Shown: positions 1 through 64,000 of the stretch, in pieces
Layout of the letters: each line of letters begins with the position of its first letter
Position numbering within the stretch: position 1 is the first letter of the stretch
Origin: an uncultured Candidatus Saccharibacteria bacterium
GTDB lineage: Bacteria > Patescibacteriota > Doudnabacteria > UBA920
Direction: 5' to 3'
Length of the DNA stretch: 64,000 nt
NCBI GenBank assembly: GCA_964512925.1
Contig: CAZEKH010000005.1
Location: 4,325 to 68,324, forward strand
Program-made: the position numbers and the translations under genes
Notes under the pieces: generated by a model
The model's input: only the letters and a program-made list of their open reading frames with translations
Told to the model about the DNA's origin: nothing
Databases searched by the model: none

Positions 1-864
1 GACGCGCTGGATAAACATCCAACTGTGTTTTCCAATATTTTTGTCAGTATGGTCAGGGTCGGGGATTTGGGCGGTAATTTGGACAAAAGTTTGGAATATT
101 TAAGCATCCAGCTGCACAGGGAAGCGGACTTAAAGAGCAAAGTCAAAGGCGCGATGATTTACCCGTCAGTCATTGTCGGGGCAATGATCGTGATAGGTGT
201 TTTGATGTCAATTTTTGTTTTACCCAACTTAACTTCAGTGTTTAAAGATTTTAAAACAGATTTGCCAGCAACCACCAGGGCGGTGATGGCTTTGGCTGAC
301 TTTATGAGCGCGCACGCGGTTTTGGCGATAGGCTCGATGATTGGAACTTTTGTGGGATTTTTTTTGTTTTTGCGCACCCAGTTGGGCCAGTTGGTTTTTG
401 ACAATGTGATGCTTCGTTTTCCTATCATAAATCCCATAGTAAAAAAAGTAAATTTGGCCAGGTTTTCCCGCATCTTGGGCTCGCTTTTAAAAAGCGGCAT
501 ACCCATTGTGCAGGGTTTGGAAGTATCCGCCGATTCTTTGGGTAATGTTTTGTATAAAAATCATTGCGCCAAGGCCGCTTTAAGCGTTAAGCTGGGAAAA
601 CCATTGGCAGAAAGTTTGGGCAGTAACACTTTGCTGTTTCCAGTTTTGGTATCGCAGATGCTTCAGGTAGGAGAAGAAAGCGGCACAGTGCAGGAAATAT
701 TGGAGCAACTGGCGGTGCACTACGAAGAAGAAGTGGATACGACCCTTCGCAATATGTCTTCCATAATAGAACCTTTGCTTTTGCTGGTCATCGGCGGGGT
801 GGTGGGGATTTTAGCTATGGCTTTGATCGCGCCGATATATAACATCAGCCAGAGCATTCAATAA
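1..864 (+). CDS. pilC: type IV pilus assembly platform protein, PilC/GspF family (5'-partial; frame is open to nt 1)
   Basis: ORF 25..864 continues in-frame to the window edge; polytopic membrane protein with a GspF-like C-terminal repeat; directly followed by pilM/pilN/pilO. Confidence 0.75.
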   Translation, partial: DALDKHPTVFSNIFVSMVRVGDLGGNLDKSLEYLSIQLHREADLKSKVKGAMIYPSVIVGAMIVIGVLMSIFVLPNLTSVFKDFKTDLPATTRAVMALADFMSAHAVLAIGSMIGTFVGFFLFLRTQLGQLVFDNVMLRFPIINPIVKKVNLARFSRILGSLLKSGIPIVQGLEVSADSLGNVLYKNHCAKAALSVKLGKPLAESLGSNTLLFPVLVSQMLQVGEESGTVQEILEQLAVHYEEEVDTTLRNMSSIIEPLLLLVIGGVVGILAMALIAPIYNISQSIQ

Positions 865-885
865 ATTTTGCTATACTAAATACAT

Positions 886-1941
886 ATGCTCTCGTTTTTA
901 AAACCAAATAAAAATATTTTCGGGCTTGATATCAGTCAGGGCTCTTTAAAAATCGTTGAACTTCAAAAGTTTGGAAAAAGCGTGGGCTTGAAGAGTTTTG
1001 CCCGCGCCGAGTTTCCAAAAGGTTTGGTGATTAACGATGTTGTGACGGATAACAAAGTTTTCGCCCATATCTTGTCCCAGACAATGCAGAAACCGCAATA
1101 CGGCAAATTGGATACCAACCGCGCGGTTGTGGGGATCCCGGAGTCCAAGTCTTTTGTCAGGGTTATACAGATCCCGCTTTTGACCGATAAAGAAATTGAG
1201 AACGCGGTCTTGTTTGAAGCTGAGAATTTTATCCCTATGCCGATTGACCAGGTTTATATGGATTGGCAAAAGCTCGGCGAATCTTCCGGCAAGCTGAATA
1301 TTTTGATAATCGCAACGCCAAAAGATTTTGTTGACAAATTGCTTTCGGTTTTAGACGAATGCGGGATCGTGGTGCAAGCTTTGGAGGCTGACTCGCAAAG
1401 CGTCAGGCGTTCGGTTTTAAGCCGTGAAAATAAGGAGACTCTGCTTATAGTTGACATAGAATCCGGGTCAAGCAATTTGGTGATGGTGGAAGACGGGCAT
1501 TTACAATTTACTTCGTCGGTTCCCATTGCCGGCAATAATTTTACCGACAGCATAGCCAAATCCCTTGGCGTGTCTTTTGCCAAAGCCGAAGAGATTAAGC
1601 AAAAAGTGGGAATTGCCAATACGGCGGACTATCCCAACATACAAATAGCTCTGTTGCCGACCTTGGGGAGCCTGACTGAAGAAATAAAAGGAATTTTAAA
1701 ATTTCACCGCGAGCACTATTCGCAAAAACCGGTTTCCAGGCTGGTTTTATGCGGCGGCGGTGCGCGGCTGAAAAATCTGCCCCAATATTTTTCCGAGCAA
1801 TTTTCACAAACAGAAAACATCCGTGTCGAACTCGGTAATCCGTGGATAAATTTTCCGGAAATCAAAAATATTCCCTTGGATAATACCGAAGTTTTGGATT
1901 TTACGGGAGCTATCGGGATGGCGATGAGGAATTTTAAATAA
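886..1941 (+). CDS. pilM: type IV pilus assembly protein PilM (actin-like ATPase fold)
   Basis: 351 aa; N-terminal 'FGLDISQGSLKIVEL' and C-terminal 'LVLCGGGARL' typical of PilM; operon context. Confidence 0.8.
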   Translation: MLSFLKPNKNIFGLDISQGSLKIVELQKFGKSVGLKSFARAEFPKGLVINDVVTDNKVFAHILSQTMQKPQYGKLDTNRAVVGIPESKSFVRVIQIPLLTDKEIENAVLFEAENFIPMPIDQVYMDWQKLGESSGKLNILIIATPKDFVDKLLSVLDECGIVVQALEADSQSVRRSVLSRENKETLLIVDIESGSSNLVMVEDGHLQFTSSVPIAGNNFTDSIAKSLGVSFAKAEEIKQKVGIANTADYPNIQIALLPTLGSLTEEIKGILKFHREHYSQKPVSRLVLCGGGARLKNLPQYFSEQFSQTENIRVELGNPWINFPEIKNIPLDNTEVLDFTGAIGMAMRNFK

Positions 1942-1942
1942 T

Positions 1943-2497
1943 ATGAAAACTATCAATCTGCTGCCAAAAAACCGCCAGGAAGAGCTATTTTACGCAAACA
2001 TTCTTTATGTTTTATATCGCGTGATTTTTGTTTCGTTTTTGTGTTTTTTCGCGGTGCTGTTCAGCCAGCTGGCAACCAAAGTTTATTTATCCCGCCAGGC
2101 GGAGGATTTGAAATCGCAGATAGAATTGCTAAAGCAAAAAGCCGGAGATAGGGATATAACGGTTTTAAAACAAAAAATTCTGGAAGTCAACCAAAACATT
2201 TCCGATTATAAGACTTTGGCGACCACTTTGCCAAAATGGTCAAAGGTCATTGCCAGATTTTCCCAAATGCCTCCGGAAGGACTGCTGGTCAATTCTATGG
2301 CCATAGACGTGAACAGAAAAACCATTACCATCACTGGTTTCAGCCCAACCCGCGAGCTGGTCATTGAGCTGTTTGAAAAAATCAAAGCCGACAAAGAGTA
2401 TTTTATGGATATAAATTATCCGTTTGAAAATGTTGCAAAGGCAACCGAGGTGTCTTTCCACTTTACTTTTTCGGTAAAAGAGGAGGCTTTAAAATAA
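1943..2497 (+). CDS. pilN: PilN-like fimbrial assembly protein
   Basis: 184 aa; starts 'MKTINLLPKNRQ', single N-terminal TM, coiled coil; 1-nt spacing after pilM. Confidence 0.65.
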   Translation: MKTINLLPKNRQEELFYANILYVLYRVIFVSFLCFFAVLFSQLATKVYLSRQAEDLKSQIELLKQKAGDRDITVLKQKILEVNQNISDYKTLATTLPKWSKVIARFSQMPPEGLLVNSMAIDVNRKTITITGFSPTRELVIELFEKIKADKEYFMDINYPFENVAKATEVSFHFTFSVKEEALK

Positions 2498-3049
2498 ATG
2501 AAAAGCATATCTTCTAAAAACAAAATTTTTATTTCTTTAGGCGCGTGGCTTTTAACCTGCTTATTTTTGTTTATGATAGGTTTTAGATATCTGGAAAATT
2601 CCAATACCAGAGCCTTTGAATTTAATGGCGCGCTTTTAAAAGAAGAGCGGCAGCTGAATTTGGAGAAAGAAAGCTACGAAAAAGCCAAAAAAGATTTAAC
2701 TGAGCTGGAAAAAAGACCCATCCAGCCAGAAAACTTTTTTAGTCGCGATACCACGCTTGTCAATGAAATCAAATATTTGGAAGATTTGGGGAAAAATCTA
2801 AATTTGGATTTACAGCTGTCCGGTATCAGCGGCACAATCGGCAACGCCGCAAAATCCGTATCTCACGGCGGGCTCTTGTCTGTTCCTTATAGTATCACTG
2901 CCAAAGGCAGTTTTGCCCAGCTGGCTAAGCTGGCAGAAAATTTGGAAAATATGCCTTTTTTAACCACTATCAACGGTATGACCATATATGCCGCCGAGTT
3001 AGGCAATGTTAATATGACCATCTCGTCTAATTTTTATTTGAAAAAATAA
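2498..3049 (+). CDS. PilO-like pilus assembly protein (bitopic, coiled-coil)
   Basis: 183 aa; N-terminal TM + coiled coil; abuts pilN stop. Confidence 0.45.
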   Translation: MKSISSKNKIFISLGAWLLTCLFLFMIGFRYLENSNTRAFEFNGALLKEERQLNLEKESYEKAKKDLTELEKRPIQPENFFSRDTTLVNEIKYLEDLGKNLNLDLQLSGISGTIGNAAKSVSHGGLLSVPYSITAKGSFAQLAKLAENLENMPFLTTINGMTIYAAELGNVNMTISSNFYLKK

Positions 3050-3051
3050 AT

Positions 3052-3342
3052 ATGCCTTCAATAGTTTTAAAATTTAAAAATTTCTTTTCAACTTCCAATG
3101 GCTTGCAAAAGCAATTAAGCTTGGTGTTTGTGGCTATGCTCTTGGCTGTGATATTTTTCTGCGGTTTTAGTATTAAGAGAAGTGTGGATTTGGTGTTGAA
3201 TGTGCCAGAAGCTCCGGTAGGAAAAAAACCCGGAGTCAGGGTGGATTTTCAGGGTTATGATGCTGTCATAGACAGAATGGAAAAAGTAAAAAAATTTACT
3301 CCGAATATTAAGATAGAACGCAATCCTTTCGGCGTAAAGTAG
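3052..3342 (+). CDS. small membrane protein, last gene of the pilus cluster (PilP-like?)
   Basis: 96 aa, one TM helix; tightly packed after pilO; followed by a terminator. Confidence 0.3.
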   Translation: MPSIVLKFKNFFSTSNGLQKQLSLVFVAMLLAVIFFCGFSIKRSVDLVLNVPEAPVGKKPGVRVDFQGYDAVIDRMEKVKKFTPNIKIERNPFGVK

Positions 3343-3362
3343 GCCTAAAGCCCACTAAATTT

Positions 3363-3392
3363 CCAGCCTTGTGTTTTGGGCTGGTTTTTTTT
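3363..3392 (+). terminator. rho-independent terminator of the pil cluster
   Basis: stem CCAGCC/GGCTGG followed by T8. Confidence 0.55.
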
Positions 3393-3460
3393 ATACTAAG
3401 CATACTGATTTAGTGGTTTTTGTGATTGGAGGTTTGGCTTTTTGCCCCGCTAAATTGTAT

Positions 3461-3537
3461 GTGTCCGTAGCTCATTTGGATAGAGCGCTTGGCTTCGAAC
3501 CAAGAGGTAGTAGGTTCAAATCCTACCGGACACACCA
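3461..3537 (+). tRNA. tRNA-Arg (anticodon TCG), CCA encoded
   Basis: acceptor GTGTCCG/CGGACAC; D arm GCTC..GAGC; anticodon stem CTTGG/CCAAG with loop CTTCGAA; T arm GTAGG-TTCAAAT-CCTAC; ACCA. Confidence 0.8.
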
Positions 3538-3565
3538 TTTTAATTTTCAAATTTAGCGGGGTGAA

Positions 3566-3623
3566 GATAGAGTGTTGGTCTTCGAAACCAGTTATATAGG
3601 TTCGATTCCTACTGAGAGCGCCA
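3566..3623 (+). pseudogene. 5'-truncated tRNA-like fragment (TCG anticodon loop, T arm and ACCA present; no 5' acceptor/D-stem partner)
   Basis: TTGGT-CTTCGAA-ACCAG anticodon arm, TAGG-TTCGATT-CCTA T arm, TGAGAGC-G-CCA 3' end; upstream sequence cannot pair with the 3' acceptor strand. Confidence 0.4.
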
Positions 3624-3698
3624 TAAATTCACACAGTTGGCAGTCGTGTTGTTTTGCCTTGAATATATTTTGAATATGGGCTAAAATACTGCTATTGT

Positions 3699-3774
3699 GG
3701 GCTGGTAGCTCAGTTGGTAGAGCAGTCGGCTCTTAACCGAAAGCGCGTGGGTTCGATCCCCACCCAGCCCACCA
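3699..3774 (+). tRNA. tRNA-Lys (anticodon CTT), CCA encoded
   Basis: GGGCTGG acceptor, GCTCAGTTGGTAGAGC D arm, anticodon loop CTCTTAA, GTGGG-TTCGATC-CCCAC T arm, CCAGCCC-A-CCA. Confidence 0.85.
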
Positions 3775-3921
3775 TAAAAAAATCAGATTTGTTATTTATA
3801 GATAGAATTTTAAAGGTTTTACAAGTCAGACACCATCTGAAAAGTAAAACTTTTTTGTTTTATTTATATGATAAGTGGTGTATAATAATTTTAAAAGTAG
3901 TAAAAATTTCTAGAAAAAAAT

Positions 3922-4575
3922 ATGGATAGAGCAGAATTTTTTCAAAACAGAGTTTATGAATTACCATCCCATATCTCGCAAGCTTATTTTACTGACTTGG
4001 GAAAAAGCTATCCCTACTTACCCGGCCTAAAGCAAGAAGAACCTTCAGTTAAAGTTTATAATGAATTGAGTAGCGGGACTGATATTTTAGCTTGGAAACT
4101 TAGTGAAAACCTAAATCCTGAACATCAGGTACTTGCTATGGAAGGTCCGATAGTTGAAGTAGCGGGACCCACACCTTTGGAATTTGAATATGGAAGTACA
4201 AATGATTTTTATAGCCTTAACATAAATAGTTTAAGGCAGGGTGCCGTAGTTACAAATATTGATGCAGAAGAAGGAGTAGATGTAAGAGCAGATGCGCTGC
4301 GTATGCCTTTTCGTGAGAAATCTGTAAAAGCTCTGGTCTGTTCCAGAATTGGTTTTCAACGAAACCCAAAAAAATTTGAGCAGATGTTTAGAGAAGCCGA
4401 AAGGGTGCTTAAAGAAAAAGGCTTGTTTTTTATACAAGGGATTTATTTTGAAAATTTTAAAAAGTTGCTTCAGAAAACAAACTTACAAATTATATTATAT
4501 GAGCTTAGGATTTCCACGGATAAATATCATAAAAAAACAGTTATGAGTTCTGATGCAGTGTTCCAGAAGCAATAA
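3922..4575 (+). CDS. class I SAM-dependent methyltransferase-like protein
   Basis: 217 aa; 'VLAMEGPIVEVAGPTP' Gly-rich motif and 'ADALRMPFREKSVKALVCSRIGF' methyltransferase post-I/II-like motifs. Confidence 0.45.
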   Translation: MDRAEFFQNRVYELPSHISQAYFTDLGKSYPYLPGLKQEEPSVKVYNELSSGTDILAWKLSENLNPEHQVLAMEGPIVEVAGPTPLEFEYGSTNDFYSLNINSLRQGAVVTNIDAEEGVDVRADALRMPFREKSVKALVCSRIGFQRNPKKFEQMFREAERVLKEKGLFFIQGIYFENFKKLLQKTNLQIILYELRISTDKYHKKTVMSSDAVFQKQ

Positions 4576-4743
4576 ACTTTTATAAATTGTGACTTACCTA
4601 TTTGGCGTCATTTGGGCCTCAGAGCTTAAAAGCTTGTTAGTTTGGTTGTTTGTTTTATAAAAAACATTCCCTTCGCCGTTTGTAGGAGTCGCATCTCCCC
4701 GCCTTTGGCGGGGGAATGACAATTTAAATGCTATATTGTTTGT

Positions 4744-5715
4744 ATGCTGTATTTACTTTTAGGGTCAGATGATTTTACGAAAAAACAATATGTACATAAT
4801 TTGGCTTTAGAAAAAAAGGCTGATTTGGTTGTGTTTGAGGCAGGGGAGGAAGTATCTACCCAAAAGATGCTTGAAACGGATTTGTTTTCCAAGCCTAAGG
4901 TTTTTGTTTTGCCAGCGCTTTTAGGGGTTTTGGAAGAACAAACTTTGGAAAAACTGATTAAATCTCCAAATGTCATAGCAATAAATACTGAAAGTTTGGA
5001 CAAAAGAAAAACTGAGAACAAAAAACTGTTAGAAAGGAAAGATGTTGTTATTCAAAATTTTGTGCTGCCCCACGGTAGAGAGTTGGACGGTTGGATATTA
5101 AAACATTTTAAAGATTTAGGCGGCCATATTTCAGCCGATGGAGCGGATGAATTGGCTAAAAGGCTTGGTCGGGATGAAGCTAAAGAAACTAAAGCGGGAG
5201 GAAAAGTTATAGCTGTGGAAGAAGTTTACAGTCTTTGGCAGGCGGACAGCGAAGTGAAAAAGCTTGTAGCTTTTTGCGGGGATAAAGTTTGTACAGCCGA
5301 AGATGTAAAAAGTTTGGTTGGCTTGGATATTGAAATTGACCCGTTTCGCATCACCAATGCCCTAGCTGACGGGAAGACCGAGGAAGCTTGGGAATATCTG
5401 GAAGGTTTTTTTAAAAACCAGGGATCTAGCGACCGTAAAGCTTTGTGCATTAACCTAAACGCCCTGCTGGCAGAACAGTTTCGTAATGTCTATATGGTTC
5501 AAGGATTTTTGCAGGAAAGGACTTCTGAAGAAGAAATTTTACAGCAAACAGGCTGGAAATCGGGAAGGCTGTTTGTGATGAAAAAGATAGCTGGCAAATT
5601 TAAACCGGAAAAAGTTTTAGAAACTCTTAAAAAACTCTCAGCCCTGGATATTGAGCTAAAAACCGGCTCAATGCCGGAAAGGGTGATGCTGGACTTGATA
5701 CTTGCGCAGTTGTAG
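4744..5715 (+). CDS. holA: DNA polymerase III delta subunit
   Basis: 323 aa; N-terminus 'MLYLLLGSDDF', length and helical C-terminus match HolA. Confidence 0.7.
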   Translation: MLYLLLGSDDFTKKQYVHNLALEKKADLVVFEAGEEVSTQKMLETDLFSKPKVFVLPALLGVLEEQTLEKLIKSPNVIAINTESLDKRKTENKKLLERKDVVIQNFVLPHGRELDGWILKHFKDLGGHISADGADELAKRLGRDEAKETKAGGKVIAVEEVYSLWQADSEVKKLVAFCGDKVCTAEDVKSLVGLDIEIDPFRITNALADGKTEEAWEYLEGFFKNQGSSDRKALCINLNALLAEQFRNVYMVQGFLQERTSEEEILQQTGWKSGRLFVMKKIAGKFKPEKVLETLKKLSALDIELKTGSMPERVMLDLILAQL

Positions 5716-5753
5716 ATATATTGCACAAATTACAAATTATACAAATATTAAAC

Positions 5754-5891
5754 TGTCATCCCGGCCAAAGTTAGACGCGAGCCGGGATCCAGGGTTTGTT
5801 ACTATATTTTTGATTCGATAATCACCTTTGGTCGTTGAAATTCGTAAACCATAACCTCACCCCTAACCCCATCTCCCATATGGGAGAGGGG
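5754..5891 (+). repeat. copy A of a ~140-bp direct repeat (5' hairpin ATCCCGG/CCGGGAT, 3' palindromic element CCTCACCCCTAACC + TCTCCCATATGGGAGA)
   Basis: aligns along its length with 6449..6594. Confidence 0.7.
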
Positions 5892-5938
5892 AAAAAAGGC
5901 ATTTTGAAAGCGCGACCGTACTGTGTCGATCGCGCTGG

Positions 5939-6319
5939 TTATTTTTTGCTTAGGGTTAGGTACACTTCCCATGCCAAATTCTTGATCGTGCAAGTACTTA
6001 AATGTACCTGGATATTTTGCACCCTGAGCGCACGATATAATTGACCATACAATAGGTGGAATTTGACATAATCCATAGAAAGGATTTCGCCTAACAGCGT
6101 ATCACCGGTGAGATCGTCCCACTTTTTTCCACTTACCCGCGACACGCACTCATAAACCGCTTGAACAACCATGAACTCTGTATTTTGAGCACGCAGGTCT
6201 TTGATCGCATCGTACCAGTTTTTAAGGTCTGGTCTGCCGGGGTTTTGGACAGCAATCTGTGCGGCACGCTTAGCTTTCATTATTTCCAGTATTTCCTTTG
6301 TCGGAAGTTTTGTATCCAT
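5939..6319 (-). CDS. hypothetical protein (126 aa) carried between the direct repeats
   Basis: internal ATG of ORF 5939..6334 preceded by GGGAGGAAAAATG Shine-Dalgarno; locally higher GC than surroundings. Confidence 0.45.
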   Translation of the reverse strand: MDTKLPTKEILEIMKAKRAAQIAVQNPGRPDLKNWYDAIKDLRAQNTEFMVVQAVYECVSRVSGKKWDDLTGDTLLGEILSMDYVKFHLLYGQLYRALRVQNIQVHLSTCTIKNLAWEVYLTLSKK

Positions 6320-6448
6320 TTTTCCTCCCATCAAGTGTTCTTAGCCACTCACGGCTAGTGTGTTGCCCGGGGTTCTGCCCGGGCTCAGTACAGTAGATAA
6401 TAGATTTTATAACAAGGGGTGAAAATAGGCAAGAGAGGGTAAAATGTC

Positions 6449-6594
6449 TGTCATCCCGGAATTTTTAAGGGAAGTTAAAAATATCCGGGATCCAGGGTTT
6501 ACTAATTTATTTTTGATTCTATTATTAACTTTGGTCATTGAAATACGGAAGTTATATCCTCACTCCTAACCCCATCTCCTATATGGGAGATTGG
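6449..6594 (+). repeat. copy B of the ~140-bp direct repeat
   Basis: same order of 5' hairpin, conserved core CCGGGATCCAGGGTTT..TTTTTGATTC and 3' CCTCACTCCTAACCCCATCTCCTATATGGGAGA element. Confidence 0.7.
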
Positions 6595-6599
6595 AAAAA

Positions 6600-6630
6600 C
6601 AAAAACCCCGAACTAAATCGGGGTTTTTAA
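6600..6630. terminator. bidirectional rho-independent terminator (AAAACCCCG..CGGGGTTTT) at the 3' end of typA
   Basis: 9-bp GC stem flanked by A-run and T-run. Confidence 0.55.
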
Positions 6631-6636
6631 GTAACA

Positions 6637-8472
6637 TTATCTCGCAGCTCTTTTCCTTTGATTCGGGTCCAGGATTTTTTTGCGGATTCTTATAGACAGG
6701 GGAGTTACTTCCATTAGTTCGTCCGGACCTATATACTCCATCGCAAAGTCCATAGTGACTGGCTTATGCGGGGTTAAGATGATGGCATCGTCTGCGCCTG
6801 AAGATCTCATATTGGTAAGTTTTTTGGTTTTGCAGACATTTAGTTCTATATCTTCGCTTAAAGCGTTTTGCCCGACTACCATACCCTGGTAAACTTCCAC
6901 GGCAGGACCTATAAACAAAGTTCCGCGTTCCTGGGCATTGTTAAGACCGTAAGCGTTCGATGTTCCGCTTTCTGAGGCTATGAGCGATCCGTGGTCGTTG
7001 GCGTGTTCGTCTATCTGGTGAGCTGGTTTGTAGCTGTCAAATAAATTATTCAAAATTACTGTGCCGCGGGTGCGGGTGAGCATCAGGTTTTTAAGGCCAA
7101 TCAGTCCGCGGGTGGGGATCAGATATTCTGCGTGGATTTCTCCGGAAGGAGTGGTTTCCATAGTCTGCAGTTCTCCGCCTCTTTTACCCATTTCTTCTAT
7201 CATCACGCCTTGGTACTCGCTGGGCACATCCACTGTGGCTATTTCATATGGCTCCATCCGCACCCCATTTTCTTCGTGGTAAATAACCTGGGGCTGGGAA
7301 ACCTGGAGTTCAAAGCCTTCACGGCGCATCTGTTCTATAAGAACCGCTAAATGTAGTTCTCCTCGGCCGGAAACTAAAAAGCTTTCCGCGCCTTCGGGCG
7401 ACGGGTCAACTTTCATAGCCACATTGGTTTCCAGCTCCTTGTCCAAGCGGTCGCGGATGTTTCTGGAAGTGACAAACTTTCCTTCGCGGCCCGCAAACGG
7501 GGAAGTGTTTACGCCGAAAGTCATCTTGATGGTAGGCGGCTCTATTTCCACCGGCGGCATAGAAACCGGGTTTTGGATGTCGGTTAAGGTGTCGCCGATA
7601 TGGATGTCGTCAAACCCGCCTATAGAGACAATGTCGCCGGCCACCGCTTCGTCCGCATCCACTTTTTTTAAGCCTTCGTACATCTGGAGGGCGGAAATTT
7701 TACCAGTGGTTTTTTCGCCGTTTGGCTTAACTTGGAGGATATTTTGCGCCTTGCTGATTTTGCCGGAAAATATTTTGCCTATACCCATCCTGCCTTTGTA
7801 GTTGTCGTAAGCCAGAGCTAAGACTTGCAAAGCAAACGGTTTGTCAGTCTCGGCAAAAGGCGCGGGGATGTATTTGATGATAGTTTCAAATAGTGGAGAG
7901 ATGTCAGGGGCAGCAGAATTTTTTATCTTCGCCAACAGGCTTTCCAAATTCAAGTCAGCCAAGCCTTTTACTCCGCTGGCGTAGATGATAGGGAAGTCGG
8001 TCTGTTCGTCATTGGCATTCAGCTTTACGAAGAGGTCAAAAGTTTTATTGATGGTTTCGTCAGGGTTTGAGCCTTCTTTGTCCACTTTGTTTATGACCAC
8101 TATGGCTTTCAGTCCCAGCTGTAAAGCTTTTTTTAAGACGAACTTTGTTTGAGGCATCGGACCTTCTTTGGCGTCAACCAAAAGAAGGACTCCGTCTGCC
8201 ATTTTCAAAGTCCTTTCCACTTCGCCGCCAAAGTCCGCGTGTCCCGGGGTGTCTACAATATTGATCTTTACCCCTTTATACACCAAAGATGCGTTTTTGG
8301 CCTTGATAGTGATCCCGCGTTCTCTTTCCAGATCCATACTGTCCATTATCAAATCCGCGGTGTCGTCATTTTTGACAGTCTGGGTTTGTTTCAGCATAGC
8401 GTCCACCAAAGTGGTTTTGCCGTGGTCAACGTGGGCAATGATGGCGATGTTTCTGATGTTGTCTCTTTTCAT
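6637..8472 (-). CDS. typA: translational GTPase TypA/BipA
   Basis: 611 aa; '[16 protein letters not shown]' G1, DTPGHADF G3, NKVD G4; EF-G-like domain order. Confidence 0.9.
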   Translation of the reverse strand: MKRDNIRNIAIIAHVDHGKTTLVDAMLKQTQTVKNDDTADLIMDSMDLERERGITIKAKNASLVYKGVKINIVDTPGHADFGGEVERTLKMADGVLLLVDAKEGPMPQTKFVLKKALQLGLKAIVVINKVDKEGSNPDETINKTFDLFVKLNANDEQTDFPIIYASGVKGLADLNLESLLAKIKNSAAPDISPLFETIIKYIPAPFAETDKPFALQVLALAYDNYKGRMGIGKIFSGKISKAQNILQVKPNGEKTTGKISALQMYEGLKKVDADEAVAGDIVSIGGFDDIHIGDTLTDIQNPVSMPPVEIEPPTIKMTFGVNTSPFAGREGKFVTSRNIRDRLDKELETNVAMKVDPSPEGAESFLVSGRGELHLAVLIEQMRREGFELQVSQPQVIYHEENGVRMEPYEIATVDVPSEYQGVMIEEMGKRGGELQTMETTPSGEIHAEYLIPTRGLIGLKNLMLTRTRGTVILNNLFDSYKPAHQIDEHANDHGSLIASESGTSNAYGLNNAQERGTLFIGPAVEVYQGMVVGQNALSEDIELNVCKTKKLTNMRSSGADDAIILTPHKPVTMDFAMEYIGPDELMEVTPLSIRIRKKILDPNQRKRAAR

Positions 8473-8490
8473 AGTTTTTCAATATAGTTT

Positions 8491-8528
8491 CCCTCCCCAA
8501 GAGTTGGGGAGGGTCAAGGGAGAGGTTG
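8491..8528. repeat. GC-rich nested palindromic element (CCCTCCCCAAGAGTTGGGGAGGG + TCAAGGGAGAGGTTG)
   Basis: perfect 8-bp inner inverted repeat; same family as 5855, 31889, 32284, 59848. Confidence 0.7.
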
Positions 8529-8728
8529 AATTAAAATTCAAATTTACGAATTAAACAAATTTGCAAATGGTTACAAATATTGAGATTAAAACAATAATAA
8601 TTATTTGTAATCATCTGTAAATTTGTCCACATTTGTATATTTGACCAATTTGTAACAATCAAAAACCCCCGCCTTTGGGGGCAAACTTCCATAATCTTAA
8701 GACATTTTTGGCAAAAAGTCAAATATTT

Positions 8729-8748
8729 TGGTATAATTTTGGTATAAT
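8729..8748 (+). promoter_or_regulatory. tandem extended -10 boxes (TGGTATAAT x2) in the typA / AI-2E divergent intergenic region
   Basis: ttTGGTATAATtttGGTATAATaa. Confidence 0.3.
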
Positions 8749-8817
8749 AAAAATGGATTAAAAGTAAAATTTACATTTTTATAGAATTTTATTATTGAAA
8801 TTAGACCTTGTATTTTT

Positions 8818-9861
8818 ATGTCATATAAAAAACCTCAAATTATCGGGTTCTTTGTTTTAGCTTCTATTGTGGGCTTGGTAGTGGCTATGATGTTTTGGCC
8901 GTTTTGGCAGATGCTGGTTTTAGCCGGCATTATATCCGTGATGTTCAGCCCCTTACACAAAAAACTTTTGGACAAATATCAAAAGCCGATTTTAGCCACT
9001 AGTCTGACCGTGGGCGCGGTTTTGGTGATTTTGATTTTGCCTTTATGGTTAGTTGGCCAGCTGCTCTTTAACGAGTTGGTAAAAGTCTACCAGTCCTTTC
9101 GTTTGGGGAATCTCTCTTTTGCTTCCGAAGCTTTTTCCCAAAGGCTCCCCGAGTCTTTGCAGCATTTGCTGGTAACCTTGAACAATGACTTTTCCAGTAT
9201 GGTTTCCAAATTCAGCAGCAATGCTTTTGACTTCATCTCCAGTATGCTGTCCAATGTAGCGGGATTTTTCTTGTCCCTGTTTTTATTGATATTTATGGTT
9301 TACTATTTTTTACGCGACCGCGAAAGAATCCGGGCTTTAGTTGTAGATTTGTCGCCCATCACTACCGGCGGCTATGAGCATGTGCTTTTAATGCGCTTGG
9401 AGGCTGCGATATCCGGAGTGGTAAAGGGCGCGTTTTTAACCGCTTTGATACAGGGCTTTTGCGCATTTATCGGGTTTTGGATTTTTGGCGTGCCAAGTCC
9501 GGTACTTTGGGGCGCGGTTACGGTTTTGGCAGCCTTGGTGCCAAACGTGGGCACTTCTTTGGCCTTGGTCCCTGCGGTTTTGTATTTGCTTATCTCAGGG
9601 CATACCGGGGCGGGTATTGGGCTTGGTATATATGGCGCTTTGATAGTCGGCACAATTGACAACATTGTGGGACCAAAACTCATAGGCAATCAGGCTAAGC
9701 TTCACCCGTTGTTGGTTTTGTTGTCCGTTTTGGGCGGAATTCAGCTGTTTGGTTTTCTGGGATTTTTGTTTGGCCCGATAATTTTGTCAGTGTTGGTTAC
9801 TTTGGTGGATATATATCGTGGCGACCTAAAACCGCAGATTGACAATAATTTGATTAATTAA
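8818..9861 (+). CDS. AI-2E family transporter (UPF0118/PerM-like permease)
   Basis: 347 aa, ~8 TM helices, family-typical architecture. Confidence 0.7.
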   Translation: MSYKKPQIIGFFVLASIVGLVVAMMFWPFWQMLVLAGIISVMFSPLHKKLLDKYQKPILATSLTVGAVLVILILPLWLVGQLLFNELVKVYQSFRLGNLSFASEAFSQRLPESLQHLLVTLNNDFSSMVSKFSSNAFDFISSMLSNVAGFFLSLFLLIFMVYYFLRDRERIRALVVDLSPITTGGYEHVLLMRLEAAISGVVKGAFLTALIQGFCAFIGFWIFGVPSPVLWGAVTVLAALVPNVGTSLALVPAVLYLLISGHTGAGIGLGIYGALIVGTIDNIVGPKLIGNQAKLHPLLVLLSVLGGIQLFGFLGFLFGPIILSVLVTLVDIYRGDLKPQIDNNLIN

Positions 9862-9879
9862 TTTAACTACTAACAACAG

Positions 9880-12555
9880 ATGTTCTGGCACCAACTTACA
9901 AAAACACAGTTAGAAAATGAACTTAAAACTAATTTTGAAACAGGACTTACTTCTGAAGAAGCGCAGGTTAGGCTTAAAAAATATGGGCTAAATGCTTTGC
10001 CCGAGGCGCCGAGAGAAACTTGGCTGACAGTCTTTTTATCCCAGTTTAAAAGCCCCTTAATATATATGCTAGTGGCTTGTTCACTGGTAGTTTTTTTACT
10101 TGGGGACTCGGCTGATGCCGGGATTATTTTGGTTGTGCTGATAATTAACGCGCTTATAGGCGCGTACCAGGAAGGTAAAAGCGGAAAAATACTGGAATCT
10201 CTAAAAAAATTGTCAAAGGCTGAAGCAACGGTTTTAAGGGATGGGCGCAAAGAAGTGGTGCAAGAGCAGTTGGTGGTGCCCGGCGATATTATGCTTCTCT
10301 CAGAAGGGCAAAAAATTGTAGCTGACGGCAGAGTCATCTTTAGTAGCAGCTTGGGTATGGACGAGTCTATGCTGACAGGGGAGTCCGGTTCAGTGATGAA
10401 AAATGAAGCTGTGTTGGCAGAAGAAGTTTTAAGCGCGGCGCAGAAGCATAATATGGTGTTTAAAGGCACAAATGTGTTAACCGGAGACGGTAAGGCTGTG
10501 GCAGTGGCAACAGGACAAAAAACGGAAATGGGCAAGATAGCCCAAAGTTTGATGCTGCCTCCTGAAGAAATTCCGCTACAAAAAAATATCCGGGCATTTT
10601 CCGAACTTTTGGTAAAAGTGGTTTCCGTGATCGGGGTTTTGGTTTTTGTTTTCGGCTTGCTGATAGGCCGGGATGCAAGGGAAATGTTTTCTTTGGTCGT
10701 GTCGTTGACGGTTTCTACCATTCCCGAAGGGTTGCCTTTGGTTTTAACCGTGATCTTGGCAACGGGCGTGTACAGGATGAGCAAAAAAAATGCTTTGGTA
10801 AAAAAGATGCAGGCTGTAGAAGCCCTGGGCCAGGCGGAAGTTATTGCCGTGGACAAGACCGGGACCATCACCAAAAACGAAATGATAGTAAAAAAACTTT
10901 TTTTAGGCGATAGGATTTATGAGGTTAGCGGGAGCGGCTATGAGCCGCAAGGCGGGGTGATGCTTGCCGGTGAAAGCAAAAATCACGATGAAGATGTTTT
11001 GTGGGCTGCGGTTTTGGGTTCTTTATCAACCAAAGGCGAAGCGATTTTTCAAGAAAACGAGAGTGTTTATAAAGTGGTGGGCGATCCGACCGAGGCGGCT
11101 GTTTCTGTGTTTGGCTCCAAATTGGGCAAAAGCAGAAGAGATCTTTTGACGGTTTTTAAGGAAGTGGAAGAAATACCTTTTGATTATAAAAACAAGTATC
11201 GGGCTGTGTATTTTGAGCACGGCGGAAAATATTTATGCGCGGTTTTGGGCGCCGCAGAAGTTTTGCATAAAAATAGCGACAAATTTTTATCGGCAGGACA
11301 GCAGAAAAAGATTTCCGCTTTGGAAAGTGAAAAAATAATCGCGGCTGAAGAAGAGTTTGCAGGCAGGGGACTAAGGGCAGTTGCTGTGGGGTATAAATGG
11401 TCGGATAAAAAAGATATAGAAAATGGGATTGTTAATCTTACTTTTGCCGGTATTTTTGGCATAGAAGATTCGGTCCGTCCTGAGGCTTTAGAAGCGGTAA
11501 AAAAAGCCAGGGAGCTTGGCGTAAAAATTGTGATGATAACCGGCGATCATAAGCAAACCGCAAGATCGATAGCCAAGGAAGCAGGGATTTTTTTTGAGGG
11601 TGATGAGATTATAACCGGACAAGAACTTGCCGCCGCCAGCGATGCAAATTTAATATCGCGTCTGGAAAAAACCTCGGTGTTTGCCCGCATTACCCCTGAA
11701 GATAAAATGCGAATAATAAATCTTTACAAGCGGGGCGGTAAGATAGTGGCAATGACCGGAGACGGGGTCAATGACGCTCCGTCTTTAGTAGCGGCTGATT
11801 TAGGCGTGGCAATGGGCAGGATTGGGACTGAGGTAGCCAAGGAAGCCGGGGATATCGTGCTTTTAGATGACAATCTGATGAGCATCGTATCTGCTATTTC
11901 CGAGGGTAGAGTTATGTATCGCAATATAAAAAAGACCTTGCAATTTATTTTCTCCACCGCCTCAGCCGCGCTTTTGACTATTGTGGCTTCTCTGGCTTTC
12001 AATATGCCTCTGCCTGTTTTGGCAGTTCAAATTTTGTGGCTCAATTTGGTTACGGATCCGCTTTTAGGTATTGCTTTGGCTACGGAAAAAAGCGAGCACA
12101 ATGCAGAAATGCGCCTTACAAAAGGCTTTTCTAAACATTTTGTGGACAAGCAGATGGCTATACATATGGTGTTGGTTTCAGTGGTGATGGCAGCTGGCAC
12201 TTTGTATTTATTTAACGTGTATAGACCGGTAAACGAAACTCTCGCGAGGTCGGTTGCGTTGACTGCATTGTGCGCTTTTCAGTGGGTAAATGCTTTTAAC
12301 TGCCGGTTTTTAGAACGCAGTATTTTGAGTGTTAGAATTTTCTCAAATAAACTTGTTTGGCTAGCATTTTTTATGAATATCGGCCTGCAGATTTTTGCTT
12401 TACATACCCCGTTTATGCAAAAAATATTAAAAACCCAAGGCCTCGGCAGCAGGGAATGGGTTTTTATAGCAGTTATATCTCTGGTTATAATTATATTGGA
12501 TGAAATTAGAAAATATTTTGTCAGAAGGCCTTACCGCAAAGTCGCGACTGTGTGA
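9880..12555 (+). CDS. cation-transporting P-type ATPase (Ca2+/Mg2+ type IIA-like)
   Basis: 891 aa; DKTGTIT phosphorylation motif, TGDGVNDAPSL hinge motif, 10 TM topology. Confidence 0.85.
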   Translation: MFWHQLTKTQLENELKTNFETGLTSEEAQVRLKKYGLNALPEAPRETWLTVFLSQFKSPLIYMLVACSLVVFLLGDSADAGIILVVLIINALIGAYQEGKSGKILESLKKLSKAEATVLRDGRKEVVQEQLVVPGDIMLLSEGQKIVADGRVIFSSSLGMDESMLTGESGSVMKNEAVLAEEVLSAAQKHNMVFKGTNVLTGDGKAVAVATGQKTEMGKIAQSLMLPPEEIPLQKNIRAFSELLVKVVSVIGVLVFVFGLLIGRDAREMFSLVVSLTVSTIPEGLPLVLTVILATGVYRMSKKNALVKKMQAVEALGQAEVIAVDKTGTITKNEMIVKKLFLGDRIYEVSGSGYEPQGGVMLAGESKNHDEDVLWAAVLGSLSTKGEAIFQENESVYKVVGDPTEAAVSVFGSKLGKSRRDLLTVFKEVEEIPFDYKNKYRAVYFEHGGKYLCAVLGAAEVLHKNSDKFLSAGQQKKISALESEKIIAAEEEFAGRGLRAVAVGYKWSDKKDIENGIVNLTFAGIFGIEDSVRPEALEAVKKARELGVKIVMITGDHKQTARSIAKEAGIFFEGDEIITGQELAAASDANLISRLEKTSVFARITPEDKMRIINLYKRGGKIVAMTGDGVNDAPSLVAADLGVAMGRIGTEVAKEAGDIVLLDDNLMSIVSAISEGRVMYRNIKKTLQFIFSTASAALLTIVASLAFNMPLPVLAVQILWLNLVTDPLLGIALATEKSEHNAEMRLTKGFSKHFVDKQMAIHMVLVSVVMAAGTLYLFNVYRPVNETLARSVALTALCAFQWVNAFNCRFLERSILSVRIFSNKLVWLAFFMNIGLQIFALHTPFMQKILKTQGLGSREWVFIAVISLVIIILDEIRKYFVRRPYRKVATV

Positions 12556-12660
12556 TATGTAGCGCGCCTCTTGTTTCAGAGTAAATGTTCTGTAGTGTTT
12601 CGTACGAGACCTTGTTTCATTTCATTATACTCGGTATGGCAAATAGTTCTTAAGATCTAT

Positions 12661-13218
12661 TTACTTTTTTATTGAGAATTTTTTATTCAGCCAGATTTCG
12701 CCAAGTATCCAAACCACCAAAAAAACACTGATTAAAGGGAGAATGATTTGAAAAGGCGAATTTGGCCAGGAAATGTTATGAGCGATATGGCGGTGGATGA
12801 AGCCGATGAACAAAGCTCCCCACCAGCCCGTTTGGGAGATGGCTGTGGTGAGGAAAATTCTAAATCTGAAAATTTTTGACAAGTTTTCATATTCTGAGGC
12901 TTTGCTCAAGCCTTTTTTTATCAGGTGCAGAAATATGCCATTTAAACCTAAGAGCGCAACTAAGAAAAGTTTAACCCAAGTGAGGTTGTCTATATATCCT
13001 TTAAGATAGATCAGATTAACTCCTGAAACCACCATTCCAAGCCAGCCGGCCCATATGAGGGGTTGGGTGATGGCAGCGGTTTTTTTCACTCTATCCAGTG
13101 AAATTTTTTTCCTCAGCATTAAAATTCCGGTGGCGTCTATAACCATAACTGAACCAAAACCTAAAATCAGGAAAGTTAAGTGGAAAAAAAGCGCGATATA
13201 AAAATGTAAAGAATCCAT
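12661..13218 (-). CDS. hypothetical integral membrane protein
   Basis: 185 aa, 5-6 predicted TM helices; convergent with the ATPase gene. Confidence 0.45.
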   Translation of the reverse strand: MDSLHFYIALFFHLTFLILGFGSVMVIDATGILMLRKKISLDRVKKTAAITQPLIWAGWLGMVVSGVNLIYLKGYIDNLTWVKLFLVALLGLNGIFLHLIKKGLSKASEYENLSKIFRFRIFLTTAISQTGWWGALFIGFIHRHIAHNISWPNSPFQIILPLISVFLVVWILGEIWLNKKFSIKK

Positions 13219-13245
13219 AGTTTATTTTTATTTTTCAGTTAATAA

Positions 13246-13254
13246 TGGTATAAT
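13246..13254 (+). promoter_or_regulatory. extended -10 (TGGTATAAT) 14 nt upstream of the zwf ATG (very short leader)
   Basis: aataaTGGTATAATtataccataaatttATG. Confidence 0.35.
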
Positions 13255-13268
13255 TATACCATAAATTT

Positions 13269-14732
13269 ATGGTTCAATCTGATTTGCATAAAGAAAAAGA
13301 AATATTAGAACCGACTGTACTGACGATTTTTGGCGCGACCGGGGATTTGTCTGCGGACTACTTGATCCCGACTATTTTTCATATGCATATTGAAGGGTTG
13401 TTGCCTAAAGATTTTAGGCTGGTTGCGGTGGGACGGAGAGATTTGACAGCTAAAACTTATCTGGATTTCATACTCAAAAAGTCAGCTGTGTTAAAAAATG
13501 TTACAGAGAAGCAAAAAAAGGCAATTTTAAAATTTTTAGAATACTATCAAGGCGATTTTGAGAAGCCGGAAAGCTTTTCCGGGCTAAATGAAGTTTTGTC
13601 AGCCCGGGAAAAACCGGCGCACAGGTGTTATAACCGACTTTACTATTTTGCCACCAGCCCGCAGCAGTTTTCCGGCATTGTTCATATTTTAAAAAACTTC
13701 GGTTTGTTGACGGCGTGCGCCGGGCACAAGCGGCAGGTTAGGGTTTTGGTTGAAAAGCCTTTTGGGTTTAACTTAAAGTCAGCCCAGGTTTTAAATCAGC
13801 TCCTTTTAAAGTATTTCTCCGAAGACCAAATATACCGCATTGACCACTATTTGGGCAAAGAAACGGTGCAGAATTTGATGGTGGTGAGATTTGCCAACAG
13901 TATTTTTGAACCTTTATGGAACCGTAGCCATATTGACCATATTCAGCTAAGTGTGGTTTATGACGATACGGTCAAAAATCGGGCTGAATATTTTGACCAG
14001 GCCGGGATAGTGCGGGATATTGTGCAAAATCATCTTTTACAAATGCTGGTTTTGATGACAATGGACGAGCCTAGGGAATTAACCGCTTCGCATATACGCG
14101 ATGAAAAACTTAAAATTTTAAACAGTTTAAGATCTTTTACCGGCGAGAGTTTAAAAACCGACTTGGTCAGAGGACAGTACGAAGGCTATATCAAAGATGT
14201 AAAAAATCTCGGAAGTCAAACTGAAACTTTTTTGGCAGCCAAAATGTTTATTGATTCGCCGCGCTGGCAGGATGTGCCTATTTATATAAAAACCGGAATG
14301 GCGATGAAGAAAAAAATCACGGAAATTTCAGTGCATTTTAAAGAACCGGTCAGATGTTTGTTTCAAGGGTGCGCTTCAAATGTGCTAACTTTTCGCATTC
14401 AGCCCGACGAATCTGTACGTTTAAGGCTTAACAACAAAATTCCGGGGTTTGGGATCAAGTTGCACCAAGGAGAGTATGAGTTTGGCTACAAAGAGGCATT
14501 TTTTACGGAAATTCCTCCCGCTTATGAGAGGCTACTTCTAGATTTTATGCAGGGCGATCAACGTTTGTTTATCCGTTCAGACGAAATTGAGGCTGCCTGG
14601 AAGTTTGTAGACAGCATTACGGAAAAATGGCAGTCATTGCCGTTGTATAAATATAAGAAAAAAAGTTCGGGTTTTTCTGAAGCTGAAGAACTAATAAAAA
14701 AAGATTTAAGGGATTGGCATACTAAACTATAA
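13269..14732 (+). CDS. zwf: glucose-6-phosphate 1-dehydrogenase
   Basis: 487 aa; 'IFGATGDLS' NADP-binding motif, 'RIDHYLGKE' active-site motif. Confidence 0.9.
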   Translation: MVQSDLHKEKEILEPTVLTIFGATGDLSADYLIPTIFHMHIEGLLPKDFRLVAVGRRDLTAKTYLDFILKKSAVLKNVTEKQKKAILKFLEYYQGDFEKPESFSGLNEVLSAREKPAHRCYNRLYYFATSPQQFSGIVHILKNFGLLTACAGHKRQVRVLVEKPFGFNLKSAQVLNQLLLKYFSEDQIYRIDHYLGKETVQNLMVVRFANSIFEPLWNRSHIDHIQLSVVYDDTVKNRAEYFDQAGIVRDIVQNHLLQMLVLMTMDEPRELTASHIRDEKLKILNSLRSFTGESLKTDLVRGQYEGYIKDVKNLGSQTETFLAAKMFIDSPRWQDVPIYIKTGMAMKKKITEISVHFKEPVRCLFQGCASNVLTFRIQPDESVRLRLNNKIPGFGIKLHQGEYEFGYKEAFFTEIPPAYERLLLDFMQGDQRLFIRSDEIEAAWKFVDSITEKWQSLPLYKYKKKSSGFSEAEELIKKDLRDWHTKL

Positions 14733-14751
14733 AATATTAATTATAAATCCA

Positions 14752-15945
14752 ATGGATTCACAAAATAACAATGTTTCCTCTGAGATGCAGGTAAATACTA
14801 ATCCGGAAATTGTAGCTCCAAACAAAAGTCGGTCTGTTAAGCTGATTGGAGCTGTGCTACTGCTTTTAGCTTTAGCAGGCGGCGCTTACGCGTATATTTT
14901 TAGTCCAAGCCGGGTTTGGTCAAAATTTGTTGCCGGATCGGCAATGCGGCAGGATTCTATGAAATCCAGTTTTTTGTTTTCATATTCTGATTCAGAAGAT
15001 GAAAAGTCGGAATTAGCAGAACCGGAGGCATCTTGGCTTAAAAATGTGAATTTTTCTTTGGCCGGCAACGGCTATCAGAGTTCCAAGGATTTAAACAATC
15101 CTCAGCTGGATATGAATTTTACATATAAATTGGGTAGTGGAAACAGTAATTTTTCCACGGGTATGAGAGTTTTAATGTTAAATCGGAATATTTATTTAAA
15201 TATCCAAGACAATCCATTGTTTATGGCTTTGGGCGGGATGGCTCAGGATGGAAAAAAATACGATTGGGTAAAAATGGATATTGAAGCGATGCAAAAAATG
15301 GCAGAAGAAGAAAATCCAGACAAGCCAAAAATGGATTTTGATTTTCAAAAGCAGGTTTTGGAATATCAGCAGGTTTTGTCCAAGCATATGCCGGGCGTTG
15401 TAACAACGGAGAAATTTTTAGGTAGAGAAAAAATTTCCGGCGTTCAGACATTGCATTTTAAAAACAAGGTTGATGGGGAAAAAATGCAAAATTTAGTTAA
15501 TGAATTATTTGCCGCTATGCTAAATCAGGTCTCGCAAAATACCGAAGTTTCTGCTGAAGAAAAGGAAAAAGCCAAAAAAACATTTGGCCAGGTGATGCAG
15601 GTGGTGGGTGAAAAGGGAAAAATTTTAAATTTAGAAACCTGGGTTGGGGCTAAAGACGGCAAGTTGTATAAGTTAAAGCTTGAGTCAAACGCCCCGTCTT
15701 TAAAGTCGCTTCTTTCCAGCCAAAACAACAATTCCGACTCCTCTTTGAGTCCCGAAGAGGAAGTTTTAGCGGCATTTAGGGCAGTAGAGTTTTCCGGTAA
15801 ATTCAGTTTTGAACAGGAAAATTCTGAATATGGCATAGAAAGGGAAATAAAAGAGCCTGATAATTTTATGGATTTGGTTGAGGTTTTAAGAAAGCAGCGA
15901 ACTCAATTTCAAGCGCCAGCCGGAGAAGGTTTGAGGGTTAACTGA
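14752..15945 (+). CDS. hypothetical secreted/membrane-anchored protein
   Basis: 397 aa; N-terminal TM/signal anchor (LIGAVLLLLALAGGAYA), Asn/Ser-rich. Confidence 0.45.
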   Translation: MDSQNNNVSSEMQVNTNPEIVAPNKSRSVKLIGAVLLLLALAGGAYAYIFSPSRVWSKFVAGSAMRQDSMKSSFLFSYSDSEDEKSELAEPEASWLKNVNFSLAGNGYQSSKDLNNPQLDMNFTYKLGSGNSNFSTGMRVLMLNRNIYLNIQDNPLFMALGGMAQDGKKYDWVKMDIEAMQKMAEEENPDKPKMDFDFQKQVLEYQQVLSKHMPGVVTTEKFLGREKISGVQTLHFKNKVDGEKMQNLVNELFAAMLNQVSQNTEVSAEEKEKAKKTFGQVMQVVGEKGKILNLETWVGAKDGKLYKLKLESNAPSLKSLLSSQNNNSDSSLSPEEEVLAAFRAVEFSGKFSFEQENSEYGIEREIKEPDNFMDLVEVLRKQRTQFQAPAGEGLRVN

Positions 15946-15950
15946 TTTTT

Positions 15951-16721
15951 ATGAAAATTGACGATACTTCATGGGGCAAAGTCGCAAGTTGGTATGATCA
16001 GCTGGTAGGTGATCCTGATTCCTACCAGGCAAAAGTCATCACGCCTAACTTGTTACGTGTTTTGAGTATAAAAAAGCGCGAAAAATTTTTAGACTTGGGC
16101 TGCGGCCAGGGTTTTTTTGCCAGATTGGCTTCTAAAGAAGGCGCAGAAGTTACAGGAGTGGATATTGCCGCAGAGCTGGTTCAGATAGCAAAAAAAAGCG
16201 CTGGCAAAAATGAAAAATATTTTGTTTCATCTGCGGATCAGCTAGGTTTTTTGCAGGACAAAATATTTGATTGCGCGGCAATTGTTTTAGCTTTGCAAAA
16301 TATAAAAAATTTGTCCGGCGCTTTAGCCGAAGTTTCCCGGGTCCTAAAGCCCGGTGGCAGACTGGCGGTGGTTTTAAACCACCCAACTTTCCGCGTTCCA
16401 GGCAAATCTGCTTGGGGTTTTGACCAGGCCAGAGGCTTGCAATACCGCAGGGTTGACAGTTATCTGTCAGAATTTTCCAAAGAAATAGATATGCATCCGG
16501 GCAAAGACTTGCCGCGTCCAAAAAAATATACCTATTCATTTCATAGGCCTTTGCAGGTGTATTTCAAAGAGTTTGTTAAAAACGGTTTTGTTGTTACAAG
16601 GCTGGAAGAATGGGTTTCCCATAAAAAGTCAGACAGCGGGCCGAAAGCCGCAGCTGAAAATCAAGCCAGAAAAGAGTTTCCTTTGTTTATGTGTTTAGAA
16701 TTAAGAAAAATTAAATTTTAA
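15951..16721 (+). CDS. class I SAM-dependent methyltransferase
   Basis: 256 aa; motif I 'LDLGCGQGFF', motif II/III spacing typical. Confidence 0.7.
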   Translation: MKIDDTSWGKVASWYDQLVGDPDSYQAKVITPNLLRVLSIKKREKFLDLGCGQGFFARLASKEGAEVTGVDIAAELVQIAKKSAGKNEKYFVSSADQLGFLQDKIFDCAAIVLALQNIKNLSGALAEVSRVLKPGGRLAVVLNHPTFRVPGKSAWGFDQARGLQYRRVDSYLSEFSKEIDMHPGKDLPRPKKYTYSFHRPLQVYFKEFVKNGFVVTRLEEWVSHKKSDSGPKAAAENQARKEFPLFMCLELRKIKF

Positions 16722-16734
16722 AGAGTTAACCCAG

Positions 16735-17067
16735 ATGGAAAGTGAAGCATTTGAGAGTACAATATCCCCAGAGCGAATAAAAGAGATTACTAACTTGGCT
16801 GATACAGATTGTAAAAAATTATATCAAGTGGTTTTGTCAAAGCTAAATTTGAAAAAAATGCCTGCTGGAATTTTTGAAAAAATACAGATGGAAAACGGGC
16901 AAGTTGTATTTTTACCAAGTATATACAATGTTAATGTGGATTTTCATCAAACTGCTTTTGGAATAATTTCAGAATCAACAAGATCTATGAATCAGCCCGA
17001 AGCTGCTATGTATATAAATCAATTTAATTATTTTGTGAATTTAGGTTGGCCGAGAAACATTCATTGA
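16735..17067 (+). CDS. hypothetical protein
   Basis: 110-aa ORF, no recognisable motif. Confidence 0.3.
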   Translation: MESEAFESTISPERIKEITNLADTDCKKLYQVVLSKLNLKKMPAGIFEKIQMENGQVVFLPSIYNVNVDFHQTAFGIISESTRSMNQPEAAMYINQFNYFVNLGWPRNIH

Positions 17068-17072
17068 CGAAT

Positions 17073-17354
17073 ATGAATATTGAACAAGAAATTGAAAAAA
17101 TCACTCAGCGGAATAAAAGGGTTGAAGAAGATAAAGCCTGGGAGACCAGTTTTTTTAGACGGGGATTTATAGCGGTTATTACTTATTTAGCTGCCTGGTC
17201 GTGGCTTATGCTGATTCACGAGCCGCTTTCTTTCCTAAAAGCTTTGGTTCCGGTGTTCGGTTTTTTAATTTCCACTTTTTCTTTGCCAATTTTAAAATCC
17301 AGATGGATAAAAAATCAACTTTCCAATTCGCGCGAATTGGAAAGTGAAAGGTAA
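17073..17354 (+). CDS. hypothetical small membrane protein (start chosen at internal Met of ORF 17046..17354)
   Basis: two predicted TM helices. Confidence 0.3.
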   Translation: MNIEQEIEKITQRNKRVEEDKAWETSFFRRGFIAVITYLAAWSWLMLIHEPLSFLKALVPVFGFLISTFSLPILKSRWIKNQLSNSRELESER

Positions 17355-17886
17355 ACCTATGGAAATCGCAGTATTTGGCGGGGGGTGTTTCTGGTGTACG
17401 GAAGCCATTTTTCAAAATCTAAAAGGCGTGTCAAAAGTCTTGCCTGGCTACGCAGGCGGGCAAAAACCCAATCCCACTTATGAAGAAGTCTGTGGCGGGA
17501 ATACCGGGTATGTGGAAGTTATTTATATTGAGTTTGATCCTGAATTTATAACATTTCTGGATCTTTTAAATGTATTTTTTGCCACGCACAATCCTACAAC
17601 TTTAAATAGGCAGGGAAATGATATAGGGGAGCAGTATGCTTCTGTGGTTTTTTACGCTAACGAAATTCAGAAAACAACAGCGGAAGAATATATAAAAAAA
17701 TTAAATCATGAGAAAACTTTTGACCAGGATATAGTGACAACAGTCAGACCTTTGGATAAGTTTTATGAAGCGGAAAATTACCATAAAAATTATTTTTTAC
17801 AAAACCAAAACCAGCCTTACTGCCAGGCAATTATCTCCCCCAAAGTCGCCAAATTCCGCCAAAAATTCACGCATTTGTTGAAATAA
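17344..17886 (+). CDS. msrA: peptide-methionine (S)-S-oxide reductase MsrA (alternative start at 17359, MEIAVFGGGCFW)
   Basis: 'FGGGCFWCTEAIF' catalytic Cys motif. Confidence 0.85.
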   Translation: MKGKPMEIAVFGGGCFWCTEAIFQNLKGVSKVLPGYAGGQKPNPTYEEVCGGNTGYVEVIYIEFDPEFITFLDLLNVFFATHNPTTLNRQGNDIGEQYASVVFYANEIQKTTAEEYIKKLNHEKTFDQDIVTTVRPLDKFYEAENYHKNYFLQNQNQPYCQAIISPKVAKFRQKFTHLLK

Positions 17887-17892
17887 GGAGCA

Positions 17893-17921
17893 TTTACAAA
17901 GTGTTTGAAATAGGGTATAAT
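17893..17921 (+). promoter_or_regulatory. sigma70-like promoter for rpsO (-35 TTTACA, 17-nt spacer, -10 TATAAT)
   Basis: cattTACAaagtgtttgaaatagggTATAATc; followed by a hairpin-forming leader GCGGC..GCCGC. Confidence 0.4.
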
Positions 17922-18011
17922 CTTTAGGTAAAAATTTATTAACTACGGATGAGTCTGTAATGCGGCATACAGAAACTGCGCCGCAATTCATCTCGTAAAA
18001 AGGAATTTGGT

Positions 18012-18287
18012 ATGTTAACACCCAAGGAAAAGAACGCGATCATTAAAAAGTTTCAAACTCATAAGGACGATACTGGCAGCCCGCAGGTTCAGGCAGCCAT
18101 ATTGACCGAAGAAATCGCCCGCGTATCCGAGCATTTAAAAGAACACAGAAAAGACAACCATTCCAGAAGGGGACTTTTGAAAATGGTAGGTAACCGCAGA
18201 CGCTTGCTTCGCTATTTGAAAAACGAAGACGAAAAAGCTTATTTGAAACTTATGGATAAGTTAAAATTAAAAGTAGCGGCTGAATAA
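18012..18287 (+). CDS. rpsO: 30S ribosomal protein S15
   Basis: 91 aa; '[15 protein letters not shown]...[16 protein letters not shown]' S15 signature. Confidence 0.9.
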
Positions 18288-18288
18288 A

Positions 18289-18690
18289 ATGGATTTGCAA
18301 AATATAAATACGGAAAATTTTGAAAAAAAATGGCTGAAGCTTTCAAGGCAAATTTGCCAGGCTATATATGTTAAGCCCGAAGCCCAGGAACTCAAAGCCA
18401 GCCTTCAGAAAAACGGATTTTTAAGCCTTGAAGAAAAAAGCAAATTTATAGATATTTGCGACAAGGTAAAATATGAAGTTATAGAAACCGAGTTTGGCAA
18501 GGAAGGGACTGAAGGCTATGTGGCTTTTAGCGCCGCCTGGAGGGAGTGGTTTCAGGACAAAGGTGTGGAAAGCCAAAAAAACAGAAGCCAGCGCGACAGT
18601 GTGGACCATATAATGTTTGGCAGCACCCCCGACCCGGAACAGTTTCTAATGCATTTTGAACAGGAAATCTTAGGAAGTATGAAAGAATAA
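18289..18690 (+). CDS. hypothetical protein
   Basis: 133 aa; translationally coupled to rpsO (1-nt gap). Confidence 0.4.
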   Translation: MDLQNINTENFEKKWLKLSRQICQAIYVKPEAQELKASLQKNGFLSLEEKSKFIDICDKVKYEVIETEFGKEGTEGYVAFSAAWREWFQDKGVESQKNRSQRDSVDHIMFGSTPDPEQFLMHFEQEILGSMKE

Positions 18691-18720
18691 AAAATTCCCC
18701 TTTAAAGGGGAATTTTATTT
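18691..18720. terminator. rho-independent terminator (AATTCCCCTTTAAAGGGGAATTTT + T-run)
   Basis: perfect 9-bp stem. Confidence 0.6.
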
Positions 18721-18794
18721 TATACACAGACACAAATTTTAGAGACTGTTAAATAATTATTCTGACATTCTTGAGAATGTCAGAATAATGTGGA

Positions 18795-20483
18795 TTATGT
18801 TTTTGGTTGGTCTTTGGTGAGGTCTAGGAGGGTTGTGGCGGTCAGGCCGCTGTTGATGGGGATGCTGAAGGCAAAGGTGGAACCCTTACCTTCGCCTTCG
18901 CTTTCCGCCCAGATTTTTCCTTTATGTTGTTCAATGATGATTTTGGCAACATAGAGTCCAAGTCCAAGACCGGCGCTGTGTTTGACTGATTCTTTGCCGC
19001 GGGAAAATTTTTGGAAAATCGAGGTTTTTTCTTGTTCGCTGACTCCTTTGCCCGAGTCTTTAACAGAAAAAACAATCTGTCCGTTTCTTTCGCAGATCGC
19101 GGCTGTAACCGAACCTTTGGGTGTGTATTTCAAGGCATTGTCGATGAGATTGTTCATAACCTGGCGGATTTTTTCTTTGTCCGCCATTACTTTCGGCAAA
19201 TTTTGTTCCGGTTTGATAAAATTGAAAAGAAGTTTTTTGTCCGTTGCCATCGGGATGAGTTGGTTAAAGGCCAGTTCTGCCAGCTCCAGCATATTGGTTT
19301 CCGTAAACAAAAATTCCATTTTGCCCCGCTCAATGCGCGAGACATTGAGCATATCTTCAATCAATGAAATAAGCCCGTTGTTGGTTTGGTGGATGATGTT
19401 TAGCTGTTTTTTTTGGTCATCGGTAAATGGGCCGTAGTCTCCGGCAAGCAGGGAAGACATATACCACTTGATGGTTGCTGGAGGAGTGCGGAGCTGGTGC
19501 GAGGCAATGGAAATAAATTCCGCTCGCGCCTGGTCCAGTATTTTTAACTGCTCATTGGCGCTTTGTAATTGCCAGGTTAAAAATTGTAATTGTTCTCTTT
19601 GTTTTACTTCGCGTTTTACGCTTTTAATGAGTAGAGAGCCCAAAATTCCAAGAAGTAACAAAGTCAGCACTACAATTATACGAACATTTTCAATGGACCT
19701 AATAAATAAAATACTAACTAAAAAGAACCAAATGGTTCCAACCAACACTTGAGTGCTTAAAACTTTTATGTTAAAACTTTGATACTTTACGACCAAATAT
19801 GATAAAAAGAAAACAAAAATTGGCATACCAATCAGCCCCGCTTGTGCCAATTGCCAGTTATCTGAAAAACTGCCGATAATATTTCCCCAGGAAAAGGCTA
19901 CTAAAAATAGTATTGAACCTGCTGAAAAAGTTTTAATTTCCTGGCTTCTGGAAGTTTTTTTGCTGAAAATGCCGAAAAATAAAATACTTAAAATAATTAT
20001 CAGCTCAATAAAGTATGTAAAATATTTTGCAATAATATTTTCAATCGCAGTGCAGTCCGAAAGGTTGATGCCTATTATGTTCCATTTGGTTGAAAGAAAA
20101 AAAACAATAGGAGCATAGCCCAGTAAAATTAAAATTTTATATTTATCCTTTAAATCTTGCTTTGTACTGAATATATAGGTTAAATAAAAAGTTAAAATGT
20201 AGATTGATGGCTCAATGAGGATTTGCAGTGACCAGAAAAACATAACATCTTTGGGGGAGTTGGTTGCCCATAAAACCAAATCAAAAAGGCTCCAGGCAGA
20301 AAACAGCAAACAGATAGAAAGTAAAATTAAGCTGATTTTTTCTCCTCTGGTTTTTATATAGACAATAGCGCCGGCAAAAATTGCTATGGCTATGGCGGGG
20401 ATATGGGAATAATAAAACAAGCTTGGGGTATTGCTGGAAAAAATAAAGTATTGAGCGGGTTCCCACGGACAAAAAATATCCAT
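18795..20483 (-). CDS. sensor histidine kinase with multi-TM N-terminal sensor domain
   Basis: 562 aa; H-box 'SHQLRTPPATI', G-box 'GLGLGLYVAKIII', N-terminal ~7 TM helices. Confidence 0.8.
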   Translation of the reverse strand: MDIFCPWEPAQYFIFSSNTPSLFYYSHIPAIAIAIFAGAIVYIKTRGEKISLILLSICLLFSAWSLFDLVLWATNSPKDVMFFWSLQILIEPSIYILTFYLTYIFSTKQDLKDKYKILILLGYAPIVFFLSTKWNIIGINLSDCTAIENIIAKYFTYFIELIIILSILFFGIFSKKTSRSQEIKTFSAGSILFLVAFSWGNIIGSFSDNWQLAQAGLIGMPIFVFFLSYLVVKYQSFNIKVLSTQVLVGTIWFFLVSILFIRSIENVRIIVVLTLLLLGILGSLLIKSVKREVKQREQLQFLTWQLQSANEQLKILDQARAEFISIASHQLRTPPATIKWYMSSLLAGDYGPFTDDQKKQLNIIHQTNNGLISLIEDMLNVSRIERGKMEFLFTETNMLELAELAFNQLIPMATDKKLLFNFIKPEQNLPKVMADKEKIRQVMNNLIDNALKYTPKGSVTAAICERNGQIVFSVKDSGKGVSEQEKTSIFQKFSRGKESVKHSAGLGLGLYVAKIIIEQHKGKIWAESEGEGKGSTFAFSIPINSGLTATTLLDLTKDQPKT

Positions 20484-20495
20484 TGATGTGTTTTA

Positions 20496-21428
20496 TTAGT
20501 TAGATAAATATAACAAATATGTGCCAATAATGATGATTCCAACAGAAATGAATTTGTGTAACAGGTGTTTATAAGATATTTTTTCGTTAAATAATTTAGG
20601 CAAGAATTTTGTTAACATAATGCCTTCTAAAAAAACAAATAGCGGTTGATAACTGGAAACCACTGATACAATAGCCACTGGCGCAAGGAGTGTGGCAAAA
20701 CTGTTAGCCAAATTGCCTAAAGTATAAAAACTTTCGCTGATTACATTTAAATACAAAACTTTATGGGATCCATTTTTTACTATGTTTTTAAATTCATCCC
20801 TGGATTTTTTAGATGAAATAAAAAAAATGCTGCCAAAAATAAAAATGCCAAAATACTGCCAAAAAGTGGAAATCCAGAAATTATCCGGAACTGTTGCGAG
20901 TTTGAAGCAGACATCGTTTAAAGCAAAAAGAAAAGATGAAAGAACGGCAAATAGTAAAGACGTGGTTTTGATTTTAAATTTATTTTCTATATCAATTTCA
21001 AAGGAGATAACAATAATGCCCAAAAGAATAATAAGCGAATATAAAATTTGCTGAGACTGAAGGGTTTCATTAAGAATAAAAAAACTTAAAAAATAAGCAA
21101 AAACAGGAGTTAGTTGAAGAAGGGCTACTACTATTGAAGCTTCTTCTATATCCATGGCTTTTAAATAAAAATAGAATGCCGCTGCCCCAAAAAAGCCGGT
21201 TACAATCAATAAAAAAAACTGAGACAAAGATACGCTAAAGATTTGTTGATGGAAAAAAATTGCGATGAAAGGCAGGATTAGCGCGGAAAAAAAAGTTGAA
21301 AACAAAATTATCGCATTTACGCCTTTGCCCGAGGGGAATTTATTTAACAGGTATTTGTCTATGTGATTTATGAAGCTCCAGAGAATTGGGGCAAGAATGG
21401 CGAAAAAAAACCAGTTAGGTTGATACAT
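20496..21428 (-). CDS. DMT-superfamily (EamA-like) transporter
   Basis: 310 aa, 10 TM, two-repeat architecture. Confidence 0.55.
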   Translation of the reverse strand: MYQPNWFFFAILAPILWSFINHIDKYLLNKFPSGKGVNAIILFSTFFSALILPFIAIFFHQQIFSVSLSQFFLLIVTGFFGAAAFYFYLKAMDIEEASIVVALLQLTPVFAYFLSFFILNETLQSQQILYSLIILLGIIVISFEIDIENKFKIKTTSLLFAVLSSFLFALNDVCFKLATVPDNFWISTFWQYFGIFIFGSIFFISSKKSRDEFKNIVKNGSHKVLYLNVISESFYTLGNLANSFATLLAPVAIVSVVSSYQPLFVFLEGIMLTKFLPKLFNEKISYKHLLHKFISVGIIIIGTYLLYLSN

Positions 21429-21849
21429 TGAGAGTGTTTTTAATTGATATATCTTTTAGCAGACTTTTTTCAAAAGTTGCTTTCGTCGCGAAATTTAAGT
21501 ATTTTGAGCGAAAACTTTGAAAAAACGTAAGATATCGGAGTTATCGCTGAGGCTTTTTTCAGAAGTTTGCAGCCAAAATACTTAAATTGCAGTTGAAATG
21601 TACTTTTGAAAGAGGTCTAGTGTAAAGTTTTCGTAACTACTATGGATTTGTTAATTGGGTTTTGATTTTTTACAATTTCAAAATTTTGTAAAATATAAGC
21701 GCGCAAATACAATAAAAAAATTGAAATTATCAAGGTTAAAATGCAAAAAAAATAAACAAGTTTTTTAGTATTTTGTTTCATTAATCCGATATAAAGTAAG
21801 TACAGAAGTATTATACCACTTTTTTTGCCAGGCATACTTTTTAAAAGTA

Positions 21850-21858
21850 TGGTATAAT
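21850..21858 (+). promoter_or_regulatory. extended -10 (TGGTATAAT) 6 nt upstream of the response-regulator ATG (leaderless-type)
   Basis: agtaTGGTATAATtttttt-ATG. Confidence 0.35.
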
Positions 21859-21864
21859 TTTTTT

Positions 21865-22260
21865 ATGTCTGAAAATAGCAAAATTACTATTCTTATAGCT
21901 GAGGATGACTTGGCTATGAGGGATATTTTAACTCATAAGCTGATCTCTAAGGGCTATGAAGTTTTGGCGGCAGAGAATGGCTTATCAGCTTGGGATGTTA
22001 TACAAAAACGGCAGCCGAATCTGGTTTTGACCGATCTGATGATGCCTGAGCTGGATGGCTTTGCGCTTTTAGAAAAAATCCGCAGCCATAAAGATGAACA
22101 TATTTCCAAATTGCCAGTAATTGTACTTTCCAATCTTTGGAGCAATCAGGATATACTGAAGGCTGAAAGTCTTGGGGTAAAGGCTTTTATGATAAAAGCC
22201 TACTTTACGCCGGAAGAGATTTATGCTAAAATCAATGAAGCTTTAGGAAAAGAAAATTAA
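21865..22260 (+). CDS. single-domain response regulator (CheY-like receiver)
   Basis: 131 aa; DD..D54-equivalent 'LVLTDLMMPELDG', K-site. Confidence 0.8.
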   Translation: MSENSKITILIAEDDLAMRDILTHKLISKGYEVLAAENGLSAWDVIQKRQPNLVLTDLMMPELDGFALLEKIRSHKDEHISKLPVIVLSNLWSNQDILKAESLGVKAFMIKAYFTPEEIYAKINEALGKEN

Positions 22261-22367
22261 CAGAATGGTTTGCGGGAACAGCGAAGGATTATGTGCATAG
22301 TCCTCGTCATCACGCAAAATCATTCTGAGAAAAGGATCTAAAAGCTCCAGCTTTTAGATAAACATAA

Positions 22368-24641
22368 ATGAGCAAACAGCAAATCTCATGCAAAGTCGGC
22401 GACAACGACTATGTTTTTGAAATTGGTCAGATAAAAACCCAGGCCAATGCCGGGGTAATAGCCCGTGTTGGCGACACTATGGTTTTAGCCACTACGGTAA
22501 TGTCCGACAAATCAAGAGAGGGAATAGATTTTTTCCCGCTTTTGGTTGATTATGAAGAAAGACTTTACGCCGCAGGAAAGATCAAAGGCAGTCGCTGGAT
22601 AAAAAGAGAAGGCCGGGCTACTGACGACGCTATACTAAAGGGGCGGGTGATTGACAGAACTTTGAGACCAATGTTTCCGGAAGGAATGCGCAATGATGTG
22701 CAGATAGTCGCCACCGTGTTGTCCATTGACGGGGTAAATGAACCAGATATGGTAGCGGTTAACGCGGCTTCTATGGCTTTGACTATTTCCGATGTGCCTT
22801 TTGACGGGCCTGTGGCAGCTGTGAGAGTTGGGAAAGTGGATGGTAAATATATAGTAAATCCGACTCACGAACAGCAGGAGGTTTCTTCTATGGACCTGAT
22901 AGTTTGCGGTACTTCAGACCATATCATAATGGTTGAGATGGGAGCAAAGCTTGTTTCTGAAGAGGAGATAGTGGAAGGAGTAAAGTTTGCCCAAACTCAT
23001 TTGGCTGTTTTGGTTAAATGCCAGTTGGATTTTGCAAAGCAGGTAGGCAAAGCCAAATCTGAGCCAATAATAGTCAAGCCAAATGAACAGGTTTACGAAA
23101 AAGTCAAAAGCTTTTTGACAGAAGAGAAGATTGAAGCCGCAGTTTATGTGCAAAATATGTATGAGCGCGATGAAAAAACCGCAAAGCTTTTTAAAGAAGT
23201 AGCTGAATTTGCCAAAAAGGAATTGGGAAGCATAGAGGGGGTCAGTGTGGAGAAAGAAGCCAATGCGGTAGCGGATAAAATTTTGAAAAAATATCAGCAA
23301 AAACAGATTTTGGAAAAAGAACGGAGAGTTGACGGCAGAAAGCTGACAGAAACCCGTCCGATTTTCTGCGAAGTCGGGGTACTGCCTCGCGTTCACGGTT
23401 CTGCTATCTTTACCCGTGGAGAAACTCAGGCTTTAACTACTGTGACTTTGGGAAGCCCTGGCGACGAACAAATGCTTGACGGAATGGAAGACCCGACAGA
23501 TGGACGTTCCAAGCGCTACATTCACCACTATAACTTTCCTGGCTACAGCGTTGGCGAGGTAGCTCCTTTAAGGGGTCCGGGCAGGCGTGAGGTTGGACAC
23601 GGTATGCTGGCTGAACGGGCTGTGGAAGTGGTGGTGCCGGAAAAAGAAGCTTTTCCTTATACTTTGCGACTGGTTTCAGAAATTATGTCTTCTAACGGGT
23701 CAACTTCAATGGCTTCTACTTGCGGTTCGACTTTGGCGCTTATGGACGCTGGCGTGCCTATCAAGCACATCATCGGCGGGTGCGCTATGGGTTTGGTAAT
23801 GGACGAGTCGGATACCAGTAAATACAAAGTTTTAACCGACATTGCCGGCATTGAGGACTTTAACGGGCATATGGATTTCAAAGTGACCGGTTCTGAAGAA
23901 GGCGTTACCGCCCTCCAGTTGGATATAAAAGTAAAAGGTTTGACTTGGCAGATTTTGGAAAAAGCTTTAGAGCAGGCTAAGCCAGCGCGCAACCATATAA
24001 TCGGGAAAATGAAAGAAGCGCTTCCCGCACCAAGAGCGGAAATGTCTCCTTACGCGCCAAGGATTGTTTCGTTTAAGATTAAGCCTGACAAAATCCGCGA
24101 AGTTATCGGTAGCGGTGGAAAAACTATAAACGAAATTATTGCAAATTGTCCTGGCGTTAAAATTGACATTGAAGATGACGGCTTGGTGATGATTACTTCA
24201 ACTGACTCAGAAAGCAGCAAAAAAGCTGTTGAGTGGGTACAAAATATAGTCAAAGAAGTTCAGCCTGGAGAAATTTATGATGGCAAAGTTACGAGGCTAA
24301 TGGACTTTGGCGCCTTTGTGGAAGTTTTGCCAGGAAAAGAAGGTTTGGTTCATATTTCCCAACTTGCCAATTACCGTGTTGCCAGGGTGGAAGACGTTGT
24401 CAATGTTGGCGATGCGCTGAAAGTCCAAGTTTCAGAGATTGACGAGCAGGGTAGGATCAACCTGACCCACAAACCCTTTGCGCCTGAGCCTACCCCAGAA
24501 CAGCTGGCCAAGTCCCAAAGTGGAGACTTTCATTCCAGCGGTGGTAGTCGTGGCGGTTTTGGTTCAAGACCTGGCGGCCACTCCCGCGGCGGGTTTGGCT
24601 CCCGTCCAAGCGGCCCCAGACCCCCGAGAAGAGACTATTAA
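22368..24641 (+). CDS. pnp: polynucleotide phosphorylase with Gly/Arg-rich C-terminal tail
   Basis: 757 aa; two RNase PH domains, KH and S1 domains; tail SGGSRGGFGSRPGGHSRGGFGSRP. Confidence 0.9.
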   Translation: MSKQQISCKVGDNDYVFEIGQIKTQANAGVIARVGDTMVLATTVMSDKSREGIDFFPLLVDYEERLYAAGKIKGSRWIKREGRATDDAILKGRVIDRTLRPMFPEGMRNDVQIVATVLSIDGVNEPDMVAVNAASMALTISDVPFDGPVAAVRVGKVDGKYIVNPTHEQQEVSSMDLIVCGTSDHIIMVEMGAKLVSEEEIVEGVKFAQTHLAVLVKCQLDFAKQVGKAKSEPIIVKPNEQVYEKVKSFLTEEKIEAAVYVQNMYERDEKTAKLFKEVAEFAKKELGSIEGVSVEKEANAVADKILKKYQQKQILEKERRVDGRKLTETRPIFCEVGVLPRVHGSAIFTRGETQALTTVTLGSPGDEQMLDGMEDPTDGRSKRYIHHYNFPGYSVGEVAPLRGPGRREVGHGMLAERAVEVVVPEKEAFPYTLRLVSEIMSSNGSTSMASTCGSTLALMDAGVPIKHIIGGCAMGLVMDESDTSKYKVLTDIAGIEDFNGHMDFKVTGSEEGVTALQLDIKVKGLTWQILEKALEQAKPARNHIIGKMKEALPAPRAEMSPYAPRIVSFKIKPDKIREVIGSGGKTINEIIANCPGVKIDIEDDGLVMITSTDSESSKKAVEWVQNIVKEVQPGEIYDGKVTRLMDFGAFVEVLPGKEGLVHISQLANYRVARVEDVVNVGDALKVQVSEIDEQGRINLTHKPFAPEPTPEQLAKSQSGDFHSSGGSRGGFGSRPGGHSRGGFGSRPSGPRPPRRDY

Positions 24642-24658
24642 AAAATAAATTTTAAAAA

Positions 24659-24690
24659 CAACCCGATGTAAAATCCGGGTTGTTTTGCTT
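24659..24690 (+). terminator. rho-independent terminator after pnp (CAACCCG..CGGGTTG + TTTT)
   Basis: 7-bp stem, 10-nt loop, T-run. Confidence 0.55.
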
Positions 24691-24725
24691 TATACTTTAT
24701 ACAAAATACTTTATACTATCTTAAT

Positions 24726-26027
24726 ATGCCGTATTTTGAGATTTTGAAAAAAGCAGAACTCACCCCAGTCCTCTCTTTAGAAAATAGAGGGAGTGATATA
24801 TTCCCCCCCTCTTTAAGCAAAGAGGGCGAAGGGGGAGTTTTGGGAGCTAGGACGGGCATCATCCATACCGCGCACGGGGATATAAAGACCCCGGCGTTTT
24901 TGCCTATTGGCACCAAAGGCGCGGTAAAGGCTGTGACGGCGGAGGAGCTGAAGTTTTGGGGCGCGGACATCATCCTTGCCAATACCTACCACCTTTGGCA
25001 GCGTCCGGGCGACGCTCTCATATATAAAGCCGGGGGGCTGCATAAATTTATGAACTGGCAAGGGCCTATCTTTACTGACTCCGGGGGGTTTCAGGTTTTC
25101 TCGCTCGCAAAAATGAGAAAAGTTTTAGAATTGGGCGTGCTGTTTCAGTTTGATTTAGACGGCAGGCAGGAACTTTTGTCGCCGGAAAAATCCGTTGATA
25201 TCCAAGCTAACTTAGGCAGCGACATCTGCCTCATACTGGATGATTTTCCGGGATATCCTTGGACTTATGAGCGAAGCAAAGAATCCATTGAGCTTACAAA
25301 CCGTTGGGCTGAAAGGGCGATAAAGGAGCATAAGAGAATAGTGACTGATGGCGACCCCATTAACCCCGGCCAAAAGCTGTGGGGGATAGTTCAGGGCGCA
25401 TCTTTTCCGGACTTAAGGGAAATGTCGGCTAAAGCAATGGTTCAGTTTGGATTTGAAGGCTTTGCCATTGGCGGCGTGGCCGTGGGCGAACCTCACGAGG
25501 AGATGATGAAAGCTGTGGAGGTTACCATACCGCATTTACCGGAAAATGCCCCAAAACATCTTTTGGGCGTCGGAACGCCTTTTGACATTGTTCAGGCAGT
25601 AGCGCGTGGCTGCGATACTTTTGACTGCGTGATCCCGACTAGGGAAGCTAGGCATGGAAGACTCTATATAAATAACAAATATCAAATTTCAAATAACAAA
25701 GCAGACAACCTCTCCCTTTCTCCCTCCCCTCATGAGGGGAGGGAAGGGGTGGGGTTGCAGTTTGAAGGCTATAGTACCATCAATATCTTCAACGAAAAGT
25801 TTAAAGAAGATTTTTCCACCATAGACGATCAGTGCGATTGCTATTTGTGCCAGAACCATACCAAGTCTTACCTTAGACATTTGTTTCAAACTGGCGAGCC
25901 TTTGGCGACAAGGCTTGCAACTATGCACAACCTGAAATTTTATTTAAACTTAATGGCTAAAATCAGGAAATCCATCCAATATGATTATTTTGATGAGATG
26001 GTCTTAAACTACAAAGAAATTAAATAG
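24726..26027 (+). CDS. tgt: queuine tRNA-ribosyltransferase carrying two inserted palindromic elements
   Basis: 433 aa; 'LANTYHL', 'DSGGFQV', 'GFAIGG', Zn site CxCxxC..H (DDQCDCYLCQNH...HL). Confidence 0.85.
   Translation: MPYFEILKKAELTPVLSLENRGSDIFPPSLSKEGEGGVLGARTGIIHTAHGDIKTPAFLPIGTKGAVKAVTAEELKFWGADIILANTYHLWQRPGDALIYKAGGLHKFMNWQGPIFTDSGGFQVFSLAKMRKVLELGVLFQFDLDGRQELLSPEKSVDIQANLGSDICLILDDFPGYPWTYERSKESIELTNRWAERAIKEHKRIVTDGDPINPGQKLWGIVQGASFPDLREMSAKAMVQFGFEGFAIGGVAVGEPHEEMMKAVEVTIPHLPENAPKHLLGVGTPFDIVQAVARGCDTFDCVIPTREARHGRLYINNKYQISNNKADNLSLSPSPHEGREGVGLQFEGYSTINIFNEKFKEDFSTIDDQCDCYLCQNHTKSYLRHLFQTGEPLATRLATMHNLKFYLNLMAKIRKSIQYDYFDEMVLNYKEIK
24757..24840. repeat. nested palindromic element inside tgt codons ~12-39 (CCCCCCCTCTTTAAGCAAAGAGGGCGAAGGGGGAG with outer arms AACTCACCCC/GGGGGAGTT)
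   Basis: ~84 nt, multiple of 3, encodes LTPVLSLENRGSDIFPPSLSKEGEGGVL absent from Tgt orthologs as remembered. Confidence 0.65.
25706..25757. repeat. nested palindromic element inside tgt (CAACCTCTCCC..CCCTCCCCTCATGAGGGGAGGG..AGGGGTGGGGTTG)
   Basis: perfect 8-bp inner arms, ~11-bp outer arms; lies in a ~36-aa segment extra relative to E. coli Tgt. Confidence 0.65.
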
Positions 26028-26145
26028 TTAAGACCCTGAGTTAATTGAAGGGTAGATAGTCTCGCAAAGCGAGATCGCGCTTTGTATGAAGAGATAAGAA
26101 ATTGGCAAAATTGGCTTATTTTGGTATACTTTTTTATATATTTAT

Positions 26146-26466
26146 ATGGCTGAAAAAATTCATTTGGATTTTTTATTAAAAAAGGATTTAGTTAAAATTC
26201 CAGATCAAAGTTTAAACCCTGAAGAACAGCTCAGAAGAAAACAGATTTTAGAGATGTTAAAAGAAGCCTCTGAAAGAGGACGAATCTCTCAAAGGGAATT
26301 AAAAATTTTACAGCTGTATCATTTAGAGCAGATGAAGCCAGTGGAAATTGCAAGAAGTGAAAATGTGCATAATTCAAAAATTCATGAGATATTAAAACGC
26401 GCTAATCAAAAGCTTCGTGAATATTTTTCAAAAAAAGGGATACAATCCCCAGAAGATATAATATAA
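26146..26466 (+). CDS. small sigma-70 region-4-like HTH protein
   Basis: 106 aa; 'ISQRELKILQLYHLEQMKPVEIARSENVHNSKIHEILKRANQKLR' resembles sigma r4 HTH. Confidence 0.4.
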   Translation: MAEKIHLDFLLKKDLVKIPDQSLNPEEQLRRKQILEMLKEASERGRISQRELKILQLYHLEQMKPVEIARSENVHNSKIHEILKRANQKLREYFSKKGIQSPEDII

Positions 26467-26533
26467 TTTTATAAACAACTCAGATTTGATGGGTCACGTT
26501 AGAAATTTAAAACTAAAAATAGTTAACTAAAAT

Positions 26534-27862
26534 ATGAGTGAAAATTTAAAAAAAAATCCAGGAGATATTTCTAACGGGATGGAAAAAATTGTCAGCCTCT
26601 GCAAGAGGCGGGGATTTGTATATCCGGGAAGTGAAATATACGGCGGGCTTGCTAACTCCTGGGACTACGGCCCCCTTGGAGTGGAACTTAAAAACAACAT
26701 CAAACAGCTGTGGTGGAAAAAGTTTGTCCAACAAAGGGACGACGTTGTGGGCTTGGACGCGGCTTTGATAATGAACCCCAAAGTTTGGGAAGCATCTGGC
26801 CACGTGGGAAATTTCAACGACCCAATGGTTGAGTGTAAAAATTGTCATGAACGGTATAGGGCTGACCATATAGATACTTCAAAGCCTTGCGCGAAATGCG
26901 GCAAAACTGTTTTTACAGAAAGCCAGCAGTTCAATATGATGTTTAAAACAAACCTGGGGCCAGTGGCGGATGAAAAATCTGTTGTTTACCTCCGTCCGGA
27001 AACCGCGCAGGGGATGTTTGTGAACTTTAAAAATGTTTTAAACACTTCCAGAAAGCAGCTGCCGTTTGGGATTGCCCAGATTGGTCCGGCTTTCCGTAAC
27101 GAGATTACGCCTGGAAATTTTATATTCCGCACCCGCGAGTTTGAGCAGATGGAAATTGAATTTTTTGTAAAACCCGAAGACTGGGAAAAGTGGTTTGAGT
27201 ATTGGCTTTCACAGCAAAAAGAGTGGCTTAAGGAATTGGGAATATTTGAGCAAGCTGTTTTTGTGGAAGTACCTGAAGCAGACAGGGCACACTATAGCAA
27301 GCGCAGCATAGACACCGAATACCTCTTTCCTTTTGGCCAGAAAGAACTTTATGGTTTGGCATATAGGACTGACTATGACCTAAAAGCCCATATGGAAAAG
27401 TCCGGTCAGAGTTTGGAGTATGTGGATCCCGTGACAGGGGAAAAAAGTGTACCACATTGCATTGAGCCTACTTGGGGCGTAAACAGAACCCTGCTTGCGG
27501 TTTTGTGTTCAGCTTACGACGAGTCTGACCCCGAAAATATAACTTTAAAACTTCCATACAAACTTGCACCTTACAAAGCCGCGGTTTTTCCACTTTTGAA
27601 AAACAAGCCGGAGTTGGTCTCTAAGGCAAAAGAAATTTACGACAGTTTGCGAAAAGATTTAACGGTTGCCTGGGATGACCGGGGCAACGTGGGAAAACGC
27701 TACTATAGTCAAGACGAAATTGGCACGCCCTTTTGCATAACTGTGGACTTTGACACCATAGAAAAAGACAATATGGTCACAGTTAGAAACCGCGACACCA
27801 AACAGCAGGAGAGGGTGAAGGTTGAGGAATTAAAGGAATATATTGTAAGGGAAATTAAATAA
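26534..27862 (+). CDS. glyQS: glycine--tRNA ligase (class II, alpha2 type)
   Basis: 442 aa; N-terminal 'RRGFVYPGSEIYGG...WDYGPLGVELK' GlyRS signature. Confidence 0.9.
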   Translation: MSENLKKNPGDISNGMEKIVSLCKRRGFVYPGSEIYGGLANSWDYGPLGVELKNNIKQLWWKKFVQQRDDVVGLDAALIMNPKVWEASGHVGNFNDPMVECKNCHERYRADHIDTSKPCAKCGKTVFTESQQFNMMFKTNLGPVADEKSVVYLRPETAQGMFVNFKNVLNTSRKQLPFGIAQIGPAFRNEITPGNFIFRTREFEQMEIEFFVKPEDWEKWFEYWLSQQKEWLKELGIFEQAVFVEVPEADRAHYSKRSIDTEYLFPFGQKELYGLAYRTDYDLKAHMEKSGQSLEYVDPVTGEKSVPHCIEPTWGVNRTLLAVLCSAYDESDPENITLKLPYKLAPYKAAVFPLLKNKPELVSKAKEIYDSLRKDLTVAWDDRGNVGKRYYSQDEIGTPFCITVDFDTIEKDNMVTVRNRDTKQQERVKVEELKEYIVREIK

Positions 27863-27866
27863 TATT

Positions 27867-28136
27867 ATGTTCGCAGAAATTTTACAAAGTACAGAAAAAA
27901 CCACTAATCCTAAAGTTGATTTTTTAGGCAATCAAGTCAGACTTGCTTACTTTACTTATGTTGAAAAGTATGGGGAGTTACCAAAAGATTTAAAAGACAA
28001 TTTAACAGAATTTTATTTAAAACTTGACCTTGCAAATATCGGTCAATATACTTTGGAAGGTTTAAAAAAAGATGCAGAGTTAATTTTAGTTAGTTTGAAT
28101 AAGCCAAACGTCCAGGATACTGCTTATACTGTATAA
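27867..28136 (+). CDS. hypothetical protein
   Basis: 89-aa ORF, 4 nt after glyQS. Confidence 0.3.
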   Translation: MFAEILQSTEKTTNPKVDFLGNQVRLAYFTYVEKYGELPKDLKDNLTEFYLKLDLANIGQYTLEGLKKDAELILVSLNKPNVQDTAYTV

Positions 28137-28161
28137 ATTTAAATTTTAATCTTGAAACATA

Positions 28162-28467
28162 ATGAATGAAGGCAAAAACAAGATAACATCAGAAATTTTT
28201 TGGGAAAGTTTTCAAACCAAAAATCCTGAATTAAAAAAGTGCCTCGCAGACCTTGATGCTTATCTGCAAGTAGTTGATTTTGATCAAGTTTCAGAAATTG
28301 ACAAAGAAAGATTTGTGGAGCTAAAAACTTCCATAAGTCAATTTATTGCAGATAAAGAAATACAACACGATCGGGAGGAGTTTGTTGATACTTGGACAAA
28401 AGAATTTGAAGAATTACAACAAAAATATGGAACACCAAAGGTTGCGGCAACTTCAGCAGGAAATTAA
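28162..28467 (+). CDS. hypothetical protein
   Basis: 101-aa acidic ORF. Confidence 0.3.
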   Translation: MNEGKNKITSEIFWESFQTKNPELKKCLADLDAYLQVVDFDQVSEIDKERFVELKTSISQFIADKEIQHDREEFVDTWTKEFEELQQKYGTPKVAATSAGN

Positions 28468-29635
28468 ATATCCTATTTTAGTAAAGAAAAAAGAAAACCT
28501 GGCCTATTTGACTGGCGAGGTTTTTGATTTGCGGACACAGGAGTATCTTTTGGTAAAACCGCTGAAGTACGCGGATAAACGCGGAAGCTATACAGGGGTT
28601 GTTGGGTTTGGCAGCGGTCTGGAAAAAATTTCCTGGGCGCCAAAGTCGGACACTTTATACAACATCGGAAAATATGTGAAAGGCTATGAGAAGTTAAATC
28701 TTGAATATGGGTTTACTTTGGGGGAACATAAGTACATAAAAAGCAAGATCAAGAATTTGAGATTGCAGGTAAAAGTCCAGCCGGAACATTCTCCGGTGGA
28801 TGAGATAAGGCAGATAAAGACCCCGGATGAAATATTGAAGATTAAAAAATCAATGGAAATAGTTAAACAGGTATACAAGTATACTAGGAAGCAAGCGGTG
28901 AAGAGCGGGATGACGGAAGCAATTTTGGCAAAATACATTGAAAATTTGGGTTTAAAGTTGGGGGCAGGCGAGCTGGCGTTTCCGGCCATAGTAGCAAGCG
29001 GTAAGAACGCGGCAATGCCACACCACGTACCTACGAAAAAAAGGTTGAAGCCGGGTGAAAGCATTATTTTGGATTTTGGTTTTTTGGCCGGAGGCCAATC
29101 CGCCACTGGCGGAAAATCTTCATCTAACTACTGCAGCGATTTTACTCGTACGGTTTTTATCAAAAAAGTTCCAAAAAAGCTGGAAATAGCTTATAATCAG
29201 GTGGAGAAAGCTTATTTAGGGAGTATGGAATACATTAACTCCCCCAACCCCCGCCCGAACGCCGCAGGCGGGCAGGCCTCTTTGAAAAAGAGGGAAAAAT
29301 TCACCATCTCCTCCTCTTTGACAAAGAGGAGGCAGGGAGGAGTTCGTGCAGAGGGTGTTTACCAAAAATCAGTCGAGATTTTAGCCGAAAAAAAACTGGA
29401 TAAATATTTTATCCACTCGCTTGGCCATGGTACCGGCCTTGAGATCCACGAAAGGCCTTATTTGGGTCCAAAGTCAAAAGACATTTTAAAAGAAGGAATG
29501 GTTTTCAGTATAGAACCTGGCGTGTATTTTCCCGAGTATGGAGGGGTTCGGATAGAAGATTTGGTCTATATGGAAAATGGAAAAGTAAAAAAATTTATAG
29601 AAGTACCAACAGATTTAAAGTCTAATATTTTATGA
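28427..29635 (+). CDS. M24 family metallopeptidase (Xaa-Pro aminopeptidase-like) with in-frame palindromic insertion; start uncertain (ORF opens at 28346)
   Basis: 'HSLGHGTGLEIHERP', 'FSIEPGVY', 'VRIEDLV' M24 metal-ligand motifs. Confidence 0.65.
   Translation: MEHQRLRQLQQEIKYPILVKKKENLAYLTGEVFDLRTQEYLLVKPLKYADKRGSYTGVVGFGSGLEKISWAPKSDTLYNIGKYVKGYEKLNLEYGFTLGEHKYIKSKIKNLRLQVKVQPEHSPVDEIRQIKTPDEILKIKKSMEIVKQVYKYTRKQAVKSGMTEAILAKYIENLGLKLGAGELAFPAIVASGKNAAMPHHVPTKKRLKPGESIILDFGFLAGGQSATGGKSSSNYCSDFTRTVFIKKVPKKLEIAYNQVEKAYLGSMEYINSPNPRPNAAGGQASLKKREKFTISSSLTKRRQGGVRAEGVYQKSVEILAEKKLDKYFIHSLGHGTGLEIHERPYLGPKSKDILKEGMVFSIEPGVYFPEYGGVRIEDLVYMENGKVKKFIEVPTDLKSNIL
29237..29344. repeat. composite palindromic element inside the M24 peptidase gene (three hairpins: CCGCCCG..CGGGC, CCTCTTTGAAAAAGAGG, CCTCCTCTTTGACAAAGAGGAGG; outer arms AACTCCCCC/GGGAGGAGTT)
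   Basis: 108 nt (36 codons) encoding NSPNPRPNAAGGQASLKKREKFTISSSLTKRRQGGV. Confidence 0.65.
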
Positions 29636-29949
29636 CACGCAATTTTGAGCAGGGTCCGAATCGGGACAGAACAAATAAAGAATGGCTAAAAGTTTTTTTG
29701 ATTAAACGACAAAATATTTTAGGTTTTGTTAAGCAAATATCGTCAAAAAGAAAGTTATTTGGGGCAGAAGCTGACACGCTTATAGAACAAGGTGTAAAGA
29801 TTTTAAGAACAATCAATGAAATTACCGCCGGTCTTTCGGTAAAAGCGTCTTTGTATCCTGGATTGACTGATTTTGCAACAACATTGAAAGAGTGTGAGCA
29901 GCTAGAACAGAATTTTAGATTGTATATCCACAAACAGTCAGAGATATAA
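29632..29949 (+). CDS. hypothetical protein
   Basis: 105 aa; overlaps the M24 peptidase stop by 4 nt. Confidence 0.3.
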   Translation: MTRNFEQGPNRDRTNKEWLKVFLIKRQNILGFVKQISSKRKLFGAEADTLIEQGVKILRTINEITAGLSVKASLYPGLTDFATTLKECEQLEQNFRLYIHKQSEI

Positions 29950-29970
29950 TTAATAATTAATTGCATTTTT

Positions 29971-30600
29971 ATGCCAGAGACGGATCATAACCACGGAGAG
30001 CAGCCTGCTTTGGATATAGAGACAATTGATACAAGATTGCATTTTTTAACATCGGAATTTAGCGCTTGGATGACTAGTCAAAAGGCAGCTGATCCTGATT
30101 TTTGGGGATCATACACAGATAGTAGAATTTTGGGACTTGTTTTGCAGATTAGGAATATTGAAAAAAATATTCGGGAAAATTCGAATTATCCAAACGAGGA
30201 GACTGTTAGTTTGATAGGAAGACAGATGGAGGCGGTAATGTCTGAATATAAAAAAGTATCAGAACAAAATTTGTCAGACAAAATAACAAGGCAAGAGTTA
30301 ACTAGGGTTTTTGGCGTTGAGTTGAGTTATATGGCAGATTTGGTGTTAAGTTGTTTGAAGAAAATTGACAAATATCATAGCACAGAGAATTCCCTAGGAT
30401 CAAAAACAGCTTGGGCTCAGTTATCTTGGAATCAAATAATGAAAAAAATTAAGCCTGAAAATGTTGAAGGTCCTAAGGCTGAGTTTATAAGCAGTTTGTC
30501 TAAAATAATCAGAATGATTTTAAAATTTAACAAAGAAAAAAAGATTATTTCTCAAAAAATAATCGAAAATCTGACAAGTTTTTTAGCATATAAAAATTAA
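29971..30600 (+). CDS. hypothetical protein
   Basis: 209 aa, no recognised motif. Confidence 0.35.
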   Translation: MPETDHNHGEQPALDIETIDTRLHFLTSEFSAWMTSQKAADPDFWGSYTDSRILGLVLQIRNIEKNIRENSNYPNEETVSLIGRQMEAVMSEYKKVSEQNLSDKITRQELTRVFGVELSYMADLVLSCLKKIDKYHSTENSLGSKTAWAQLSWNQIMKKIKPENVEGPKAEFISSLSKIIRMILKFNKEKKIISQKIIENLTSFLAYKN

Positions 30601-30611
30601 ACATTTTTTAA

Positions 30612-31877
30612 ATGATATTTACGAAAAAAGTTTTACCTAACGGTTTAAAGGTTATCGAAGTGCCGTCTAGTGACGCGGAAAGCGTGGTAGTGGATTTTTT
30701 TGTAAAGACCGGTTCGCGTTCGGAGACAGAAAAAGAAAATGGTATTTCCCATTTTCTTGAACATTTTTTGTTTAAAGGTAGTAAAAAGTATCCGACAGCA
30801 ATGGCTATTTCTTCCTTGGTTGACTCCATAGGCGGGGAAATGAATGCCAACACAGGTAAAGAACATACCCAGTTTTATATCAAAGCTGCCAGTAGGCATT
30901 TTAAACTGATATTTGAAGTTCTGACCGATATGATTCAAAACCCGCTTTTAGACCCAGCAGAATTGGAGCGGGAAAAAGGCGTGATAGTTGAAGAGATAAA
31001 TATGTACAAAGACACGCCAATGTACGAGATAGAAAATATACTGGAAGGGCAGATGTGGCAGGGGGACGCTTTAGGCAGGGACATTGCTGGAACCAAAGAA
31101 ACTGTGACCAAGTTTACCAGGGAAATGTTTTTAGACTATATAAATAGGCACTATCAAACTCCAAATATGCTGCTTGGGGTTTCCGGTAGCTACGATAAAA
31201 AAGTTTTAAATGATTTGATAAGCAAGTATTGGAAAAATTATCCGAAAAATAAATTTCATAATTGGACTAAAGCAGTAGACAGTCAAAATCAATATCGTCT
31301 GAAGGTTCAGTTTAAAGAAACCGAACAGGCGCACTTGGCATTAGGTTTCAAAGGTTTTAAATATGGAGACAAAAGAAACGCGGCGCAGTCTGTTCTTTCA
31401 GCCATACTGGGCGGCGGTATGTCCTCAAGGCTTTTTTCCGAAGTTAGGGAAAAAAGGGGCCTTGCTTACTATGTCCGTGCCAGCGGCGGGTCTTACCAGG
31501 ATACCGGCGTTTTTAACATTGGAGCTGGGGTGCAAATACCTAAAATAGAAGAAGCTATAAAAGTCATTTTAGACGAACTTGAAAAGATAAAAAGCATAAA
31601 AGTAGAAGACGCGGAACTTAAAAAAGCCAAAGAATTTATAAAAGGAAAATCGGCTTTGGCGTTAGAAGACAACCAGGTGCGCTTGGACTGGTTTTTGGAA
31701 GCCGCAGCTTTTAAGCCGGAAATCTTAACCCCCAAAGAAGCCTTTGCAAAAATAGACAAAGTAACTGCCTCAGACGTGCAAAAAGTTGCCAAAGATTTGT
31801 TTCAAAAAGAAAAACTGACTTTAGCGGTCATAGGGCCATATAAGGACGAGAAGGTTTTTGATAAATTAATAAAATAG
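30612..31877 (+). CDS. M16 family zinc peptidase (insulinase-like)
   Basis: 421 aa; inverted zinc motif 'HFLEHFLFKGS' (HxxEH). Confidence 0.8.
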   Translation: MIFTKKVLPNGLKVIEVPSSDAESVVVDFFVKTGSRSETEKENGISHFLEHFLFKGSKKYPTAMAISSLVDSIGGEMNANTGKEHTQFYIKAASRHFKLIFEVLTDMIQNPLLDPAELEREKGVIVEEINMYKDTPMYEIENILEGQMWQGDALGRDIAGTKETVTKFTREMFLDYINRHYQTPNMLLGVSGSYDKKVLNDLISKYWKNYPKNKFHNWTKAVDSQNQYRLKVQFKETEQAHLALGFKGFKYGDKRNAAQSVLSAILGGGMSSRLFSEVREKRGLAYYVRASGGSYQDTGVFNIGAGVQIPKIEEAIKVILDELEKIKSIKVEDAELKKAKEFIKGKSALALEDNQVRLDWFLEAAAFKPEILTPKEAFAKIDKVTASDVQKVAKDLFQKEKLTLAVIGPYKDEKVFDKLIK

Positions 31878-31888
31878 TTGTTAAATTT

Positions 31889-31925
31889 CCTCTCCAAGTT
31901 TGGAGAGGGGTTAGGGGAGAGGTTG
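31889..31925. repeat. nested palindromic element (CCTCTCCAAGTTTGGAGAGG + GGTTAGGGGAGAGGTTG) whose 3' arm supplies the SD for the next gene
   Basis: GGGGAGAGG ends 7 nt before the ATG at 31930. Confidence 0.65.
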
Positions 31926-31929
31926 TTGT

Positions 31930-32277
31930 ATGAAACGCAAGCCATATTTAGTACATAACGCAAAAAATTTAAGAACGCGTTCAACTATATGGGAAACAAA
32001 ACTTTGGCAATATTTGAGAGGCGGTAGATTTTTTGATTATAAATTTAAAAGACAAGTTGCTATAGAAAAGTATATCGTAGATTTTTGTTGCAATGAAAAA
32101 AAGTTGATCATTGAGTTGGATGGGAGTGGATATCAATTTTCAGAAAAAGATAAAATTCGTGATAAATTTTTTGAAGGGCTAGGTTATAAAATCTTACGTA
32201 TTTGGAATAATGATATTGACAATAATTTTGACGGGGTTCCATTAAGAATTAAACAAAATTTCGATGAAAAAAAATAA
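31930..32277 (+). CDS. DUF559/Vsr-like endonuclease-domain protein
   Basis: 115 aa; 'FKRQVAIEKYIVDFCC...LIIELDGSGY...RDKFFEGLGYKILRIWNND' matches the DUF559 restriction-endonuclease-like fold pattern. Confidence 0.6.
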   Translation: MKRKPYLVHNAKNLRTRSTIWETKLWQYLRGGRFFDYKFKRQVAIEKYIVDFCCNEKKLIIELDGSGYQFSEKDKIRDKFFEGLGYKILRIWNNDIDNNFDGVPLRIKQNFDEKK

Positions 32278-32283
32278 ACAAAA

Positions 32284-32329
32284 ACAACCTCTCCAGGCCT
32301 CCGGCCACCCTCCCCAAACTTGGGGAGGG
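32284..32329. repeat. palindromic element (CAACCTCTCCAGGCCTCCGGCCA + CCCTCCCCAAACTTGGGGAGGGG) immediately 5' of nfo
   Basis: GGGGAGGGG arm lies ~9 nt upstream of the ATG giving MAVGCHVSAAGG. Confidence 0.65.
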
Positions 32330-32338
32330 GAAAGCGGT

Positions 32339-33388
32339 ATGGCTGTGGGTTGTCATGTTTCTGCGGCAGGCGGAGTGTGGAATGCGCCGAAGAATGCAAA
32401 GGATTTAAACTGCGAAACTTTCCAGATATTTACCCGTCCGCCTATGGGCGGACCTGCGCCGAAAATAGACCAGGAGGGAGTAGAGAAATTTAAGATGGAG
32501 ATGGAGAAGTATTATTCTTCATTCCATACAGAAGATGCAGAACCCCTCCCAACCTCCCCTTTGGTAAAGGGGAGGGGTAAGGTAGGTTCCCCCTCTTTTT
32601 CAAAGAGGGGGTTAGGGGGAGTTGGTTTTGTTGTTCACTGCCCGTACATTGTAAATTTTGGTTCAGCAAAGAAAACTACTTTTCACGGATCTATTTCTAT
32701 AGTTTCTGAAGAACTAAAAAGGGCTAATTCGCTTGGAGCTCGGTTTGTTATGACTCACTTAGGCAGCTTTAAGGATTTGGGCCAGGAAAAAGGTATGGTG
32801 CAGGCGCAAAAAGGTTTGGAAGAGGTTTTAAAAAAGTACGAAAGTTCTATAAAAAACAAACAGCCCTCCCAATTTCTTTTAGAGATAGCGGCAGGACAAG
32901 GTGAAGTTATAGGTGATACTTTTGAGGAACTGGCCGAGCTTATGGAGCCGCTAAAAAAATACAAAACTTTCGGGGGAATCTGCTTTGACACTCAGCATGC
33001 TTGGTCTTCGGGATATGATATAACCAAAAGCGAATGGGTAAAACAATTTGAGAAGACTATTGGCCTAAAATGGCTGCGGATGAGCCATATAAACGACTCT
33101 AAAGTTGATTTAGGCGGCAAAAAAGACCGTCACGAGCATATTGGCGAGGGGAAGATAGGAGAAAAGGGGATATATAATTTTATTCGAAATTTAAAATTGA
33201 ACCTGCCTGTCGGCAAGGCAGGGATTGAAGATTTAAACACCCTCTCTACCCGAAGCGGGTCCCTTCTCTCCCAGAAGGGAGAGATTAATAATGTTGTCTT
33301 TGACTCTTTTGCCTTGATTTTAGAAACTGAACATGATAAAGTGAAAACAGACATAAAAATCTTAAAAAAATTAAGGGAAAAAATATAA
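32339..33388 (+). CDS. nfo: endonuclease IV (AP endonuclease family 2) with two in-frame palindromic insertions; longer ORF opens at 32264
   Basis: 'VGCHVSAAGGV', 'ICFDTQHAWSSGYD', 'RMSHINDSK..DRHEHIGEGKIG', 'ALILETE' match Nfo metal-ligand blocks. Confidence 0.8.
   Translation: MAVGCHVSAAGGVWNAPKNAKDLNCETFQIFTRPPMGGPAPKIDQEGVEKFKMEMEKYYSSFHTEDAEPLPTSPLVKGRGKVGSPSFSKRGLGGVGFVVHCPYIVNFGSAKKTTFHGSISIVSEELKRANSLGARFVMTHLGSFKDLGQEKGMVQAQKGLEEVLKKYESSIKNKQPSQFLLEIAAGQGEVIGDTFEELAELMEPLKKYKTFGGICFDTQHAWSSGYDITKSEWVKQFEKTIGLKWLRMSHINDSKVDLGGKKDRHEHIGEGKIGEKGIYNFIRNLKLNLPVGKAGIEDLNTLSTRSGSLLSQKGEINNVVFDSFALILETEHDKVKTDIKILKKLREKI
32541..32625. repeat. double-hairpin element inside nfo (CCTCCCCTTTGGTAAAGGGGAGG and CCCCCTCTTTTTCAAAGAGGGGG)
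   Basis: 85 nt encoding PLPTSPLVKGRGKVGSPSFSKRGLGGVG between conserved KY..S and (I/V)xxH..Y(L/I)xN(L/F)G blocks. Confidence 0.7.
33201..33288. repeat. triple-hairpin element inside nfo (CCTGCC..GGCAGG, ACCCGAAGCGGGT, TCTCTCCCAGAAGGGAGAGA)
   Basis: ~88 nt encoding LPVGKAGIEDLNTLSTRSGSLLSQKGEI, extra relative to E. coli Nfo between GEGxIG and ILETI blocks. Confidence 0.6.
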
Positions 33389-33522
33389 AATGGAAACAAA
33401 TAGAGAAATTAGTCCTGCAAGTGTGGAAAATAGCCCTGAAGCTCAATTGCAAAAATTGGAAAACAACAGGCAGACATTGGTATCAGTTATCGAGGGATTG
33501 GAAAGGTCTGGTAACTAATATG

Positions 33523-33723
33523 GATGAAAATTTGAAAAAGGTTATTGCTTTGGTGCAAAAATCCGATCTTGACCAGACAATAAAAGATATCCTGGTTCGC
33601 GACCTTTCACAAGACGGTCTAAATGACTTTATGAAAGAGCAGATAAAAGCTTACTGCTTGTCTGAAATAGAAAAGATAGATGCTGAAATAGAAGAAGTAA
33701 AGAAAATATTAGACGAAAAATAA
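33523..33723 (+). CDS. hypothetical small protein (internal start of ORF 33421..33723)
   Basis: 67 aa acidic helical; region also holds two other <60-aa ORFs (33390, 33727). Confidence 0.25.
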   Translation, partial: DENLKKVIALVQKSDLDQTIKDILVRDLSQDGLNDFMKEQIKAYCLSEIEKIDAEIEEVKKILDEK

Positions 33724-33896
33724 TGTATGAAAGAAAAAGAGTTTTTGGAATTTCAGATTGACCCAGAAACCGAAGCCGTATTAACAGATCCTATACGACT
33801 AAAAGAGCAAAGAAAGAGAGTTGTTGCGACAGGACACGAGCCTTCAGAAGCCAAAATGCTTGGTGAAAAAGGGATGTATGATGAAGATGAGAAATA

Positions 33897-33955
33897 AACA
33901 AAACCCCCTCCTAGCCTCCCCCATTTAGGGGAGGAAGGGTATAGGGGTTTTTGTT
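33897..33955. repeat. long imperfect palindromic element (AAAACCCCCTCCTAGCCTCCCCCATTTAGGGGAGGAAGGGTATAGGGGTTTT) followed by T-run; probable terminator
   Basis: inner CCTCCCCC/GGGGGAGG arms, outer AAAACCCC/GGGGTTTT arms. Confidence 0.55.
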
Positions 33956-34009
33956 TTTTACCTATTATATGGTAAAATTACCATATAATTTGCGGCATTT
34001 GTTTAATTT

Positions 34010-35047
34010 GTGAATAGTGAATATATGAAATATCACGAGCTGGAAAGTTCAACTAAAGTAATTCTAAAGGTGATTTTTGCGGGACTGGCGCTGGCTTTTT
34101 TGTGGCAGATACGAGATATTTTGCTTTTGCTTTTGTTATCCCTTATATTTGCTTCGGCTATGGACCCGATGGTCGGGTATTTTCGGGAAAAAGGCGTACC
34201 CAGGGCTGTTTCCGTGCTTTCAGTTTATGTTTTAGTATTAGGCTTAGGGGGTTTGGTTTTGGCTATGGTGGTACCAGCGGTTTTAGAACAGATAAATTTA
34301 TTTTCCAGTTCTTTGCCAATATATTTAGGGCGGATACAGGAAAGTTTTGGTATAAATCTCAACGGCGATTTCCTTCAAACTATTCAGAATTTTTTTAACA
34401 GCACAAGTCAAGCGGGAGTGGTGAGCGGAACTTTTGGGGTGTTTAGCGGATTTTTTAGCTTTATCACAGTTTTGGTTATCTCGTTTTACCTGGTGGCGGA
34501 AGAGCGGGGGATGAAAAAGTTTGTTTCCGCGCTTTTGCCGGAACATCATCATGAGTTTACTTTAGGACTTTTAGAAAAAGTACAAAAAAAGATGGGGCTC
34601 TGGGTTTTAGGCCAGCTCATACTTAGCCTTTCTATTTTTGCTCTAACTTTGGTGGGGTTGATGTTAGTCGGTGTCATTTATGGAAAGGGTTTTGACAACC
34701 CTATTGTAGCCAATGCTTTGTTTTTAGCTTTGCTGGCAGGAGTTTTAGAGATAGTGCCTTACATTGGTCCATTTGTTTCGGCAATACCGGCTTTGATAAT
34801 TGCTTTTGTCATAAGTCCGGCTTTGGCTTTGGCAGTGGGAATTTTGTATTTGTTTATCCAAAAAATGGAAGGTTATGTTTTGGTGCCTAAAGTTATGGAG
34901 CGTACAGTCGGCACTTCGCCTTTGGCAGTTTTAGTCGCTTTGCTTGTCGGTTTTAAGCTGGCGGGTATTTTGGGGCTTTTGATTTCCATTCCTTTAGTTT
35001 CCGCAGCAACAGTGGTTTTTAACGAATTTATGGCGGAGAGGAAGTAA
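34010..35047 (+). CDS. AI-2E family transporter (second paralog)
   Basis: 345 aa, 8 TM, same family architecture as 8818..9861. Confidence 0.7.
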   Translation: MNSEYMKYHELESSTKVILKVIFAGLALAFLWQIRDILLLLLLSLIFASAMDPMVGYFREKGVPRAVSVLSVYVLVLGLGGLVLAMVVPAVLEQINLFSSSLPIYLGRIQESFGINLNGDFLQTIQNFFNSTSQAGVVSGTFGVFSGFFSFITVLVISFYLVAEERGMKKFVSALLPEHHHEFTLGLLEKVQKKMGLWVLGQLILSLSIFALTLVGLMLVGVIYGKGFDNPIVANALFLALLAGVLEIVPYIGPFVSAIPALIIAFVISPALALAVGILYLFIQKMEGYVLVPKVMERTVGTSPLAVLVALLVGFKLAGILGLLISIPLVSAATVVFNEFMAERK

Positions 35048-35103
35048 AATTTTTTTAAACTAAAATATTAAACCCCATAATTTATGGGAAAGGAACAAAC
35101 AAT

Positions 35104-35478
35104 ATGAATATAGAAAACAATATTGGAAAAGGTGTAGAAATAAAGGGTGAAAAGAGAAAAATGGTTAAATTTTATGTATATACTGTGGATGGAGAGATTG
35201 CTGATATTTGGGCTACTAGCATAAAAGACGCAAGAAGAGAAGCTGATAGAATTTGGGCAGAAAAGGGTAAGATAGATTACGAAAAACTTCCTGAGAGACA
35301 AAAGTTTTTGGCAAGCCAAAAAGATAATTTAATCATTTCAGCGAAACTACAAGACTCTTCTGGGTTTGGAGAATCAGCAGTTGCTGATACCAAGGAATGG
35401 GAGCATTTAATTTGGGGTGAAGGTGGATTTATACATGATGATGGTTCAGTTGAACTTGCTCCTGATAAAGATAGATAA
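35104..35478 (+). CDS. hypothetical protein
   Basis: 124-aa ORF. Confidence 0.3.
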   Translation: MNIENNIGKGVEIKGEKRKMVKFYVYTVDGEIADIWATSIKDARREADRIWAEKGKIDYEKLPERQKFLASQKDNLIISAKLQDSSGFGESAVADTKEWEHLIWGEGGFIHDDGSVELAPDKDR

Positions 35479-35535
35479 GCGTACTTTAATTATTTTTCAG
35501 CATTGCTGATGAGTTAGAATTATTCTAGTGCTAGA

Positions 35536-37131
35536 ATGAATAGATTTTACCTTACAACCACCCTTCCATACGTAAATTCAGACCCTCACTTGGGGTTTGC
35601 TTTGGAAATGGTTTTGGCGGACACAATAGTTCGGTTTCAAAAATTGCAGGGTAAGGAAGTTTTTTTTAATACAGGCACAGACGAGCATGGTCTTAAGATA
35701 TATCAAAAAGCTTTAGAACGAGGTATAAGCCCAAAAGAGTACTGCGACGAATATGCAGAAAAATTTAAACAGCTGATGCCAGCTTTGGGGGTTTTGCCGG
35801 AGATACATTTCATACGCACCACGGACGAACACCATATAAAAGCCTGTCAGGAGTTTTGGAAACTGGTAGATAAAAATGGCTACATAGAAAAGAAAAATTA
35901 TAAGGTCAAATATTGCGTTGGCTGCGAGCTGGAAAAAACTGAAAGCGATCTGTCAGAAGAAGGAAAATGTTTAGTGCACCCGCATTTGGAAATAGAGATT
36001 CGCGAAGAGGAAAATTATTTTTTTAAGTTTAGCGCTTTCCAAAAACCGCTTTTAGAACTTTATGAAAAACAGCCGGATTTTGTTGTGCCGGATTTTCGGT
36101 TTAACGAGATTAGAGAGTTTGTAAAAAATGGACTTTCTGACTTTTCTATCTCGCGGCTTAAAGAAAAAATGCCCTGGGGCGTGCCTGTGCCGGGCGACGA
36201 CAACCACGTTATGTATGTCTGGTTTGACGCGCTTATAAACTATGTTTCAACGTTGGGTTGGCCAGAATACCACCCCTTTAATTCCCCTCCTATTTTAGGA
36301 GGGGAGGGCCAGAATGGCGGGGAGGTTAGTAATTTATTTCAAGAATTCTGGGGGACAAAAGAAAACCCTAACGGAATACAAATTGCAGGCAAGGACAACC
36401 TCCGTCAGCAGTCTGCTATGTGGCAGGCAATGCTTATGGCTGCGGGCCTGCCGAACAGTAAACAAATCATCATCCACGGCTTTATTAACTCCGGGGGGCA
36501 GAAAATGTCCAAATCTTTGGGCAATGTAGCGGATCCTTATAAAATAATTGAAGATTTAAAAATAAAAGGATTGAATAAACAACAGGCGACAGACGCGCTT
36601 CGGTATTATTTACTCAAAGAAATTCCTACTTTTGAAGACGGGGACTACACTTGGGATAGGTTTTTGGAAGTCTATAACTCCGACCTTGCCAACGGCATTG
36701 GCAACCTAACAAGTAGGATTTTGAAAATGAGCATAGCTAATTCAATTTTTCTCTCTCCAGGCGTGGAGAGAGTCCCCGACTCGTCCGCCAAAGCTTTAGC
36801 GGAGGAGGAAGGGGGAGAGAGGTCGCATGATAGTAATTCCCCAAACGATCAAAAAATTAAAGAGTTTATTTCCTCTTACCACTTAAAACTCGCTCTTGAA
36901 GAAATCTGGAAAGATATAAAATTCTGCGATGAATACATTCAAAAAGAAGAACCATTTAAAGTCGTTAAAGTAGACCCGGAAAAAGCAAAAAAGCAGATAG
37001 AGTTTTTACTTGGTAAACTAAAAGAGATAGCAGAAAACCTGCAGCCGTTTTTACCAGACACTTCCCAGCAAATAACAAACAGTTTAAAACCGCTTTCGGG
37101 AGAAATTCCACGGTTGTTTCCGAGGATATAA
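35536..37131 (+). CDS. metG: methionine--tRNA ligase (short form) with two in-frame palindromic insertions
   Basis: 531 aa; 'TTTLPYVNSDPHLG' HIGH-type motif, 'KMSKSLGNV'. Confidence 0.9.
   Translation: MNRFYLTTTLPYVNSDPHLGFALEMVLADTIVRFQKLQGKEVFFNTGTDEHGLKIYQKALERGISPKEYCDEYAEKFKQLMPALGVLPEIHFIRTTDEHHIKACQEFWKLVDKNGYIEKKNYKVKYCVGCELEKTESDLSEEGKCLVHPHLEIEIREEENYFFKFSAFQKPLLELYEKQPDFVVPDFRFNEIREFVKNGLSDFSISRLKEKMPWGVPVPGDDNHVMYVWFDALINYVSTLGWPEYHPFNSPPILGGEGQNGGEVSNLFQEFWGTKENPNGIQIAGKDNLRQQSAMWQAMLMAAGLPNSKQIIIHGFINSGGQKMSKSLGNVADPYKIIEDLKIKGLNKQQATDALRYYLLKEIPTFEDGDYTWDRFLEVYNSDLANGIGNLTSRILKMSIANSIFLSPGVERVPDSSAKALAEEEGGERSHDSNSPNDQKIKEFISSYHLKLALEEIWKDIKFCDEYIQKEEPFKVVKVDPEKAKKQIEFLLGKLKEIAENLQPFLPDTSQQITNSLKPLSGEIPRLFPRI
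36268..36327. repeat. palindromic element inside metG (CCCCTCCTATTTTAGGAGGGG) flanked by 8-bp direct repeat GCCAGAAT
   Basis: encodes FNSPPILGGEGQNGGEVS; GCCAGAAT at ~36261 and ~36309. Confidence 0.6.
36749..36822. repeat. composite element inside metG (CTCTCTCCAGGCGTGGAGAGAG, CCGCCAAAGCTTTAGCGG, G-rich tail AGGAGGAAGGGGGAGAGAGG)
   Basis: 74 nt encoding LSPGVERVPDSSAKALAEEEGGERS. Confidence 0.55.
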
Positions 37132-37134
37132 AAT

Positions 37135-37797
37135 ATGCCTGATAAATATAAAACAATAGATCAAGCAAATTTTGAGCTAACTCAAAAAAAAGATTTAGCA
37201 AAAAAAATAACCAAACCTTTGAAAGCGGCATTTTTAGCATTGATGGATGAGCTTTCTGCAGACTTAAATAAACAGTCGGTGATAAATACAGAAAAACAAA
37301 TTTCTTTATTAAGGGTGGGGAGAAGAGCGGATCGGGATGGTTTAAGAAGTGAATATTTTAAGTTAAATTTTGAAGGGAAAGATTATTTTGTAAAAAAAAT
37401 TTATAAAAATTTTTCCCGATATGGGGGAGGCTCCCAAGAAGTTGAGGGAATGCAAGTGGCTAAAGAACTACTAAAGGATTATCCTTGGATTGAAATTCCA
37501 GACTATCAGCTCGGCTATTTTGACGGAAAAAATTCATACTTAATAAGTTCATGGAATCCTGCACTTGAAATTGATTTGGAGCAGTATTTAAAATATAAAA
37601 TTCCTAAAACAGAAAAAAATTGGAAAACGGTTCATGAAATAAAAAAAAGAGTGGGGTTAGTTTCAGAAAGATTGGAATATAAGTTTTCAGATCTAGAAGA
37701 TTATAATATATCGTATGATCCTAAAACAGATAAGTTAATACTTTTTGACTTAAAGTATTTAAAAAAACCCATTAAGAATTTTCAAACCAGTAAATGA
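37135..37797 (+). CDS. hypothetical protein
   Basis: 220 aa; 4 nt after metG stop. Confidence 0.4.
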   Translation: MPDKYKTIDQANFELTQKKDLAKKITKPLKAAFLALMDELSADLNKQSVINTEKQISLLRVGRRADRDGLRSEYFKLNFEGKDYFVKKIYKNFSRYGGGSQEVEGMQVAKELLKDYPWIEIPDYQLGYFDGKNSYLISSWNPALEIDLEQYLKYKIPKTEKNWKTVHEIKKRVGLVSERLEYKFSDLEDYNISYDPKTDKLILFDLKYLKKPIKNFQTSK

Positions 37798-37873
37798 GCC
37801 TTTGATAAAAAAATCGGCGGAGTCGGTTTGGGCTTGTTGCAACAAAAGCCCGCACCTTCTCCGCCAGGAGCTG

Positions 37874-38128
37874 TCAAATATTTGCGATGTTCTTTTTCGC
37901 TTGTTTTCTTGCTTCCAGCTCCTCCTTTTTGTAAGTTTTGTTCACGCGCATTTTTGGTGCTTTTTTTGCACCTTGAGGGATCCAAATCACTTTCAGACTG
38001 ACCCCGTCTTCTTCCACAACCAGCACTGTTCCGGCTGGCATTCGGTCGGGAACACCATCAAGCATGAAATAAGACACACCCACCTTTATTTTCTGTTTTT
38101 TGATCGACATACACATCCTTTGCCTCAA
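37874..38128 (-). CDS. hypothetical small basic protein
   Basis: 84-aa ORF (alt start MSIKKQKI); divergent from tatD; perfect palindrome GCCTCAAGTTGAGGC just upstream. Confidence 0.3.
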   Translation of the reverse strand: MRQRMCMSIKKQKIKVGVSYFMLDGVPDRMPAGTVLVVEEDGVSLKVIWIPQGAKKAPKMRVNKTYKKEELEARKQAKKNIANI

Positions 38129-38163
38129 GTTGAGGCTGAATAATTATAATTTATAAATTTTTT

Positions 38164-39219
38164 TTGTCAATGCTAATCGACACCCACGCTCACATTAACT
38201 TTAAAGCTTATGAAGACGACGCAGAGGAAGTTTTGCGCAGGGCTTTTGAGAGTGGGGTTATGGTTATAAACGTGGGGACGCAGTTGGACACTTCAGAGCA
38301 GTCTGTTAGGCTTGCTGAGAGGTACTCTAAAAAAAATATCCCTCCTCACTCCTCCCTTAATTTAAGGGAGGAAGCAGCACAATTACCCCCTCTTAAGGTA
38401 AGAGGGGGTCAGGGGGGTGATATTAAGGCGGTTTATTCCGTAGTTGGACTTCATCCCGTTCATACTTACTCCCAGCACGTAGACGAAGAAGAGAGTCATT
38501 TTAAAACGCGGGAAGAAAAGTTTGACTATGAGGCGTATAAAAAATTGGCACAAAATGATTTGGTGGTGGGGATTGGGGAATGTGGACTTGATTATTTTAG
38601 ATTGAAGATTGATGATTTAAGATTGCCAATAGAACAAATTAAAGAAAATCAGAAACAGGCATTTATGCAACAGGTGAGGCTGGCAAAGGAACTAAACAAA
38701 GCTTTGGTCATACACTGTAGGCCTTCGGAGGGGACGAGTGATGCGTATGAAGATATACTGGCAATTCTGGATTCAGAATTGCAAATTTCAAATATCAAAT
38801 TACAAAATTCAACAAACTCCGCTACACCCTCTACCCTAAACCCTAATCCCTTTCGTTTTGAGATCCACTCTTTTACTGGTACCCCCGACATAGTCCAAGA
38901 GTTTTTAAAGCGTGGCGCGTATGTGGGGCTAAATGGTATAATTACATTCGGAGACCGAAAATCAAAAAATATAGCGACGTCCGCCTCGGGCGGAGATAAG
39001 AGTGGAAACATGGACAATGTTTTGAAAACTGTCCCTTTAGACCGTATTGTCCTTGAAACTGACAGCCCGTATCTTACGCCAAAACCAAACCGGGGCAAAA
39101 GAAACGAGCCTTCCTATGTCCGTTTTGTTGCCGAACATATTGCTCAAGTAAAAAATATAGATTTTGCCCAAGTCGAAGAGCAAACCACAAAAAACGCAAT
39201 TAATTTGTTTAAGTTATAA
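38164..39219 (+). CDS. tatD: TatD-family metal-dependent DNase/hydrolase with in-frame palindromic insertion
   Basis: 351 aa; 'IDTHAHIN', 'VGLHP', 'IGECGLDY', 'ALVIHCR', 'LETDSPYL' TatD blocks. Confidence 0.8.
   Translation: MSMLIDTHAHINFKAYEDDAEEVLRRAFESGVMVINVGTQLDTSEQSVRLAERYSKKNIPPHSSLNLREEAAQLPPLKVRGGQGGDIKAVYSVVGLHPVHTYSQHVDEEESHFKTREEKFDYEAYKKLAQNDLVVGIGECGLDYFRLKIDDLRLPIEQIKENQKQAFMQQVRLAKELNKALVIHCRPSEGTSDAYEDILAILDSELQISNIKLQNSTNSATPSTLNPNPFRFEIHSFTGTPDIVQEFLKRGAYVGLNGIITFGDRKSKNIATSASGGDKSGNMDNVLKTVPLDRIVLETDSPYLTPKPNRGKRNEPSYVRFVAEHIAQVKNIDFAQVEEQTTKNAINLFKL
38335..38424. repeat. nested double-hairpin element inside tatD (CTCCCTTAATTTAAGGGAG, CCCCCTCTTAAGGTAAGAGGGGG; outer arms AATATCCCTCC/GGGGGGTGATATT)
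   Basis: 90 nt = 30 codons encoding KKNIPPHSSLNLREEAAQLPPLKVRGGQGGDIKA between RYS and VYSVVGLHP. Confidence 0.7.
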
Positions 39220-39223
39220 ATTT

Positions 39224-39691
39224 ATGGGAGAAAAACCAGATTTTTTAAGGACTGAATTTATGGCTGGGGCTAAAAGTCCAAGAGAACAGATTGAAAGAAC
39301 AATAGAACATCAGAAAGATTTGCTTTATAACATTAGTTTAAAGATTGCTGAAAAATCTGTTGATGGAAATAAAAGTACCTATGAATGGGTTCAAAATAGA
39401 CATAAATTTATATTCGAAAAAGAACTAAAATTAGCAAATACTTTTACACTTACGTCAGGGGATGAGAAATGGGAAAATCATTTAAGTACACCAATTGCTG
39501 GGCAACTTAGAGTTACAACCTTTAAAGGTGGAGAATATGCTCAAGTTGTGTCCTCCTATGGTTTTTTAAAAGTTCTGGATACACACATAACAAATTTAGA
39601 AACAGGAAAAACCGATGAGGAAATTAAAGAATATTTAATTGAAAAAGTTAAGGATATATTGGAGAATTGGGCATTGTTAATGCCAGAATAA
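39224..39691 (+). CDS. hypothetical protein (internal start of ORF 39164..39691, just after tatD stop)
   Basis: 155 aa. Confidence 0.35.
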   Translation: MGEKPDFLRTEFMAGAKSPREQIERTIEHQKDLLYNISLKIAEKSVDGNKSTYEWVQNRHKFIFEKELKLANTFTLTSGDEKWENHLSTPIAGQLRVTTFKGGEYAQVVSSYGFLKVLDTHITNLETGKTDEEIKEYLIEKVKDILENWALLMPE

Positions 39692-39774
39692 TTATAAAGT
39701 TAACTATTCAAAAAAAAATTAAAAACCCACTGCGCTGCGACGTGAAATTTAGGGACAAAACTTTTTTAATAAAA

Positions 39775-42393
39775 ATGTCAAGTAGATATAATCCACAGAA
39801 AATTGAAACTAAGTGGCCCTCCTACGCTAAAGCTACGAAGGGCAGGCAAAAGGTTTCTAAATATAAACCCCAGGAAATTGAACGTAAGTGGCAGTCACTG
39901 TGGTTTAAGAAGAAGCCTTTTTCTGCTGTGGAAAATAAGAGAAAGAAAAAATACATTTTAGTTGAGTTTCCTTACCCTTCGGGAGCGGGTTTACATATGG
40001 GGCACTTAAGGCCGTATGTGGCGGCAGATGTAACTGCTAGGTTTTTGCGCCTTACCGGGCATGAGGTTTTGTTTCCTATGGGCTGGGACGCGTTTGGGCT
40101 GCCGGCGGAAAACTACGCCATAAAAATGGGAGTGCACCCGACCATAACCACCAAGAAAAATGTGGCGAACGCAAAAAAACAAATGTTGTCGTGGGGGCTT
40201 TCTTTTGACTGGAAAAGGGAGATAAACACAACTGACCCTAACTACTACAAATGGACGCAGTGGTTGTTTTTGCAATTTTTCAAAAAAGGTTTGGCGTTTG
40301 AAAAAACCGGACTTATAAACTGGTGTCCAAAAGACAAGACAGGGCTTGCCAACGAAGAAGTAATAGACGGCAAATGCGAACGCTGCGGAACAGTAGTTGA
40401 AAAAAAAGAACTTCGCCAATGGTACCTAAAAATCACAGACTACGCTGAGAAATTATTAGCTGGTCTAAAGGATTTAACCGAATGGCCTGAAGCAGTCAAG
40501 CTTCAGCAGGAAAATTGGATAGGGAAAAAGACGGGCATAAACATTACATATGAGATTGAAGGTAAAAACAAAACAATAACTTGTTTTACCACGCGTCCTG
40601 ATACTAATTTTGGCGCAACTTTTATCGTTATTGGTCCTGAGCATCCTTTGATACAGCAAAATGAACTTGGTATTCAGAACTATGACGAAGTTAAAAGGTA
40701 TATCGAAAAAGCAAAGGAACAGACTGAGCAAGACAGGACTGCGGAGAATCGCAAAAAAACAGGAGTCTTTACTGGGCTATATTGCATAAATACTTTAAAT
40801 AACTACAAGATGCCTTTGTATGTAGCAGATTATGTTCTTGGAAATGTGGGCACAGGGGCTGTGGTCGGGGTGCCTGGGCACGACAAACGGGATTTTGAGT
40901 TTGCGCAAGTTTTTGGTATTGAAGTAAAAAGAGTTGTGCAAAAAAATGTAGACGATACTGGAATTATTGACCATATAGACAAGGTTCAAGAAGAAGAAGG
41001 GAAGATGGTAAATTCCGGTTTCTTAAATGGGCTTGATATTCACGAGGCCACTGAGAAAATAATGGACTATATGGAAAGTGAGGGTTATGGTAAAAGAGTT
41101 ACCAACTACAAACTCCGTGACTGGGTGTTTTCGCGCCAGCGTTACTGGGGAGAGCCGATACCTTTAATTCATTGCGATCCGCCAGCTGGCGGATGTGGCG
41201 TTGTGGCTGTACCGGAAAAAGATTTACCGGTTAAACTTCCAAATGTAAAAAAATACGAACCGACGGGAACAGGAGAGTCGCCGCTGGCTGGCATAGACAA
41301 ATGGGTAAATACCAAATGCCCGAAGTGCAAAGGCCCGGCTAAAAGGGAAACCAACACCATGCCTCAGTGGGCGGGCAGCTCGTGGTATTGGCTTAGGTAT
41401 TTGGACCCTAAAAATACCAAAACTTTTTCCGACATAAAAAAACAGAAATATTGGACACCGGTAGATGTGTATTTTGGCGGGATGGAACACACGACTTTAC
41501 ATTTGCTTTATTCACGTTTTTGGAATTTGTTTTTATACGACCAAAAGCTGGTTACAGAAAAAGAACCTTACAAGAGGCGTTTTCCGCACGGGATAATTTT
41601 GGGCCCAGATGGGGAAAAAATGTCTAAGAGTAGAGGCAACGTGGTGGATCCGCAGAAATTGGTCAAAGAATTTGGCGCTGACGCGGTACGTATGTATCAG
41701 CTGTTTTTAGGTCCTCACGGGGATATGATTGCTTGGAATGACCAGGGGATAGTCGGAGTGAAAAGGTTTTTGGATAGAGTTTGGAGTTGGGCACAGCAAT
41801 TGAATATTGAAGATATAAGATTGAAGATTGTAGACAGTGAGATAGTAGAACGGGAGATAAACAAACTGGTTAAGAAAATCACTGAGGACTTGGAAGCAAT
41901 GCGGTTTAATACCTGTATTTCGGCTTTTATGTCGTTTTTAAATGAAGTCAAAGACGAGCAAGTGTCTTTAGAAACAGTTAGAAAGTTTTTGATTCTTTTG
42001 AGCCCGTTTGCGCCGCATATTGCTGAAGAACTACTTGAGAGAGTTAGAGAGTTAGAGAGTAAGAGGGTGAGTAGATCAGTTAATCAGACAATCAGTAAAT
42101 CAGAAAGTCAGAAAGTCAAAACAAAACTCCCTCCAACCCCCTCTTTGTCAAAGAGGGGGAGCAAGGGGGAGTTCGCAGAGTGGCCTCAGTGGGACGAGAG
42201 TAAAATTTTAGAAGCTACAGCAGAGATCATCGTCCAGGTTAACGGCAAAGTCAAAGGCAAGGTAGTTGTGCCAAACCAAAGCAGTGAAGAAGTGGTAAAA
42301 GAAGCTATGCTGAAACTCCCGCAGTTTTCGTCTCTTGGTGAAATAAAAAGAACAATCTATGTGCCCAATAGACTTATTAACTTAGTTATTTAG
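39775..42393 (+). CDS. leuS: leucine--tRNA ligase; start uncertain (ORF opens at 39667)
   Basis: 'PYPSGAGLHMGHLRPY' HIGH motif, 'GEKMSKSRGNVVDP' KMSKS, CP1 editing domain, C-terminal 'QVNGKVKGKVVV'. Confidence 0.9.
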   Translation: MSSRYNPQKIETKWPSYAKATKGRQKVSKYKPQEIERKWQSLWFKKKPFSAVENKRKKKYILVEFPYPSGAGLHMGHLRPYVAADVTARFLRLTGHEVLFPMGWDAFGLPAENYAIKMGVHPTITTKKNVANAKKQMLSWGLSFDWKREINTTDPNYYKWTQWLFLQFFKKGLAFEKTGLINWCPKDKTGLANEEVIDGKCERCGTVVEKKELRQWYLKITDYAEKLLAGLKDLTEWPEAVKLQQENWIGKKTGINITYEIEGKNKTITCFTTRPDTNFGATFIVIGPEHPLIQQNELGIQNYDEVKRYIEKAKEQTEQDRTAENRKKTGVFTGLYCINTLNNYKMPLYVADYVLGNVGTGAVVGVPGHDKRDFEFAQVFGIEVKRVVQKNVDDTGIIDHIDKVQEEEGKMVNSGFLNGLDIHEATEKIMDYMESEGYGKRVTNYKLRDWVFSRQRYWGEPIPLIHCDPPAGGCGVVAVPEKDLPVKLPNVKKYEPTGTGESPLAGIDKWVNTKCPKCKGPAKRETNTMPQWAGSSWYWLRYLDPKNTKTFSDIKKQKYWTPVDVYFGGMEHTTLHLLYSRFWNLFLYDQKLVTEKEPYKRRFPHGIILGPDGEKMSKSRGNVVDPQKLVKEFGADAVRMYQLFLGPHGDMIAWNDQGIVGVKRFLDRVWSWAQQLNIEDIRLKIVDSEIVEREINKLVKKITEDLEAMRFNTCISAFMSFLNEVKDEQVSLETVRKFLILLSPFAPHIAEELLERVRELESKRVSRSVNQTISKSESQKVKTKLPPTPSLSKRGSKGEFAEWPQWDESKILEATAEIIVQVNGKVKGKVVVPNQSSEEVVKEAMLKLPQFSSLGEIKRTIYVPNRLINLVI
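42036..42173. repeat. composite insertion in leuS 3' region: tandem GAGAGTTA and AATCAG/AAGTCAG repeats followed by nested palindrome AACTCCCTCC..CCCCCTCTTTGTCAAAGAGGGGG..GGGGGAGTT
   Basis: encodes ERVRELESKRVSRSVNQTISKSESQKVKTKLPPTPSLSKRGSKGE between conserved APHIAEEL and WPxWDE blocks. Confidence 0.65.
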
Positions 42394-42486
42394 GTTTTTG
42401 ATTTTAGTATCGAACAAAAACAAATACAATGACAAACTTAAGAAATAAATCTTTCAATCTTAAATCATTAAATCATAAATTTTAAA

Positions 42487-43635
42487 GTGCTTCTAAATTT
42501 CCATCTTCCATCCTATTTCACCAAAAGCGTAAAAAAAGAAATTGGCGAACTTTATGCCCATAGCGCCATACTAAATATGGCATCTTCAATGATGCTTTTG
42601 TTTGAACCGATTTTTTTGTACGCGGTTTTGGGTTTTTCCATAAACCAGGTAATGCTGTTTACCGCTATCGTCTACGGGGTTTATATTGTTTTTATCCCTT
42701 GGGGAGGAAAAATCGCTTCCTTTTACGGGTACAAACACGCCATAGCATTAAGCGTGCCGTTCCAAATCATCTACTGGGCAATGCTTATAGCTTCGCAGGA
42801 TGCGAGCCATCTGGCTTTTGCCGCGGGCATATTTTACGGACTTTCCAAATCTTTATATTGGCCTGGATTTCATAGCCTGATGGCCAGGTATGCTGACCAG
42901 GGACAAGTGGGACGCGAGTTTGGCGTGGTTTACGCGCTTATAAGCATCACTCATATAGCCGGGCCGTTTTTGGCCGGATATATATCCCAAAATTTTGGCT
43001 TTACTGCCAGCTTTATAATCGTAATGATACTTCAAGCAGGAAGCCTTTTGCCTTTATTTAAGGCAAAGGAAGTTTTTTTGCCAAAGGTATATAGCTATAG
43101 TCAGACTTTGGCTTTGTATCGGCAGTTTCCGAAAAAAGCATTGGGCTACTTGGGTTTTGGGGAAGAAATGCTGGTCTTAAACATTTGGCCGATATTCATA
43201 TACATTGTAGTGAAAAACTACGAAGAAGCTGGACTTTTGGCCACTGGCTCAAGCCTTGTCGCCGCGCTCTTGGCTTTAATAGTTGGAAAAATTACGGACC
43301 AATACTCAAAAAGAATTCTCATAAAACTAGGAGCTTTTTTTACAGCAATGATTTGGATTGCAAGATACATAGCCAATTCCGCAGGTACTGTTTTTGCAAC
43401 TGACACCATGTCACGCGCCAGTAAGGAGATGGCTTTCATACCGATTTCCACTGCCACCTACATCCGCGCGGAAAATACCCACGTGGTGCCGTATGTGGTA
43501 TTCTTTGAACAGAGTTTGGCAATTGGCAAACTCCTTGCCTGTATCCTTGGCATAATTATATTCTCGCTTACTGGCAGTTTTATGGCTTTGTTTGTGCTCG
43601 GTGCTTTGTTTAGTTTGCTTTATATGTTTATTTAA
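42487..43635 (+). CDS. MFS-type transporter
   Basis: 382 aa, ~12 TM helices. Confidence 0.5.
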   Translation: MLLNFHLPSYFTKSVKKEIGELYAHSAILNMASSMMLLFEPIFLYAVLGFSINQVMLFTAIVYGVYIVFIPWGGKIASFYGYKHAIALSVPFQIIYWAMLIASQDASHLAFAAGIFYGLSKSLYWPGFHSLMARYADQGQVGREFGVVYALISITHIAGPFLAGYISQNFGFTASFIIVMILQAGSLLPLFKAKEVFLPKVYSYSQTLALYRQFPKKALGYLGFGEEMLVLNIWPIFIYIVVKNYEEAGLLATGSSLVAALLALIVGKITDQYSKRILIKLGAFFTAMIWIARYIANSAGTVFATDTMSRASKEMAFIPISTATYIRAENTHVVPYVVFFEQSLAIGKLLACILGIIIFSLTGSFMALFVLGALFSLLYMFI

Positions 43636-43697
43636 TAGCAGTTAGTAAGTAGTGGTTAGGGGTTAGGCTAGAATGATAGAAAATAGAGTTAAAAAAT

Positions 43698-44510
43698 ATG
43701 AAAGAAAAATCAAGATTAAAACCAAATGAATTATTTTTTTCTGAAAGAAGTGCGGTTGCCAGGGAGATTTTAGCTTCAAGAAATCTTGAAAGAAGTTATT
43801 CAAAAACCAATAATGAGTTTGAAATTTACAGGGATGCAATTGATTATATTGTGGGCATGGGTGGTTTAAGTCATGCGTTAAAACAAGCAAAAGATGTAGA
43901 AGGTTTGAATGTTTTAGACTTGGGTGCTGGATCAACTAAAGCAATATCGCAGTTTAGAGATTCAGAGTTTGGCAAGGGTTTAAATTTCTACGCCACAACT
44001 TTATCGCATAACTCGGCTATTTCTGAGAATTTGGGGAATGAAAATACAGCTATAACATCTATAGAATCTTTTAGATCAAAAAATATTCCTATGTCGGGTT
44101 ATGGATTGGTAATGAGTAATCATGGATTTGGCTATTCCGATAAACTAGGTCTGGCTACAGGAAATTTAAAAAACTTATTAGTTGATGGGGGGGTGTTTAA
44201 AGCAAGTATGCCTTACGATTATATAGTTAGAAAAGAAACTAGGTATGGTGATTTAATTCATAAAGAACCTGAAGTAATATATAAAATTTTACAAGAAGCA
44301 GGATTTGATGTTTTTTTGGCTAAACACGTTTTTGATGGTAATGATAATTTTGCAGTTATCACAGCTGTTAAAAATGGTAATAGCGGTTCCGCGAGAGTTA
44401 TTTATGAGGCAGATCTTTCTGACTATCTCAATCAGGCTAGAAAATTAGCTGTATCCCAGAAAGATATTGAATTTTTAGATAATCTGATAAGCCAAAACCA
44501 ACCTAATTAA
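43698..44510 (+). CDS. putative SAM-dependent methyltransferase
   Basis: 270 aa; 'LNVLDLGAGSTKA' motif I-like. Confidence 0.4.
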   Translation: MKEKSRLKPNELFFSERSAVAREILASRNLERSYSKTNNEFEIYRDAIDYIVGMGGLSHALKQAKDVEGLNVLDLGAGSTKAISQFRDSEFGKGLNFYATTLSHNSAISENLGNENTAITSIESFRSKNIPMSGYGLVMSNHGFGYSDKLGLATGNLKNLLVDGGVFKASMPYDYIVRKETRYGDLIHKEPEVIYKILQEAGFDVFLAKHVFDGNDNFAVITAVKNGNSGSARVIYEADLSDYLNQARKLAVSQKDIEFLDNLISQNQPN

Positions 44511-44595
44511 ATGAAAAAAAATAAATTCCAAATTAAATATCAGAGCATGGAGTGGTAGTTTTTGTTTGGCTTAAAGTTTTAGGCATAACATTAAG

Positions 44596-44618
44596 ATTCC
44601 CGTTTTCACGGGAATGAC
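44596..44618. repeat. TCCCG/CGGGA hairpin element (GATTCCCGTTTTCACGGGAATGAC) in the glyA leader
   Basis: same GGGAATGAC family as 4712, 48621, 49393. Confidence 0.5.
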
Positions 44619-44629
44619 AATAAGGACAT

Positions 44630-45880
44630 ATGAATTATCCAAACATCAAAAACCAAGATCCCAAACTTTACGAAATAATCAAACGCGAAGAGCAGAGGCA
44701 GAAAGAAGGTATAGAGCTTATCGCTTCGGAAAATTATGTTTCTCCGGCAGTTTTGGAAGCTATGGGCAGTATACTAACCAACAAATATTCAGAAGGCTAC
44801 CCGGGAAAAAGATATTATGGCGGCAATGAAGTTATAGACGAGGCGGAAAATTTGGCCATAGAAAGAGCTAAGCAGCTATTTCAGGCAGAGCATATAAACG
44901 TCCAGCCGCTGTCCGGCAGTCCCGCAAACCTCGCAGTTTATATGGCGCTTTTAAATCCTGGCGACAAAGTATTAGGCTTTTCCTTAGATCAGGGAGGGCA
45001 CTTGTCCCACGGACATCCTATGAATTTTTCCGGAAAGTTATATACCATAATCCCGTATTTTGTAAAAAAAGAAACTGAAGTCATAGATATGGACGAAGTG
45101 GAAGCAATAGCTTTACGCGAAAAACCGAAGATGATCTTGGCGGGTTTTTCTGCCTACTCACGTTCTTTGGATTGGAAAAGGTTTAGGGAAATAGCGGACA
45201 AGGTTGGAGCGTACTTATTTGCCGACATAGCGCACATAGCCGGGCTGATTGCCGGAAAGCAGCTTGAAAATCCTGTTCCTTACTGCGATGTGGTTTCTAC
45301 AACTACTCATAAAACTTTGCGTGGGCCAAGAGGGGCGATGATTATGTGTAAAGAAAAATTTGCATCAGCTATCGATAAAGCAGTTTTTCCGGGAGTGCAA
45401 GGCGGACCGCACGACCATATAAACGCAGCTAAAGCAGTTTCTTTTTTGGAAGCCTTAAGACCGGAATTTCAGGAGTATTCCAAACAAGTAATTTTGAACG
45501 CTCAGGCTTTGTCGTCAGTGCTTATTGGTAAAGGTTATAAAATTATTTCTGGCGGTACAGACAACCACCTGATGCTTGTGGATTTATTCGGCTCAAAAGG
45601 CATAACCGGAAAAGAAGGGGAGAAGGCTTTAGAAAGTGTTGGTATTTCCATAAACAAAAATATGGTTCCTTACGACACAAGAAAGCCTCTAGATCCTTCT
45701 GGTATTCGGCTTGGCACACCTGCGCTTACCACCCGCGGATGCAAAGAAGAAGATATAAAAATTGTTGCGGAGTTGATAGATAAGAGTTTAATGAACAAAG
45801 ATAATGCAGAAAAACTGAAATCCATAAAACAGGAAGTTAAGGAATTTTCACTTAAATTTCCTGTTCCCGCGATAGATTAA
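44630..45880 (+). CDS. glyA: serine hydroxymethyltransferase
   Basis: 416 aa; 'ELIASENY', PLP-Lys region '[12 protein letters not shown]'. Confidence 0.9.
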
Positions 45881-45989
45881 GGTTAAATACTACCATACCA
45901 CATAGTATTGTAGTATTTAACGAATAAAAAAATATATTAAATAATTTAAATCCGATATATTTAGTATTTGAAAAGTATGTCGCTGTTTT

Positions 45990-46796
45990 ATGGTCAATAA
46001 TTTATTTCAAAGTTTTATTTTAGGAGCGGTTCAGGGGCTTGGTGAGTTTTTGCCTATTTCTTCTTCCGGGCATTTGGTGCTTGTCCATGCGTTGTTTAAA
46101 AAAGATTTAGGTCTGGGTTTTGACGTTATGCTCCACTTAGGAACTCTTATTGCAGTCGTCTTTTATTTCAGGCAAGATATTTTAAACATGGCCCGCGGGT
46201 TTTGGCACAGTCTTTTTAGAAAGACAAGAGATTTAAGTAGTATTTACCAAAAATTACCCATAATGGTTCTAGTCGCCACACTGCCGGCGGTTATTTTTGG
46301 AATAATCTTAAAACCATACGCGGAAACAATATTTAGAAACCCGGTTTTAGTAGCCCTTTCTTTAGCTGTTTTTGGTATTGTGATTTGGCTTTCTGAAAAA
46401 TTCGGTAAAAAAAGTTTAGATTTAAACAGCATTACTTTGAAGAGCGCTTTGGTTATTGGTTGGTTTCAGGCTTTGGCAATTGTTCCCGGAGTTTCCAGAA
46501 GCGGCGCAACTATTGCGGCCGCTATGTTTTTGGCATATAAACGGCCAGACGCAGCGCGCTTTAGTTTTTTGCTTTCATTGCCAATAATTTTTGGCGCTGT
46601 GCTTGTTGAAGCTAATAATATTGAGCTTTCTGAAATAAATTTAGAATTAGCAGTAGGTTTTATTAGCTCCCTGTTTTTTGGTTTTTTTGCTATTAAATAT
46701 TTACTTAAATATATTTCAAAAAACAGCTTCAATGTTTTTGTCTGGTATAGGCTCGCTTTGTCAGGTTTGATTTTATTGGTATATTATTTAAAATAA
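45990..46796 (+). CDS. uppP: undecaprenyl-diphosphate phosphatase
   Basis: 268 aa; 'GLGEFLPISSSGHL' and 'PGVSRSGATI' BacA motifs. Confidence 0.85.
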   Translation: MVNNLFQSFILGAVQGLGEFLPISSSGHLVLVHALFKKDLGLGFDVMLHLGTLIAVVFYFRQDILNMARGFWHSLFRKTRDLSSIYQKLPIMVLVATLPAVIFGIILKPYAETIFRNPVLVALSLAVFGIVIWLSEKFGKKSLDLNSITLKSALVIGWFQALAIVPGVSRSGATIAAAMFLAYKRPDAARFSFLLSLPIIFGAVLVEANNIELSEINLELAVGFISSLFFGFFAIKYLLKYISKNSFNVFVWYRLALSGLILLVYYLK

Positions 46797-46813
46797 TCAC
46801 CTTAAAAAGATTG

Positions 46814-46849
46814 CTGTCAATCGTAACACATATGTGTCATAGTTGACAG
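46814..46849. promoter_or_regulatory. nested palindrome CTGTCAA..ACACATATGTGT..TTGACAG upstream of the PAP2 gene
   Basis: shares GTCAA-N-CACATATGTG-N-TTGAC architecture with 50263..50294. Confidence 0.35.
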
Positions 46850-46882
46850 GAATTTGTTTTGATGGGAATTTGAATTGAAATT

Positions 46883-47413
46883 ATGAACATTGATTTTTCA
46901 GATCAACAATATTTAGCCTGGCAGGGGAGACTGAAATCGGATAAAATTTTCCGATTGTTTTGGACTTTTTGCGCGGTGTACTTGGTAGGAGTGTTTTATC
47001 TGTCGGCGATATTTTTACTTTTTCAAGAACATAGGCGGATGCTGGTTCTGTCTGTTATTTCTTTTGTTCTGGCTAGGCTGATTTTTTCTGAGATCGTATA
47101 TCTGTTTTACAAAAGACAAAGGCCTTTTCAGCGTCTTGGGTTTTTGCCTCCCTTTTCGCCTTTGTTTTTGAGCGTGAATTTAAAACGTCCCGACAGTATG
47201 CCTTCTGGCCACGCTGCCAGTTTGGTTGCTGTGAGTTTGGTTTGCTGGTATTTTTTCCCTATTGTCGGAAGTTTGGGGTTCATTGCCTCAGTTTTAAATT
47301 CTATGGGTAGAGTGGTGTGGGGATATCATTATAACTCTGACATTTTAGCTGGTTGGGTTTTGGGCTTTTTAACCAGCGGTTTTGTGCTTTACCTAATGGA
47401 AAGAATTTGGTAA
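46883..47413 (+). CDS. PAP2-family phosphatase (type 2 phosphatidic acid/undecaprenyl-PP phosphatase fold)
   Basis: 176 aa; 'PSGHAA' and 'YHYNSD' PAP2 motifs. Confidence 0.7.
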   Translation: MNIDFSDQQYLAWQGRLKSDKIFRLFWTFCAVYLVGVFYLSAIFLLFQEHRRMLVLSVISFVLARLIFSEIVYLFYKRQRPFQRLGFLPPFSPLFLSVNLKRPDSMPSGHAASLVAVSLVCWYFFPIVGSLGFIASVLNSMGRVVWGYHYNSDILAGWVLGFLTSGFVLYLMERIW

Positions 47414-47429
47414 AATAAGGTTTAGTTTG

Positions 47430-47513
47430 GGCCGAGTGGTGGAATGGCAGACACAAACGACTCAAAATCGTTCGCTTAACGGCATGAGGGTTCGACTCCC
47501 TCCTCGGCCACCA
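47430..47513 (+). tRNA. tRNA-Leu (anticodon CAA), long variable arm, CCA encoded
   Basis: GGCCGAG acceptor, anticodon arm AACGA-CTCAAAA-TCGTT, variable arm CGCTTAACGGCATG, T arm GAGGG-TTCGACT-CCCTC. Confidence 0.85.
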
Positions 47514-47533
47514 AAATTATTTAAAATAAACAG

Positions 47534-48538
47534 ATGGACAGTGTTATTCCTGTTACACAAATACCACAAAATTCTACTAACGAATCTTCGAATTCGCTTG
47601 TTCCTTCAGGATACCCTGGAACTGCTACAACGCAGGATTTTTTAGCAAATGACAACCCGTTTCAGCCCCAAGTTCCTAATGCGCTTAAAGCGGAAGAAAA
47701 AAATCTTTCTGAAGACAGAGTTTCTTACGCTGACGCAAAAATCCAGGAAATTGAAGTTTCTAAAATAGTTGCCAACCCTTTCCAGCCAAGAAAAACTTTT
47801 AACCCGGAGGCTTTAAAGGAGTTGGCTGATTCTATCCGCGAACACGGGGTGATTCAGCCTTTGGTGGTTACCGAAACACCAAATGGTTATGAAATTGTGG
47901 TAGGGGAAAGGCGTTTTCGGGCAAGCCAGCTGGCTGGTCTTTTGAAAGTTCCAGCTATCGTAAAAAGCCAGATGGTGGACCAGACTAAGCTGGAAGTAGC
48001 GCTCATAGAAAACATCCAAAGGCAGGAGTTAAATCCTATAGAAGAAGCGATGGCCTATGACAGGCTAATGAAGACTTTTGACTTGACCCAAGACCAGGTG
48101 GCAAAGAAAGTTGGAAAGTCGAGGCCCGCAGTTGCCAACACTGTCAGGCTCTTAAACCTGCCTGCGGAAATCCAAAGAGCTTTGATAGAAGGCAAAATCA
48201 CCGAAGGGCACGCCAGGGCGCTTTTGGGGCTCATAGACAAAGACAAGATGCTTTTAATGTTTCAGAAGATCCAGGAAGAAGGTTTAAATGTGCGCCAGGT
48301 GGAGCTGAAAGTCCGCGAGCTTTCCATCCGCAGGCGGATGGACGCGGCAATGCCCGACCCAAAGCTGATGGCGCTTGAAACCGAGCTTCGCGGCCGTTTG
48401 GGCACCCAGGTGAAGATCCAAAAACAAGGCACCGGCGGCAGGATCACTATAGAATATTTTTCCGAAGACGAGCTAAATGAGATCATCCATAAAATGGCAG
48501 AAAATAAAAATCAGGATAGCCAATATTTAACGGTTTAA
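47534..48538 (+). CDS. parB: ParB/Spo0J chromosome partitioning protein with ~60-aa low-complexity N-terminal extension
   Basis: 'IVANPFQPRKTF', 'GVIQPLVVTE..YEIVVGERRFRA' ParB box, HTH 'QVAKKVGKSRPAVANTVRLL'. Confidence 0.85.
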   Translation: MDSVIPVTQIPQNSTNESSNSLVPSGYPGTATTQDFLANDNPFQPQVPNALKAEEKNLSEDRVSYADAKIQEIEVSKIVANPFQPRKTFNPEALKELADSIREHGVIQPLVVTETPNGYEIVVGERRFRASQLAGLLKVPAIVKSQMVDQTKLEVALIENIQRQELNPIEEAMAYDRLMKTFDLTQDQVAKKVGKSRPAVANTVRLLNLPAEIQRALIEGKITEGHARALLGLIDKDKMLLMFQKIQEEGLNVRQVELKVRELSIRRRMDAAMPDPKLMALETELRGRLGTQVKIQKQGTGGRITIEYFSEDELNEIIHKMAENKNQDSQYLTV

Positions 48539-48620
48539 AACATATATCCTTGGCCTTTGATTTTTAAGCTTTTTCAGATTTTACCTATTTTTTTAAGTGC
48601 TTTTTATCTCAGTCTCTGTT

Positions 48621-48644
48621 GTCATTCCCGCGAAAGCGGGAATC
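48621..48644. repeat. TCCCG/CGGGA hairpin element (GTCATTCCCGCGAAAGCGGGAATC)
   Basis: 8-bp perfect stem. Confidence 0.5.
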
Positions 48645-48704
48645 TAAGTTTGAGAGAATTTTCGGTACTAACAGATATAAACTGTTTTTCTGTGGAAAAC
48701 TGCA

Positions 48705-48733
48705 TTTGACAAGTTTTTGCTAGGGGTATAATA
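48705..48733 (+). promoter_or_regulatory. near-consensus sigma70 promoter (TTGACA-N15/17-TATAAT)
   Basis: gcatTTGACAagtttttgctaggggTATAATat. Confidence 0.55.
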
Positions 48734-48739
48734 TATATA

Positions 48740-48893
48740 AAATCTATGCAAAGAAATTTTTCCCACAACCTCATTATTTCTCTCCCGGTCGTCAAGACCT
48801 GGGTGTTTAAAATGCGGGGTAGTGTGGGAAAGAAAAGATAACAGTAGTATAAGTAAAGTTTCCACACCATACCCCGCAAAGAGCGGGTTTTTT
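48740..48893 (+). ncRNA. candidate ~150-nt small RNA between the consensus promoter and an intrinsic terminator (identity unknown)
   Basis: no credible ORF or SD; TTTCCCACAACC pairs GGTAGTGTGGGAAA with alternative partner TTTCCACACC; terminator CCCCGC-AAAGA-GCGGG + T7 at 48871..48893. Confidence 0.35.
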
Positions 48894-49010
48894 TCTGGGT
48901 AAGAGAAACTTAGAGAAATAGAATGTTAGAGAATTAGAGAGATAGAGTGTTAGAGAGGAAGAAAGTTAGCAAAGTAGATAAAATGAACTTTAAAAATTTT
49001 TTGTAGTTTT

Positions 49011-49128
49011 ACCCCCTCTCCCGTGTGGGAGAGGGTTGGGGTGAGGTTTCAGCGATGGTAATAAAACCAAGGTTTGTTATTATCAAACATTATTACCTCA
49101 CCCTAGCCCTCTCCGTGATCGGAGAGGG
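49011..49128. repeat. symmetric composite of two palindromic elements in opposite orientation around an AT-rich inner hairpin
   Basis: CCCTCTCCCGTGTGGGAGAGGG+TTGGGGTGAGGT ... ACCTCACCCTAGC+CCTCTCCGTGATCGGAGAGG. Confidence 0.65.
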
Positions 49129-49475
49129 AATCTGAAAAAGGCTTGAAATATTTATTATTTGTTCTTTAAAACTTAACACCAACCGCCCACAAAAGTTTTT
49201 CCAACAATTGATTTACTGATTATCAGATATTCTGATCAACTTGGAACTTCTTTTGTGTGCAGTCCGTTTGTTTTTATTTCTTTTCCTCCCGCTGGTCGGG
49301 ACGGACACAAGATGGAATCTCATTCCAAAGCACATAAAAACAAAAAAGGCACACGAAAGTTTGGGCAGATCTTGGCTTACCAGCCACTAAAAAATCCCGT
49401 TTTCAAAATTCGGGATTCTGCCCATAGCTATCCGGGCCGCGCAATTTGCTGGCCCATTCGTTCGAGGAGGAAAAA

Positions 49476-49679
49476 GTGGATAGACCAAAGGCATCCACGG
49501 GTGTTGGTCAAAAATTTTGTCAAAGTTGTCGTAGAACTTCAACTTTCATCACCGTGCAAGGTGACGGACATGAGATTGAAGTTTGTGAAAACTGTTTGAC
49601 AAACGGCGAACCAATATCTAGATTCAACGATCCGGATTATGCTTCGGATGTATCGGCCATGAGACTAATCATGGTCTAA
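49476..49679 (+). CDS. hypothetical small zinc-ribbon protein (GTG start after GGAGG SD)
   Basis: 67 aa; CQSC..(17)..CENC; locally GC-rich patch. Confidence 0.3.
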   Translation: MDRPKASTGVGQKFCQSCRRTSTFITVQGDGHEIEVCENCLTNGEPISRFNDPDYASDVSAMRLIMV

Positions 49680-49808
49680 CCAGCAACAGACTTAAAGAGC
49701 AAGTACTTGGGTAGTACCCTGCAATTATACCGCTCTTCAGGTCTTAACCCCGGGGTTCACCAGCTGACCACCATCGGCTAGTGGATCCCGGGCCACTCAA
49801 TTTTTTCT

Positions 49809-49846
49809 TCCTCTCCGTTATCGGAGAGGGTAGGGTGAGGTAACGG
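49809..49846. repeat. palindromic element (CCTCTCCGTTATCGGAGAGG + GTAGGGTGAGGTAACGG)
   Basis: same family, reverse orientation. Confidence 0.65.
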
Positions 49847-50013
49847 ACTCAAAATTCAAATCAGATTTATAAATCATTTAAACTTAAAATCCCCATTTTG
49901 GTTGGGAATGACGGAAAAAACATAAAAATTTCATACCCCCAAAAACCTATTAAATTTTTTGATAAGTTCTTGGGCGCATGAAAGCGCTCGATATTGGTTT
50001 TGTTGGAGGAACA

Positions 50014-50169
50014 ATGAGTGACACTAAACCGCAGGAGCCTGCAATTCGCGCCACAAATAAGGGTCTTAAAAAACCCCGACCACATTACGAGGTCGTAGTA
50101 CACCCGGAAACCCGGAGTGTGGATGTGATCCTAAAACCGTGCGAAGAATGCAAAACCTGCAAGACCTGA
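50014..50169 (+). CDS. hypothetical small Cys-rich protein (C-terminal CEECKTCKT)
   Basis: 51 aa from internal ATG with GGAGGAACAATG SD; followed by strong terminator. Confidence 0.35.
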   Translation: MSDTKPQEPAIRATNKGLKKPRPHYEVVVHPETRSVDVILKPCEECKTCKT

Positions 50170-50179
50170 CAGGTTTTTA

Positions 50180-50252
50180 GGCAGAGCCGCTACTAATTTA
50201 GTCTTTCTTAGACTTTTTTAGCAGAGGCTCTGCCACTATTTTTTTTATTTTT
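50180..50252 (+). terminator. long nested hairpin GGCAGAGCC..AGTCTTTCTTAGACT..GGCTCTGCC followed by T-rich run
   Basis: 9-bp outer stem + inner palindrome + TTTTTTTTATTTTT. Confidence 0.55.
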
Positions 50253-50262
50253 AAATTCGGGT

Positions 50263-50294
50263 GTCAAACTAGTCACATATGTGACTAGTTTGAC
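50263..50294. promoter_or_regulatory. perfect 32-bp palindrome GTCAAACTAGTCACATATGTGACTAGTTTGAC
   Basis: fully self-complementary; architecture shared with 46814..46849. Confidence 0.4.
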
Positions 50295-50308
50295 AGAGGT
50301 TGGGTTTT

Positions 50309-50330
50309 TGGTTGGGATGCTTTGGAATCC
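50309..50330 (-). pseudogene. degenerate copy of the tRNA-Pro 3' terminus
   Basis: TTTTTGGTTGGGATGCTTTGGAATCC vs tRNA TTTCTATGGTCGGGATGCTGGGAATCG. Confidence 0.4.
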
Positions 50331-50452
50331 TTTTCGCTGCGACTCGTAGCCGGGGCGTTATACTCAAGCATTCCAAATAGTCGTGCTTTTCTCATGCACT
50401 TCGATTCCAATAATTTTTATACCAAATAAAAAATACCGAAATTATTTCGGTA

Positions 50453-50473
50453 TTTTTTATTTGGTCGGGATGC
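50453..50473 (-). pseudogene. copy of the tRNA-Pro 3' terminus (acceptor 3' strand + CCA + flanking T-run), 20/21 identical
   Basis: TTTTTTATTTGGTCGGGATGC vs TTTTTTCTATGGTCGGGATGC at 50560..50580; then a non-tRNA hairpin CCCCGAC..GTCGGGG. Confidence 0.5.
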
Positions 50474-50568
50474 CCCGACGACCACTTCGTGATGTCGGGG
50501 TAAACTGGGTATTTCCAACAACCTATAACCATAGAAAAAAGCGCGACACAAGAACACACTTTTTTCTA

Positions 50569-50642
50569 TGGTCGGGATGCTGGGAATCGAACCCAGACTA
50601 CATCCACCCCATGGACGCGTACTACCACTATACTACATCCCG
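50569..50642 (-). tRNA. tRNA-Pro (anticodon GGG), CCA encoded
   Basis: reverse complement: CGGGATG acceptor, D arm GTAT-AGTGGTA-GTAC, anticodon arm CGTCC-ATGGGGT-GGATG, T arm CTGGG-TTCGATT-CCCAG, CATCCCG-A-CCA. Confidence 0.8.
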
Positions 50643-50720
50643 ATTTAAACCTTAGATTAACGATGACTTATAAACTATTTTGTTCAGGTGCTTGTCCGCC
50701 GAAGCCTCGGCGAAGGAGGA

Positions 50721-50744
50721 TACTACCACTATACTACATCCCGA
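50721..50744 (-). pseudogene. 24-nt exact copy of the tRNA-Pro 5' portion (acceptor + D arm), no T arm
   Basis: TACTACCACTATACTACATCCCGA identical to 50620..50643; then hairpin CGCCGAAGCCTCGGCG. Confidence 0.5.
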
Positions 50745-50793
50745 ATTGCAAAACAGATAATATTCTAACAAAACTTAAAGTTATGGGCAAATG

Positions 50794-50802
50794 TGGTATA
50801 AT
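50794..50802 (+). promoter_or_regulatory. extended -10 (TGGTATAAT) 6 nt before the maf ATG (leaderless-type)
   Basis: aaatgTGGTATAATttttct-ATG. Confidence 0.35.
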
Positions 50803-50808
50803 TTTTCT

Positions 50809-51384
50809 ATGCCAAAACAACTGGTTTTAGCTTCAGCCTCGCAGACCCGCAAAGAAATGCTTGATATTTTGGGTCTAAAATATAAAGTCATCCCCAGCAA
50901 GTTTGAGGAGGATTTGTCTTTAAAAATGCCGGCAGAACAGCTGGCAGTATTTTTAGCTAAAGGCAAGGCTATGGAAGTAGCTTATAGGGTGAAAAATGCG
51001 GTAGTAGTTGGAGCGGATACTTTGGCATCGTTTCGGGGAAAAGTTTTAGGCAAGCCCCACACGCCTAAAAAAGCCTTTGAAATGCTAAAAATGCTTTCAG
51101 GGCAAACTCATTTTGCCATAACAGGGCTTTGCCTAGTTGATACAGAAAATAAAAAAACATTTGCCAAAGCTTATACAGTAAAAGTTACTTTTAGGGAGTT
51201 AAGCGACAGCGAGATAAAAAGTTATATAAAAACCAAACAGCCTCTGGACAAAGCCGGAGCTTATGAGATCCGCGGTCGGGGCGCTGCATTTGTCCAAAGG
51301 TTGGAAGGGGAATACACCACAGCTGCGGGCATGCCTTTGTCCGCTTTTTGCGAAGAAGTAAAAAAGTTTGGGGTAAAACCATAG
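50809..51384 (+). CDS. maf: Maf-like nucleoside-triphosphate pyrophosphatase (start at second Met of ORF 50791..51384)
   Basis: 'LVLASASQTRKEML', 'VVGADTL', Maf fold motifs. Confidence 0.8.
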   Translation: MPKQLVLASASQTRKEMLDILGLKYKVIPSKFEEDLSLKMPAEQLAVFLAKGKAMEVAYRVKNAVVVGADTLASFRGKVLGKPHTPKKAFEMLKMLSGQTHFAITGLCLVDTENKKTFAKAYTVKVTFRELSDSEIKSYIKTKQPLDKAGAYEIRGRGAAFVQRLEGEYTTAAGMPLSAFCEEVKKFGVKP

Positions 51385-51430
51385 CTCTTTACGGAGTACG
51401 GATTGGCACGAATAGCGGATTATTATTAGG
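51385..51430. repeat. post-stop repeat TCTTTACGGAGTACGGATTGGCACGAATAGCGGATTATTATT
   Basis: second copy at 52823..52870 directly after another TAG stop. Confidence 0.55.
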
Positions 51431-51470
51431 ACTTTCGCTTATAATTGGATCCTATAAGTAATAAAAAATT

Positions 51471-52286
51471 ATGAGAAGATTGGCAACACAGACATTTGAA
51501 GCTTTATATCCAGGCCTGAAGGATAGTTTGGCAAGGGAATCCCTTAGGTCAATGTTAGAGTTAAGCAAGAAAAGCGGCGATAGGGCTCTTGATGTATATC
51601 CAAAAATATTTTGGGATAAATGGAATATAAGGCCTGAAATAAACATTGGAGATGAGGATAAAAAAAGATTATTGAAGGAAAAAGGTGTTATAATTTCCAA
51701 TCATCCGGGAATTTTGGATGTGCCTTTAATTCTTGAAGCTTTAAAGGATGAGAGTGGGAAAGTCAGAAGAAATGTGAAAATATTTATTAACTCAGAAAAC
51801 TACCCTATTTTTTCTGAGTATTTAGGTAAAGAATATTTTTTGGAAGCAAAAAGAGATTATCCTGACGCCAAAGCTCAATTGGATATAGCCATAGATTTTG
51901 TGCGGGACGGTGGAATATTCTTGATTTTTCCCAGCGGAGGTAATGAGCAGTTAAACAATGATCCTTTAGAGTTTAGATCGGGTTTTTCCTATTTGGTGGA
52001 TAAGTTAGATTCTGACACTATGATATTTGGTTTTAAGATAAACACTGACGACTTCAGGCGATTATCCTTCAAAGGAGGCGGTATGTTGCCTAGAAGCGTT
52101 GTTGCAGGGATGCATATGGTAAAAGGAACTCCAAACATAAATATGTTTAGAGGCAAAAAGCGAATCAGGATGGAAGGAAAATATTCTAAGGCTTTTGAGT
52201 GGAAAGAGGTTGTAAGGGGCAAAAATTTGATGGTAGATAAAAACCAGTCACACACTCAGCATTATCAGGAAAAATTTAAAATATGA
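51471..52286 (+). CDS. putative lysophospholipid acyltransferase-family protein
   Basis: 271 aa; 'NHPGILD' (HX4D) and 'FPSGG' motifs. Confidence 0.45.
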   Translation: MRRLATQTFEALYPGLKDSLARESLRSMLELSKKSGDRALDVYPKIFWDKWNIRPEINIGDEDKKRLLKEKGVIISNHPGILDVPLILEALKDESGKVRRNVKIFINSENYPIFSEYLGKEYFLEAKRDYPDAKAQLDIAIDFVRDGGIFLIFPSGGNEQLNNDPLEFRSGFSYLVDKLDSDTMIFGFKINTDDFRRLSFKGGGMLPRSVVAGMHMVKGTPNINMFRGKKRIRMEGKYSKAFEWKEVVRGKNLMVDKNQSHTQHYQEKFKI

Positions 52287-52822
52287 TAATAAAAGGAAAA
52301 AAGGTAAATCTGAGAACTGTGAGACTGTCAGATGCGGAGAATTTCGTAAAGTGGTTTAACGATCCCGAAGTGAACAAGTTTGTGTTTGTGCGGCAAATGA
52401 ATTTAAAAGAAGAAAAGAAGTTCATCAGAGAAAGGCTAAAAGGCAAAACCAAACAAAACCAGGTATTTTTTTGCATTGATACCAAAGACGGCGTACATAT
52501 CGGCAGTACTTCGCTGGAAATAAAAAGCCAAAGGTTAAAAGTGGCGGGTTTTGGGATAATCGTCGGCGATAAGAATTATTGGAACCAAGGCTATGGCACT
52601 GAAGCGGCCAGGCTGATTTTGGATTATGGGTTTACAAATTTGAAACTGCATCGGGTGGACTTGGATGTTTATGATTACAATAAGAGAGCCTTAAAAGTTT
52701 ACAAAAAATTGGGTTTTAAGGTTGAAGGCAGAAAAAGAGAAACGAATTTGTATAATGGCAAGTATTATGATGCTATATATATGGGAATGCTGAGTAGGGA
52801 ATGGAATGGGATTAAAACATAG
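52283..52822 (+). CDS. GNAT-family N-acetyltransferase (RimJ/RimL-like)
   Basis: 179 aa; 'VNLRTVRLSDAE' N-terminus, 'QGYGTEAARLILDYGF' motif A. Confidence 0.75.
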   Translation: MIIKGKKVNLRTVRLSDAENFVKWFNDPEVNKFVFVRQMNLKEEKKFIRERLKGKTKQNQVFFCIDTKDGVHIGSTSLEIKSQRLKVAGFGIIVGDKNYWNQGYGTEAARLILDYGFTNLKLHRVDLDVYDYNKRALKVYKKLGFKVEGRKRETNLYNGKYYDAIYMGMLSREWNGIKT

Positions 52823-52870
52823 GTCTTTACGGAGTACGGATTTGTACGGATATACGGATTATTATTTTAG
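52823..52870. repeat. post-stop repeat, copy 2 (TCTTTACGGAGTACGGATTTGTACGGATATACGGATTATTATT)
   Basis: aligns with 51385..51430 including preceding AAAACATAG. Confidence 0.55.
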
Positions 52871-52962
52871 ATATTAGGCGTAAGTCTTTAGTGATATTGC
52901 TAATTATGAGCGCGTGGCATAGCAGGTGGACATTCGTCGGGTAAAAATATATAATAAGCTCT

Positions 52963-54252
52963 ATGTTAGAGCATTTGTTTACCAACATAAAAGTCGGTTT
53001 TTTTCTTAGCCTTAGGCAGATAAAAAGATCCAGCAAAGGTACGACTTTGCTGATCATTTTTATAATGACTTTGACTTTTTTAAACCTGGTCGTGGTCAAT
53101 GGTATTTTGGTTGGGCTTTTAACCGGTTCTTTTAACCAGTTTCGCGCCAGGTATTCAGGGGACATCTTGGTTACTGCGCAGGATCGTTTGGAATACATAG
53201 AAAAAAGCCAGCAACTTATAACTTTAGCAAAAGCGCAAAAAGGCGTTTTGGCAGTTTCGGAACGAACTGTGGTCAACGGCAAAATCCGCGCGGACTTAAG
53301 TAAAAACCCCTCTGGCAAGGAAAGCCCGAACGAAAACGGCGGCTCCATAGTTGGTATAAATCCTGACGATGAAGACCAGGTAACTGGCCTTTCCCAGCTG
53401 ATGCTTAAAGGCGAGGCGCTTAGGCCGGGCGATGAAGGTTATATACTCATAGGCGCTAGTTTGATCAAAGAATATTCCAGCTTTGCGGATGCCAATTTTC
53501 CGGGTTTTACTATTTTGCGCGGCATAAAAGTGGGGGACAAAGTCAGGTTGACGGTTAATATAAAAACTTTGGAAGGCCTTCAAACAGCCAGTAAAGAGTT
53601 GGTGGTTAAGGGAATTGTTAAAAGCAAGGTAGACCAGGTTTCCCAGAGATCTTTTGTGCTAAATTCCGAACTTAGAAAAATCCTTTCCAATTCAGATTTG
53701 AACGTGCAGGAGATTGCCATAAAAACTTTGCCTGAAAATACCCAAGAAGTTTTAGCTTCGCTGAAAGCCTCTTCAGATCTTTCAAAGGTGAGAGTTCAGC
53801 TTTCAGCTGAGGCTGTACCGTCATTTCTTAGGCAGATTGCCCAGACTTTCGGCATCCTGGGCAATGTGATAGGCGGCATTGCTTTGGTGGTGGCATCCAT
53901 CACAATTTTTATTGTTATTTTTATCAATGCCGTAACCAGAAAAAAATATATCGGCATATTAAAAGGAATCGGTATTGAATCTTCAGCTATACAGATCGCT
54001 TACGTTTTCCAGGCTTTATTTTATGGATTTTTAGGCAGTTTGTTTGGTTTTTTGACTGTGTTTTTATGGCTTAGGCCGTTTTTTGACAAACATCCTTTGG
54101 ACTTTCCTTTTTCGGACGGGATTTTGGAAGCAACTGTCCCAGGCGCCCTTATCCGCGCTGGCATCCTGATGCTGATTACTTTGTTTGCCGGGCTTATACC
54201 CGCCAGGATAATTGTAAAGAAAAATACTTTAGATTCGATATTAGGAAGATAA
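52963..54252 (+). CDS. ABC transporter permease, FtsX-like (MacB/LolE type)
   Basis: 429 aa; N-terminal TM, large periplasmic domain, 3 C-terminal TM. Confidence 0.75.
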   Translation: MLEHLFTNIKVGFFLSLRQIKRSSKGTTLLIIFIMTLTFLNLVVVNGILVGLLTGSFNQFRARYSGDILVTAQDRLEYIEKSQQLITLAKAQKGVLAVSERTVVNGKIRADLSKNPSGKESPNENGGSIVGINPDDEDQVTGLSQLMLKGEALRPGDEGYILIGASLIKEYSSFADANFPGFTILRGIKVGDKVRLTVNIKTLEGLQTASKELVVKGIVKSKVDQVSQRSFVLNSELRKILSNSDLNVQEIAIKTLPENTQEVLASLKASSDLSKVRVQLSAEAVPSFLRQIAQTFGILGNVIGGIALVVASITIFIVIFINAVTRKKYIGILKGIGIESSAIQIAYVFQALFYGFLGSLFGFLTVFLWLRPFFDKHPLDFPFSDGILEATVPGALIRAGILMLITLFAGLIPARIIVKKNTLDSILGR

Positions 54253-54321
54253 AAGTTTGTATATTGTATTTTGTATTAAGTATAATGCAAAATACATAAT
54301 ACTTTATACTCTATACTAGTT

Positions 54322-54996
54322 ATGATCAAAGCAACCAACATTATAAAAACTTATGTGTCAGGAGAAGTGGTCACTCCGGTTTTAAAAGGAGTGTCTTTGG
54401 AAATTTCCGGAGGGGAGTTTGTGGCGATCATCGGACCTTCTGGCGCGGGCAAATCAACTTTGATGTACCAGTTGGGTCTTTTGGACCACCCTACTTCAGG
54501 CGAAATATATATTGATTCAGTTGAAGTAACTTCCAAAGAAAGTTCGGAGCGAACTAAGTTTCGCTTAAATTACCTGGGTTATGTGTTCCAGGACTATGCG
54601 CTGATGCCTGAGCTGACAGCTATTGAAAATGTAGCAGTCCCGATGCTGATGCAGGGTATGGAAAAATACGAGGCATATGAAAAGTCAACAATTTACCTAA
54701 AAAAAGTGGGTTTAGAGGGTAAGGAAAACAGCTTGCCGAACCAGTTGTCCGGCGGACAACAGCAGAGGGTTTCCATTGCCCGCGCCATAGCTCACGAACC
54801 CAAGATTTTGTTTGCGGACGAGCCGACAGCCAATCTTGATACCCAGACTTCCAGGGAAGTTTTAAAAGTATTTTTAGAGCTTCATAAAACAGGACAGACC
54901 ATCGTAATGGTGACGCACGAACAGGAGTTTGCCGAAATGGCCGGACGTATCATTGAACTTAAAGATGGTAATATAGTTTCTGATCGGAAGAAATAG
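54322..54996 (+). CDS. ABC transporter ATP-binding protein (MacB/LolD type)
   Basis: 'GPSGAGKST' Walker A, 'LSGGQQQRVSIARA' signature, 'ILFADEPT' Walker B. Confidence 0.85.
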   Translation: MIKATNIIKTYVSGEVVTPVLKGVSLEISGGEFVAIIGPSGAGKSTLMYQLGLLDHPTSGEIYIDSVEVTSKESSERTKFRLNYLGYVFQDYALMPELTAIENVAVPMLMQGMEKYEAYEKSTIYLKKVGLEGKENSLPNQLSGGQQQRVSIARAIAHEPKILFADEPTANLDTQTSREVLKVFLELHKTGQTIVMVTHEQEFAEMAGRIIELKDGNIVSDRKK

Positions 54997-55080
54997 ACAT
55001 ATTAACAAGGAATCTGCAGGTGTGTTATACTATTGAGTGCGAGAAAAGGTCGATAAGTTATATTAACTTTTTGAAAAAAA

Positions 55081-55446
55081 ATGACAAAAAAATTAGCAAT
55101 GGTTTTCGGGGTAGTTTTTGTGCTTGTTGGTTTGTTGGGATTTGTTTCCAATCCGATAGTCGGAGAAGGAAAAATTTTTCACACCAACCTTGCTCATAAC
55201 TTGGTGCACATTCTTTTAGGAGCAGTTTTGTTGTTAGGTATGAACAAGGGCGCTATGGTTTTGAAAGTTGTTGGCGCAGTGTACCTTTTAGTTGCCGTTT
55301 TGGGTTTTGTGATGGGCGGAGATATGCTTTTGGGACTGGTTGAGATAAACAGCGCGGATAACTGGCTTCATTTGGTTTTGGGTGTTGTGCTTTTTGCCTC
55401 CTCATTTGCAGGAGAATCAAATAGTTCTGCAGCACCACAAATTTAG
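55081..55446 (+). CDS. small membrane protein (DUF4383-like)
   Basis: 121 aa, 4 TM, 'GLLGF' motif. Confidence 0.45.
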   Translation: MTKKLAMVFGVVFVLVGLLGFVSNPIVGEGKIFHTNLAHNLVHILLGAVLLLGMNKGAMVLKVVGAVYLLVAVLGFVMGGDMLLGLVEINSADNWLHLVLGVVLFASSFAGESNSSAAPQI

Positions 55447-55454
55447 TTTTTAAA

Positions 55455-55487
55455 CAAAACCCCGCGAAAAATGCGGGGTTTTGTTGT
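55455..55487 (+). terminator. rho-independent terminator (AAAACCCCGCGAAAAATGCGGGGTTTT)
   Basis: 8-bp GC stem + T-run. Confidence 0.6.
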
Positions 55488-55496
55488 TTACAATCT

Positions 55497-56528
55497 ATGG
55501 GAATTTTTTTTAAAAAATATTTAATTTATATAATCCTGGTTTTTTTAGCGATTTTGTTTGTTTCAAAAGTCGTAGTTTTAAGGCAACCCAAAGAAAGTAT
55601 CGCGCCTGTCGGGCAAGTAGAAAAAAAATTTTATTCCATAAATGGACTGGAAGTTTCCAAAGAAGTATCCGTAAAAAGGCCTTTTGCTGTGATGGTGGAA
55701 AACCATCCGGACTCTCGCCCTCAGTCTGGGTTGTCAGCGGCGGATGTGGTCTATGAGACTTTGGCAGAAGGCGGTATAACCAGATTTTTAGCCCTTTACC
55801 AATCCGAAAATGCTGCGGAAATTGGACCTGTTAGAAGCGCGCGGGACTATTTTGCCGAGATTGCGGATGAGTGGGGCGCGGTATATGCCCACGTGGGTGG
55901 GAGTAATGAAGTTATCGCTGAACTAAAAGCAGGGAAGTATAAAAATGTATTTGACTTAAATGAATATTTTAGCGGCCAATATTTTTTTCGAAAAGAAGGG
56001 GTTCAGGCTCCCCACAATGTTTTTACTACTTCTAAACTTTTAGAAAAGGCTCGTGAAGAAAAGAAAATTTCCGATTTGCTTGAAAACCGGAAATTTTGGA
56101 AATTTAAAGCTGATTTTACTTCTGCCAGCAGCACAGTTTCAAAAATCCAAGTGGATTTCTCCAGACCAGGGTATGAAGTTTTATGGCATTACGATCAAAA
56201 CGCCAATAGTTATCTGAGGGATATATATTTTGAGCCTGATATAGATTTGGTCAACAAGAAAAGAATTGAAGCAAAAAATGTGATTGTTATGTTGGTTGAA
56301 GCAAAACAAGTACCTAAAGATCCTTTACTTAGAATAAATATGGATTTGTTTTCCGGCGGCAAGGCCTTGGTATTTTTAGACGGCCAAGTACAAATAGGGC
56401 AGTGGAAGAAAGAAAATGGCAAGACTGTTTTTTTAGATGAAAAAGGATTGGAGTTTAACTTGAACAGGGGTAAGATTTGGATTGAAGTTTTGCCGAAAGA
56501 CAGAGAAAAATATTTGGTTTGGGAGTAG
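55497..56528 (+). CDS. DUF3048-domain lipoprotein-like protein (YerB-like)
   Basis: 343 aa; 'RPFAVMVENHPDSRPQSGLSAADVVYETLAEGGITRF' matches the DUF3048 core. Confidence 0.55.
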   Translation: MGIFFKKYLIYIILVFLAILFVSKVVVLRQPKESIAPVGQVEKKFYSINGLEVSKEVSVKRPFAVMVENHPDSRPQSGLSAADVVYETLAEGGITRFLALYQSENAAEIGPVRSARDYFAEIADEWGAVYAHVGGSNEVIAELKAGKYKNVFDLNEYFSGQYFFRKEGVQAPHNVFTTSKLLEKAREEKKISDLLENRKFWKFKADFTSASSTVSKIQVDFSRPGYEVLWHYDQNANSYLRDIYFEPDIDLVNKKRIEAKNVIVMLVEAKQVPKDPLLRINMDLFSGGKALVFLDGQVQIGQWKKENGKTVFLDEKGLEFNLNRGKIWIEVLPKDREKYLVWE

Positions 56529-56576
56529 CATTTATATGTTATAATATAAATCTTTAAGCATTAACATAAATATAAA

Positions 56577-56759
56577 ATGCCACAACTTTCTTGCAAAACA
56601 ATGGGCGTGTCCGGGTGCGATTTTACAGCCCACGGAGAAACAGACGAAGAAGTAGTTTCAAATCTGATCAGCCACGCCAGAGAGGCTCATGCTGATATTG
56701 TTTCCGAAAAAGACGACGAAACGCTTTCCGGCGAAATGATGCCTAACATCAGCGAATAA
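56577..56759 (+). CDS. DUF1059-family small protein
   Basis: 60 aa; 'LSCKTMGVSGCDFTAHGETDEE...HAREAHA'. Confidence 0.5.
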   Translation: MPQLSCKTMGVSGCDFTAHGETDEEVVSNLISHAREAHADIVSEKDDETLSGEMMPNISE

Positions 56760-56770
56760 AATCGCATAAA

Positions 56771-56797
56771 AAAATTCCTCCTAAAGGAGGAATTTTT
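56771..56797. terminator. bidirectional rho-independent terminator (AAATTCCTCCTAAAGGAGGAATTTTTT)
   Basis: 9-bp stem flanked by A- and T-runs; convergent genes. Confidence 0.6.
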
Positions 56798-56814
56798 TGA
56801 AGTGAAATGAGAAT

Positions 56815-56988
56815 TTATTTAGCTTTAGCCTTGGTTTTGATGCATCTTGTGCAGGCTTTGACTCTTTTTCCGTCAAATATCGCGTATTGGAGGTTTGGCA
56901 GGAGTCTTCTTATGGAAGGCCTCATAGAGTGGGAACGTTTGATGGTTCGGCTATAGATTTTACCGCAGACTGCGCACATTCTTGGCAT
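56815..56988 (-). CDS. rpmB: 50S ribosomal protein L28 (start MPRMCAVCGK within ORF 56815..57051)
   Basis: 'CAVCGK..RSHS...RRLLPNLQ' L28 signature. Confidence 0.7.
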   Translation of the reverse strand: MPRMCAVCGKIYSRTIKRSHSMRPSIRRLLPNLQYAIFDGKRVKACTRCIKTKAKAK

Positions 56989-57005
56989 AAAGTTATTGAA
57001 AATTT

Positions 57006-57037
57006 TCCGCCAGAGGCGGATCCCGCCTTGCGGGAAA
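57006..57037. repeat. double hairpin TCCGCCAGAGGCGGA + TCCCGCCTTGCGGGA + A-run (GGATCCCGCYTTGCGGGAAAA motif, copy 1)
   Basis: motif recurs twice in tandem at 59762..59809. Confidence 0.5.
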
Positions 57038-57105
57038 AAATTAAAAATCAAAATGTAAAATTATTACTTTGTATAGATTAACATAGTTTGGTATAATGGT
57101 CAAGG

Positions 57106-57216
57106 TTTAGGCAATTGACCTAATTATTCTAATTACCCTAATTGACCTAAACAATCCCCAATGTTCAAAGTATTATTTGTTTAGAATAATTAGGTGAATT
57201 AGAAATTAGGAATTTA
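57106..57216. repeat. ~110-bp AT-rich inverted-repeat element (CTAATTATTCTAATT..CTAATTGACCTAAACAATCC..TTAGAATAATTAGG..AGAAATTAGG) in 5' leader of the M50 protease gene
   Basis: second copy at 62381..62476. Confidence 0.55.
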
Positions 57217-57251
57217 CAGTAAAAATTTTTTATAAAATCTAATATTTATAA

Positions 57252-57884
57252 ATGGATCTAATCATCACTTTCGCTATCCTTTTGTTTTCCGCCATCGTGC
57301 ATGAGGTCTCGCACGGGCTGATGGCTGAATATTTGGGCGACCCGACAGCCAGGCAGGAGGGCAGGATAACCCTAAACCCAATCTCCCACATAGACCCTTT
57401 TGGTAGCATAATTTTGCCCGCGCTTTTGTATTTTGGTTCCGCGGGATTTGCGCCTTCTCAGCGCGTTGTTTTTGGCTATGCCAAACCCGTGCCCGTGGAT
57501 ATGTACAGGCTTACAAGGTTTAAAAGCCGGCAGTGGGGGTTTGCTTTGGTCAGTTTTGCCGGACCTTTTTCAAACCTAGTGTTAGCTGTGTTTTTTGCTT
57601 TGCTTATAAAAATAGGACTGGTGAACGAAATTTCCGCCCCGATCTTAGTGTCCGCTATTGTTATAAACCTCTCTTTAGCTATTTTTAACCTCATCCCTAT
57701 ACCACCTTTGGATGGCAGTAAAATTCTACTGGCTTTTTTGCCCTATGAATCTTGGTATGTAAAGGCTTTGCAGTTTGAACGTTTCGGATTTATTTTAATA
57801 TATGTTTTCATTAGTAGTGGAATAATGGATCGCATCCTTTGGCCTGTGGTAGACGCGTTTTTCCGGTTTTTTGGACTAGGTTGA
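57252..57884 (+). CDS. site-2 protease family (M50) zinc metalloprotease
   Basis: 210 aa; 'HEVSHG' HExxH in TM1, 'LNPISHIDPFG', LDG motif. Confidence 0.7.
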   Translation: MDLIITFAILLFSAIVHEVSHGLMAEYLGDPTARQEGRITLNPISHIDPFGSIILPALLYFGSAGFAPSQRVVFGYAKPVPVDMYRLTRFKSRQWGFALVSFAGPFSNLVLAVFFALLIKIGLVNEISAPILVSAIVINLSLAIFNLIPIPPLDGSKILLAFLPYESWYVKALQFERFGFILIYVFISSGIMDRILWPVVDAFFRFFGLG

Positions 57885-58039
57885 CATTTTAAAGAAAAAA
57901 GTTATAATATAGGTAACTAAATACAGAAACCATTCACAGATCACAGATAGGTTCAGATAGCACAGATCAAAAAGATTTGTAAAATTTGCTCCAATTTGTG
58001 TATTTGTGAATAATAACCTTATTTAGTCGAGTTTTTGGG

Positions 58040-58105
58040 AATACCACCCCGCCCTGCGGGCACCCCTCCTATATTTAGGCGGGGAAAATCCGAAAGGTTT
58101 CCGGA
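58040..58105. repeat. hairpin cluster in rpsL leader (CCCGCCCTGCGGG, CCCCTCCTATATTTAGGCGGGG, ATCCGAAAGGTTTCCGGAT)
   Basis: CCCCTCCTAT(A)TTTAGG core identical to metG element at 36281. Confidence 0.45.
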
Positions 58106-58189
58106 TAGTACCAAAAAAGCGAAGTAGACAAGAACTGATTGTCGATCAGTTTTTATTGTGTCAATAGACTTAACATTTAAGGAAAAACT

Positions 58190-58603
58190 ATGCCAACAAT
58201 CAACCAGTTAGTCAGGCGAGGACGAAGCCCGCTTAAAGCCAAGAGAAAGTCTCCGGCTTTGCAGTTTCGTATGAACCTTTTAAAAAACAGGGAAGTGCCG
58301 ATGAAAACAGGAATTCCGTTTATGCGCGGAGTGTGCCTGAAAGTGTATACCACTACGCCAAAAAAGCCGAACTCGGCTTTGCGTAAAGTTGCCAAGGTCA
58401 AACTGACCAATGGAATGGAAGTTATCGCGTACATCCCAGGGGTTGGCCACAACCTCCAGGAACACTCAGTGGTAATGATCCGCGGCGGACGCGTTAAAGA
58501 TTTGCCTGGTGTCAGGTACCATATTGTTCGCGGAAAACTAGATACTCTCGGAGTCGACGGGAGAAAGAGATCAAGAAGCAAATACGGAACCAAAAGAAAG
58601 TAA
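58190..58603 (+). CDS. rpsL: 30S ribosomal protein S12 with ~15-aa insertion after the PAL motif
   Basis: 'PTINQLVR', '[16 protein letters not shown]', '[25 protein letters not shown]'. Confidence 0.9.
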
Positions 58604-58684
58604 ATCAGTAAAATCAGATATTAGTAAATCAGATCATTTTTTACTGATCTACTGATAAACTGACAAACTGATAACTAAAAACTT

Positions 58685-59269
58685 ATGCCAAGAAAATCAC
58701 GAAATTACGACAAACATGTGCCAGAACCGGATCCGAAATACGGGTCGGTTAAATATGCCAAGTTTATCAATTACATCATGGAGCGCGGAAAGAAAAATGT
58801 TGCGCGCAAGATTTTTTACGATGCTTTGGATATAGTGGAAGAGAAAGTTAAAGCTTTGCAGCCGCAGGGCGGGGCTAAAACAGGTGCCCCTGCAAAAGCC
58901 GGCGCAGATAAAACCGGAGAAAAACCGGCAAAAGAAGAAAAGACTGTGGCTTTGGACGGCCGCCAAGTTTTTGATATTGCTTTGAAGAATGTGGGCCCCT
59001 TGATGGAACTAAAAAGCCGCCGCGTAGGCGGAGCTAACTACCAGGTTCCTATGGAAGTTGTTGAACCAAGAAGAACAGTTCTCGCTATGCGCTGGATACT
59101 GGCTTCCTGCCGCGCCAAAAAAGGCGTGCCAATGGCAATGAGACTGGCTACTGAAATTGTGGATGCTTACCAGAAACAGGGAGCTTCCATCAAAAAGCGT
59201 GAAGATGTGCACCGTATGGCAGAAGCCAACAAAGCCTTTGCCCACTTTGCAAGGTTTAACCGCAGATAA
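58685..59269 (+). CDS. rpsG: 30S ribosomal protein S7 with ~32-aa Ala/Lys/Gly/Pro-rich insertion
   Basis: 'KSRRVGGANYQVP', 'ALAMRWI', 'KKREDVHRMAEANKAFAHF'. Confidence 0.9.
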   Translation: MPRKSRNYDKHVPEPDPKYGSVKYAKFINYIMERGKKNVARKIFYDALDIVEEKVKALQPQGGAKTGAPAKAGADKTGEKPAKEEKTVALDGRQVFDIALKNVGPLMELKSRRVGGANYQVPMEVVEPRRTVLAMRWILASCRAKKGVPMAMRLATEIVDAYQKQGASIKKREDVHRMAEANKAFAHFARFNRR

Positions 59270-59485
59270 ACTACAGAACTACGAATTTGGAAACACTACA
59301 GATACCTACAGAAGTAAAGGAAGTATTTAGATATAGTGTTCGAATTTACGAATAGGACGAATCTGCGAATGATTGCGAATAAGATTTTCTTGATGATACT
59401 TTGATGAAAAGTATGAAAAAATAATAAAAAAAGTCCCACACCCGTCCGTTGAGTGAAACGAGTGTGGGGGCAGGAAAAGTGGTTT

Positions 59486-59635
59486 CTATAGAAAATCTGC
59501 TAGATATCGTGCCACGCCATAGGATGCTAGTACCTTGAAGGTCCATACAGCGACGGTTATCGGTTTTTCCTTCCAGCAGACGACGGTTATTATCACACCG
59601 TAAAACAAACCTGACTGGATGTAGTTTGGGTCCAT
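59486..59635 (-). CDS. hypothetical 50-aa membrane peptide with AAGGAG SD
   Basis: internal Met of ORF 59486..59710; preceded by CTTTACAAAACTCTCTCTCTGATATTTTT box shared with gene 62104..62316. Confidence 0.35.
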   Translation of the reverse strand: MDPNYIQSGLFYGVIITVVCWKEKPITVAVWTFKVLASYGVARYLADFL

Positions 59636-59761
59636 TAAATACTCCTTTTCAGGAGTAAAAATATCAGAGAGAGAGTTTTGTAAAGGCTGGTAGGAAATTT
59701 TGAACAACAAATTTTAAATCAAATTTGAATTTCAAAATTCATTGAAAATTGTCCGGCAAAG

Positions 59762-59809
59762 TCGGATCCCGCTTTGCGGGAAAATCGGATCCCGCTTTGC
59801 GGGAAAAAT
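59762..59809. repeat. tandem 24-bp direct repeat (TCGGATCCCGCTTTGCGGGAAAA x2), each a TCCCGC/GCGGGA hairpin
   Basis: two adjacent identical units; related single unit at 57021..57037. Confidence 0.65.
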
Positions 59810-59847
59810 TGTAAAATTAAAAAATTGAAAATTAATTAAATACTTAT

Positions 59848-59884
59848 CAACCTCTCCCTGGCCCTCCCCAGGTCTTGGGGAGGG
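59848..59884. repeat. nested palindromic element (CAACCTCTCCCTGG + CCCTCCCCAGGTCTTGGGGAGGG) 18 nt upstream of fusA
   Basis: perfect 8-bp inner inverted repeat. Confidence 0.7.
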
Positions 59885-59902
59885 AAACTATAAAGCAAAT
59901 CT

Positions 59903-62026
59903 ATGGCACGCGAATATTCTATTGAAGTTACTAGAAATATTGGTATCATTGCGCACATTGATGCTGGTAAAACCACTACTACGGAAGGTGTGCTTTTTAA
60001 CACTGGGCAAAAACACAAGATCGGAGCGGTGCACGAAGGCGAAACCACGACTGACTGGATGGAGCAGGAAAAAGAGCGCGGTATAACCATCACCGCGGCT
60101 GCTATCACCTGTTACTGGACCCCTCAGCACGTAAAGCTGGCTCCGGAAACTAAATATAAGATCAACATCATTGACACTCCGGGTCACGTGGATTTTACCG
60201 TGGAAGTGGAACGCAGTTTACGAGTTTTGGACGGCGCAGTTACCGTGTTTGACGGAAAAATGGGCGTGGAGCCGCAATCTGAAACTGTGTGGAGGCAGGC
60301 TGACAAATACGGCGTGCCGCGCATTTGCTCTATCAACAAAATCAACCAAACCGGCGGGGACTTTTACAAGTCTTTGGATTCTATCCATAAACGACTGTCT
60401 CCCAATGCAATGCCAATACAAATCCCGGTTGGGTTTGAAAAAGACATTTGCGGCGTGGTGGATTTGATCCAGATGAAGTCTTACACCTATAAGGATTACA
60501 CGGATAAGCAATTTATAGTCGGCGAAATACCGGCAGATATGTTGGAAAAAGCAAAAGAATGGAGAAATAAACTGGTTGAAAAAGTGGTTGAGTACGACGA
60601 TGCGATGATGGAAAAGTATCTAAGCGGAGTTGAGCTGACTGAAAACGAGCTTTTAACCACCATTCGCAAAGCCACCCAGTCCGGCCAGTTTTTCCCGGTA
60701 ATCGGCGGCGACAACCGCGGTATCATCGTGCAGATGATGCTGGACGCGGTGGTAAACTTCCTTCCAAGCCCGGTAGACCGTGGCCCAGTGAAGGGCGTAA
60801 ATCCGGATACCGAAGCTGAAGAAATAAGAAAGCCGTCTGACGACGAGCCGTTTTCAGCTCTGGCTTTTAAAATCGCCACCGATCCTTTTGTGGGACGACT
60901 GGCTTTCTTCCGCGTATACTCCGGCCATTTGGAAGCTGGAAACTATATTTTGAACGCAACCACCGGCAACAAAGAGCGCGTGGGACGTATCGTGCGGATG
61001 CGCGCCAACGAAAGAGATGAAGTAAAAGAAGTTTTTGCCGGCGACATCTGCGCTTTAGTCGGACCTAAAGATACATTGACAAGCCACACTTTGTGCGACG
61101 AAAAGCATCCTATACTTTTGGGCGCTATCAAATTTGCTGATCCGGTTATCTCTATGTCTATTGAACCGAAGACCAAGGCTGACCAGGAAAAGATGGGTAT
61201 TGCGATGCAGAAGCTGGCGGAAGAAGATCCGACTTTTAAAGTCTCTACCAACGAAGAAACCCAGCAGACTATCATCGCGGGTATGGGCGAACTGCACCTA
61301 GAAATTTTAGTGGACAGGATGCGCCGCGAGTTTAAGGTGGAAGCCAATGTCGGGGAGCCGGAAGTGGCATATAAAGAAACTATCAAAAAGACCGCAGAAG
61401 CTGAAAGCAAATACATCCGCCAGTCTGGCGGACGCGGACAGTACGGCCACGTATACCTTCGCATTGAACCTCAGGAACGCGGCAAGGGGTATGAATTCTT
61501 GGACGAGATCGTGGGCGGTGTGATCCCGAAAGAATACATCAAGCCAATAGATAAAGGCATCCAGGAGTCTGCGGCCAACGGCGTTATTGCCGGATATCCT
61601 TTGGTTGACTTTAAGATCGCTTGTTATGACGGAAGCTACCACGAAGTTGACTCTTCGGAAATGGCTTTCAAAATCGCGGCGTCCAAGGGACTTCAGGAAG
61701 TTGCTAAGAGGGCAGACCCCATCCTTCTTGAGCCAATTATGAAAGTGGAAGTTATTACCCCGGAAGCCAATATGGGAGATGTTATAGGCGACCTAAACGC
61801 CAAACGCGCAAAAATAGACGAGATGACTGACAGAATGCATCTTAAAGTCATCAAAGCTCAGGTGCCTTTGGCTGAAATGTTCGGTTATGCTACAACCTTG
61901 AGAAGCATGACTCAGGGACAAGCTTCCTATACTATGGAATTTGACCACTACGAAGAAGTAGGAAAAAATATCACTGCCAAAATAGTAGAAAAGAGGCAGG
62001 GGATAAATGTGAGAAAGGGCATGTAA
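59903..62026 (+). CDS. fusA: elongation factor G
   Basis: 707 aa; 'AHIDAGKTT', 'DTPGHVDF', 'NKID' (as NKIN), domains II-V. Confidence 0.92.
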
Positions 62027-62103
62027 ATAGCAGGGGGTAGGGTTTAGGATGTATTAAAAAAACGGGCCAGGTAACTACCGGACCCGCGTTGGGAACGACA
62101 CCG

Positions 62104-62316
62104 TTATAATTCGATGTCATAGAGCACAATGGCATTTCGTGAACCAACCTGTCCGATATCACGCACAACCGTAGTTTGATCTAGCATTTTGGCCAATGCT
62201 TTGCGTGCGAGTTTGGGTGACTTGCCCGGTATTAAAGCTATTGTTGCTGTTGTACTTTTTCTTTTTCTTTGTTTTCTTTGTCCCACAGTTGTAAACAAGA
62301 AAATGTAAAGAGGCAT
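62104..62316 (-). CDS. hypothetical small basic protein antisense within the fusA-tuf spacer
   Basis: 70 aa; AAGGAGTTCGC-ATG SD; upstream CTTTACAAAACCCCTCTCTCTGATATTTTT box; T-run after hairpin downstream. Confidence 0.4.
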   Translation of the reverse strand: MPLYIFLFTTVGQRKQRKRKSTTATIALIPGKSPKLARKALAKMLDQTTVVRDIGQVGSRNAIVLYDIEL

Positions 62317-62380
62317 GCGAACTCCTTTTCTCGATCATTCTAAAAATATCAGAGAGAGGGGTTTTGTAAAGACTTTGTTG

Positions 62381-62476
62381 AATTATTCTAATTATTCTAA
62401 TTGACCTAAACAAATCCTAAAATTGGAGTTTAGAAATTATTTAGAATAATCAGAAATTAGGTCAATTAGAAATTTA
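62381..62476. repeat. ~95-bp AT-rich inverted-repeat element, copy 2 (CTAATTGACCTAAACAAATCC ... TTAGGTCAATTAG) ending 5 nt before the ATG at 62482
   Basis: terminal 13-bp inverted repeat; aligns with 57106..57216. Confidence 0.55.
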
Positions 62477-62481
62477 CTTTT

Positions 62482-62841
62482 ATGTCCTCACTTCAAGACA
62501 TCATCAAAATAGCTAAGACTGAAAAAGGGAAGTTTTTTGTGATGGATGAAAAGGGCGAGGCAAAACTAGTTATACTGCCTTTTGAGGAGTACCAAAAGCT
62601 GTTGTTAGGAAAGTTAAAAGAACAGGTGCAGGATGTGGAAAAGATCAACGAAGAGATAACCAAAGCTCAGATAGAAAGCGGACAGGTCAATGTGGAAAGG
62701 TATTTGGTTTCAAAGCCAAAGGTTCAAGAAAACTTTCGGGCGTTTACTCAGCCCAAAGTTGAAACTGCGGACTTGCGCGAGGAAGTCATAGACCCCAGTT
62801 TTGACTTCGAAGCCCCGAAAATGGACTTGGACAGTTTTTGA
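62482..62841 (+). CDS. hypothetical protein
   Basis: 119 aa acidic ORF. Confidence 0.4.
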   Translation: MSSLQDIIKIAKTEKGKFFVMDEKGEAKLVILPFEEYQKLLLGKLKEQVQDVEKINEEITKAQIESGQVNVERYLVSKPKVQENFRAFTQPKVETADLREEVIDPSFDFEAPKMDLDSF

Positions 62842-63053
62842 CAGAATGCGGAAAATATTTTAAAATTCATTTGTAAAAATTAATTAATTCTACTTTAAAA
62901 ATCTAAACGGATTTTGTTCCTGGATTCGTCCCGATGTACATCGGGATAAAAAAGAGATCCCCTTGGCACTGCTGCCCAATCGATAGGCGGTGGTGACTAG
63001 GGAATCTCGGACAGAGCCTGAAAAAGATTTTAAAATTAGACCAAAGGAAAAAA

Positions 63054-64000
63054 ATGGCAGACAAGTTTGATAGAAGCAAAGTGCACGTCAACGTCGGAAC
63101 CATCGGTCACGTTGACCACGGAAAAACCACTTTGACAGCCGCGATCACTTCCGTGCTCGCAAGAAAGTATTCCGACATTAAGACCAAAGCTTACGACCAG
63201 ATCGACAACGCTCCGGAAGAAAAAGCCCGCGGTATTACCATCAACACCGCTCACGTCGAGTACCACTCTGAAAAGAGACACTATGCCCACGTGGACTGTC
63301 CTGGTCACGCTGACTATATCAAGAACATGATCACCGGCGCCGCCCAGATGGACGGAGCTATCTTGGTTGTTTCAGCAACAGACGGACCAATGCCTCAGAC
63401 CCGCGAACACATCTTGCTCGCTCGTCAGGTGGGCGTGCCTTATATCGTGGTGTTTATGAACAAATGCGATATGGTGCAGGACAAAGAGCTTTTGGACTTG
63501 GTTGAGGAAGAAATCCGCGACCTTTTGACCAAATACGAATTCCCAGGCAAAGACACCCCGATCATCAGGGGATCTGCTTTGAAAGCTTTGGAAGGCGACA
63601 CTTCTGAAATGGGCGAAGGCGCTATTATGAAGCTGGTTGAAGCTTTGGATACTTTCATCCCGGATCCGGTTCGCGACACTGAAAAGCCATATTTGATGCC
63701 TATTGAAGACATCTTCTCCATAGAAGGACGCGGCACAGTGGTAACAGGAAGAATAGAACGCGGTACAGTCAATGTCGGCGATGAAATCGAAATCGTCGGT
63801 ATAAGGCCAACTTCCAAAACCGTAGTTACCGGTATTGAAATGTTTAACAAACAGTTAGACTCTGGTATGGCGGGGGACAACGCAGGAGTACTGCTTCGCG
63901 GCACTAAAAAAGAAGAAGTTGAGCGCGGCCAGGTTTTGGCCAAGCCAGGTTCTATCACCCCGCATACTGATTTTGAAGCTGAAATCTATGTTTTGACCAA
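63054..64000 (+). CDS. tuf: elongation factor Tu (3'-partial, runs off window end)
   Basis: '[32 protein letters not shown]', 'DCPGHADY', 'NKCD' G-motifs; no stop in frame before nt 64000. Confidence 0.92.

Follow-up and report, generated by a model that had tools for sequence, protein, structure and literature searches.

A low-copy extragenic palindrome with conserved foot and apex in some Patescibacteria, possibly a REP-like hairpin element

Background

Two short palindromes with the same outer arms and the same central core are present in the 64-kb stretch of a Patescibacteria (CPR) genome analysed here (the window), and the gene for ParB (47534-48538) lies between them. The original prediction took their length and symmetry to fit an operator of a dimeric transcription factor. 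What kind of element do they represent: a regulator's binding site, a centromere, a terminator, or a repeat of another type?

Results

Two copies of one palindrome in the window

Both sites have the form TGTCAA-N6-CACATATGTG-N6-TTGACA and are not assigned to a strand. Site 2 (50262-50295) is a perfect palindrome, TGTCAAACTAGTCACATATGTGACTAGTTTGACA, whose outer box GTCAA (50263-50267) is partnered by TTGAC at 50290-50294 and whose central box CACATATGTG occupies 50274-50283. Its perfection had been recognised correctly; its length is 34 bp instead of the 32 bp first given, with one more base on each side. Site 1 (46815-46848; TGTCAA-TCGTAA-CACATATGTG-TCATAG-TTGACA) is an imperfect copy, with the outer box at 46816-46820, its partner TTGAC at 46843-46847 and the central box at 46827-46836. 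In an alignment of 17 copies, the columns of the outer box are invariant. The 36 bp originally attributed to site 1 (46814-46849) agree with this extent plus the flanking C and G. Its outer arms CTGTCAA/TTGACAG and its inner ACACATATGTGT are perfect, the two 6-nt spacers are not complementary: they form only two Watson-Crick pairs and two wobbles, next to two mismatches. Despite these diverged, unpaired spacers all box positions (24/24) are intact. A longer imperfect palindrome with 31-nt arms, 77% complementary, extends around the site (46804-46859) and is probably the full extent of a unit inserted there.

With up to three mismatches allowed, the full pattern matched the window at sites 1 and 2 only, 0.00 matches being expected from 100 shuffles, and the relaxed pattern TGTCAA-N18-26-TTGACA retrieved the same two places and no others (0.04 expected). 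A covariance model trained on 17 family members and run on the window detected site 2 with 58 bits and site 1 with 53 bits, the next match having 16 bits (E 0.03). Shuffles and covariance model thus confirm the GTCAA/TTGAC arms and central core that the two sites had been predicted to share. No Rfam covariance model overlapped either site, even at E up to 1, and a terminator scan of the window flagged neither of them. Site 2 is identical (34/34) to two metagenome copies, L023 and L025.

Genomic setting

Site 1 occupies an 86-nt intercistronic gap, 19 nt past the BacA/UppP stop codon and 35 nt ahead of the PAP2 start; a promoter-like TTGTCA-N16-TATATT (46758-46785) lies a short way upstream of the site. 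Because the BacA-PAP2 junction measures 0-3 nt or overlaps in four relatives (L002, L027, L029 and L030), the gap in the window looks like an insertion; the junctions in the window and in L031 carry unrelated palindromes. Site 2 is located 22 nt past a hairpin-plus-T-run terminator of a small plus-strand ORF and faces the downstream region of tRNA-Pro (minus strand). The mapped distances bear out the setting first described, site 1 upstream of the PAP2 gene and site 2 after a terminator. In nine ParB-syntenic relatives, with ParB 66-83% identical, both window copies are absent, and eight of the nine lack any copy within 10 kb of parB. The remaining one, L029, contains a variant with the same outer arms and a different core, 30 bp from GTCAA to TTGAC, in a palindrome of 36 bp that starts 16 nt after the parB stop.

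The family in other genomes

In public scans, at least three further Patescibacteria MAGs proved to carry this architecture, each in two to five copies, and it was also present in metagenome contigs. GTDB species genomes yielded 15 loci in one scan, of which ten are located in three Patescibacteria MAGs, all with 6+6 spacing, and a metagenome scan gave four further copies; by our own estimate, about 0.5 chance matches are expected per fixed-spacing scan. The original prediction had made further sites and conservation in relatives its test: other genomes do contain many sites, and conserved ones, but the window pair is missing from the nine syntenic relatives. Related genomes retain the palindrome at orthologous positions, and it is gained or lost between lineages.

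The dyad of the family measures 34-44 bp. Its foot GTCAA/TTGAC and apex CACATATGTG are invariant, partly by ascertainment, because the search patterns demanded these boxes; the foot is usually extended to TTTTGTCAAAC...GTTTGACAAAA or TTTTAGTCAAC...GTTGACTAAAA. The 6-bp segment leading from foot to apex is free in sequence and retains self-complementarity. Two-fold symmetry runs through the centre (ATAT) and includes the flanks; the stem has about 35% G+C, with a T-run before it and an A-run after it on both strands. No solo half-sites were found, the element being always a complete dyad. Deviating forms comprise a copy with 5+5 spacers (L014), a shorter variant in a Saccharibacteria MAG and a terminator-like relative (L004, 3259-3302). 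Spacer variants are common to several loci within one genome and are changed in concert at orthologous loci; ACGAGT occurs three times in WY2.bin63, and L023 and L025 carry ACTAGT.

All copies are intergenic. At 12 of 13 independent loci the copy abuts one or more gene 3' ends, none of the 13 lies between divergent genes, and five to seven of 11-13 loci are convergent, compared with 16% of long-intergenic bases (P 0.02 to 0.002). The usual distance is 20-50 nt past a canonical terminator or 16-45 nt past a stop codon. The neighbouring genes have no common function (gatB, rplL, rpoD, dcd/folA, ppa, HAD hydrolase, guaA, sortase), and no -10 box follows the TTGAC arms. Genes for a Y1/RAYT transposase, a recombinase or another mobile element were found neither near any copy nor in the window, and the neighbours include no candidate for a linked binding protein or regulator.

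Covariation and folding

The spacer hexamers differ among copies, and they do so symmetrically in both arms (ACTAGT, ACGAGT/ACTCGT, AGGAGT/ACTCCT, ACAATA/TATTGT, CTACCC/GGGTAG, ACACCC/GGGTGT). Of the cells in the 17-copy alignment, 94% are paired and 45 are compensated, and variation on both sides affects 8 of its 18 pairs, a level of covariation reached by none of 500 shuffles. Compensated variants occur even in one genome, as in L004a (CTACCC/GGGTAG) and L004b (ACACCC/GGGTGT), 373 bp apart, or in L010 and L011 of the same MAG. Indels are symmetric as well, both in the 5+5 spacers of L014 and in the shortened version of L029. This symmetry argues for intra-strand pairing and not for dimer contacts alone. 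Orthologues of two intergenic regions were compared, with three genomes for each (73-91% nucleotide identity). Nothing remains alignable there except the canonical terminator and the palindrome, and the latter differs solely by a symmetric G/T-C/A change; judged from these alignments, the palindrome appears to be under purifying selection while its flanks have diverged, which supports a functional hairpin. The GTCAA and CACATATGTG boxes at fixed spacing are probably recognised as sequence, since site 1 keeps every box position with unpaired spacers and solo half-sites are missing.

The predicted RNA hairpin of site 1 reaches -18.1 kcal/mol on the plus (sense) strand and -14.1 on the minus strand, that of site 2 -23.4 and -23.3 kcal/mol on the two strands; the corresponding DNA hairpins have -8.6 kcal/mol (z -3.6) and -14.9 kcal/mol (z -7.9). 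In L017, the sense (minus) strand folds with -20.0 kcal/mol versus -14.9 for the other, three A-C mismatches becoming G-U pairs. Imperfect copies favour folding on the sense strand, which we count as support for the hairpin; only three copies bear on this point, one of them (L006) ambiguous, and a doubtful fourth imperfect copy (L021 2056, E 0.04) has the opposite bias.

Discussion

We tentatively propose that the two sites belong to a low-copy, dispersed extragenic palindrome of some Patescibacteria, a REP-like hairpin whose conserved foot and apex would be recognised by a factor. The active form of the element would be a stem-loop of 15-20 bp in a single strand, most probably as RNA (in 3' UTRs, in read-through transcripts and in the intercistronic spacer at site 1) or, alternatively, as single-stranded DNA on the lagging-strand template. 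In either orientation, the hairpin might serve as an exonuclease barrier or as a processing or termination aid that uncouples adjoining transcription units. At site 1 it would part two genes, bacA and PAP2, that form a tight operon in relatives, and site 2 lies in the convergent gap between the small-ORF unit downstream of parB and tRNA-Pro; the position of ParB between both copies would be coincidental. The putative trans factor reading foot and apex could be a nuclease, an HUH-type enzyme or an RNA-binding protein, and the same factor may also explain copying into new terminator-proximal sites.

Similarity to REPs and BIMEs of Proteobacteria is considerable. Both are short hairpin-forming palindromes (20-45 nt), repeated, strictly extragenic and biased to gene 3' ends and to gaps between convergent genes; both have near-identical copies within a genome, lineage variants with compensatory stem changes, the genome's own variant at orthologous positions, patchy presence among relatives and a proposed role as mRNA-stabilising or insulating hairpins. 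A genuine REP/RAYT system in the relative L029 also counts in favour. In the window and the loci analysed, the only Y1_Tnp homologue (RAYT) is that of L029, which had served as the search query; the REPs on either side of it are not this palindrome. On the other hand, only two to five copies were seen per genome fragment, whereas classical REPs number tens to hundreds. The boxes of the palindrome are conserved across distant lineages, while REP families are usually species-specific, and the asymmetric 5' GTAG-type tetranucleotide is missing, although the genuine REPs of L029 carry GTAG/CTAC. Full two-fold symmetry including the centre is a further difference: a one-strand hairpin needs no palindromic loop, so the symmetric centre fits a dimer bound to double-stranded DNA. 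Moreover, as site 1 retains its boxes with unpaired spacers, pairing is not essential at every copy, and the several copies located after a canonical terminator may be transcribed only weakly. Rather improbably, the palindrome could instead be the site of a new Patescibacteria-specific system, either a protein that binds hairpins or cruciforms with fixed foot and apex and marks transcription-unit boundaries (a sequence-specific terminator or insulator) or a minimal mobile hairpin without linked transposase; in that case, an essential role in the host would account for such strict conservation among distant CPR lineages.

Integron attC sites are also recognised as folded single strands, and their RYYYAAC...GTTRRRY boxes, like GTCAAAC...GTTTGAC here (one mismatch each), flank free self-complementary sequence. 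They are nevertheless longer (57-141 bp versus 32-44 bp) and come with extrahelical bases, cassette arrays and integrase; the palindrome has a perfect stem without bulges and an invariant apex, and its copies are solitary among housekeeping genes.

The main rival, somewhat unlikely in our view, is a double-stranded DNA site at which a symmetric protein, dimeric or tetrameric, would act as an architectural factor, insulator or roadblock. In either half-site this protein would recognise GTCAA and CACAT, and the sites, lying in weakly transcribed gaps, would organise the chromosome or block read-through between convergent genes. Perfect symmetry through the centre, invariant boxes at fixed spacing (11 bp apart within the half-site) that survive at site 1 without paired spacers, lack of solo half-sites and a low copy number reminiscent of matS-, NBS- or parS-type sites all agree with it; the flanking T-run and A-run, with a distance of about three helical turns, might help the DNA to bend, and the shared and concerted spacer variants are what one would expect of a co-evolving protein that reads the half-site in full. 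Compensated spacer variants within one genome and symmetric indels nonetheless weigh against it, because a protein ignoring the spacer would not keep its symmetry and one reading it would refuse several of the variants. The three conserved blocks are also off one B-DNA face (centres 13.5 bp apart, by our own geometry estimate), the imperfect copies show the sense-strand G-U bias, and a linked gene for a binding protein was not found at any copy. A classical operator of a dimeric transcription factor at adjacent promoters, for instance one repressing PAP2 from site 1, is unlikely. Of this original claim the dyad with conserved half-site boxes stands, and the suitable length, the position of site 1 between promoter-like sequence and PAP2 start and a copy 63 nt upstream of a start codon (L014) would suit it; promoter placement and a coherent regulon do not hold, with no copy in divergent promoter regions (0/13 loci), most copies between convergent genes or past terminators, and flanking genes functionally unrelated. 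The L005 copy stops 56 nt short of the next promoter's -35 box, no regulator gene is linked to the copies, the spacers covary, and nine relatives with the same genes lack both window sites. The HrcA operator CIRCE (TTAGCACTC-N9-GAGTGCTAA) illustrates the difference: it too is a conserved inverted repeat of fixed spacing, with few copies per genome in wide taxa, and is thought to work as both DNA operator and RNA hairpin, but it belongs to the promoters or 5' UTRs of chaperone genes that form a coherent regulon, and its spacer shows no covariation, whereas the palindrome adjoins unrelated 3' ends.

We give similarly little credence to ordinary bidirectional intrinsic terminators or stabiliser hairpins that resemble each other by recent duplication, without any sequence-specific factor. 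Copies are stable hairpins at 3' ends, identical on both strands when between convergent genes, terminators that are long, near-perfect palindromes abound in these genomes, and the family has its terminator-like relative in L004. Bidirectional terminators, however, have an A-run before the stem and a T-run after it; the palindrome has the reverse on both strands, with no U-tract and an AT-rich stem, and a canonical terminator usually stands beside it. Terminators also vary from locus to locus, while the same 32-40 nt recur here at unrelated loci and in different genomes, and the boxes of site 1 are conserved though pairing is lost. That the palindrome is a lineage-specific parS for the ParB encoded between the sites seems very unlikely. 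Low-copy palindromes flank parB, the variant in L029 follows the parB stop, and canonical parS is absent from the window at up to three mismatches. Yet ParB is 66-83% identical in thousands of Patescibacteria clusters and the motif was found in only three to four GTDB species genomes, is absent near parB in eight relatives and is present at loci without a ParB gene; it shares only TCAC/GTGA with the 16-bp TGTTNCACGTGNAACA, has half-sites 4 bp further apart and differs in length, and a variable, covarying spacer is not a property of parS. That a site-specific recombinase binds or crosses over at the palindrome, with the two copies bracketing an invertible or excisable 3.4-kb segment, is just as hard to credit. 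With its TGTC...GACA ends and central AT, the 34-bp palindrome looks like resolvase/invertase or lox/FRT-type sites, its length and TGTC ends are similar to those of serine-recombinase sites, copies bracket parB here and a 370-bp segment in L004, and tRNA genes beside parB are flipped among relatives. But the serine-recombinase signature is absent from the window and all loci, no recombinase family recurs among the neighbours, segment orientation and gene order are the same in relatives without the sites, the tRNA flips do not coincide with the sites, and recombination between copies would delete essential genes.

Conclusions

The classical operator and parS readings being unlikely, our result guards against mistaken annotation of the sites as 'operator of the PAP2 gene' or 'parS of ParB'. 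Patescibacteria are mostly uncultured, with few recognisable regulators, and their cis-acting DNA and RNA signals are barely known. The palindrome offers a testable handle on how genomes as reduced as these set the limits of their transcription units or harbour small mobile hairpins.

Two palindromes in the window

Site 1 (46815-46848; TGTCAA-TCGTAA-CACATATGTG-TCATAG-TTGACA) lies 19 nt past the stop codon of the BacA/UppP gene and, as originally predicted, upstream of the PAP2 gene, whose start codon follows 35 nt downstream. Site 2 (50262-50295; TGTCAAACTAGTCACATATGTGACTAGTTTGACA) is a perfect palindrome of 34 bp, extending the reported 32 bp by a base at either end. A canonical hairpin-plus-T-run terminator precedes it by 22 nt, and the 3' end of tRNA-Pro, encoded on the minus strand, is 274 nt away. 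Both sites are composed of outer GTCAA/TTGAC arms (the foot) and a central core (the apex), together called boxes, separated by 6-nt spacers. The architecture is present as described: with up to three mismatches allowed, it is matched exactly twice in the 64-kb window (0.00 matches expected), and TGTCAA-N18-26-TTGACA occurs at the same two places only (0.04 expected).

A dispersed family

The search for further sites, suggested along with the original prediction, does retrieve more copies in other Patescibacteria MAGs and in metagenomes. A single scan of a genome collection with GTCAA-N5-9-CACATATGTG-N5-9-TTGAC gave 15 loci, ten of which belong to three Patescibacteria MAGs and have 6+6 spacing throughout (a Doudnabacteria MAG, 4 contigs; 'WY2.bin63', 4; 'FK_Sedi_B_Bin.374', 2). 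One 5+5 version is present in a Saccharibacteria MAG, and the other four matches look like chance. Four more CPR-type copies came from the metagenome scan, two being identical to site 2 (34/34), and a BLAST comparison of the loci with one another brought up a fifth copy from Doudnabacteria, L004b, which has one core mismatch, falls outside the search pattern and lies 373 bp from its neighbour L004a. Nothing similar was found by the scan of viral contigs or by BLAST in phage and plasmid records. The usual unit extends over 38-44 bp (TTTTGTCAAAC...GTTTGACAAAA or TTTTAGTCAAC...GTTGACTAAAA). It falls among extragenic palindromic repeats; no Rfam family matches it, and we found no published description of the element itself, a literature query with the core sequence returning primers and unrelated matches only.

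The two L004 copies, both part of a 62-nt direct repeat, bracket a G+C-rich, strongly structured segment (L004 3300-3530; MFE -111.7 kcal/mol, z -6.9) within an AT-rich intergenic region. An 80-aa ORF over this segment is not protein-like, so the segment, which has no match in Rfam, is likely a ncRNA. At another locus, a CRISPR array (L006 2233-3200; contig JBBRWU010000031.1 of a Doudnabacteria MAG) begins about 80 nt from the palindrome; it has 15 or more 36-nt repeats (ATCTACAAAAGTAGAAATTTTATATACGGATTTGAG) separated by spacers of 26 nt. The reverse complement of its repeat carries a terminal AATTTCTACTTTTGTAGAT, which is the Cas12a-type crRNA handle; a link between this array and the palindrome was judged coincidental.

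Covariation of the spacers

The spacers vary between copies, yet they are nearly always exact mutual reverse complements (ACTAGT, ACGAGT/ACTCGT, AGGAGT/ACTCCT, ACAATA/TATTGT, CTACCC/GGGTAG, ACACCC/GGGTGT). In the alignment of 17 family copies, 94% of cells are paired and both-sided change is seen in 8 of the 18 pairs (45 cells), a level of pairing that no shuffle or slid register approaches, and G-U-type intermediates are almost missing. Compensated variants occur side by side in one genome (L004a and L004b; L010 and L011), and changes of length are symmetric as well (L014, L029). This symmetric variation implies that self-complementarity itself is maintained; a protein touching the boxes alone would not yield it.

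The boxes matter apart from pairing, as site 1 reveals: at least four pairing-breaking substitutions fall into its spacers versus none into 24 box positions (chance about 0.008 by our own hypergeometric estimate). Because the search patterns demanded boxes, their invariance across the family is partly ascertainment, and the core is able to change (L004b, L029). Solo half-sites are absent from 305 kb.

The fold of site 2 is a stem of 15 bp capped by an ATAT loop (DNA -14.9 kcal/mol, z -7.9; RNA -23.4 kcal/mol), and extended copies reach -18 to -19 kcal/mol as DNA and -34 kcal/mol as RNA. Imperfect copies fold better on the strand matching the flanking genes: in L017, G-U pairs take the place of three mismatches on the sense strand (-20.0 vs -14.9 kcal/mol), and site 1 gives -18.1 kcal/mol on the sense strand vs -14.1 (L006 gives -34.5 vs -28.3 kcal/mol, with an ambiguous sense strand). 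This bias, in a small sample, favours a role as RNA or as lagging-strand-template ssDNA, the latter having the same sequence for co-oriented genes.

Many more perfect or near-perfect palindromes of 24-44 bp and unrelated sequence, centred on CGATCG, GGCC, TTCGAA or CGCG, are present in these CPR loci (window 17318-17345 and 18756-18789; L028 18257-18934, where CTTCACTACTTCGAAGTAGTGAAG occurs twice within 550 bp; L029 14803-14844; L003 13071-13112; L004 3695-3732). Long symmetric palindromes seem to characterise these genomes in general.

Genomic position

All copies are intergenic. Among 13 independent loci, 12 copies abut a gene 3' end, 5-7 lie in a convergent gap and none lies between divergent genes; convergent gaps account for 16% of the long-intergenic bases of these sequences (enrichment P 0.02 to 0.002). 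The palindrome usually follows a stop codon after 16-45 nt, or a canonical terminator after 20-50 nt. Its neighbours are unrelated housekeeping genes (gatB, rplL, rpoD, dcd/folA-thyA, ppa, HAD hydrolase, guaA, sortase); no protein-level conservation was found left of the copy in L012/L020/L023. The proposal of a dimeric transcription-factor operator, which the symmetry had suggested, is improbable: copies at 3' ends, none of them in a divergent gap, and unrelated neighbours are the opposite of what a classical operator and its regulon predict.

Outward-facing promoters were rejected too. Although the TTGAC arms are similar to a -35 box, 11 copies share no consistent -10 box 16-18 nt past them, and a promoter scan gave weak matches only. 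An ECF-sigma promoter (AAC...CGT) fits the ACGAGT variant alone. The copy in L005 is followed, 56 nt beyond its end, by the -35 box of a clear TTGACA-N17-TATAAT promoter that belongs to the next gene.

Conservation, gain and loss

Conservation in relatives is of two kinds: none of the close relatives has either window copy, and orthologous copies are kept elsewhere. Two intergenic regions, one between the inorganic pyrophosphatase and hydrolase genes and the other past a HAD hydrolase gene near tRNA-Ser, could each be compared in three genomes (73-91% nucleotide identity). In both, a canonical terminator and the palindrome are the sole parts still alignable, and the palindrome differs only by a symmetric G/T-C/A change. 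Such orthologous retention indicates purifying selection or homogenisation. Loci of one genome may share a spacer variant (ACGAGT three times in WY2.bin63, ACTAGT twice in the organism of L023 and L025), a concerted pattern classically seen in REP families.

The BacA-PAP2 junction spans 0-3 nt or is overlapping in four relatives, and is filled by site 1 in the window and by an unrelated hairpin in the locus L031; such palindromes are therefore gained by insertion. The L031 hairpin (8625-8665) is a related form of an ATTCCC...GGGAAT-type hairpin at 48618-48650 of the window (GTCATTCCCGCGAAAGCGGGAATC), which may be another small dispersed repeat.

ParB and its surroundings

The gene between the two sites (47534-48538) encodes ParB in full, its N-terminal, HTH and C-terminal domains all being present, and homologues of this protein carry names of Patescibacteria or Doudnabacteria. 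As no canonical parS is present in the window with up to three mismatches, a divergent parS was taken as the first hypothesis. It is contradicted by sequence, absence from relatives and narrow distribution, and is highly improbable. Nine relatives share the SHMT-BacA/PAP2-ParB...S12-S7-EF-G synteny (ParB 66-83% identical); in eight, neither pattern search nor covariance model finds a copy within 10 kb. The ninth, L029, carries TTGGTCAAATTTGGACGATCGTCCAAATTTGACCAA 16 nt past the parB stop, with the same outer arms, a different core and a span of 30 bp instead of 32. No shared 14-16 bp palindrome occurs near parB in four genomes compared, and no other palindrome-bearing locus encodes ParB. ParB of this type comprises thousands of clusters, and the exact motif was found in only 3-4 of about 185,000 species genomes.

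Several other features surround parB. At 48690-48895, a conserved DnaA-box-like TGTGGAAAA immediately precedes a TTGACA-N17-TATAAT promoter, an arrangement repeated downstream of parB in L001, L002, L003, L028 and L029. The transcript would be about 170 nt long and end in a terminator (CCCCGCAAAGAGCGGGTTTTTTT); this unit, without match in Rfam, probably represents a so far undescribed ncRNA gene in synteny with parB. It is followed by a non-coding short tandem repeat (48910-48969; TTAGAGAG-like units, 24-nt super-period, 91% match). Small CxxC...CxxC zinc-ribbon ORFs with no Pfam match (window 49477-49679 and 49978-50169; L029 11326-11560) are conserved between parB and tRNA-Pro in both loci. 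The flanking tRNA-Leu(caa) and tRNA-Pro(ggg) (47430-47513 and 50569-50642) are each seen in either orientation among L001, L002, L003 and L027-L030, with parB and its flanking genes fixed. Degenerate tRNA-Pro 3' fragments (TGGTCGGGATGCC...) with hairpin insertions lie beside intact tRNA-Pro (window 50466-50520; L031 13290-13560) and resemble leftovers from tandem duplication of the tRNA or from integration events.

Interpretation

The palindrome resembles REP/BIME elements in where it lies, in the covariation of its hairpin, in its genome-specific variants and in its patchiness, and differs from REPs in lacking their asymmetric GTAG-type tag. No RAYT gene for it was found in about 300 kb of sequence. 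The Doudnabacteria relative L029 contains a genuine REP/RAYT system with a distinct repeat (876-1354 and 9895-9925): a 137-aa Y1_Tnp (RAYT-like) gene with inverted GTAG...GCCGAT(N2-4)ATCGGC hairpins on both sides, and a third hairpin of this kind just upstream of parB. The mechanism is thus available in the clade, with a different repeat. CIRCE is similar in its style of conservation and attC in its logic of boxes plus free stem, but the palindrome lacks the defining features of both; TIGR-Tas stem-loop arrays of CPR bacteria, which are tandem and carry box C/D motifs, are not comparable.

The main rival to a REP-like element, a duplex site at which a symmetric protein would act as an architectural factor or roadblock, is rather unlikely; it agrees with the palindromic centre and with several copies lying beyond a terminator, both of which speak against a purely single-strand role, and has to face the symmetric spacers. 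A plain terminator would suit the hairpins at gene ends and is improbable given the canonical terminators that often precede them. A recombinase site is very improbable: the genes enclosed by the two window copies keep the synteny seen in relatives, which also speaks against mobile-element borders, and the neighbourhoods of the copies show no serine-recombinase signature, no Y1 transposase and no mobile-element family that recurs.

We tentatively propose that the palindrome is a REP-like dispersed hairpin element, read by a factor and acting at the RNA level. Transcription would place it in 3' UTRs, in read-through RNA and, in the case of site 1, in an intercistronic spacer, where the stem-loop may serve as a barrier or processing signal in either orientation. 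The conserved foot and apex would be read by a putative trans factor, to which the copying of the element into new terminator-proximal sites might also be due. With the function that we infer for it, the palindrome presents a cis element, clean and conserved, from a phylum that is poorly understood.

Follow-up and report, generated by a model that had tools for sequence, protein, structure and literature searches.

Most of the 2-kb stretch that this Doudnabacteria (CPR) genome carries from parB to tRNA-Pro is not decayed debris. We interpret the stretch, with moderate confidence, as a composite region in which a native regulatory unit is followed by a fast-evolving islet of micro-genes and by scars of recombination at tRNA-Pro, and in which the unit would act as a ribosome-dependent attenuator. 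All coordinates refer to the window, which is the whole 64,000-nucleotide stretch of DNA that was analysed.

The initial annotation had read the entire region as the eroded remnant of one integrated element. Every feature that it listed was found in place when read from the sequence, and its remnant reading suits the distal part, where the DNA from the terminator to tRNA-Pro has no detectable similarity between relatives and carries repeats of the tRNA 3' end. It does not suit the gene content or the proximal part, where a 200-bp unit (48691-48896) is kept in 20 of 25 lineages. The accompanying statement that the interval from parB to tRNA-Pro lacks any conserved protein gene did not hold either, given that a 67-aa ORF has positional homologues in relatives and that the promoter- and terminator-bounded unit is itself conserved. 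A synteny comparison across relatives showed that the proximal unit is retained after parB, whereas the content of the distal gap could not be aligned. Conservation across relatives, which the initial annotation had regarded as a mark of native function, was therefore found for 48691-48896 and in part for the 67-aa zinc-ribbon ORF.

A conserved unit directly follows parB

The unit at 48691-48896 lies directly after parB in 20 of the 25 Doudnabacteria lineages that were fetched. Searches with nhmmer returned one strong match per locus in these 20 lineages, always after parB, with an E-value of 8e-19 for the window copy. It corresponds to the element previously described as an sRNA candidate. 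The gene caller placed an 82-aa antisense ORF over it, and standard pipelines miss the unit. It has no Rfam match: a search of the window and nine relatives at gathering score and at E ≤ 10 returned tRNAs only, and nothing credible was obtained over 48740-48896 at E ≤ 10.

Paralogous units with the same architecture, here termed type-2, occur inside the islets of relatives L007, L061 and L098, where each sits 65-75 nt upstream of an ORF led by a Shine-Dalgarno (SD) sequence. In the window, the 3'-terminal third of the unit has a weak nhmmer match at 49138-49200 (plus strand; E 0.18, not significant alone), which is possibly a decayed second unit. A candidate of this kind spanning 49055-49200 was left tentative on account of this weak score.

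A DnaA-box-like motif precedes a strong promoter

The unit begins with a DnaA-box-like 9-mer identified by sequence match (TGTGGAAAA, 48691-48699, plus strand), 6 nt upstream of the -35 hexamer of a sigma-70-type promoter. A motif scan placed this promoter at 48706-48734 on the plus strand, with TTGACA (48706-48711), a 17-nt spacer and TAATAT overlapping TATAAT (48727-48734); units of relatives likewise feature TTGACA, with TAnnnT 16-18 nt further on. In 13 of 19 units, a same-strand box of the TGTGGAWAA type begins 14-16 nt ahead of the start of the -35 hexamer; the background density of such boxes is 0.9 per kb. DnaA may bind the 9-mer.

The region as a whole is not enriched in promoter-like sites (5 found, 5.0 expected), and its enrichment in terminator-like sites is mild (7 found, 2.8 ± 2.0 expected). 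A reading of the region as a replication origin (oriC) was rejected, as there is no cluster of DnaA boxes (22 against 15.9 expected in 64 kb, with one in the region) and GC skew is positive throughout the 64 kb.

The unit maintains a short leader ORF

The first ATG after the -10 element opens a short ORF (sORF) of 31 codons (MQRNFSHNLIISLPVVKTWVFKMRGSVGKKR, 48746-48841, plus strand) that has no SD. All 12 complete units tested by shuffling have a first-ATG ORF of 25-34 codons, for which the chance per unit is 0.07-0.30, and the same was read in seven further units; in a truncated copy (L003), no stop interrupts the frame over the 26 codons before the contig ends. The distance from the ATG to a Lys anchor is 45, 48, 51 or 54 nt in 20 of 20 units, always a multiple of three, and indels within the sORF stay in frame. 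Substitutions show no codon periodicity and no excess of third-position variability, and a GCGGGG motif at the end of the sORF falls in any of the three reading frames, depending on the species. In the pair L093/L101, changes in the leader ORF are mostly non-synonymous. A frame that is kept while the peptide varies is the pattern expected for a regulatory leader.

The leader peptides combine a hydrophobic core with a basic C-terminus, and a motif, I-x-L-P-(V/T)-x-F-K-x-V-W, is only loosely kept among them. No regulatory-codon run or known arrest motif is evident in the leader ORFs, and their peptides have no match in Pfam or NCBIfam. Most sORFs lack an SD, although a few carry AAGGA, whereas the neighbouring small ORFs have strong SDs. 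The maintained frame suggests that the leader is translated. The type-2 sORF peptides are strongly hydrophobic and resemble single transmembrane helices (for example, MSNLTAQIISILSLVVGVVVNIGKKGRLELD), so they could be functional membrane peptides.

Hairpins of the unit form a candidate terminator switch

Folding predicted a hairpin inside the sORF, P1 (48784-48803, plus strand; CCCGGUC-GUCAA-GACC-U-GGG), which is followed by a U-rich tract. Compared with synonymous recodings of its peptide, the P1 region folds more stably in 18 of 19 units (mean z -1.8, p about 1e-4), showing that P1 is under selection at the RNA level. A long hairpin that is a putative antiterminator, P2 (48813-48878, plus strand), was identified by a repeat search and folding. 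Its 5' arm (48813-48830) lies within the last codons of the sORF and its 3' arm (48859-48878) overlaps the 5' arm of an intrinsic terminator, which a terminator scan located at 48873-48896 on the plus strand (CCCGC-AAAGA-GCGGG at 48873-48887, followed by a U7 tract). A terminator with a GC stem and a U-run is present in all complete units, and the candidate RNA folds with z = -3.5.

The 5' arm of the terminator is predicted to pair upstream in 17 of 18 nascent folds of type-1 units and in all three of the type-2 units, with a stabilisation (ddG) of -5.5 kcal compared with -2.8 in shuffled controls (p = 0.0017). The upstream partner is found between -25 and +15 nt from the sORF stop codon in 20 of 21 units, mostly between -13 and +5, and the three arms of the switch co-vary between species in per-sequence folds. 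This structural evidence consists of per-sequence folds and controls; RNAalifold found no consensus structure on MAFFT alignments because the hairpin registers drift. Among the exceptions, the terminator is much stronger than P2 in L001 and L097, and no upstream pairing is predicted in L004. A covariance model built from two close units (R1) recovered the window unit at E about 1e-6; this model was too narrow, mis-registered P1 and was dropped.

The downstream islet encodes variable micro-proteins

The gap between parB and tRNA-Pro is as short as 9 bp in L047 and reaches about 2.5 kb in L095; the proximal unit excepted, its content cannot be aligned. In every relative, the islet is non-homologous and GC-richer than its surroundings, with small SD-led ORFs on the same strand. 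Selfish genes encoding GIY-YIG, LAGLIDADG, DUF559 and 23S-IVP proteins are found at this locus in relatives.

In the window, the islet carries a 67-aa zinc-ribbon micro-protein gene (49476-49679, plus strand) with a GTG start, a GAGGAGG SD and a CxxC-N18-CxxC arrangement. Homologues occur at the same position in L004 (E 2e-9), L093 (8e-6), L095 (3e-5), L007, L097 and L101. On the basis of sequence, the 67-aa ORF is assigned to this recurrent zinc-ribbon family, whose members are shorter than 100 aa and share two CxxC knuckles about 18 residues apart with four invariant Cys residues, a generic fold that has no curated family. A profile search yielded six proteins only, which were no more than the small ORFs already known at these loci. 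A word-index search of a protein database gave no match for the 67-aa protein, and a comparison with 1.8 billion cluster representatives gave only spurious matches to giant Cys-rich proteins. Its AF2 model consists of beta-hairpins with a pLDDT of 60, and neither a PDB sequence profile nor AF2/Foldseek gave anything significant or informative. Searches of the small ORFs against Pfam, PHROGs and NCBIfam returned nothing beyond weak generic zinc-finger matches.

The zinc-ribbon gene is followed by a terminator-like hairpin (AGTGGATCCCGGGCCACT) with a T-run (49780-49807, plus strand), detected by a terminator scan. Further downstream is an orphan 51-aa ORF with a GGAGG SD (50014-50169, plus strand), for which no homologue was found in the islets of relatives, Pfam, PHROGs, NCBIfam or a viral/phage search; the same scan placed a strong terminator after it (50180-50253, plus strand), with 25-nt arms (50180-50234) and a T-run. 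The next SD-led ORF lies 580 nt downstream of the unit in the window, behind repeats, and coupling of the unit to downstream genes may have been lost in this copy.

Repeats and palindromes are largely lineage-specific

The micro-repeats, REP-like palindromes, 51-aa ORF and partial tRNA-Pro copies are all lineage-specific. Upstream of the unit, a TCCCG hairpin (CATTCCCGCGAAAGCGGGAATC, 48623-48644, plus strand) was read directly as a dispersed REP-like palindrome, with a second copy on the minus strand at 44595-44616 (two mismatches). A repeat search identified 7.5 copies of a period-8 micro-repeat (TTAGAGAG) at 48910-48969 on the plus strand, which has no counterpart in the relatives compared. 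It also resolved a composite palindrome (49014-49128) into two inverted copies of a REP-like unit, CCTCTCC-N5-GGAGAGGG-TWGGGGTGAGGT, whose 34-nt arms (49014-49047 and 49095-49128) are 79% complementary. The right arm falls within a 26-codon ORF (49055-49135, MVIKPRFVIIKHYYLTLALSVIGEGI) that tentatively resembles the type-2 sORFs of L007 and L061. With a third copy of the REP-like unit at 49810-49843 (plus strand), these are the only close matches in 64 kb, although the 19-nt core has two further matches with three mismatches, at 12835 and 25736. The repeat search additionally revealed a unique, perfect 34-bp palindrome (50262-50295, with halves TGTCAAACTAGTCACAT and ATGTGACTAGTTTGACA) and a perfect palindrome with 22-nt arms (50421-50465) that abuts a copy of the tRNA 3' end and is likely to be a bidirectional terminator.

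Partial copies of tRNA-Pro mark the distal end

tRNA detection placed tRNA-Pro(GGG) at 50569-50642 on the minus strand, with its 3' end facing the islet in the window. A repeat search revealed a direct copy of its 3' end (12 nt) plus 9 nt of flank at 50453-50473 (minus strand, 19 of 21 positions identical), which resembles an att scar, along with weaker 3'-end copies at 50306-50330 and 49896-49912. On the other side, a direct copy of the 5' part of the tRNA (26 of 27 positions, 50721-50747, minus strand) sits where the 5' end of the gene would be expected relative to a promoter at 50790-50762. Similar partial copies of tRNA-Pro occur in L008, L047 and L061. The 19/21 copy lies 107 bp from the tRNA; the strongest att-like repeats enclose only 74-107 bp beside the gene, the copies further in are degenerate, and none brackets the 2 kb.

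Integration at tRNA genes generates att repeats, and att-flanked remnants that lack an integrase (CIME-like elements) exist. The tRNA-Pro locus shares with these the direct repeats of the tRNA 3' end beside an intact gene and the variable adjacent DNA, but here the repeats bracket only about 100 bp, a repeat of the 5' part is also present and there is no integrase. No integrase, recombinase or other mobile-element gene was found in the region, and searches for phage or viral similarity of the islet gave no match. The islet is situated 5' of tRNA-Pro in most relatives, an arrangement for which classic integration at the tRNA 3' end offers no explanation. A recombination hot-spot or remnant is partly supported, for the distal part only.

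Proposed mechanism and alternative readings

In the reading that we favour, the region has three parts. The native, lineage-wide regulatory unit (48691-48896) would combine a DnaA-box-like operator and a strong sigma-70 promoter that drives a transcript of about 155 nt, starting with a leader ORF of about 30 codons. The last leader codons would form the 5' strand of P2, whose 3' strand is also the 5' strand of the terminator. A ribosome at the stop codon would keep P2 open, allowing the terminator to form and an RNA of about 150 nt to be released, whereas slow or stalled leader translation would allow P2 to form in place of the terminator, such that RNA polymerase would read into the downstream small genes. 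P1 and its U-tract may make the polymerase pause and so couple it to the ribosome. We infer both this direction of switching and the control of downstream genes from the arrangement of the arms around the leader stop codon. The second part, from 48897 to about 50260, would be a fast-evolving islet of SD-led micro-proteins with the zinc ribbon, the orphan 51-aa ORF, REP-like palindromes and the simple repeat, while the third (about 50300-50750) would hold the scars of repeated recombination at tRNA-Pro.

It is distinctly unlikely that the whole 2 kb is instead the eroded remnant of one element integrated at tRNA-Pro, with its hairpins and small ORFs as decaying debris. The unalignable distal DNA, the higher GC content of the islet, the selfish genes found here in relatives and the repeats of both ends of tRNA-Pro, with their counterparts in three relatives, would all be compatible with such a history, which does not fit the retention of the proximal 200 bp in 20 lineages or the recurrence of the zinc-ribbon family at the same position. 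The position of the islet 5' of the tRNA in most relatives, the lack of an integrase or phage similarity and the short span of the strongest att-like repeats, which cover 74-107 bp by the tRNA and not 2 kb, also argue against it.

Two further readings concern the unit itself. If it were a stand-alone gene for a functional hydrophobic micro-peptide, for example a DnaA-controlled inhibitor of the cell cycle or division or a type I toxin, then P2 and the terminator would be only the 3' structure of an mRNA. We consider this unlikely: the conserved core has no codon-position periodicity, the C-terminal motif is read in three frames, the L093/L101 changes are mostly non-synonymous, the sORF lacks an SD, a scan of the window gave no antisense promoter, and there is no Pfam or NCBIfam match for the sORF peptides and no Pfam, NCBIfam or PHROG match for the other ORFs of the region. 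These observations have to be set against an ORF maintained in all units, peptides whose core is hydrophobic and whose C-terminus is basic, type-2 paralogues that look like single transmembrane helices, and a strong promoter and terminator together with an operator that resembles a DnaA box. The absence of an SD and of codon periodicity would equally be expected of a purely non-coding, trans-acting sRNA in which the AUG and open frame are incidental, as would the discrete promoter and terminator bounds, the fold z-score of -3.5 and the RNA-level selection on P1. This reading is nevertheless improbable, as an open frame of 25-34 codons that every complete unit keeps, its length changing only by whole codons, is hard to explain without translation, and in 20 of 21 units the stop codon is located at the 5' arm of P2. 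The preferred attenuator accommodates part of this idea, since its terminated product is possibly also an sRNA of about 150 nt.

A more specific proposal, which is possible if on balance doubtful, is that the unit is a DnaA-gated sensor of translation status beside parB, in the form of a leader-ORF attenuator that releases a quickly diversifying set of zinc-ribbon and helical micro-proteins. Its terminated product may also be an sRNA, and it has been tandemly duplicated (type-1 and type-2) in some genomes. If true, this would amount to a new regulatory cassette that ties the expression of micro-proteins to replication status and ribosome activity in bacteria whose regulatory repertoires are minimal.

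Relationship to known systems

Leader attenuators of amino-acid operons (of the trp, his, leu and ilvGMEDA type) feature a short leader ORF, a choice between terminator and antiterminator, and runs of regulatory codons. The Doudnabacteria unit resembles these in its promoter-proximal short ORF, in the ability of the 5' arm of the terminator to pair upstream and in a leader stop codon at the upstream arm, a placement by which a terminating ribosome would favour the terminator; the upstream hairpin and U-tract (P1) resemble a pause site. Unlike these attenuators, the unit has no regulatory-codon runs and no SD, is preceded by a DnaA-box-like operator, and is followed by genes for variable micro-proteins rather than a biosynthetic operon, in a host that is a CPR auxotroph. 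Bacillus subtilis sda is a small DnaA-controlled gene with an SD and no attenuator that encodes a soluble 46-aa protein. Both have a DnaA-box-like motif shortly before the promoter of a very small gene, with replication and segregation genes nearby, but the unit has a single putative box, a leader without an SD, and an attenuator.

In the bmrCD (BmrB leader; PMC4191407) and mef/mel (PMC4335068) systems, which control drug transporters and are triggered by antibiotics, the choice between termination and read-through depends on translation of, or ribosome stalling on, a small ORF upstream. The proposed logic of the Doudnabacteria unit, which is known from sequence alone, is comparable in that the signal would be translation status and not an amino acid; however, no transporter or resistance gene follows the unit and there is no sequence similarity. 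The terminated RNA (rnTrpL) and peptide (peTrpL) of the Sinorhizobium trpL attenuator act in trans (PMC7298713). Despite having no homology with the unit, this provides a precedent for an attenuator whose terminated product of about 100-150 nt doubles as an sRNA or micro-peptide, which would reconcile the sRNA candidate with a leader ORF.

CPR (Patescibacteria) genomes are small and poorly annotated, and their cis-regulation and small genes are almost unstudied. This locus illustrates that DNA that is poor in ORFs and rich in hairpins need not equal decay. If confirmed, the unit would count among the earliest ribosome-dependent attenuators to be described from CPR, would offer an entry point to the DnaA-linked regulation of these organisms and would point to a family of micro-proteins that it controls.

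A conserved unit follows parB in Doudnabacteria

The window derives from a Candidatus Doudnabacteria genome (CPR/Patescibacteria), and the gene order at the locus is tRNA-Leu (+), parB (47534-48538, +), the 2-kb region (48540-50568), tRNA-Pro GGG (50569-50642, -), which forms its distal border, and maf (+). The best identity of ParB is 83%, to a Doudnabacteria MAG protein; the exact protein is encoded by a single contig in NCBI and by another in Logan. For comparison, ~25 distinct Doudnabacteria parB loci (L-numbers below) were gathered from genome, metagenome and assembly collections. The synteny of tRNA-Leu, parB and tRNA-Pro is kept among these loci, with a gap between parB and tRNA-Pro of 9 bp to ~2.5 kb, and blastn and tblastx detected no similarity between gap DNA of relatives and the window except a marginal zinc-ribbon match. 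The strand of tRNA-Leu CAA and tRNA-Pro GGG beside parB flips between related species (L002, L004, L007, L008, L047, L057-L061, L093, L097 and L101 versus the window, L001, L006, L095 and L098), while neighbouring protein genes keep a constant orientation.

All features named in the initial annotation are present in the window at the positions given there. Promoter-like sites in the region are not enriched (5 versus 5.0 expected), terminator-like sites are mildly so (7 versus 2.8 ± 2.0 expected), and tRNA was the sole family matched in an Rfam search. The DNA after parB in relatives showed that the sRNA candidate proposed in that annotation is not lineage-specific. In 20 lineages, a unit (48691-48896 in the window) features a TTGACA promoter element followed at 16-18 nt by a TAnnnT -10, then an ATG 7-45 nt past the promoter that opens an ORF of 25-34 codons; a long hairpin and an intrinsic terminator lie 3' of this ORF, giving a whole length of 141-161 nt. 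An HMM built from 17 units gave a single strong match per locus, always after parB (window E-value 8e-19), even in L005 and L058, in which an inserted 23S-IVP gene separates the unit from parB. No second strong copy was found across the 64-kb window, and the unit is absent from five lineages (L009, L047, L062, L094 and L100).

In 13/19 units, the -35 hexamer is preceded on its own strand by a TGTGGAWAA motif (DnaA box with one mismatch or none) whose start is 14-16 nt upstream; the background density of such boxes is 0.9 per kb. A replication origin at the locus was rejected, as both a DnaA-box cluster and a GC-skew switch are lacking. Directly 3' of the terminator U-tract, most units carry a short G-rich motif (AGGGG, GGGG or GGGTA; CTGGGT at 48897-48902 in the window). 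The publicly annotated gene across the unit, an 82-aa antisense ORF without a Pfam match (window 48622-48879, -; L056 1803-2051), is probably spurious and hides the genuine feature.

The leader ORF and a proposed terminator/antiterminator switch

Three observations speak for translation of the leader. The first ATG opened at least 25 codons in 12/12 units tested, where the chance expectation was 0.07-0.30 per sequence, and did so in each further complete unit read. In 20/20 units, a conserved AAG lies 45, 48, 51 or 54 nt from this ATG. In two close unit pairs, third positions account for 14/25 substitutions and stop codons are swapped for stop codons. Three others speak against selection on the peptide: across all units, third positions of the 13-codon core are not more variable than the rest (column entropy 1.47, 1.26 and 1.31; p = 0.64), a GCGGGG conserved close to the ORF end occurs in three different reading frames, and the leader peptides matched no protein family in Pfam or NCBIfam. 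As a whole, these results show a frame that is kept and a peptide under no strong selection, as is characteristic of regulatory leader ORFs. In most units the ORF has no Shine-Dalgarno (SD) sequence, and it has no regulatory codons. In 18/19 units, synonymous recoding of the peptide gives a less stable structure than the native P1 hairpin within the ORF (mean z -1.8, p ~1e-4), which is evidence for selection at the RNA level; P1 stem sequences differ between species.

Transcripts were folded as nascent RNAs that end where the 3' arm of the terminator would emerge. The 5' arm of the terminator pairs upstream in 17/18 folded units, with a stabilisation of -5.5 kcal versus -2.8 when the upstream region was shuffled (p = 0.0017). 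Relative to the sORF stop, the upstream partner arm is located between -25 and +15 nt in 20/21 units, mostly at -13 to +5. In the folds of individual units, the three switch arms co-vary between species: GCGGG/CCCGC/GCGGG in the window, GGGCAG/CUGCCC/GGGCAG in L006, GGUUUAGGGU/ACCCUAAGCC/GGCUUGGGGU in L097 and GGUAGUU/AACCACC/GGUGGUU in L098. From this anatomy and the comparative evidence, we infer that the unit functions as a ribosome-dependent attenuator, in which full translation of the leader would favour termination and slow or stalled translation would favour read-through. Weak points of the attenuator reading are the missing SD and regulatory codons of the leader and, in the window, the 580 nt of repeats that separate the unit from the next gene.

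Paralogous units, small genes and repeats in the islets

The variable DNA downstream of the terminator (the islet) is different in every relative and GC-richer (0.42-0.52), and carries small same-strand ORFs that have strong SDs, one to three per relative. Type-2 paralogous units share the arrangement of hairpin, antiterminator and terminator and occur within the islets of L007 (9900-10041), L061 (3538-3687) and L098 (4726-4866), each with an SD-led ORF 65-75 nt downstream (3/3). Type-2 sORFs have 28-31 codons and are very hydrophobic (e.g. MNYLTTPLTIIALSVLGVVINIGKRVGG).

The 67-aa ORF of the window falls into a recurrent zinc-ribbon family (CxxC-x3-T-x-H-I-x-V-x3-(D/N)G-x4-6-CxxC; pairwise E-values 2e-9, 8e-6 and 3e-5) that has no Pfam model and a tiny membership in public databases; structure prediction gave a zinc-ribbon-like fold of generic type only. 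The 51-aa ORF is an orphan for which searches gave no homologue. A second recurrent small protein is helical, with a loose ...(I/V)R.IQ.RL...L...L motif judged by eye (L007 10116-10304, L097 4625-4822, L098 4937-5263 and possibly L057 4034-4210), and comes after the type-2 unit in L007 and L098.

The TTAGAGAG repeat is matched neither in relatives nor in the rest of the window. Three close copies of a CCTCTCC...GGAGAGGG-GGGTGAGG unit all lie inside the region, and its 19-nt core has only two matches, each with 3 mismatches, elsewhere in the window. A perfect 34-bp palindrome (TGTCAAACTAGTCACAT-ATGTGACTAGTTTGACA, 50262-50295) occurs once in the window and in none of the fetched loci, and might serve as an operator or recombination site. 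Two kinds of short GC-rich palindrome, CATTCCCGCGAAAGCGGGAATC and GCCGAAGCCTYGGCGAAGG, recur REP-like both within genomes and between them, at the TCCCG hairpin (48623-48644) and its second copy (44595-44616), and at 50697-50716 and near parB in L002, L006 and L059.

Recombination at tRNA-Pro

At least four species carry direct, partial duplicates of the 5' and/or 3' part of tRNA-Pro(GGG) on the flanks of the intact gene. The window has a copy of the 5' part (50721-50747, 26/27) right behind the only good promoter, with the same geometry as promoter and tRNA in L004, and a copy of the 3' end plus flank (50453-50473, 19/21) adjoining a perfect terminator palindrome; partial copies in relatives are at L061 4136-4180 and 4350-4368, L008 10251-10269 and L047 8956-8969. 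The pattern resembles replacement of the central part of an older gene by a short cassette with a whole tRNA-Pro, or else repeated integration on both sides. Homing-endonuclease and IVP genes are present at this locus in other relatives and, together with the partial tRNA copies, mark it as a recombination hot spot. Selfish or insertion-prone genes immediately around parB or tRNA-Pro encode DUF559/Vsr-like, LAGLIDADG, GIY-YIG and 23S-rRNA-IVP four-helix-bundle proteins (L095 2597-3013 and 4107-4457, L101 2319-2999, L098 5411-5752, and after parB in L005 and L058).

The original observation is confirmed, and its interpretation as an eroded integrated element is supported in part: it fits the distal few hundred bases at the hot spot, but not the proximal unit conserved in 20 lineages. 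The attenuator-like unit is a new, unannotated form of a known kind of regulator, here in a phylum that has received little study, and the chief interest lies in this conserved unit together with the micro-protein genes linked to it.

Follow-up and report, generated by a model that had tools for sequence, protein, structure and literature searches.

Organization of the unit downstream of parB

In the window (the whole 64,000-nt stretch of DNA that was analyzed), a compact unit lies on the + strand, 3' of parB. The initial annotation had presented it as a candidate small RNA with a TTGACA/TATAAT promoter, an intrinsic terminator, and an interior that holds mutually exclusive pairings and a further hairpin. 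We found each of these elements, together with others, at the following positions.

48691-48699, + strand: DnaA-box-like sequence TGTGGAAAA, 6 nt 5' of the -35 hexamer
48706-48734, + strand: sigma-70-type promoter, TTGACA (48706-48711) with TATAAT or TAATAT as the -10 hexamer
48746-48841, + strand: leader ORF without SD, MQRNFSHNLIISLPVVKTWVFKMRGSVGKKR, 31 codons plus TAA (stop codon at 48839-48841)
48757-48772, + strand: segment 1, TTTTTCCCACAACCTC, codons 4-9, pairs with segment 2
48773-48787, + strand: codons ATT ATT TCT CTC CCG (Ile-Ile-x-x-Pro), the best conserved in codon and peptide alignments; candidate ribosome stall site
48784-48803, + strand: mid-ORF hairpin P1, CCCGGTC GTCAA GACCTGGG; candidate RNA-polymerase pause hairpin
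48814-48831, + strand: segment 2, GCGGGGTAGTGTGGGAAA, antiterminator 5' arm, spanning the last codons of the ORF
48859-48877, + strand: segment 3, TTTCCACACCATACCCCGC, antiterminator 3' arm, whose last 5-6 nt are the terminator 5' arm
48873-48894, + strand: intrinsic terminator CCCGC-AAAGA-GCGGG plus T7 (segments 3 and 4; stem 48873-48887, T7 48888-48894)
49476-49679, + strand: first SD-led downstream ORF, GAGGAGGA then GTG, encoding a 67-aa CxxC...CxxC zinc-ribbon protein; candidate regulated gene

The -35 hexamer can be combined with either of two -10 hexamers, TATAAT at 48727-48732 with a 15-nt spacer or TAATAT at 48729-48734 with a 17-nt spacer (score, 10/12). Within the transcript, GTGTGGGAAA (48822-48831) can pair with TTTCCCACAA (48759-48768) or with TTTCCACAC (48859-48867), and the latter pairing extends to a 17- to 19-nt inverted repeat (48813-48831 and 48860-48878) that overlaps the 5' arm of the terminator.

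Conservation in related loci

The signals of a single window, taken singly, are not beyond chance. The window contained 6 promoter-like sites versus 6.8 expected and 10 terminator-like sites versus 5.0 expected, and the element had fold z-scores of -3.3 (+ strand) and -3.0 (- strand). We count the unit as real because it is conserved in 20 other loci and not because of such single-window signals. Homologues were located by their synteny, and an nhmmer profile confirmed them. Immediately 3' of parB, the unit is full-length in 19 related loci and truncated in 2, with low nucleotide identity. Among these loci, L058-L062 come from peat and groundwater samples, and more than 120 ParB clusters at 66-83% identity are available for wider comparison. 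Comparison of the parB-maf interval with the relatives by blastn and tblastx returned tRNA-Pro as the sole match, and blastn similarity between the units is nearly nil despite their common architecture. A scan of both strands of the 64-kb window for this architecture (ORF of 20-40 codons, terminator, and antiterminator of -12 kcal/mol or lower) gave this site as the single match. The homologue promoters (13 scanned) consist of TTGACA or TTGACC, a 16- to 17-nt spacer, and a TATACT/TATAAT-like -10, with scores of 10-12 of 12, and every homologue ends in a terminator with a T-run. We interpret the flagged stretch as a short transcript, strongly promoted and conserved in tiny uncultured CPR/Doudnabacteria-like bacteria. 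Its description as a candidate small RNA holds insofar as it is an independent conserved transcription unit, but it is probably not plain non-coding RNA, since an ORF is kept in 19/19 copies.

The initial annotation had reported no resemblance to SRP RNA, 6S RNA, tmRNA, or RNase P RNA, and had pointed to an Rfam scan as a check. At the Rfam gathering score, the window and 14 related loci yielded tRNAs alone, and ARAGORN found no tmRNA; no known family matched. Rfam 15 E-value scans of the element from the window and from locus L059 gave noise-level matches (E > 0.6 for the window). A weak sub-threshold likeness to the Trp, Leu, and Phe leaders (E = 3-6) is only suggestive: the scores were 14.4 and 13.0 bits for Trp_leader (gathering score, 41), 13.3 bits for Leu_leader (50), and 14.5 bits for Phe_leader (55). 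A literature search found no account of such an element in CPR bacteria.

A conserved short ORF without an SD sequence

The annotation had also stated that no SD-led ORF lies within the element. This is true as far as the SD is concerned, but it passes over the SD-less 31-codon ATG ORF, which is conserved in every homologue. An ATG start followed by 25-34 open codons was found in 19/19 full-length copies; the remaining frames contain early stops. Over 11 lineages, the product of the chance probabilities was 4.9e-8 for an ORF of at least 25 codons and 1.6e-11 for one of 25-34 codons. Two antisense ORFs on the - strand of the window (85 and 65 aa) have no conserved counterparts in the relatives. 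The SD is absent 5' of the ORF in most copies, while neighboring genes have strong SDs, and some copies of the ORF are nearly leaderless. Translation of the ORF is predicted, with caution in view of the missing SD.

Codon choice in the leader ORFs is skewed. The Ile codons of 15 leader ORFs comprise 28 ATT, 3 ATC, and no ATA, whereas 36% of those in the window genes are ATA; 10 of the 16 Pro codons in these 15 ORFs are CCG, and AAG outnumbers AAA 27 to 10. This skew, together with the 42 nt that are invariant between L007 and L059, synonymous sites included, points to constraint at the RNA level. Across homologues, the nucleotides AUUAU, CCCG, AAG, and UUUGG are conserved past coding needs. 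Differences by codon position were flat over all pairs (0.51/0.53/0.52), and the closest pair, L006 and L058, was the sole one with a coding signature (2/3/8 differences by codon position; 6 synonymous versus 5 non-synonymous). Of the first 15 copies, about 9 have Ile codons in tandem, with at most 2-3 Ile codons. Leader Ile content is not enriched (7.1% versus 7.4%), and none of the leader ORFs contains a codon run for one regulatory amino acid. The conserved Ile-Ile-x-x-Pro codons may nevertheless serve as a ribosome stall site.

A loose motif, M-x7-I-x3-P-x3-K-x3-W-x4-R, is common to the encoded peptides, and the residues near its Pro and Lys follow a hydrophobic pattern; the peptides have a mean column identity of 29-34%. 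All are net positive (+2 to +8), with 1.3% Asp plus Glu compared to 11.6% in the window genes. They are laid out as a polar N-terminus, a hydrophobic core of about 13-19 residues that is broken by Pro and Lys (maximum 17-residue Kyte-Doolittle mean, 0.9-1.7), and a basic C-terminus. A Pfam search with the leader peptide gave no match, an exact-product look-up found no such gene on record, and phmmer against 1.84 billion representative proteins returned no credible homologue, the one match being spurious (a 742-aa repetitive protein).

Lineage-specific complementarity of the RNA segments

RNAalifold on a MAFFT alignment of the homologues gave no consensus structure, because the helices were out of register. 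Thus, we evaluated complementarity by cross-lineage permutation tests. Segment 2 paired with the segment 3 of its own lineage at -16.9 kcal/mol versus -12.7 kcal/mol with that of other lineages, and 0 of 50,000 permutations reached the observed value (p <= 2e-5). Complementarity of segments 1 and 2 was likewise lineage specific (p = 0.0045 with 11 lineages and p = 3.8e-4 with 17 lineages), with weak or absent pairing in L002 and L057, whereas the control combination of segments 1 and 3 was not (p = 0.63). The mutually exclusive pairings that had been read from the window alone are therefore backed by covariation at homologous loci, as the annotation had proposed to check. P1 also showed stronger complementarity to its own partner than to others (-11.2 versus -8.1 kcal/mol; p = 5e-5); it occupies the same place in the homologues with differing inner-helix sequences, and in most of them a U-rich tract comes next. 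Hairpin and tract together may constitute an RNA-polymerase pause site. A shuffle test of the antiterminator was significant when sequences were combined (Fisher p = 0.002), with individual sequences moderately significant at most.

In the nascent RNA (nt 1-90), segments 1 and 2 form a hairpin of -32.1 kcal/mol, and the antiterminator hairpin of the window has a value of -25.7 kcal/mol. The minimum-free-energy structures of the homologues flip between two conformers. In none of the 13 copies evaluated was the antiterminator state more stable than the segment 1-segment 2 hairpin plus terminator, which makes termination the default state. In 19/19 copies, the stop codon starts 5-25 nt past the first segment 2 base that pairs with the terminator arm, and the terminator arm starts at least 25 nt past the stop codon. 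With this spacing, a ribosome that terminates on the ORF would mask segment 2 and leave segments 3 and 4 exposed.

A DnaA-box-like site at the promoter

The sequence TGTGGAWAA is placed 5-7 nt 5' of the -35 hexamer in the window and most relatives. In 6 relatives, the exact box is followed by N3-12 and TTGACA; most others have a one-mismatch or inverted box at the same position, and L008, L056, and L060 lack the box or have it elsewhere. A box of fixed position (TTATCCACA or TTTTCCACA) thus accompanies the promoter in the window and most relatives. From the match to the consensus, DnaA may bind at this site.

Genes downstream of the terminator

A consensus scan found no promoter-like site between 48895 and 49475, that is, ahead of the 67-aa zinc-ribbon ORF, and a terminator-like hairpin (49780-49797) lies 3' of this ORF. 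Likewise, in 10/12 loci the scan detected no promoter-like site from the terminator to the first SD-led ORF. The distance to the next gene ranges from 45 to 582 nt. The downstream genes are variable small zinc-ribbon orphans and not a conserved operon, with little homology between lineages: the 67-aa protein is homologous to L004 7475-7651 only (E = 3e-8), and the downstream small proteins gave no PHROG match and no significant Pfam match. In three relatives, the same interval contains units of a second family, apparently unrelated, that also combine an ORF with an antiterminator/terminator and lie 70-77 nt 5' of SD-led genes, which suggests that these genomes employ this design as a leader of genes. 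The small ORFs of this second family are clearly TM-like (Kyte-Doolittle, 2.25-2.44).

A proposed ribosome-dependent attenuator

The kept ORF, the position of its stop codon, and the mostly promoter-less downstream genes point to either a ribosome-dependent attenuator or a small-protein mRNA. The features that characterize attenuators were found together: a conserved 5' ORF, an antiterminator with evolutionary support, a 1:2 pairing inside the ORF, and the placement of the stop codon. Our best reading, which we hold with moderate confidence, is that the unit represents a new family of leader-peptide, trp-type transcription attenuators. According to this model, the strong promoter, probably modulated by DnaA via the adjacent box, would produce a transcript that opens with the short SD-less or nearly leaderless ORF. 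If no ribosome engaged the transcript, segment 1 would pair with segment 2 around P1, segments 3 and 4 would form the terminator, and transcription would stop at about nt 150. A ribosome that reached the stop codon would cover segment 2, and the terminator would form again. Only a ribosome stalled early (at about codons 5-15, which include Ile-Ile-x-x-Pro) would hide segment 1 and free segment 2. The latter would then pair with segment 3 as the antiterminator, allowing read-through into the promoter-less small zinc-ribbon gene or genes. The signal for stalling may be Ile-tRNA supply or general translation stress, and the terminated RNA of about 150 nt could have a function in trans. Several observations speak against the attenuator reading: the missing SD in most copies, the absence of a regulatory codon run or of Ile enrichment, the variable downstream genes and their variable distance, the flat codon-position differences over all pairs, and the moderate significance of the shuffle test for individual sequences.

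An extended version of this model, which we consider speculative and rather improbable as a whole, would make the unit the first ribosome-dependent attenuator family to be described in CPR/Patescibacteria. Its promoter would be gated by DnaA, and hence by replication-initiation status, and its switch would sense slowed translation, possibly through Ile-tRNA supply, in organisms unable to make their own amino acids. It would couple both states to a variable zinc-ribbon cassette beside parB, and the terminated 150-nt RNA and/or the basic peptide would also act in trans.

Relation to known systems

The general leader-peptide attenuator model has been described (PMC1183508). The classical leaders of amino-acid operons (trpL, hisL, leuL, ilvL, pheL, and thrL; RF00513, RF00514, RF00512, RF01859, and RF00506) have ORFs of 14-32 codons, compared to 25-34 codons here. 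As in those leaders, there are four segments with 1:2, 2:3, and 3:4 alternatives, a stop codon that lets the terminating ribosome mask segment 2, and an intrinsic terminator, with termination as the default in the absence of translation. In contrast to them, the present ORF has no single-codon run and no SD, some copies are nearly leaderless, and no biosynthetic operon follows. CPR bacteria largely lack amino-acid biosynthetic operons. Further differences are the additional hairpin P1 nested between segments 1 and 2, the DnaA-box-like site at the promoter, and the Rfam scores (13-14 bits versus gathering scores of 41-55); none of the Trp, His, Leu, Phe, and Thr leader families of Rfam was matched at its gathering score.

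Ribosome-mediated attenuators that sense stress or antibiotics, such as Bacillus subtilis bmrB-bmrCD (PMC4191407), the vmlR leader (PMC9226507), and the Escherichia coli toiL uORF (10.1101/682021), are also similar, as are PASIFIC-type terminator/antiterminator predictions (PMC5314783). In the bmrB-, vmlR-, and toiL-type cases, the translation status of the uORF selects terminator or antiterminator, an amino-acid-specific codon run is not required, and the regulated genes are non-biosynthetic. However, those systems control resistance or transport genes, whereas orphan zinc-ribbon ORFs are found here, with no antibiotic link for this element; parB synteny and a DnaA box have not been described for them. 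The Sinorhizobium meliloti trpL attenuator has the sRNA rnTrpL and the peptide peTrpL (PMC7298713, PMC7968998). Similarly, the terminated transcript and the leader peptide of the present unit could each act in trans, and functions of this kind would account for a conservation of the element that exceeds that of the genes after it. Unlike the case of S. meliloti, there is no sequence relation and there are no trp genes.

Regulatory RNAs and attenuation are essentially uncharted in CPR/Patescibacteria, which have reduced genomes, obtain amino acids and nucleotides from hosts or neighbors, and cannot be grown for classical genetics. The ends and the read-through ratio of a two-state attenuator would be legible in metatranscriptomes, which would make it a reporter of translational state in situ. 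Through its DnaA box, the promoter also hints at a connection between replication control and gene expression that could be tested. More generally, what looks like a candidate sRNA between a promoter and a terminator may conceal an SD-less leader ORF that standard gene callers do not report.

Alternative explanations

The unit could instead be a self-contained gene whose product is a small, basic, hydrophobic peptide (25-34 aa), with RNA structures that adjust the translation, stability, or termination of this gene and do not control downstream genes; its RNA might have a dual function like rnTrpL/peTrpL. We consider this unlikely, though it carries some weight. The ORF-bearing transcript is the conserved unit while the downstream genes vary by lineage, the peptides share a motif and are positive and nearly without Asp and Glu, the L006/L058 pair has an excess of third-position and synonymous changes, and a strong promoter with a strong terminator suits a complete gene. 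Against this, peptide conservation is low, codon choice departs strongly from genomic usage (ATA in 0/31 Ile codons, besides the AAG and CCG preferences), and a gene that stands alone would have no need of an antiterminator co-varying with its terminator. Nor is there an SD, a Pfam match, a gene call on record, or a credible homologue in the protein search. A ribosome-independent RNA in which the ORF is incidental or secondary, either a trans-acting sRNA or a riboswitch-like or protein-binding attenuator, is unlikely to the same degree. In the riboswitch-like version, the segment 1-segment 2 pairing and P1 would be the sensor (an aptamer or protein site), and the 2:3 and 3:4 pairings would be the expression platform. 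This is the typical layout of an OFF riboswitch, with the 3' strand of the sensor helix common to the antiterminator. It accords with a nucleotide conservation that exceeds coding needs, the missing SD, the flat codon-position variation across all pairs, and a strong promoter and terminator, from which one would expect an abundant transcript of about 150 nt. However, it leaves unexplained the invariant ATG with its frame of 25-34 codons (19/19; p of about 5e-8) and the constant placement of the stop codon at segment 2. Furthermore, the putative sensor is a simple hairpin in an internal loop without a complex conserved junction, and no Rfam family matches.

A locus resembling type I toxin-antitoxin systems, with the structured mRNA of a small toxic membrane peptide under the control of an antisense RNA, is very unlikely. 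As in the mRNAs of hok, tisB, ldr, ibs, and fst, a small basic hydrophobic ORF with a polar N-terminus, hydrophobic core, and basic C-terminus lies in a highly structured mRNA with alternative folds, and the TM-like second small-ORF family is found nearby in relatives. Those toxins differ from the present peptides, whose short, Pro/Lys-broken core stays below TM hydrophobicity, and a terminator-overlapping antiterminator is not among their features. A promoter-like site on the reverse strand was absent in 11/13 loci, with marginal 9-of-12 sites in the other two, and there is no conserved antisense ORF. Least probable is that the unit belongs to a replication origin or to a cluster of DnaA boxes, in which the repeated TGTGGGAAA, TTTCCCACA, and TTTCCACAC would be DnaA boxes and not helix arms. 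The perfect TGTGGAAAA at 48691-48699, three 8-of-9 box-like sequences within the transcript, and the adjoining parB speak in its favor. However, the internal box-like sequences are not conserved, the relatives having unrelated, mutually complementary sequences at the same positions; exact TGTGGAWAA boxes number just 4 in the whole 64-kb window; GC skew is positive and genes lie on the + strand on both sides; dnaA is absent among the neighbors examined; and no parS consensus was found within 3 mismatches. We ruled out an origin of replication on the basis of GC skew, gene orientation, and the non-conserved internal motifs.

A tRNA-Pro(GGG) gene neighbors the unit and lies on the opposite strand in the window. 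Pro-sensing control of this tRNA by the leader was rejected because of the orientation of the gene and because the Pro codon of the leader is CCG, which the GGG anticodon does not read.

A promoter-terminator unit follows parB in the window

Just downstream of parB lies a unit made of a promoter, a short open reading frame without a Shine-Dalgarno (SD) sequence (48746-48841), and an intrinsic terminator, hereafter the element. The initial annotation had proposed a candidate small RNA with a consensus promoter and an intrinsic terminator at 48705-48893. All the features on which that proposal relied were found in the window sequence (48690-48895), and the reading of them as a small RNA received partial support. 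Together with the segments named here, they are:

48706-48711, plus strand, -35 box TTGACA
48727-48732, -10 box TATAAT, 15-nt spacer to TTGACA
48729-48734, alternative -10 box TAATAT, 17-nt spacer to TTGACA
48757-48772, segment 1 (codons 4 to 9)
48784-48803, hairpin P1, arms CCCGGTC/GACCTGGG
48814-48831, segment 2 (ORF 3' end)
48822-48831, GTGTGGGAAA, complementary to TTTCCCACAA (48759-48768) and to TTTCCACAC (48859-48867)
48859-48877, segment 3
48873-48887, intrinsic terminator CCCGC-AAAGA-GCGGG, followed by T7 at 48888-48894; its 3' side is segment 4

The 3' pairing of GTGTGGGAAA lengthens to GCGGGGTAGTGTGGGAA / TTTCCACACCATACCCCGC (inverted repeat I7) and thus takes over the terminator 5' arm. 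Within this single sequence, promoter and terminator matches did not outnumber those in shuffled sequence, and the fold z-score of -3.3 had a near match on the other strand (-3.0). From the window alone, a function of the element is not proven.

Rfam 15 at the gathering score returned four tRNAs and no other family in the whole window, and ARAGORN found no tmRNA. A permissive Rfam scan of 48540-49250 yielded only noise (E>0.6), one match being a 14-bit Trp_leader. The element, which the initial annotation could not match to SRP RNA, 6S, tmRNA, or RNase P motifs, was assigned to no known family by Rfam/Infernal, and it lies outside every Rfam leader family, because the scores are far under gathering. 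Separately, a GTCATTCCCGCGAAAGCGGGAATC hairpin without a T-run (48618-48645) is located after the parB stop codon and ahead of the element promoter; its Rfam match to FtrB is at noise level.

The element recurs downstream of parB in relatives

In the window, genes for SHMT, BacA/UppP, a PAP2 phosphatase, tRNA-Leu, and ParB (47534-48538) precede the element, which is followed by ∼2.2 kb without long ORFs and then by Maf; this stretch holds two small ORFs led by an SD and, on the minus strand, tRNA-Pro(GGG). The window ParB shares 83% identity with its counterpart in a Candidatus Doudnabacteria MAG, and many relatives exist, whose parB neighborhoods are designated here by L numbers. Comparison of the intergenic region with these relatives by blastn and tblastx detected only the tRNA-Pro. 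Despite this silence, the element architecture recurred when the DNA 3' of parB was read, and an nhmmer profile then found a single copy per locus, in every case after parB, also in loci outside profile building. Full-length copies numbered 19 (the window; L001, L002, L004, L006, L007, and L008; L056 to L060 and L062; L092 to L097), and contig ends cut two more (L003 and L005). The element is missing from five relatives (L009, L047, L061, L098, and L099), and in L047, L098, and L099 the tRNA-Pro directly follows parB. An ECF-type sigma factor occurs downstream of the parB interval in L001, L092, L094, and L099, accompanied in L099 by a DUF5667 protein; it has no counterpart in the window.

The promoters of the copies combine TTGACA, a 16- to 17-nt spacer, and TATACT or TATAAT (scores of 10 to 12 of 12). 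In most copies, a DnaA-box-like TGTGGAWAA, a nonamer found only 4 times in the 64-kb window, lies 5 to 7 nt 5' of the -35 box, and the exact composite of TGTGGAWAA and TTGACA is present in 6 relatives. A leader of 0 to 40 nt, lacking an SD in most copies, precedes an invariant ATG and an ORF of 25 to 34 codons, which contains P1 at its middle, usually with a U-tract next, and a G-rich segment at its 3' end. Each terminator carries a T-run. Between -10 and ATG, the 5' leaders of L006, L007, L056 to L060, L093 to L095, and L097 share a recurrent (A/G)TTAAGTAA-like motif, which in the longer-leader copies lies 10 to 25 nt upstream of ATG and is not complementary to the anti-SD.

Alternative pairings covary among lineages

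In every copy, segment 3, the 5' arm of the terminator, can pair with segment 2 (-9 to -26 kcal/mol). By minimum free energy, the homologues fold in one of two ways, either segment 2:segment 3 or segment 1:segment 2 plus terminator. In the 13 copies compared, segment 1:segment 2 plus terminator equalled or exceeded the antiterminator state in stability. Since a MAFFT alignment did not bring the helices into register, we assessed covariation by comparing the pairing energy of each segment with its own partner and with those from other lineages.

Pairing energies with own and other lineages' partners (kcal/mol)
Segment 2:segment 3; own -16.9, other -12.7; 0/50,000 permutations as good
Segment 1:segment 2; own -13.8, other -11.5; p=3.8e-4
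Segment 1:segment 3 (control); own -2.5, other -2.6; p=0.63
P1 arms; own -11.2, other -8.1; p=5e-5

Against dinucleotide shuffles, the antiterminator gave a Fisher p of 0.002, a test that is weak for individual sequences because shuffles keep the G-rich composition. Counted from the first segment 2 base paired to the terminator arm, the stop codon starts 5 to 25 nt further on; the terminator arm itself starts at least 25 nt past the stop codon. In the window, nascent nt 1 to 90 fold into a segment 1:segment 2 stem capped by P1 (-32.1 kcal/mol).

The leader ORF is constrained as a frame and as RNA

The ATG frame is open for 25 to 34 codons in every copy, and the other two frames usually stop early. 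Estimated from shuffles as a product over 11 lineages, the chance of such a frame is 4.9e-8 for at least 25 codons and 1.6e-11 for 25 to 34 codons; no conserved antisense ORF was found among relatives. The peptides are basic, nearly devoid of Asp and Glu, and loosely alike (M-x7-I-x3-P-x3-K-x3-W-x4-R; column identity, 29 to 34%). Over all pairs, the three codon positions differ equally often, and the closest pair, L006/L058, shows 2/3/8 differences by codon position (6 synonymous and 5 nonsynonymous codon changes). Codon choice departs from genomic usage for Ile (ATT 28, ATC 3, ATA 0), Lys (AAG 27 versus AAA 10), and Pro (CCG 10/16). Between L007 and L059, the 42 nt from P1 to segment 2 are unchanged, synonymous sites included. 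These data show that the frame is kept, with much of the sequence constraint acting on the RNA. This would be expected for a leader ORF inside a switch and would fit less well a protein selected for its own sequence.

Genes downstream of the element vary

The genes after the element are lineage-variable small SD-led ORFs of 50 to 96 aa, often CxxC...CxxC zinc ribbons, without any significant Pfam or PHROG match. Homology among them was detectable only between window 49476-49679 and L004 7475-7651. The stretch from the terminator to the first SD-led ORF lacked any promoter-like site in 10 of 12 loci, which may fit dependence of the downstream genes on read-through. This gap measures 582 nt in the window, of which ∼48896-49230 is a repeat insertion absent from L001, the closest relative. 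In the same interval, three relatives have units of a second family, each a small ORF with an antiterminator/terminator (L007 7900-8040, L060 3538-3690, and L097 about 4668-4815); this family was not found in the window. The location of these units 70 to 77 nt 5' of SD-led genes suggests that these genomes use the design repeatedly as a gene leader. The second-family peptides, which are similar to MSNLTAQIISILSLVVGVVVNIGKKGRLELD, are TM-like; those of L007 and L060, the two that were scored, have Kyte-Doolittle values of 2.25 to 2.44. The small Cys-rich SD-led ORFs of the window are 49476-49679 (67 aa), whose product is homologous to a 58-aa ORF of L004, and 50014-50169 (51 aa).

A ribosome-dependent attenuator is the best explanation

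We consider a ribosome-dependent attenuator the best explanation of the element, with confidence that is about evenly balanced. Its four segments would follow the logic of trp-type attenuation. With no ribosome, or with one arriving at the stop codon, the terminator would form; a ribosome stalled at about codons 5 to 15 would mask segment 1 and free segment 2 for the antiterminator. P1 and the U-tract after it could plausibly be a pause signal that keeps RNA polymerase and the ribosome in step. Exactly inside the proposed stalling window fall the codons with the highest conservation (ATT ATT/ATC, two variable codons, CCG). The complete lack of ATA would be consistent with the sensing of a single Ile isoacceptor; this is speculative, as the peptides show no overall enrichment in Ile.

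A purely cis-regulatory reading has its main weakness in the variability of the downstream genes; the conserved product may instead be the terminated RNA or its peptide. A stand-alone micropeptide gene or dual-function RNA would account for such a product; we find it unlikely, since much of the sequence constraint acts on the RNA. Equally unlikely, beside an ATG frame kept open in all copies, is a ribosome-independent sRNA, riboswitch, or protein-binding attenuator. A type I toxin-antitoxin is very improbable, as no conserved antisense promoter was found and the peptide hydrophobicity is under the TM range. The DnaA-box-like promoter motif might evoke oriC or a DnaA-box cluster; however, box-like motifs inside the element are not conserved and neither a skew switch nor a strand switch was seen, so that we give this origin hardly any credence.

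The working proposed for the attenuator resembles that of classical leader-peptide attenuators and of ribosome-mediated attenuators sensing translation stress (PMC1183508, PMC4191407, PMC9226507, PMC5314783). Unlike Rfam leader families, the element has neither a regulatory codon run nor a cognate operon. No description of such an element was found in the literature on CPR/Patescibacteria. Its unusual traits are the SD-less or near-leaderless ORF, the promoter with a DnaA-box-like site, the conserved parB linkage, and the variable cargo.

Repeats and palindromes occur elsewhere in the window

The insertion of ∼310 nt directly after the terminator (48896-49230), absent from L001, comprises four tandem AGAGAAnTAGAG-type units (48904-48967, 16 and 8 nt apart) and an inverted repeat with 34-nt arms (49014-49047 / 49095-49128) containing CCCTCTCC..GGAGAGGG palindromes plus GGGGTGAGG. 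Four sites in the window, where 0 are expected, have the palindrome CCTCTCC-N-GGAGAGG, often with TAGGGTGAGG after it; they resemble a small repeat family of the REP or MITE type:

31889-31908, CCTCTCC-N-GGAGAGG site
49015-49034, CCTCTCC-N-GGAGAGG site
49108-49127, CCTCTCC-N-GGAGAGG site
49810-49843, CCTCTCC-N-GGAGAGG site

The tRNA-Pro(GGG) gene (50569-50642, minus strand) is flanked by partial duplicates of both its ends (D3 and D5; 50300-50320, 50453-50473, 50560-50580, 50620-50646, and 50721-50747), which are probably scars of integration events. Its orientation varies even among close relatives, being minus in L006 and plus in L058. Two perfect palindromes lie nearby: I6 (50262-50295; 17-nt arms without spacer, TGTCAAACTAGTCACAT / ATGTGACTAGTTTGACA) and I2 (50421-50465; 22-nt arms, 1-nt spacer), the latter resembling a bidirectional terminator.
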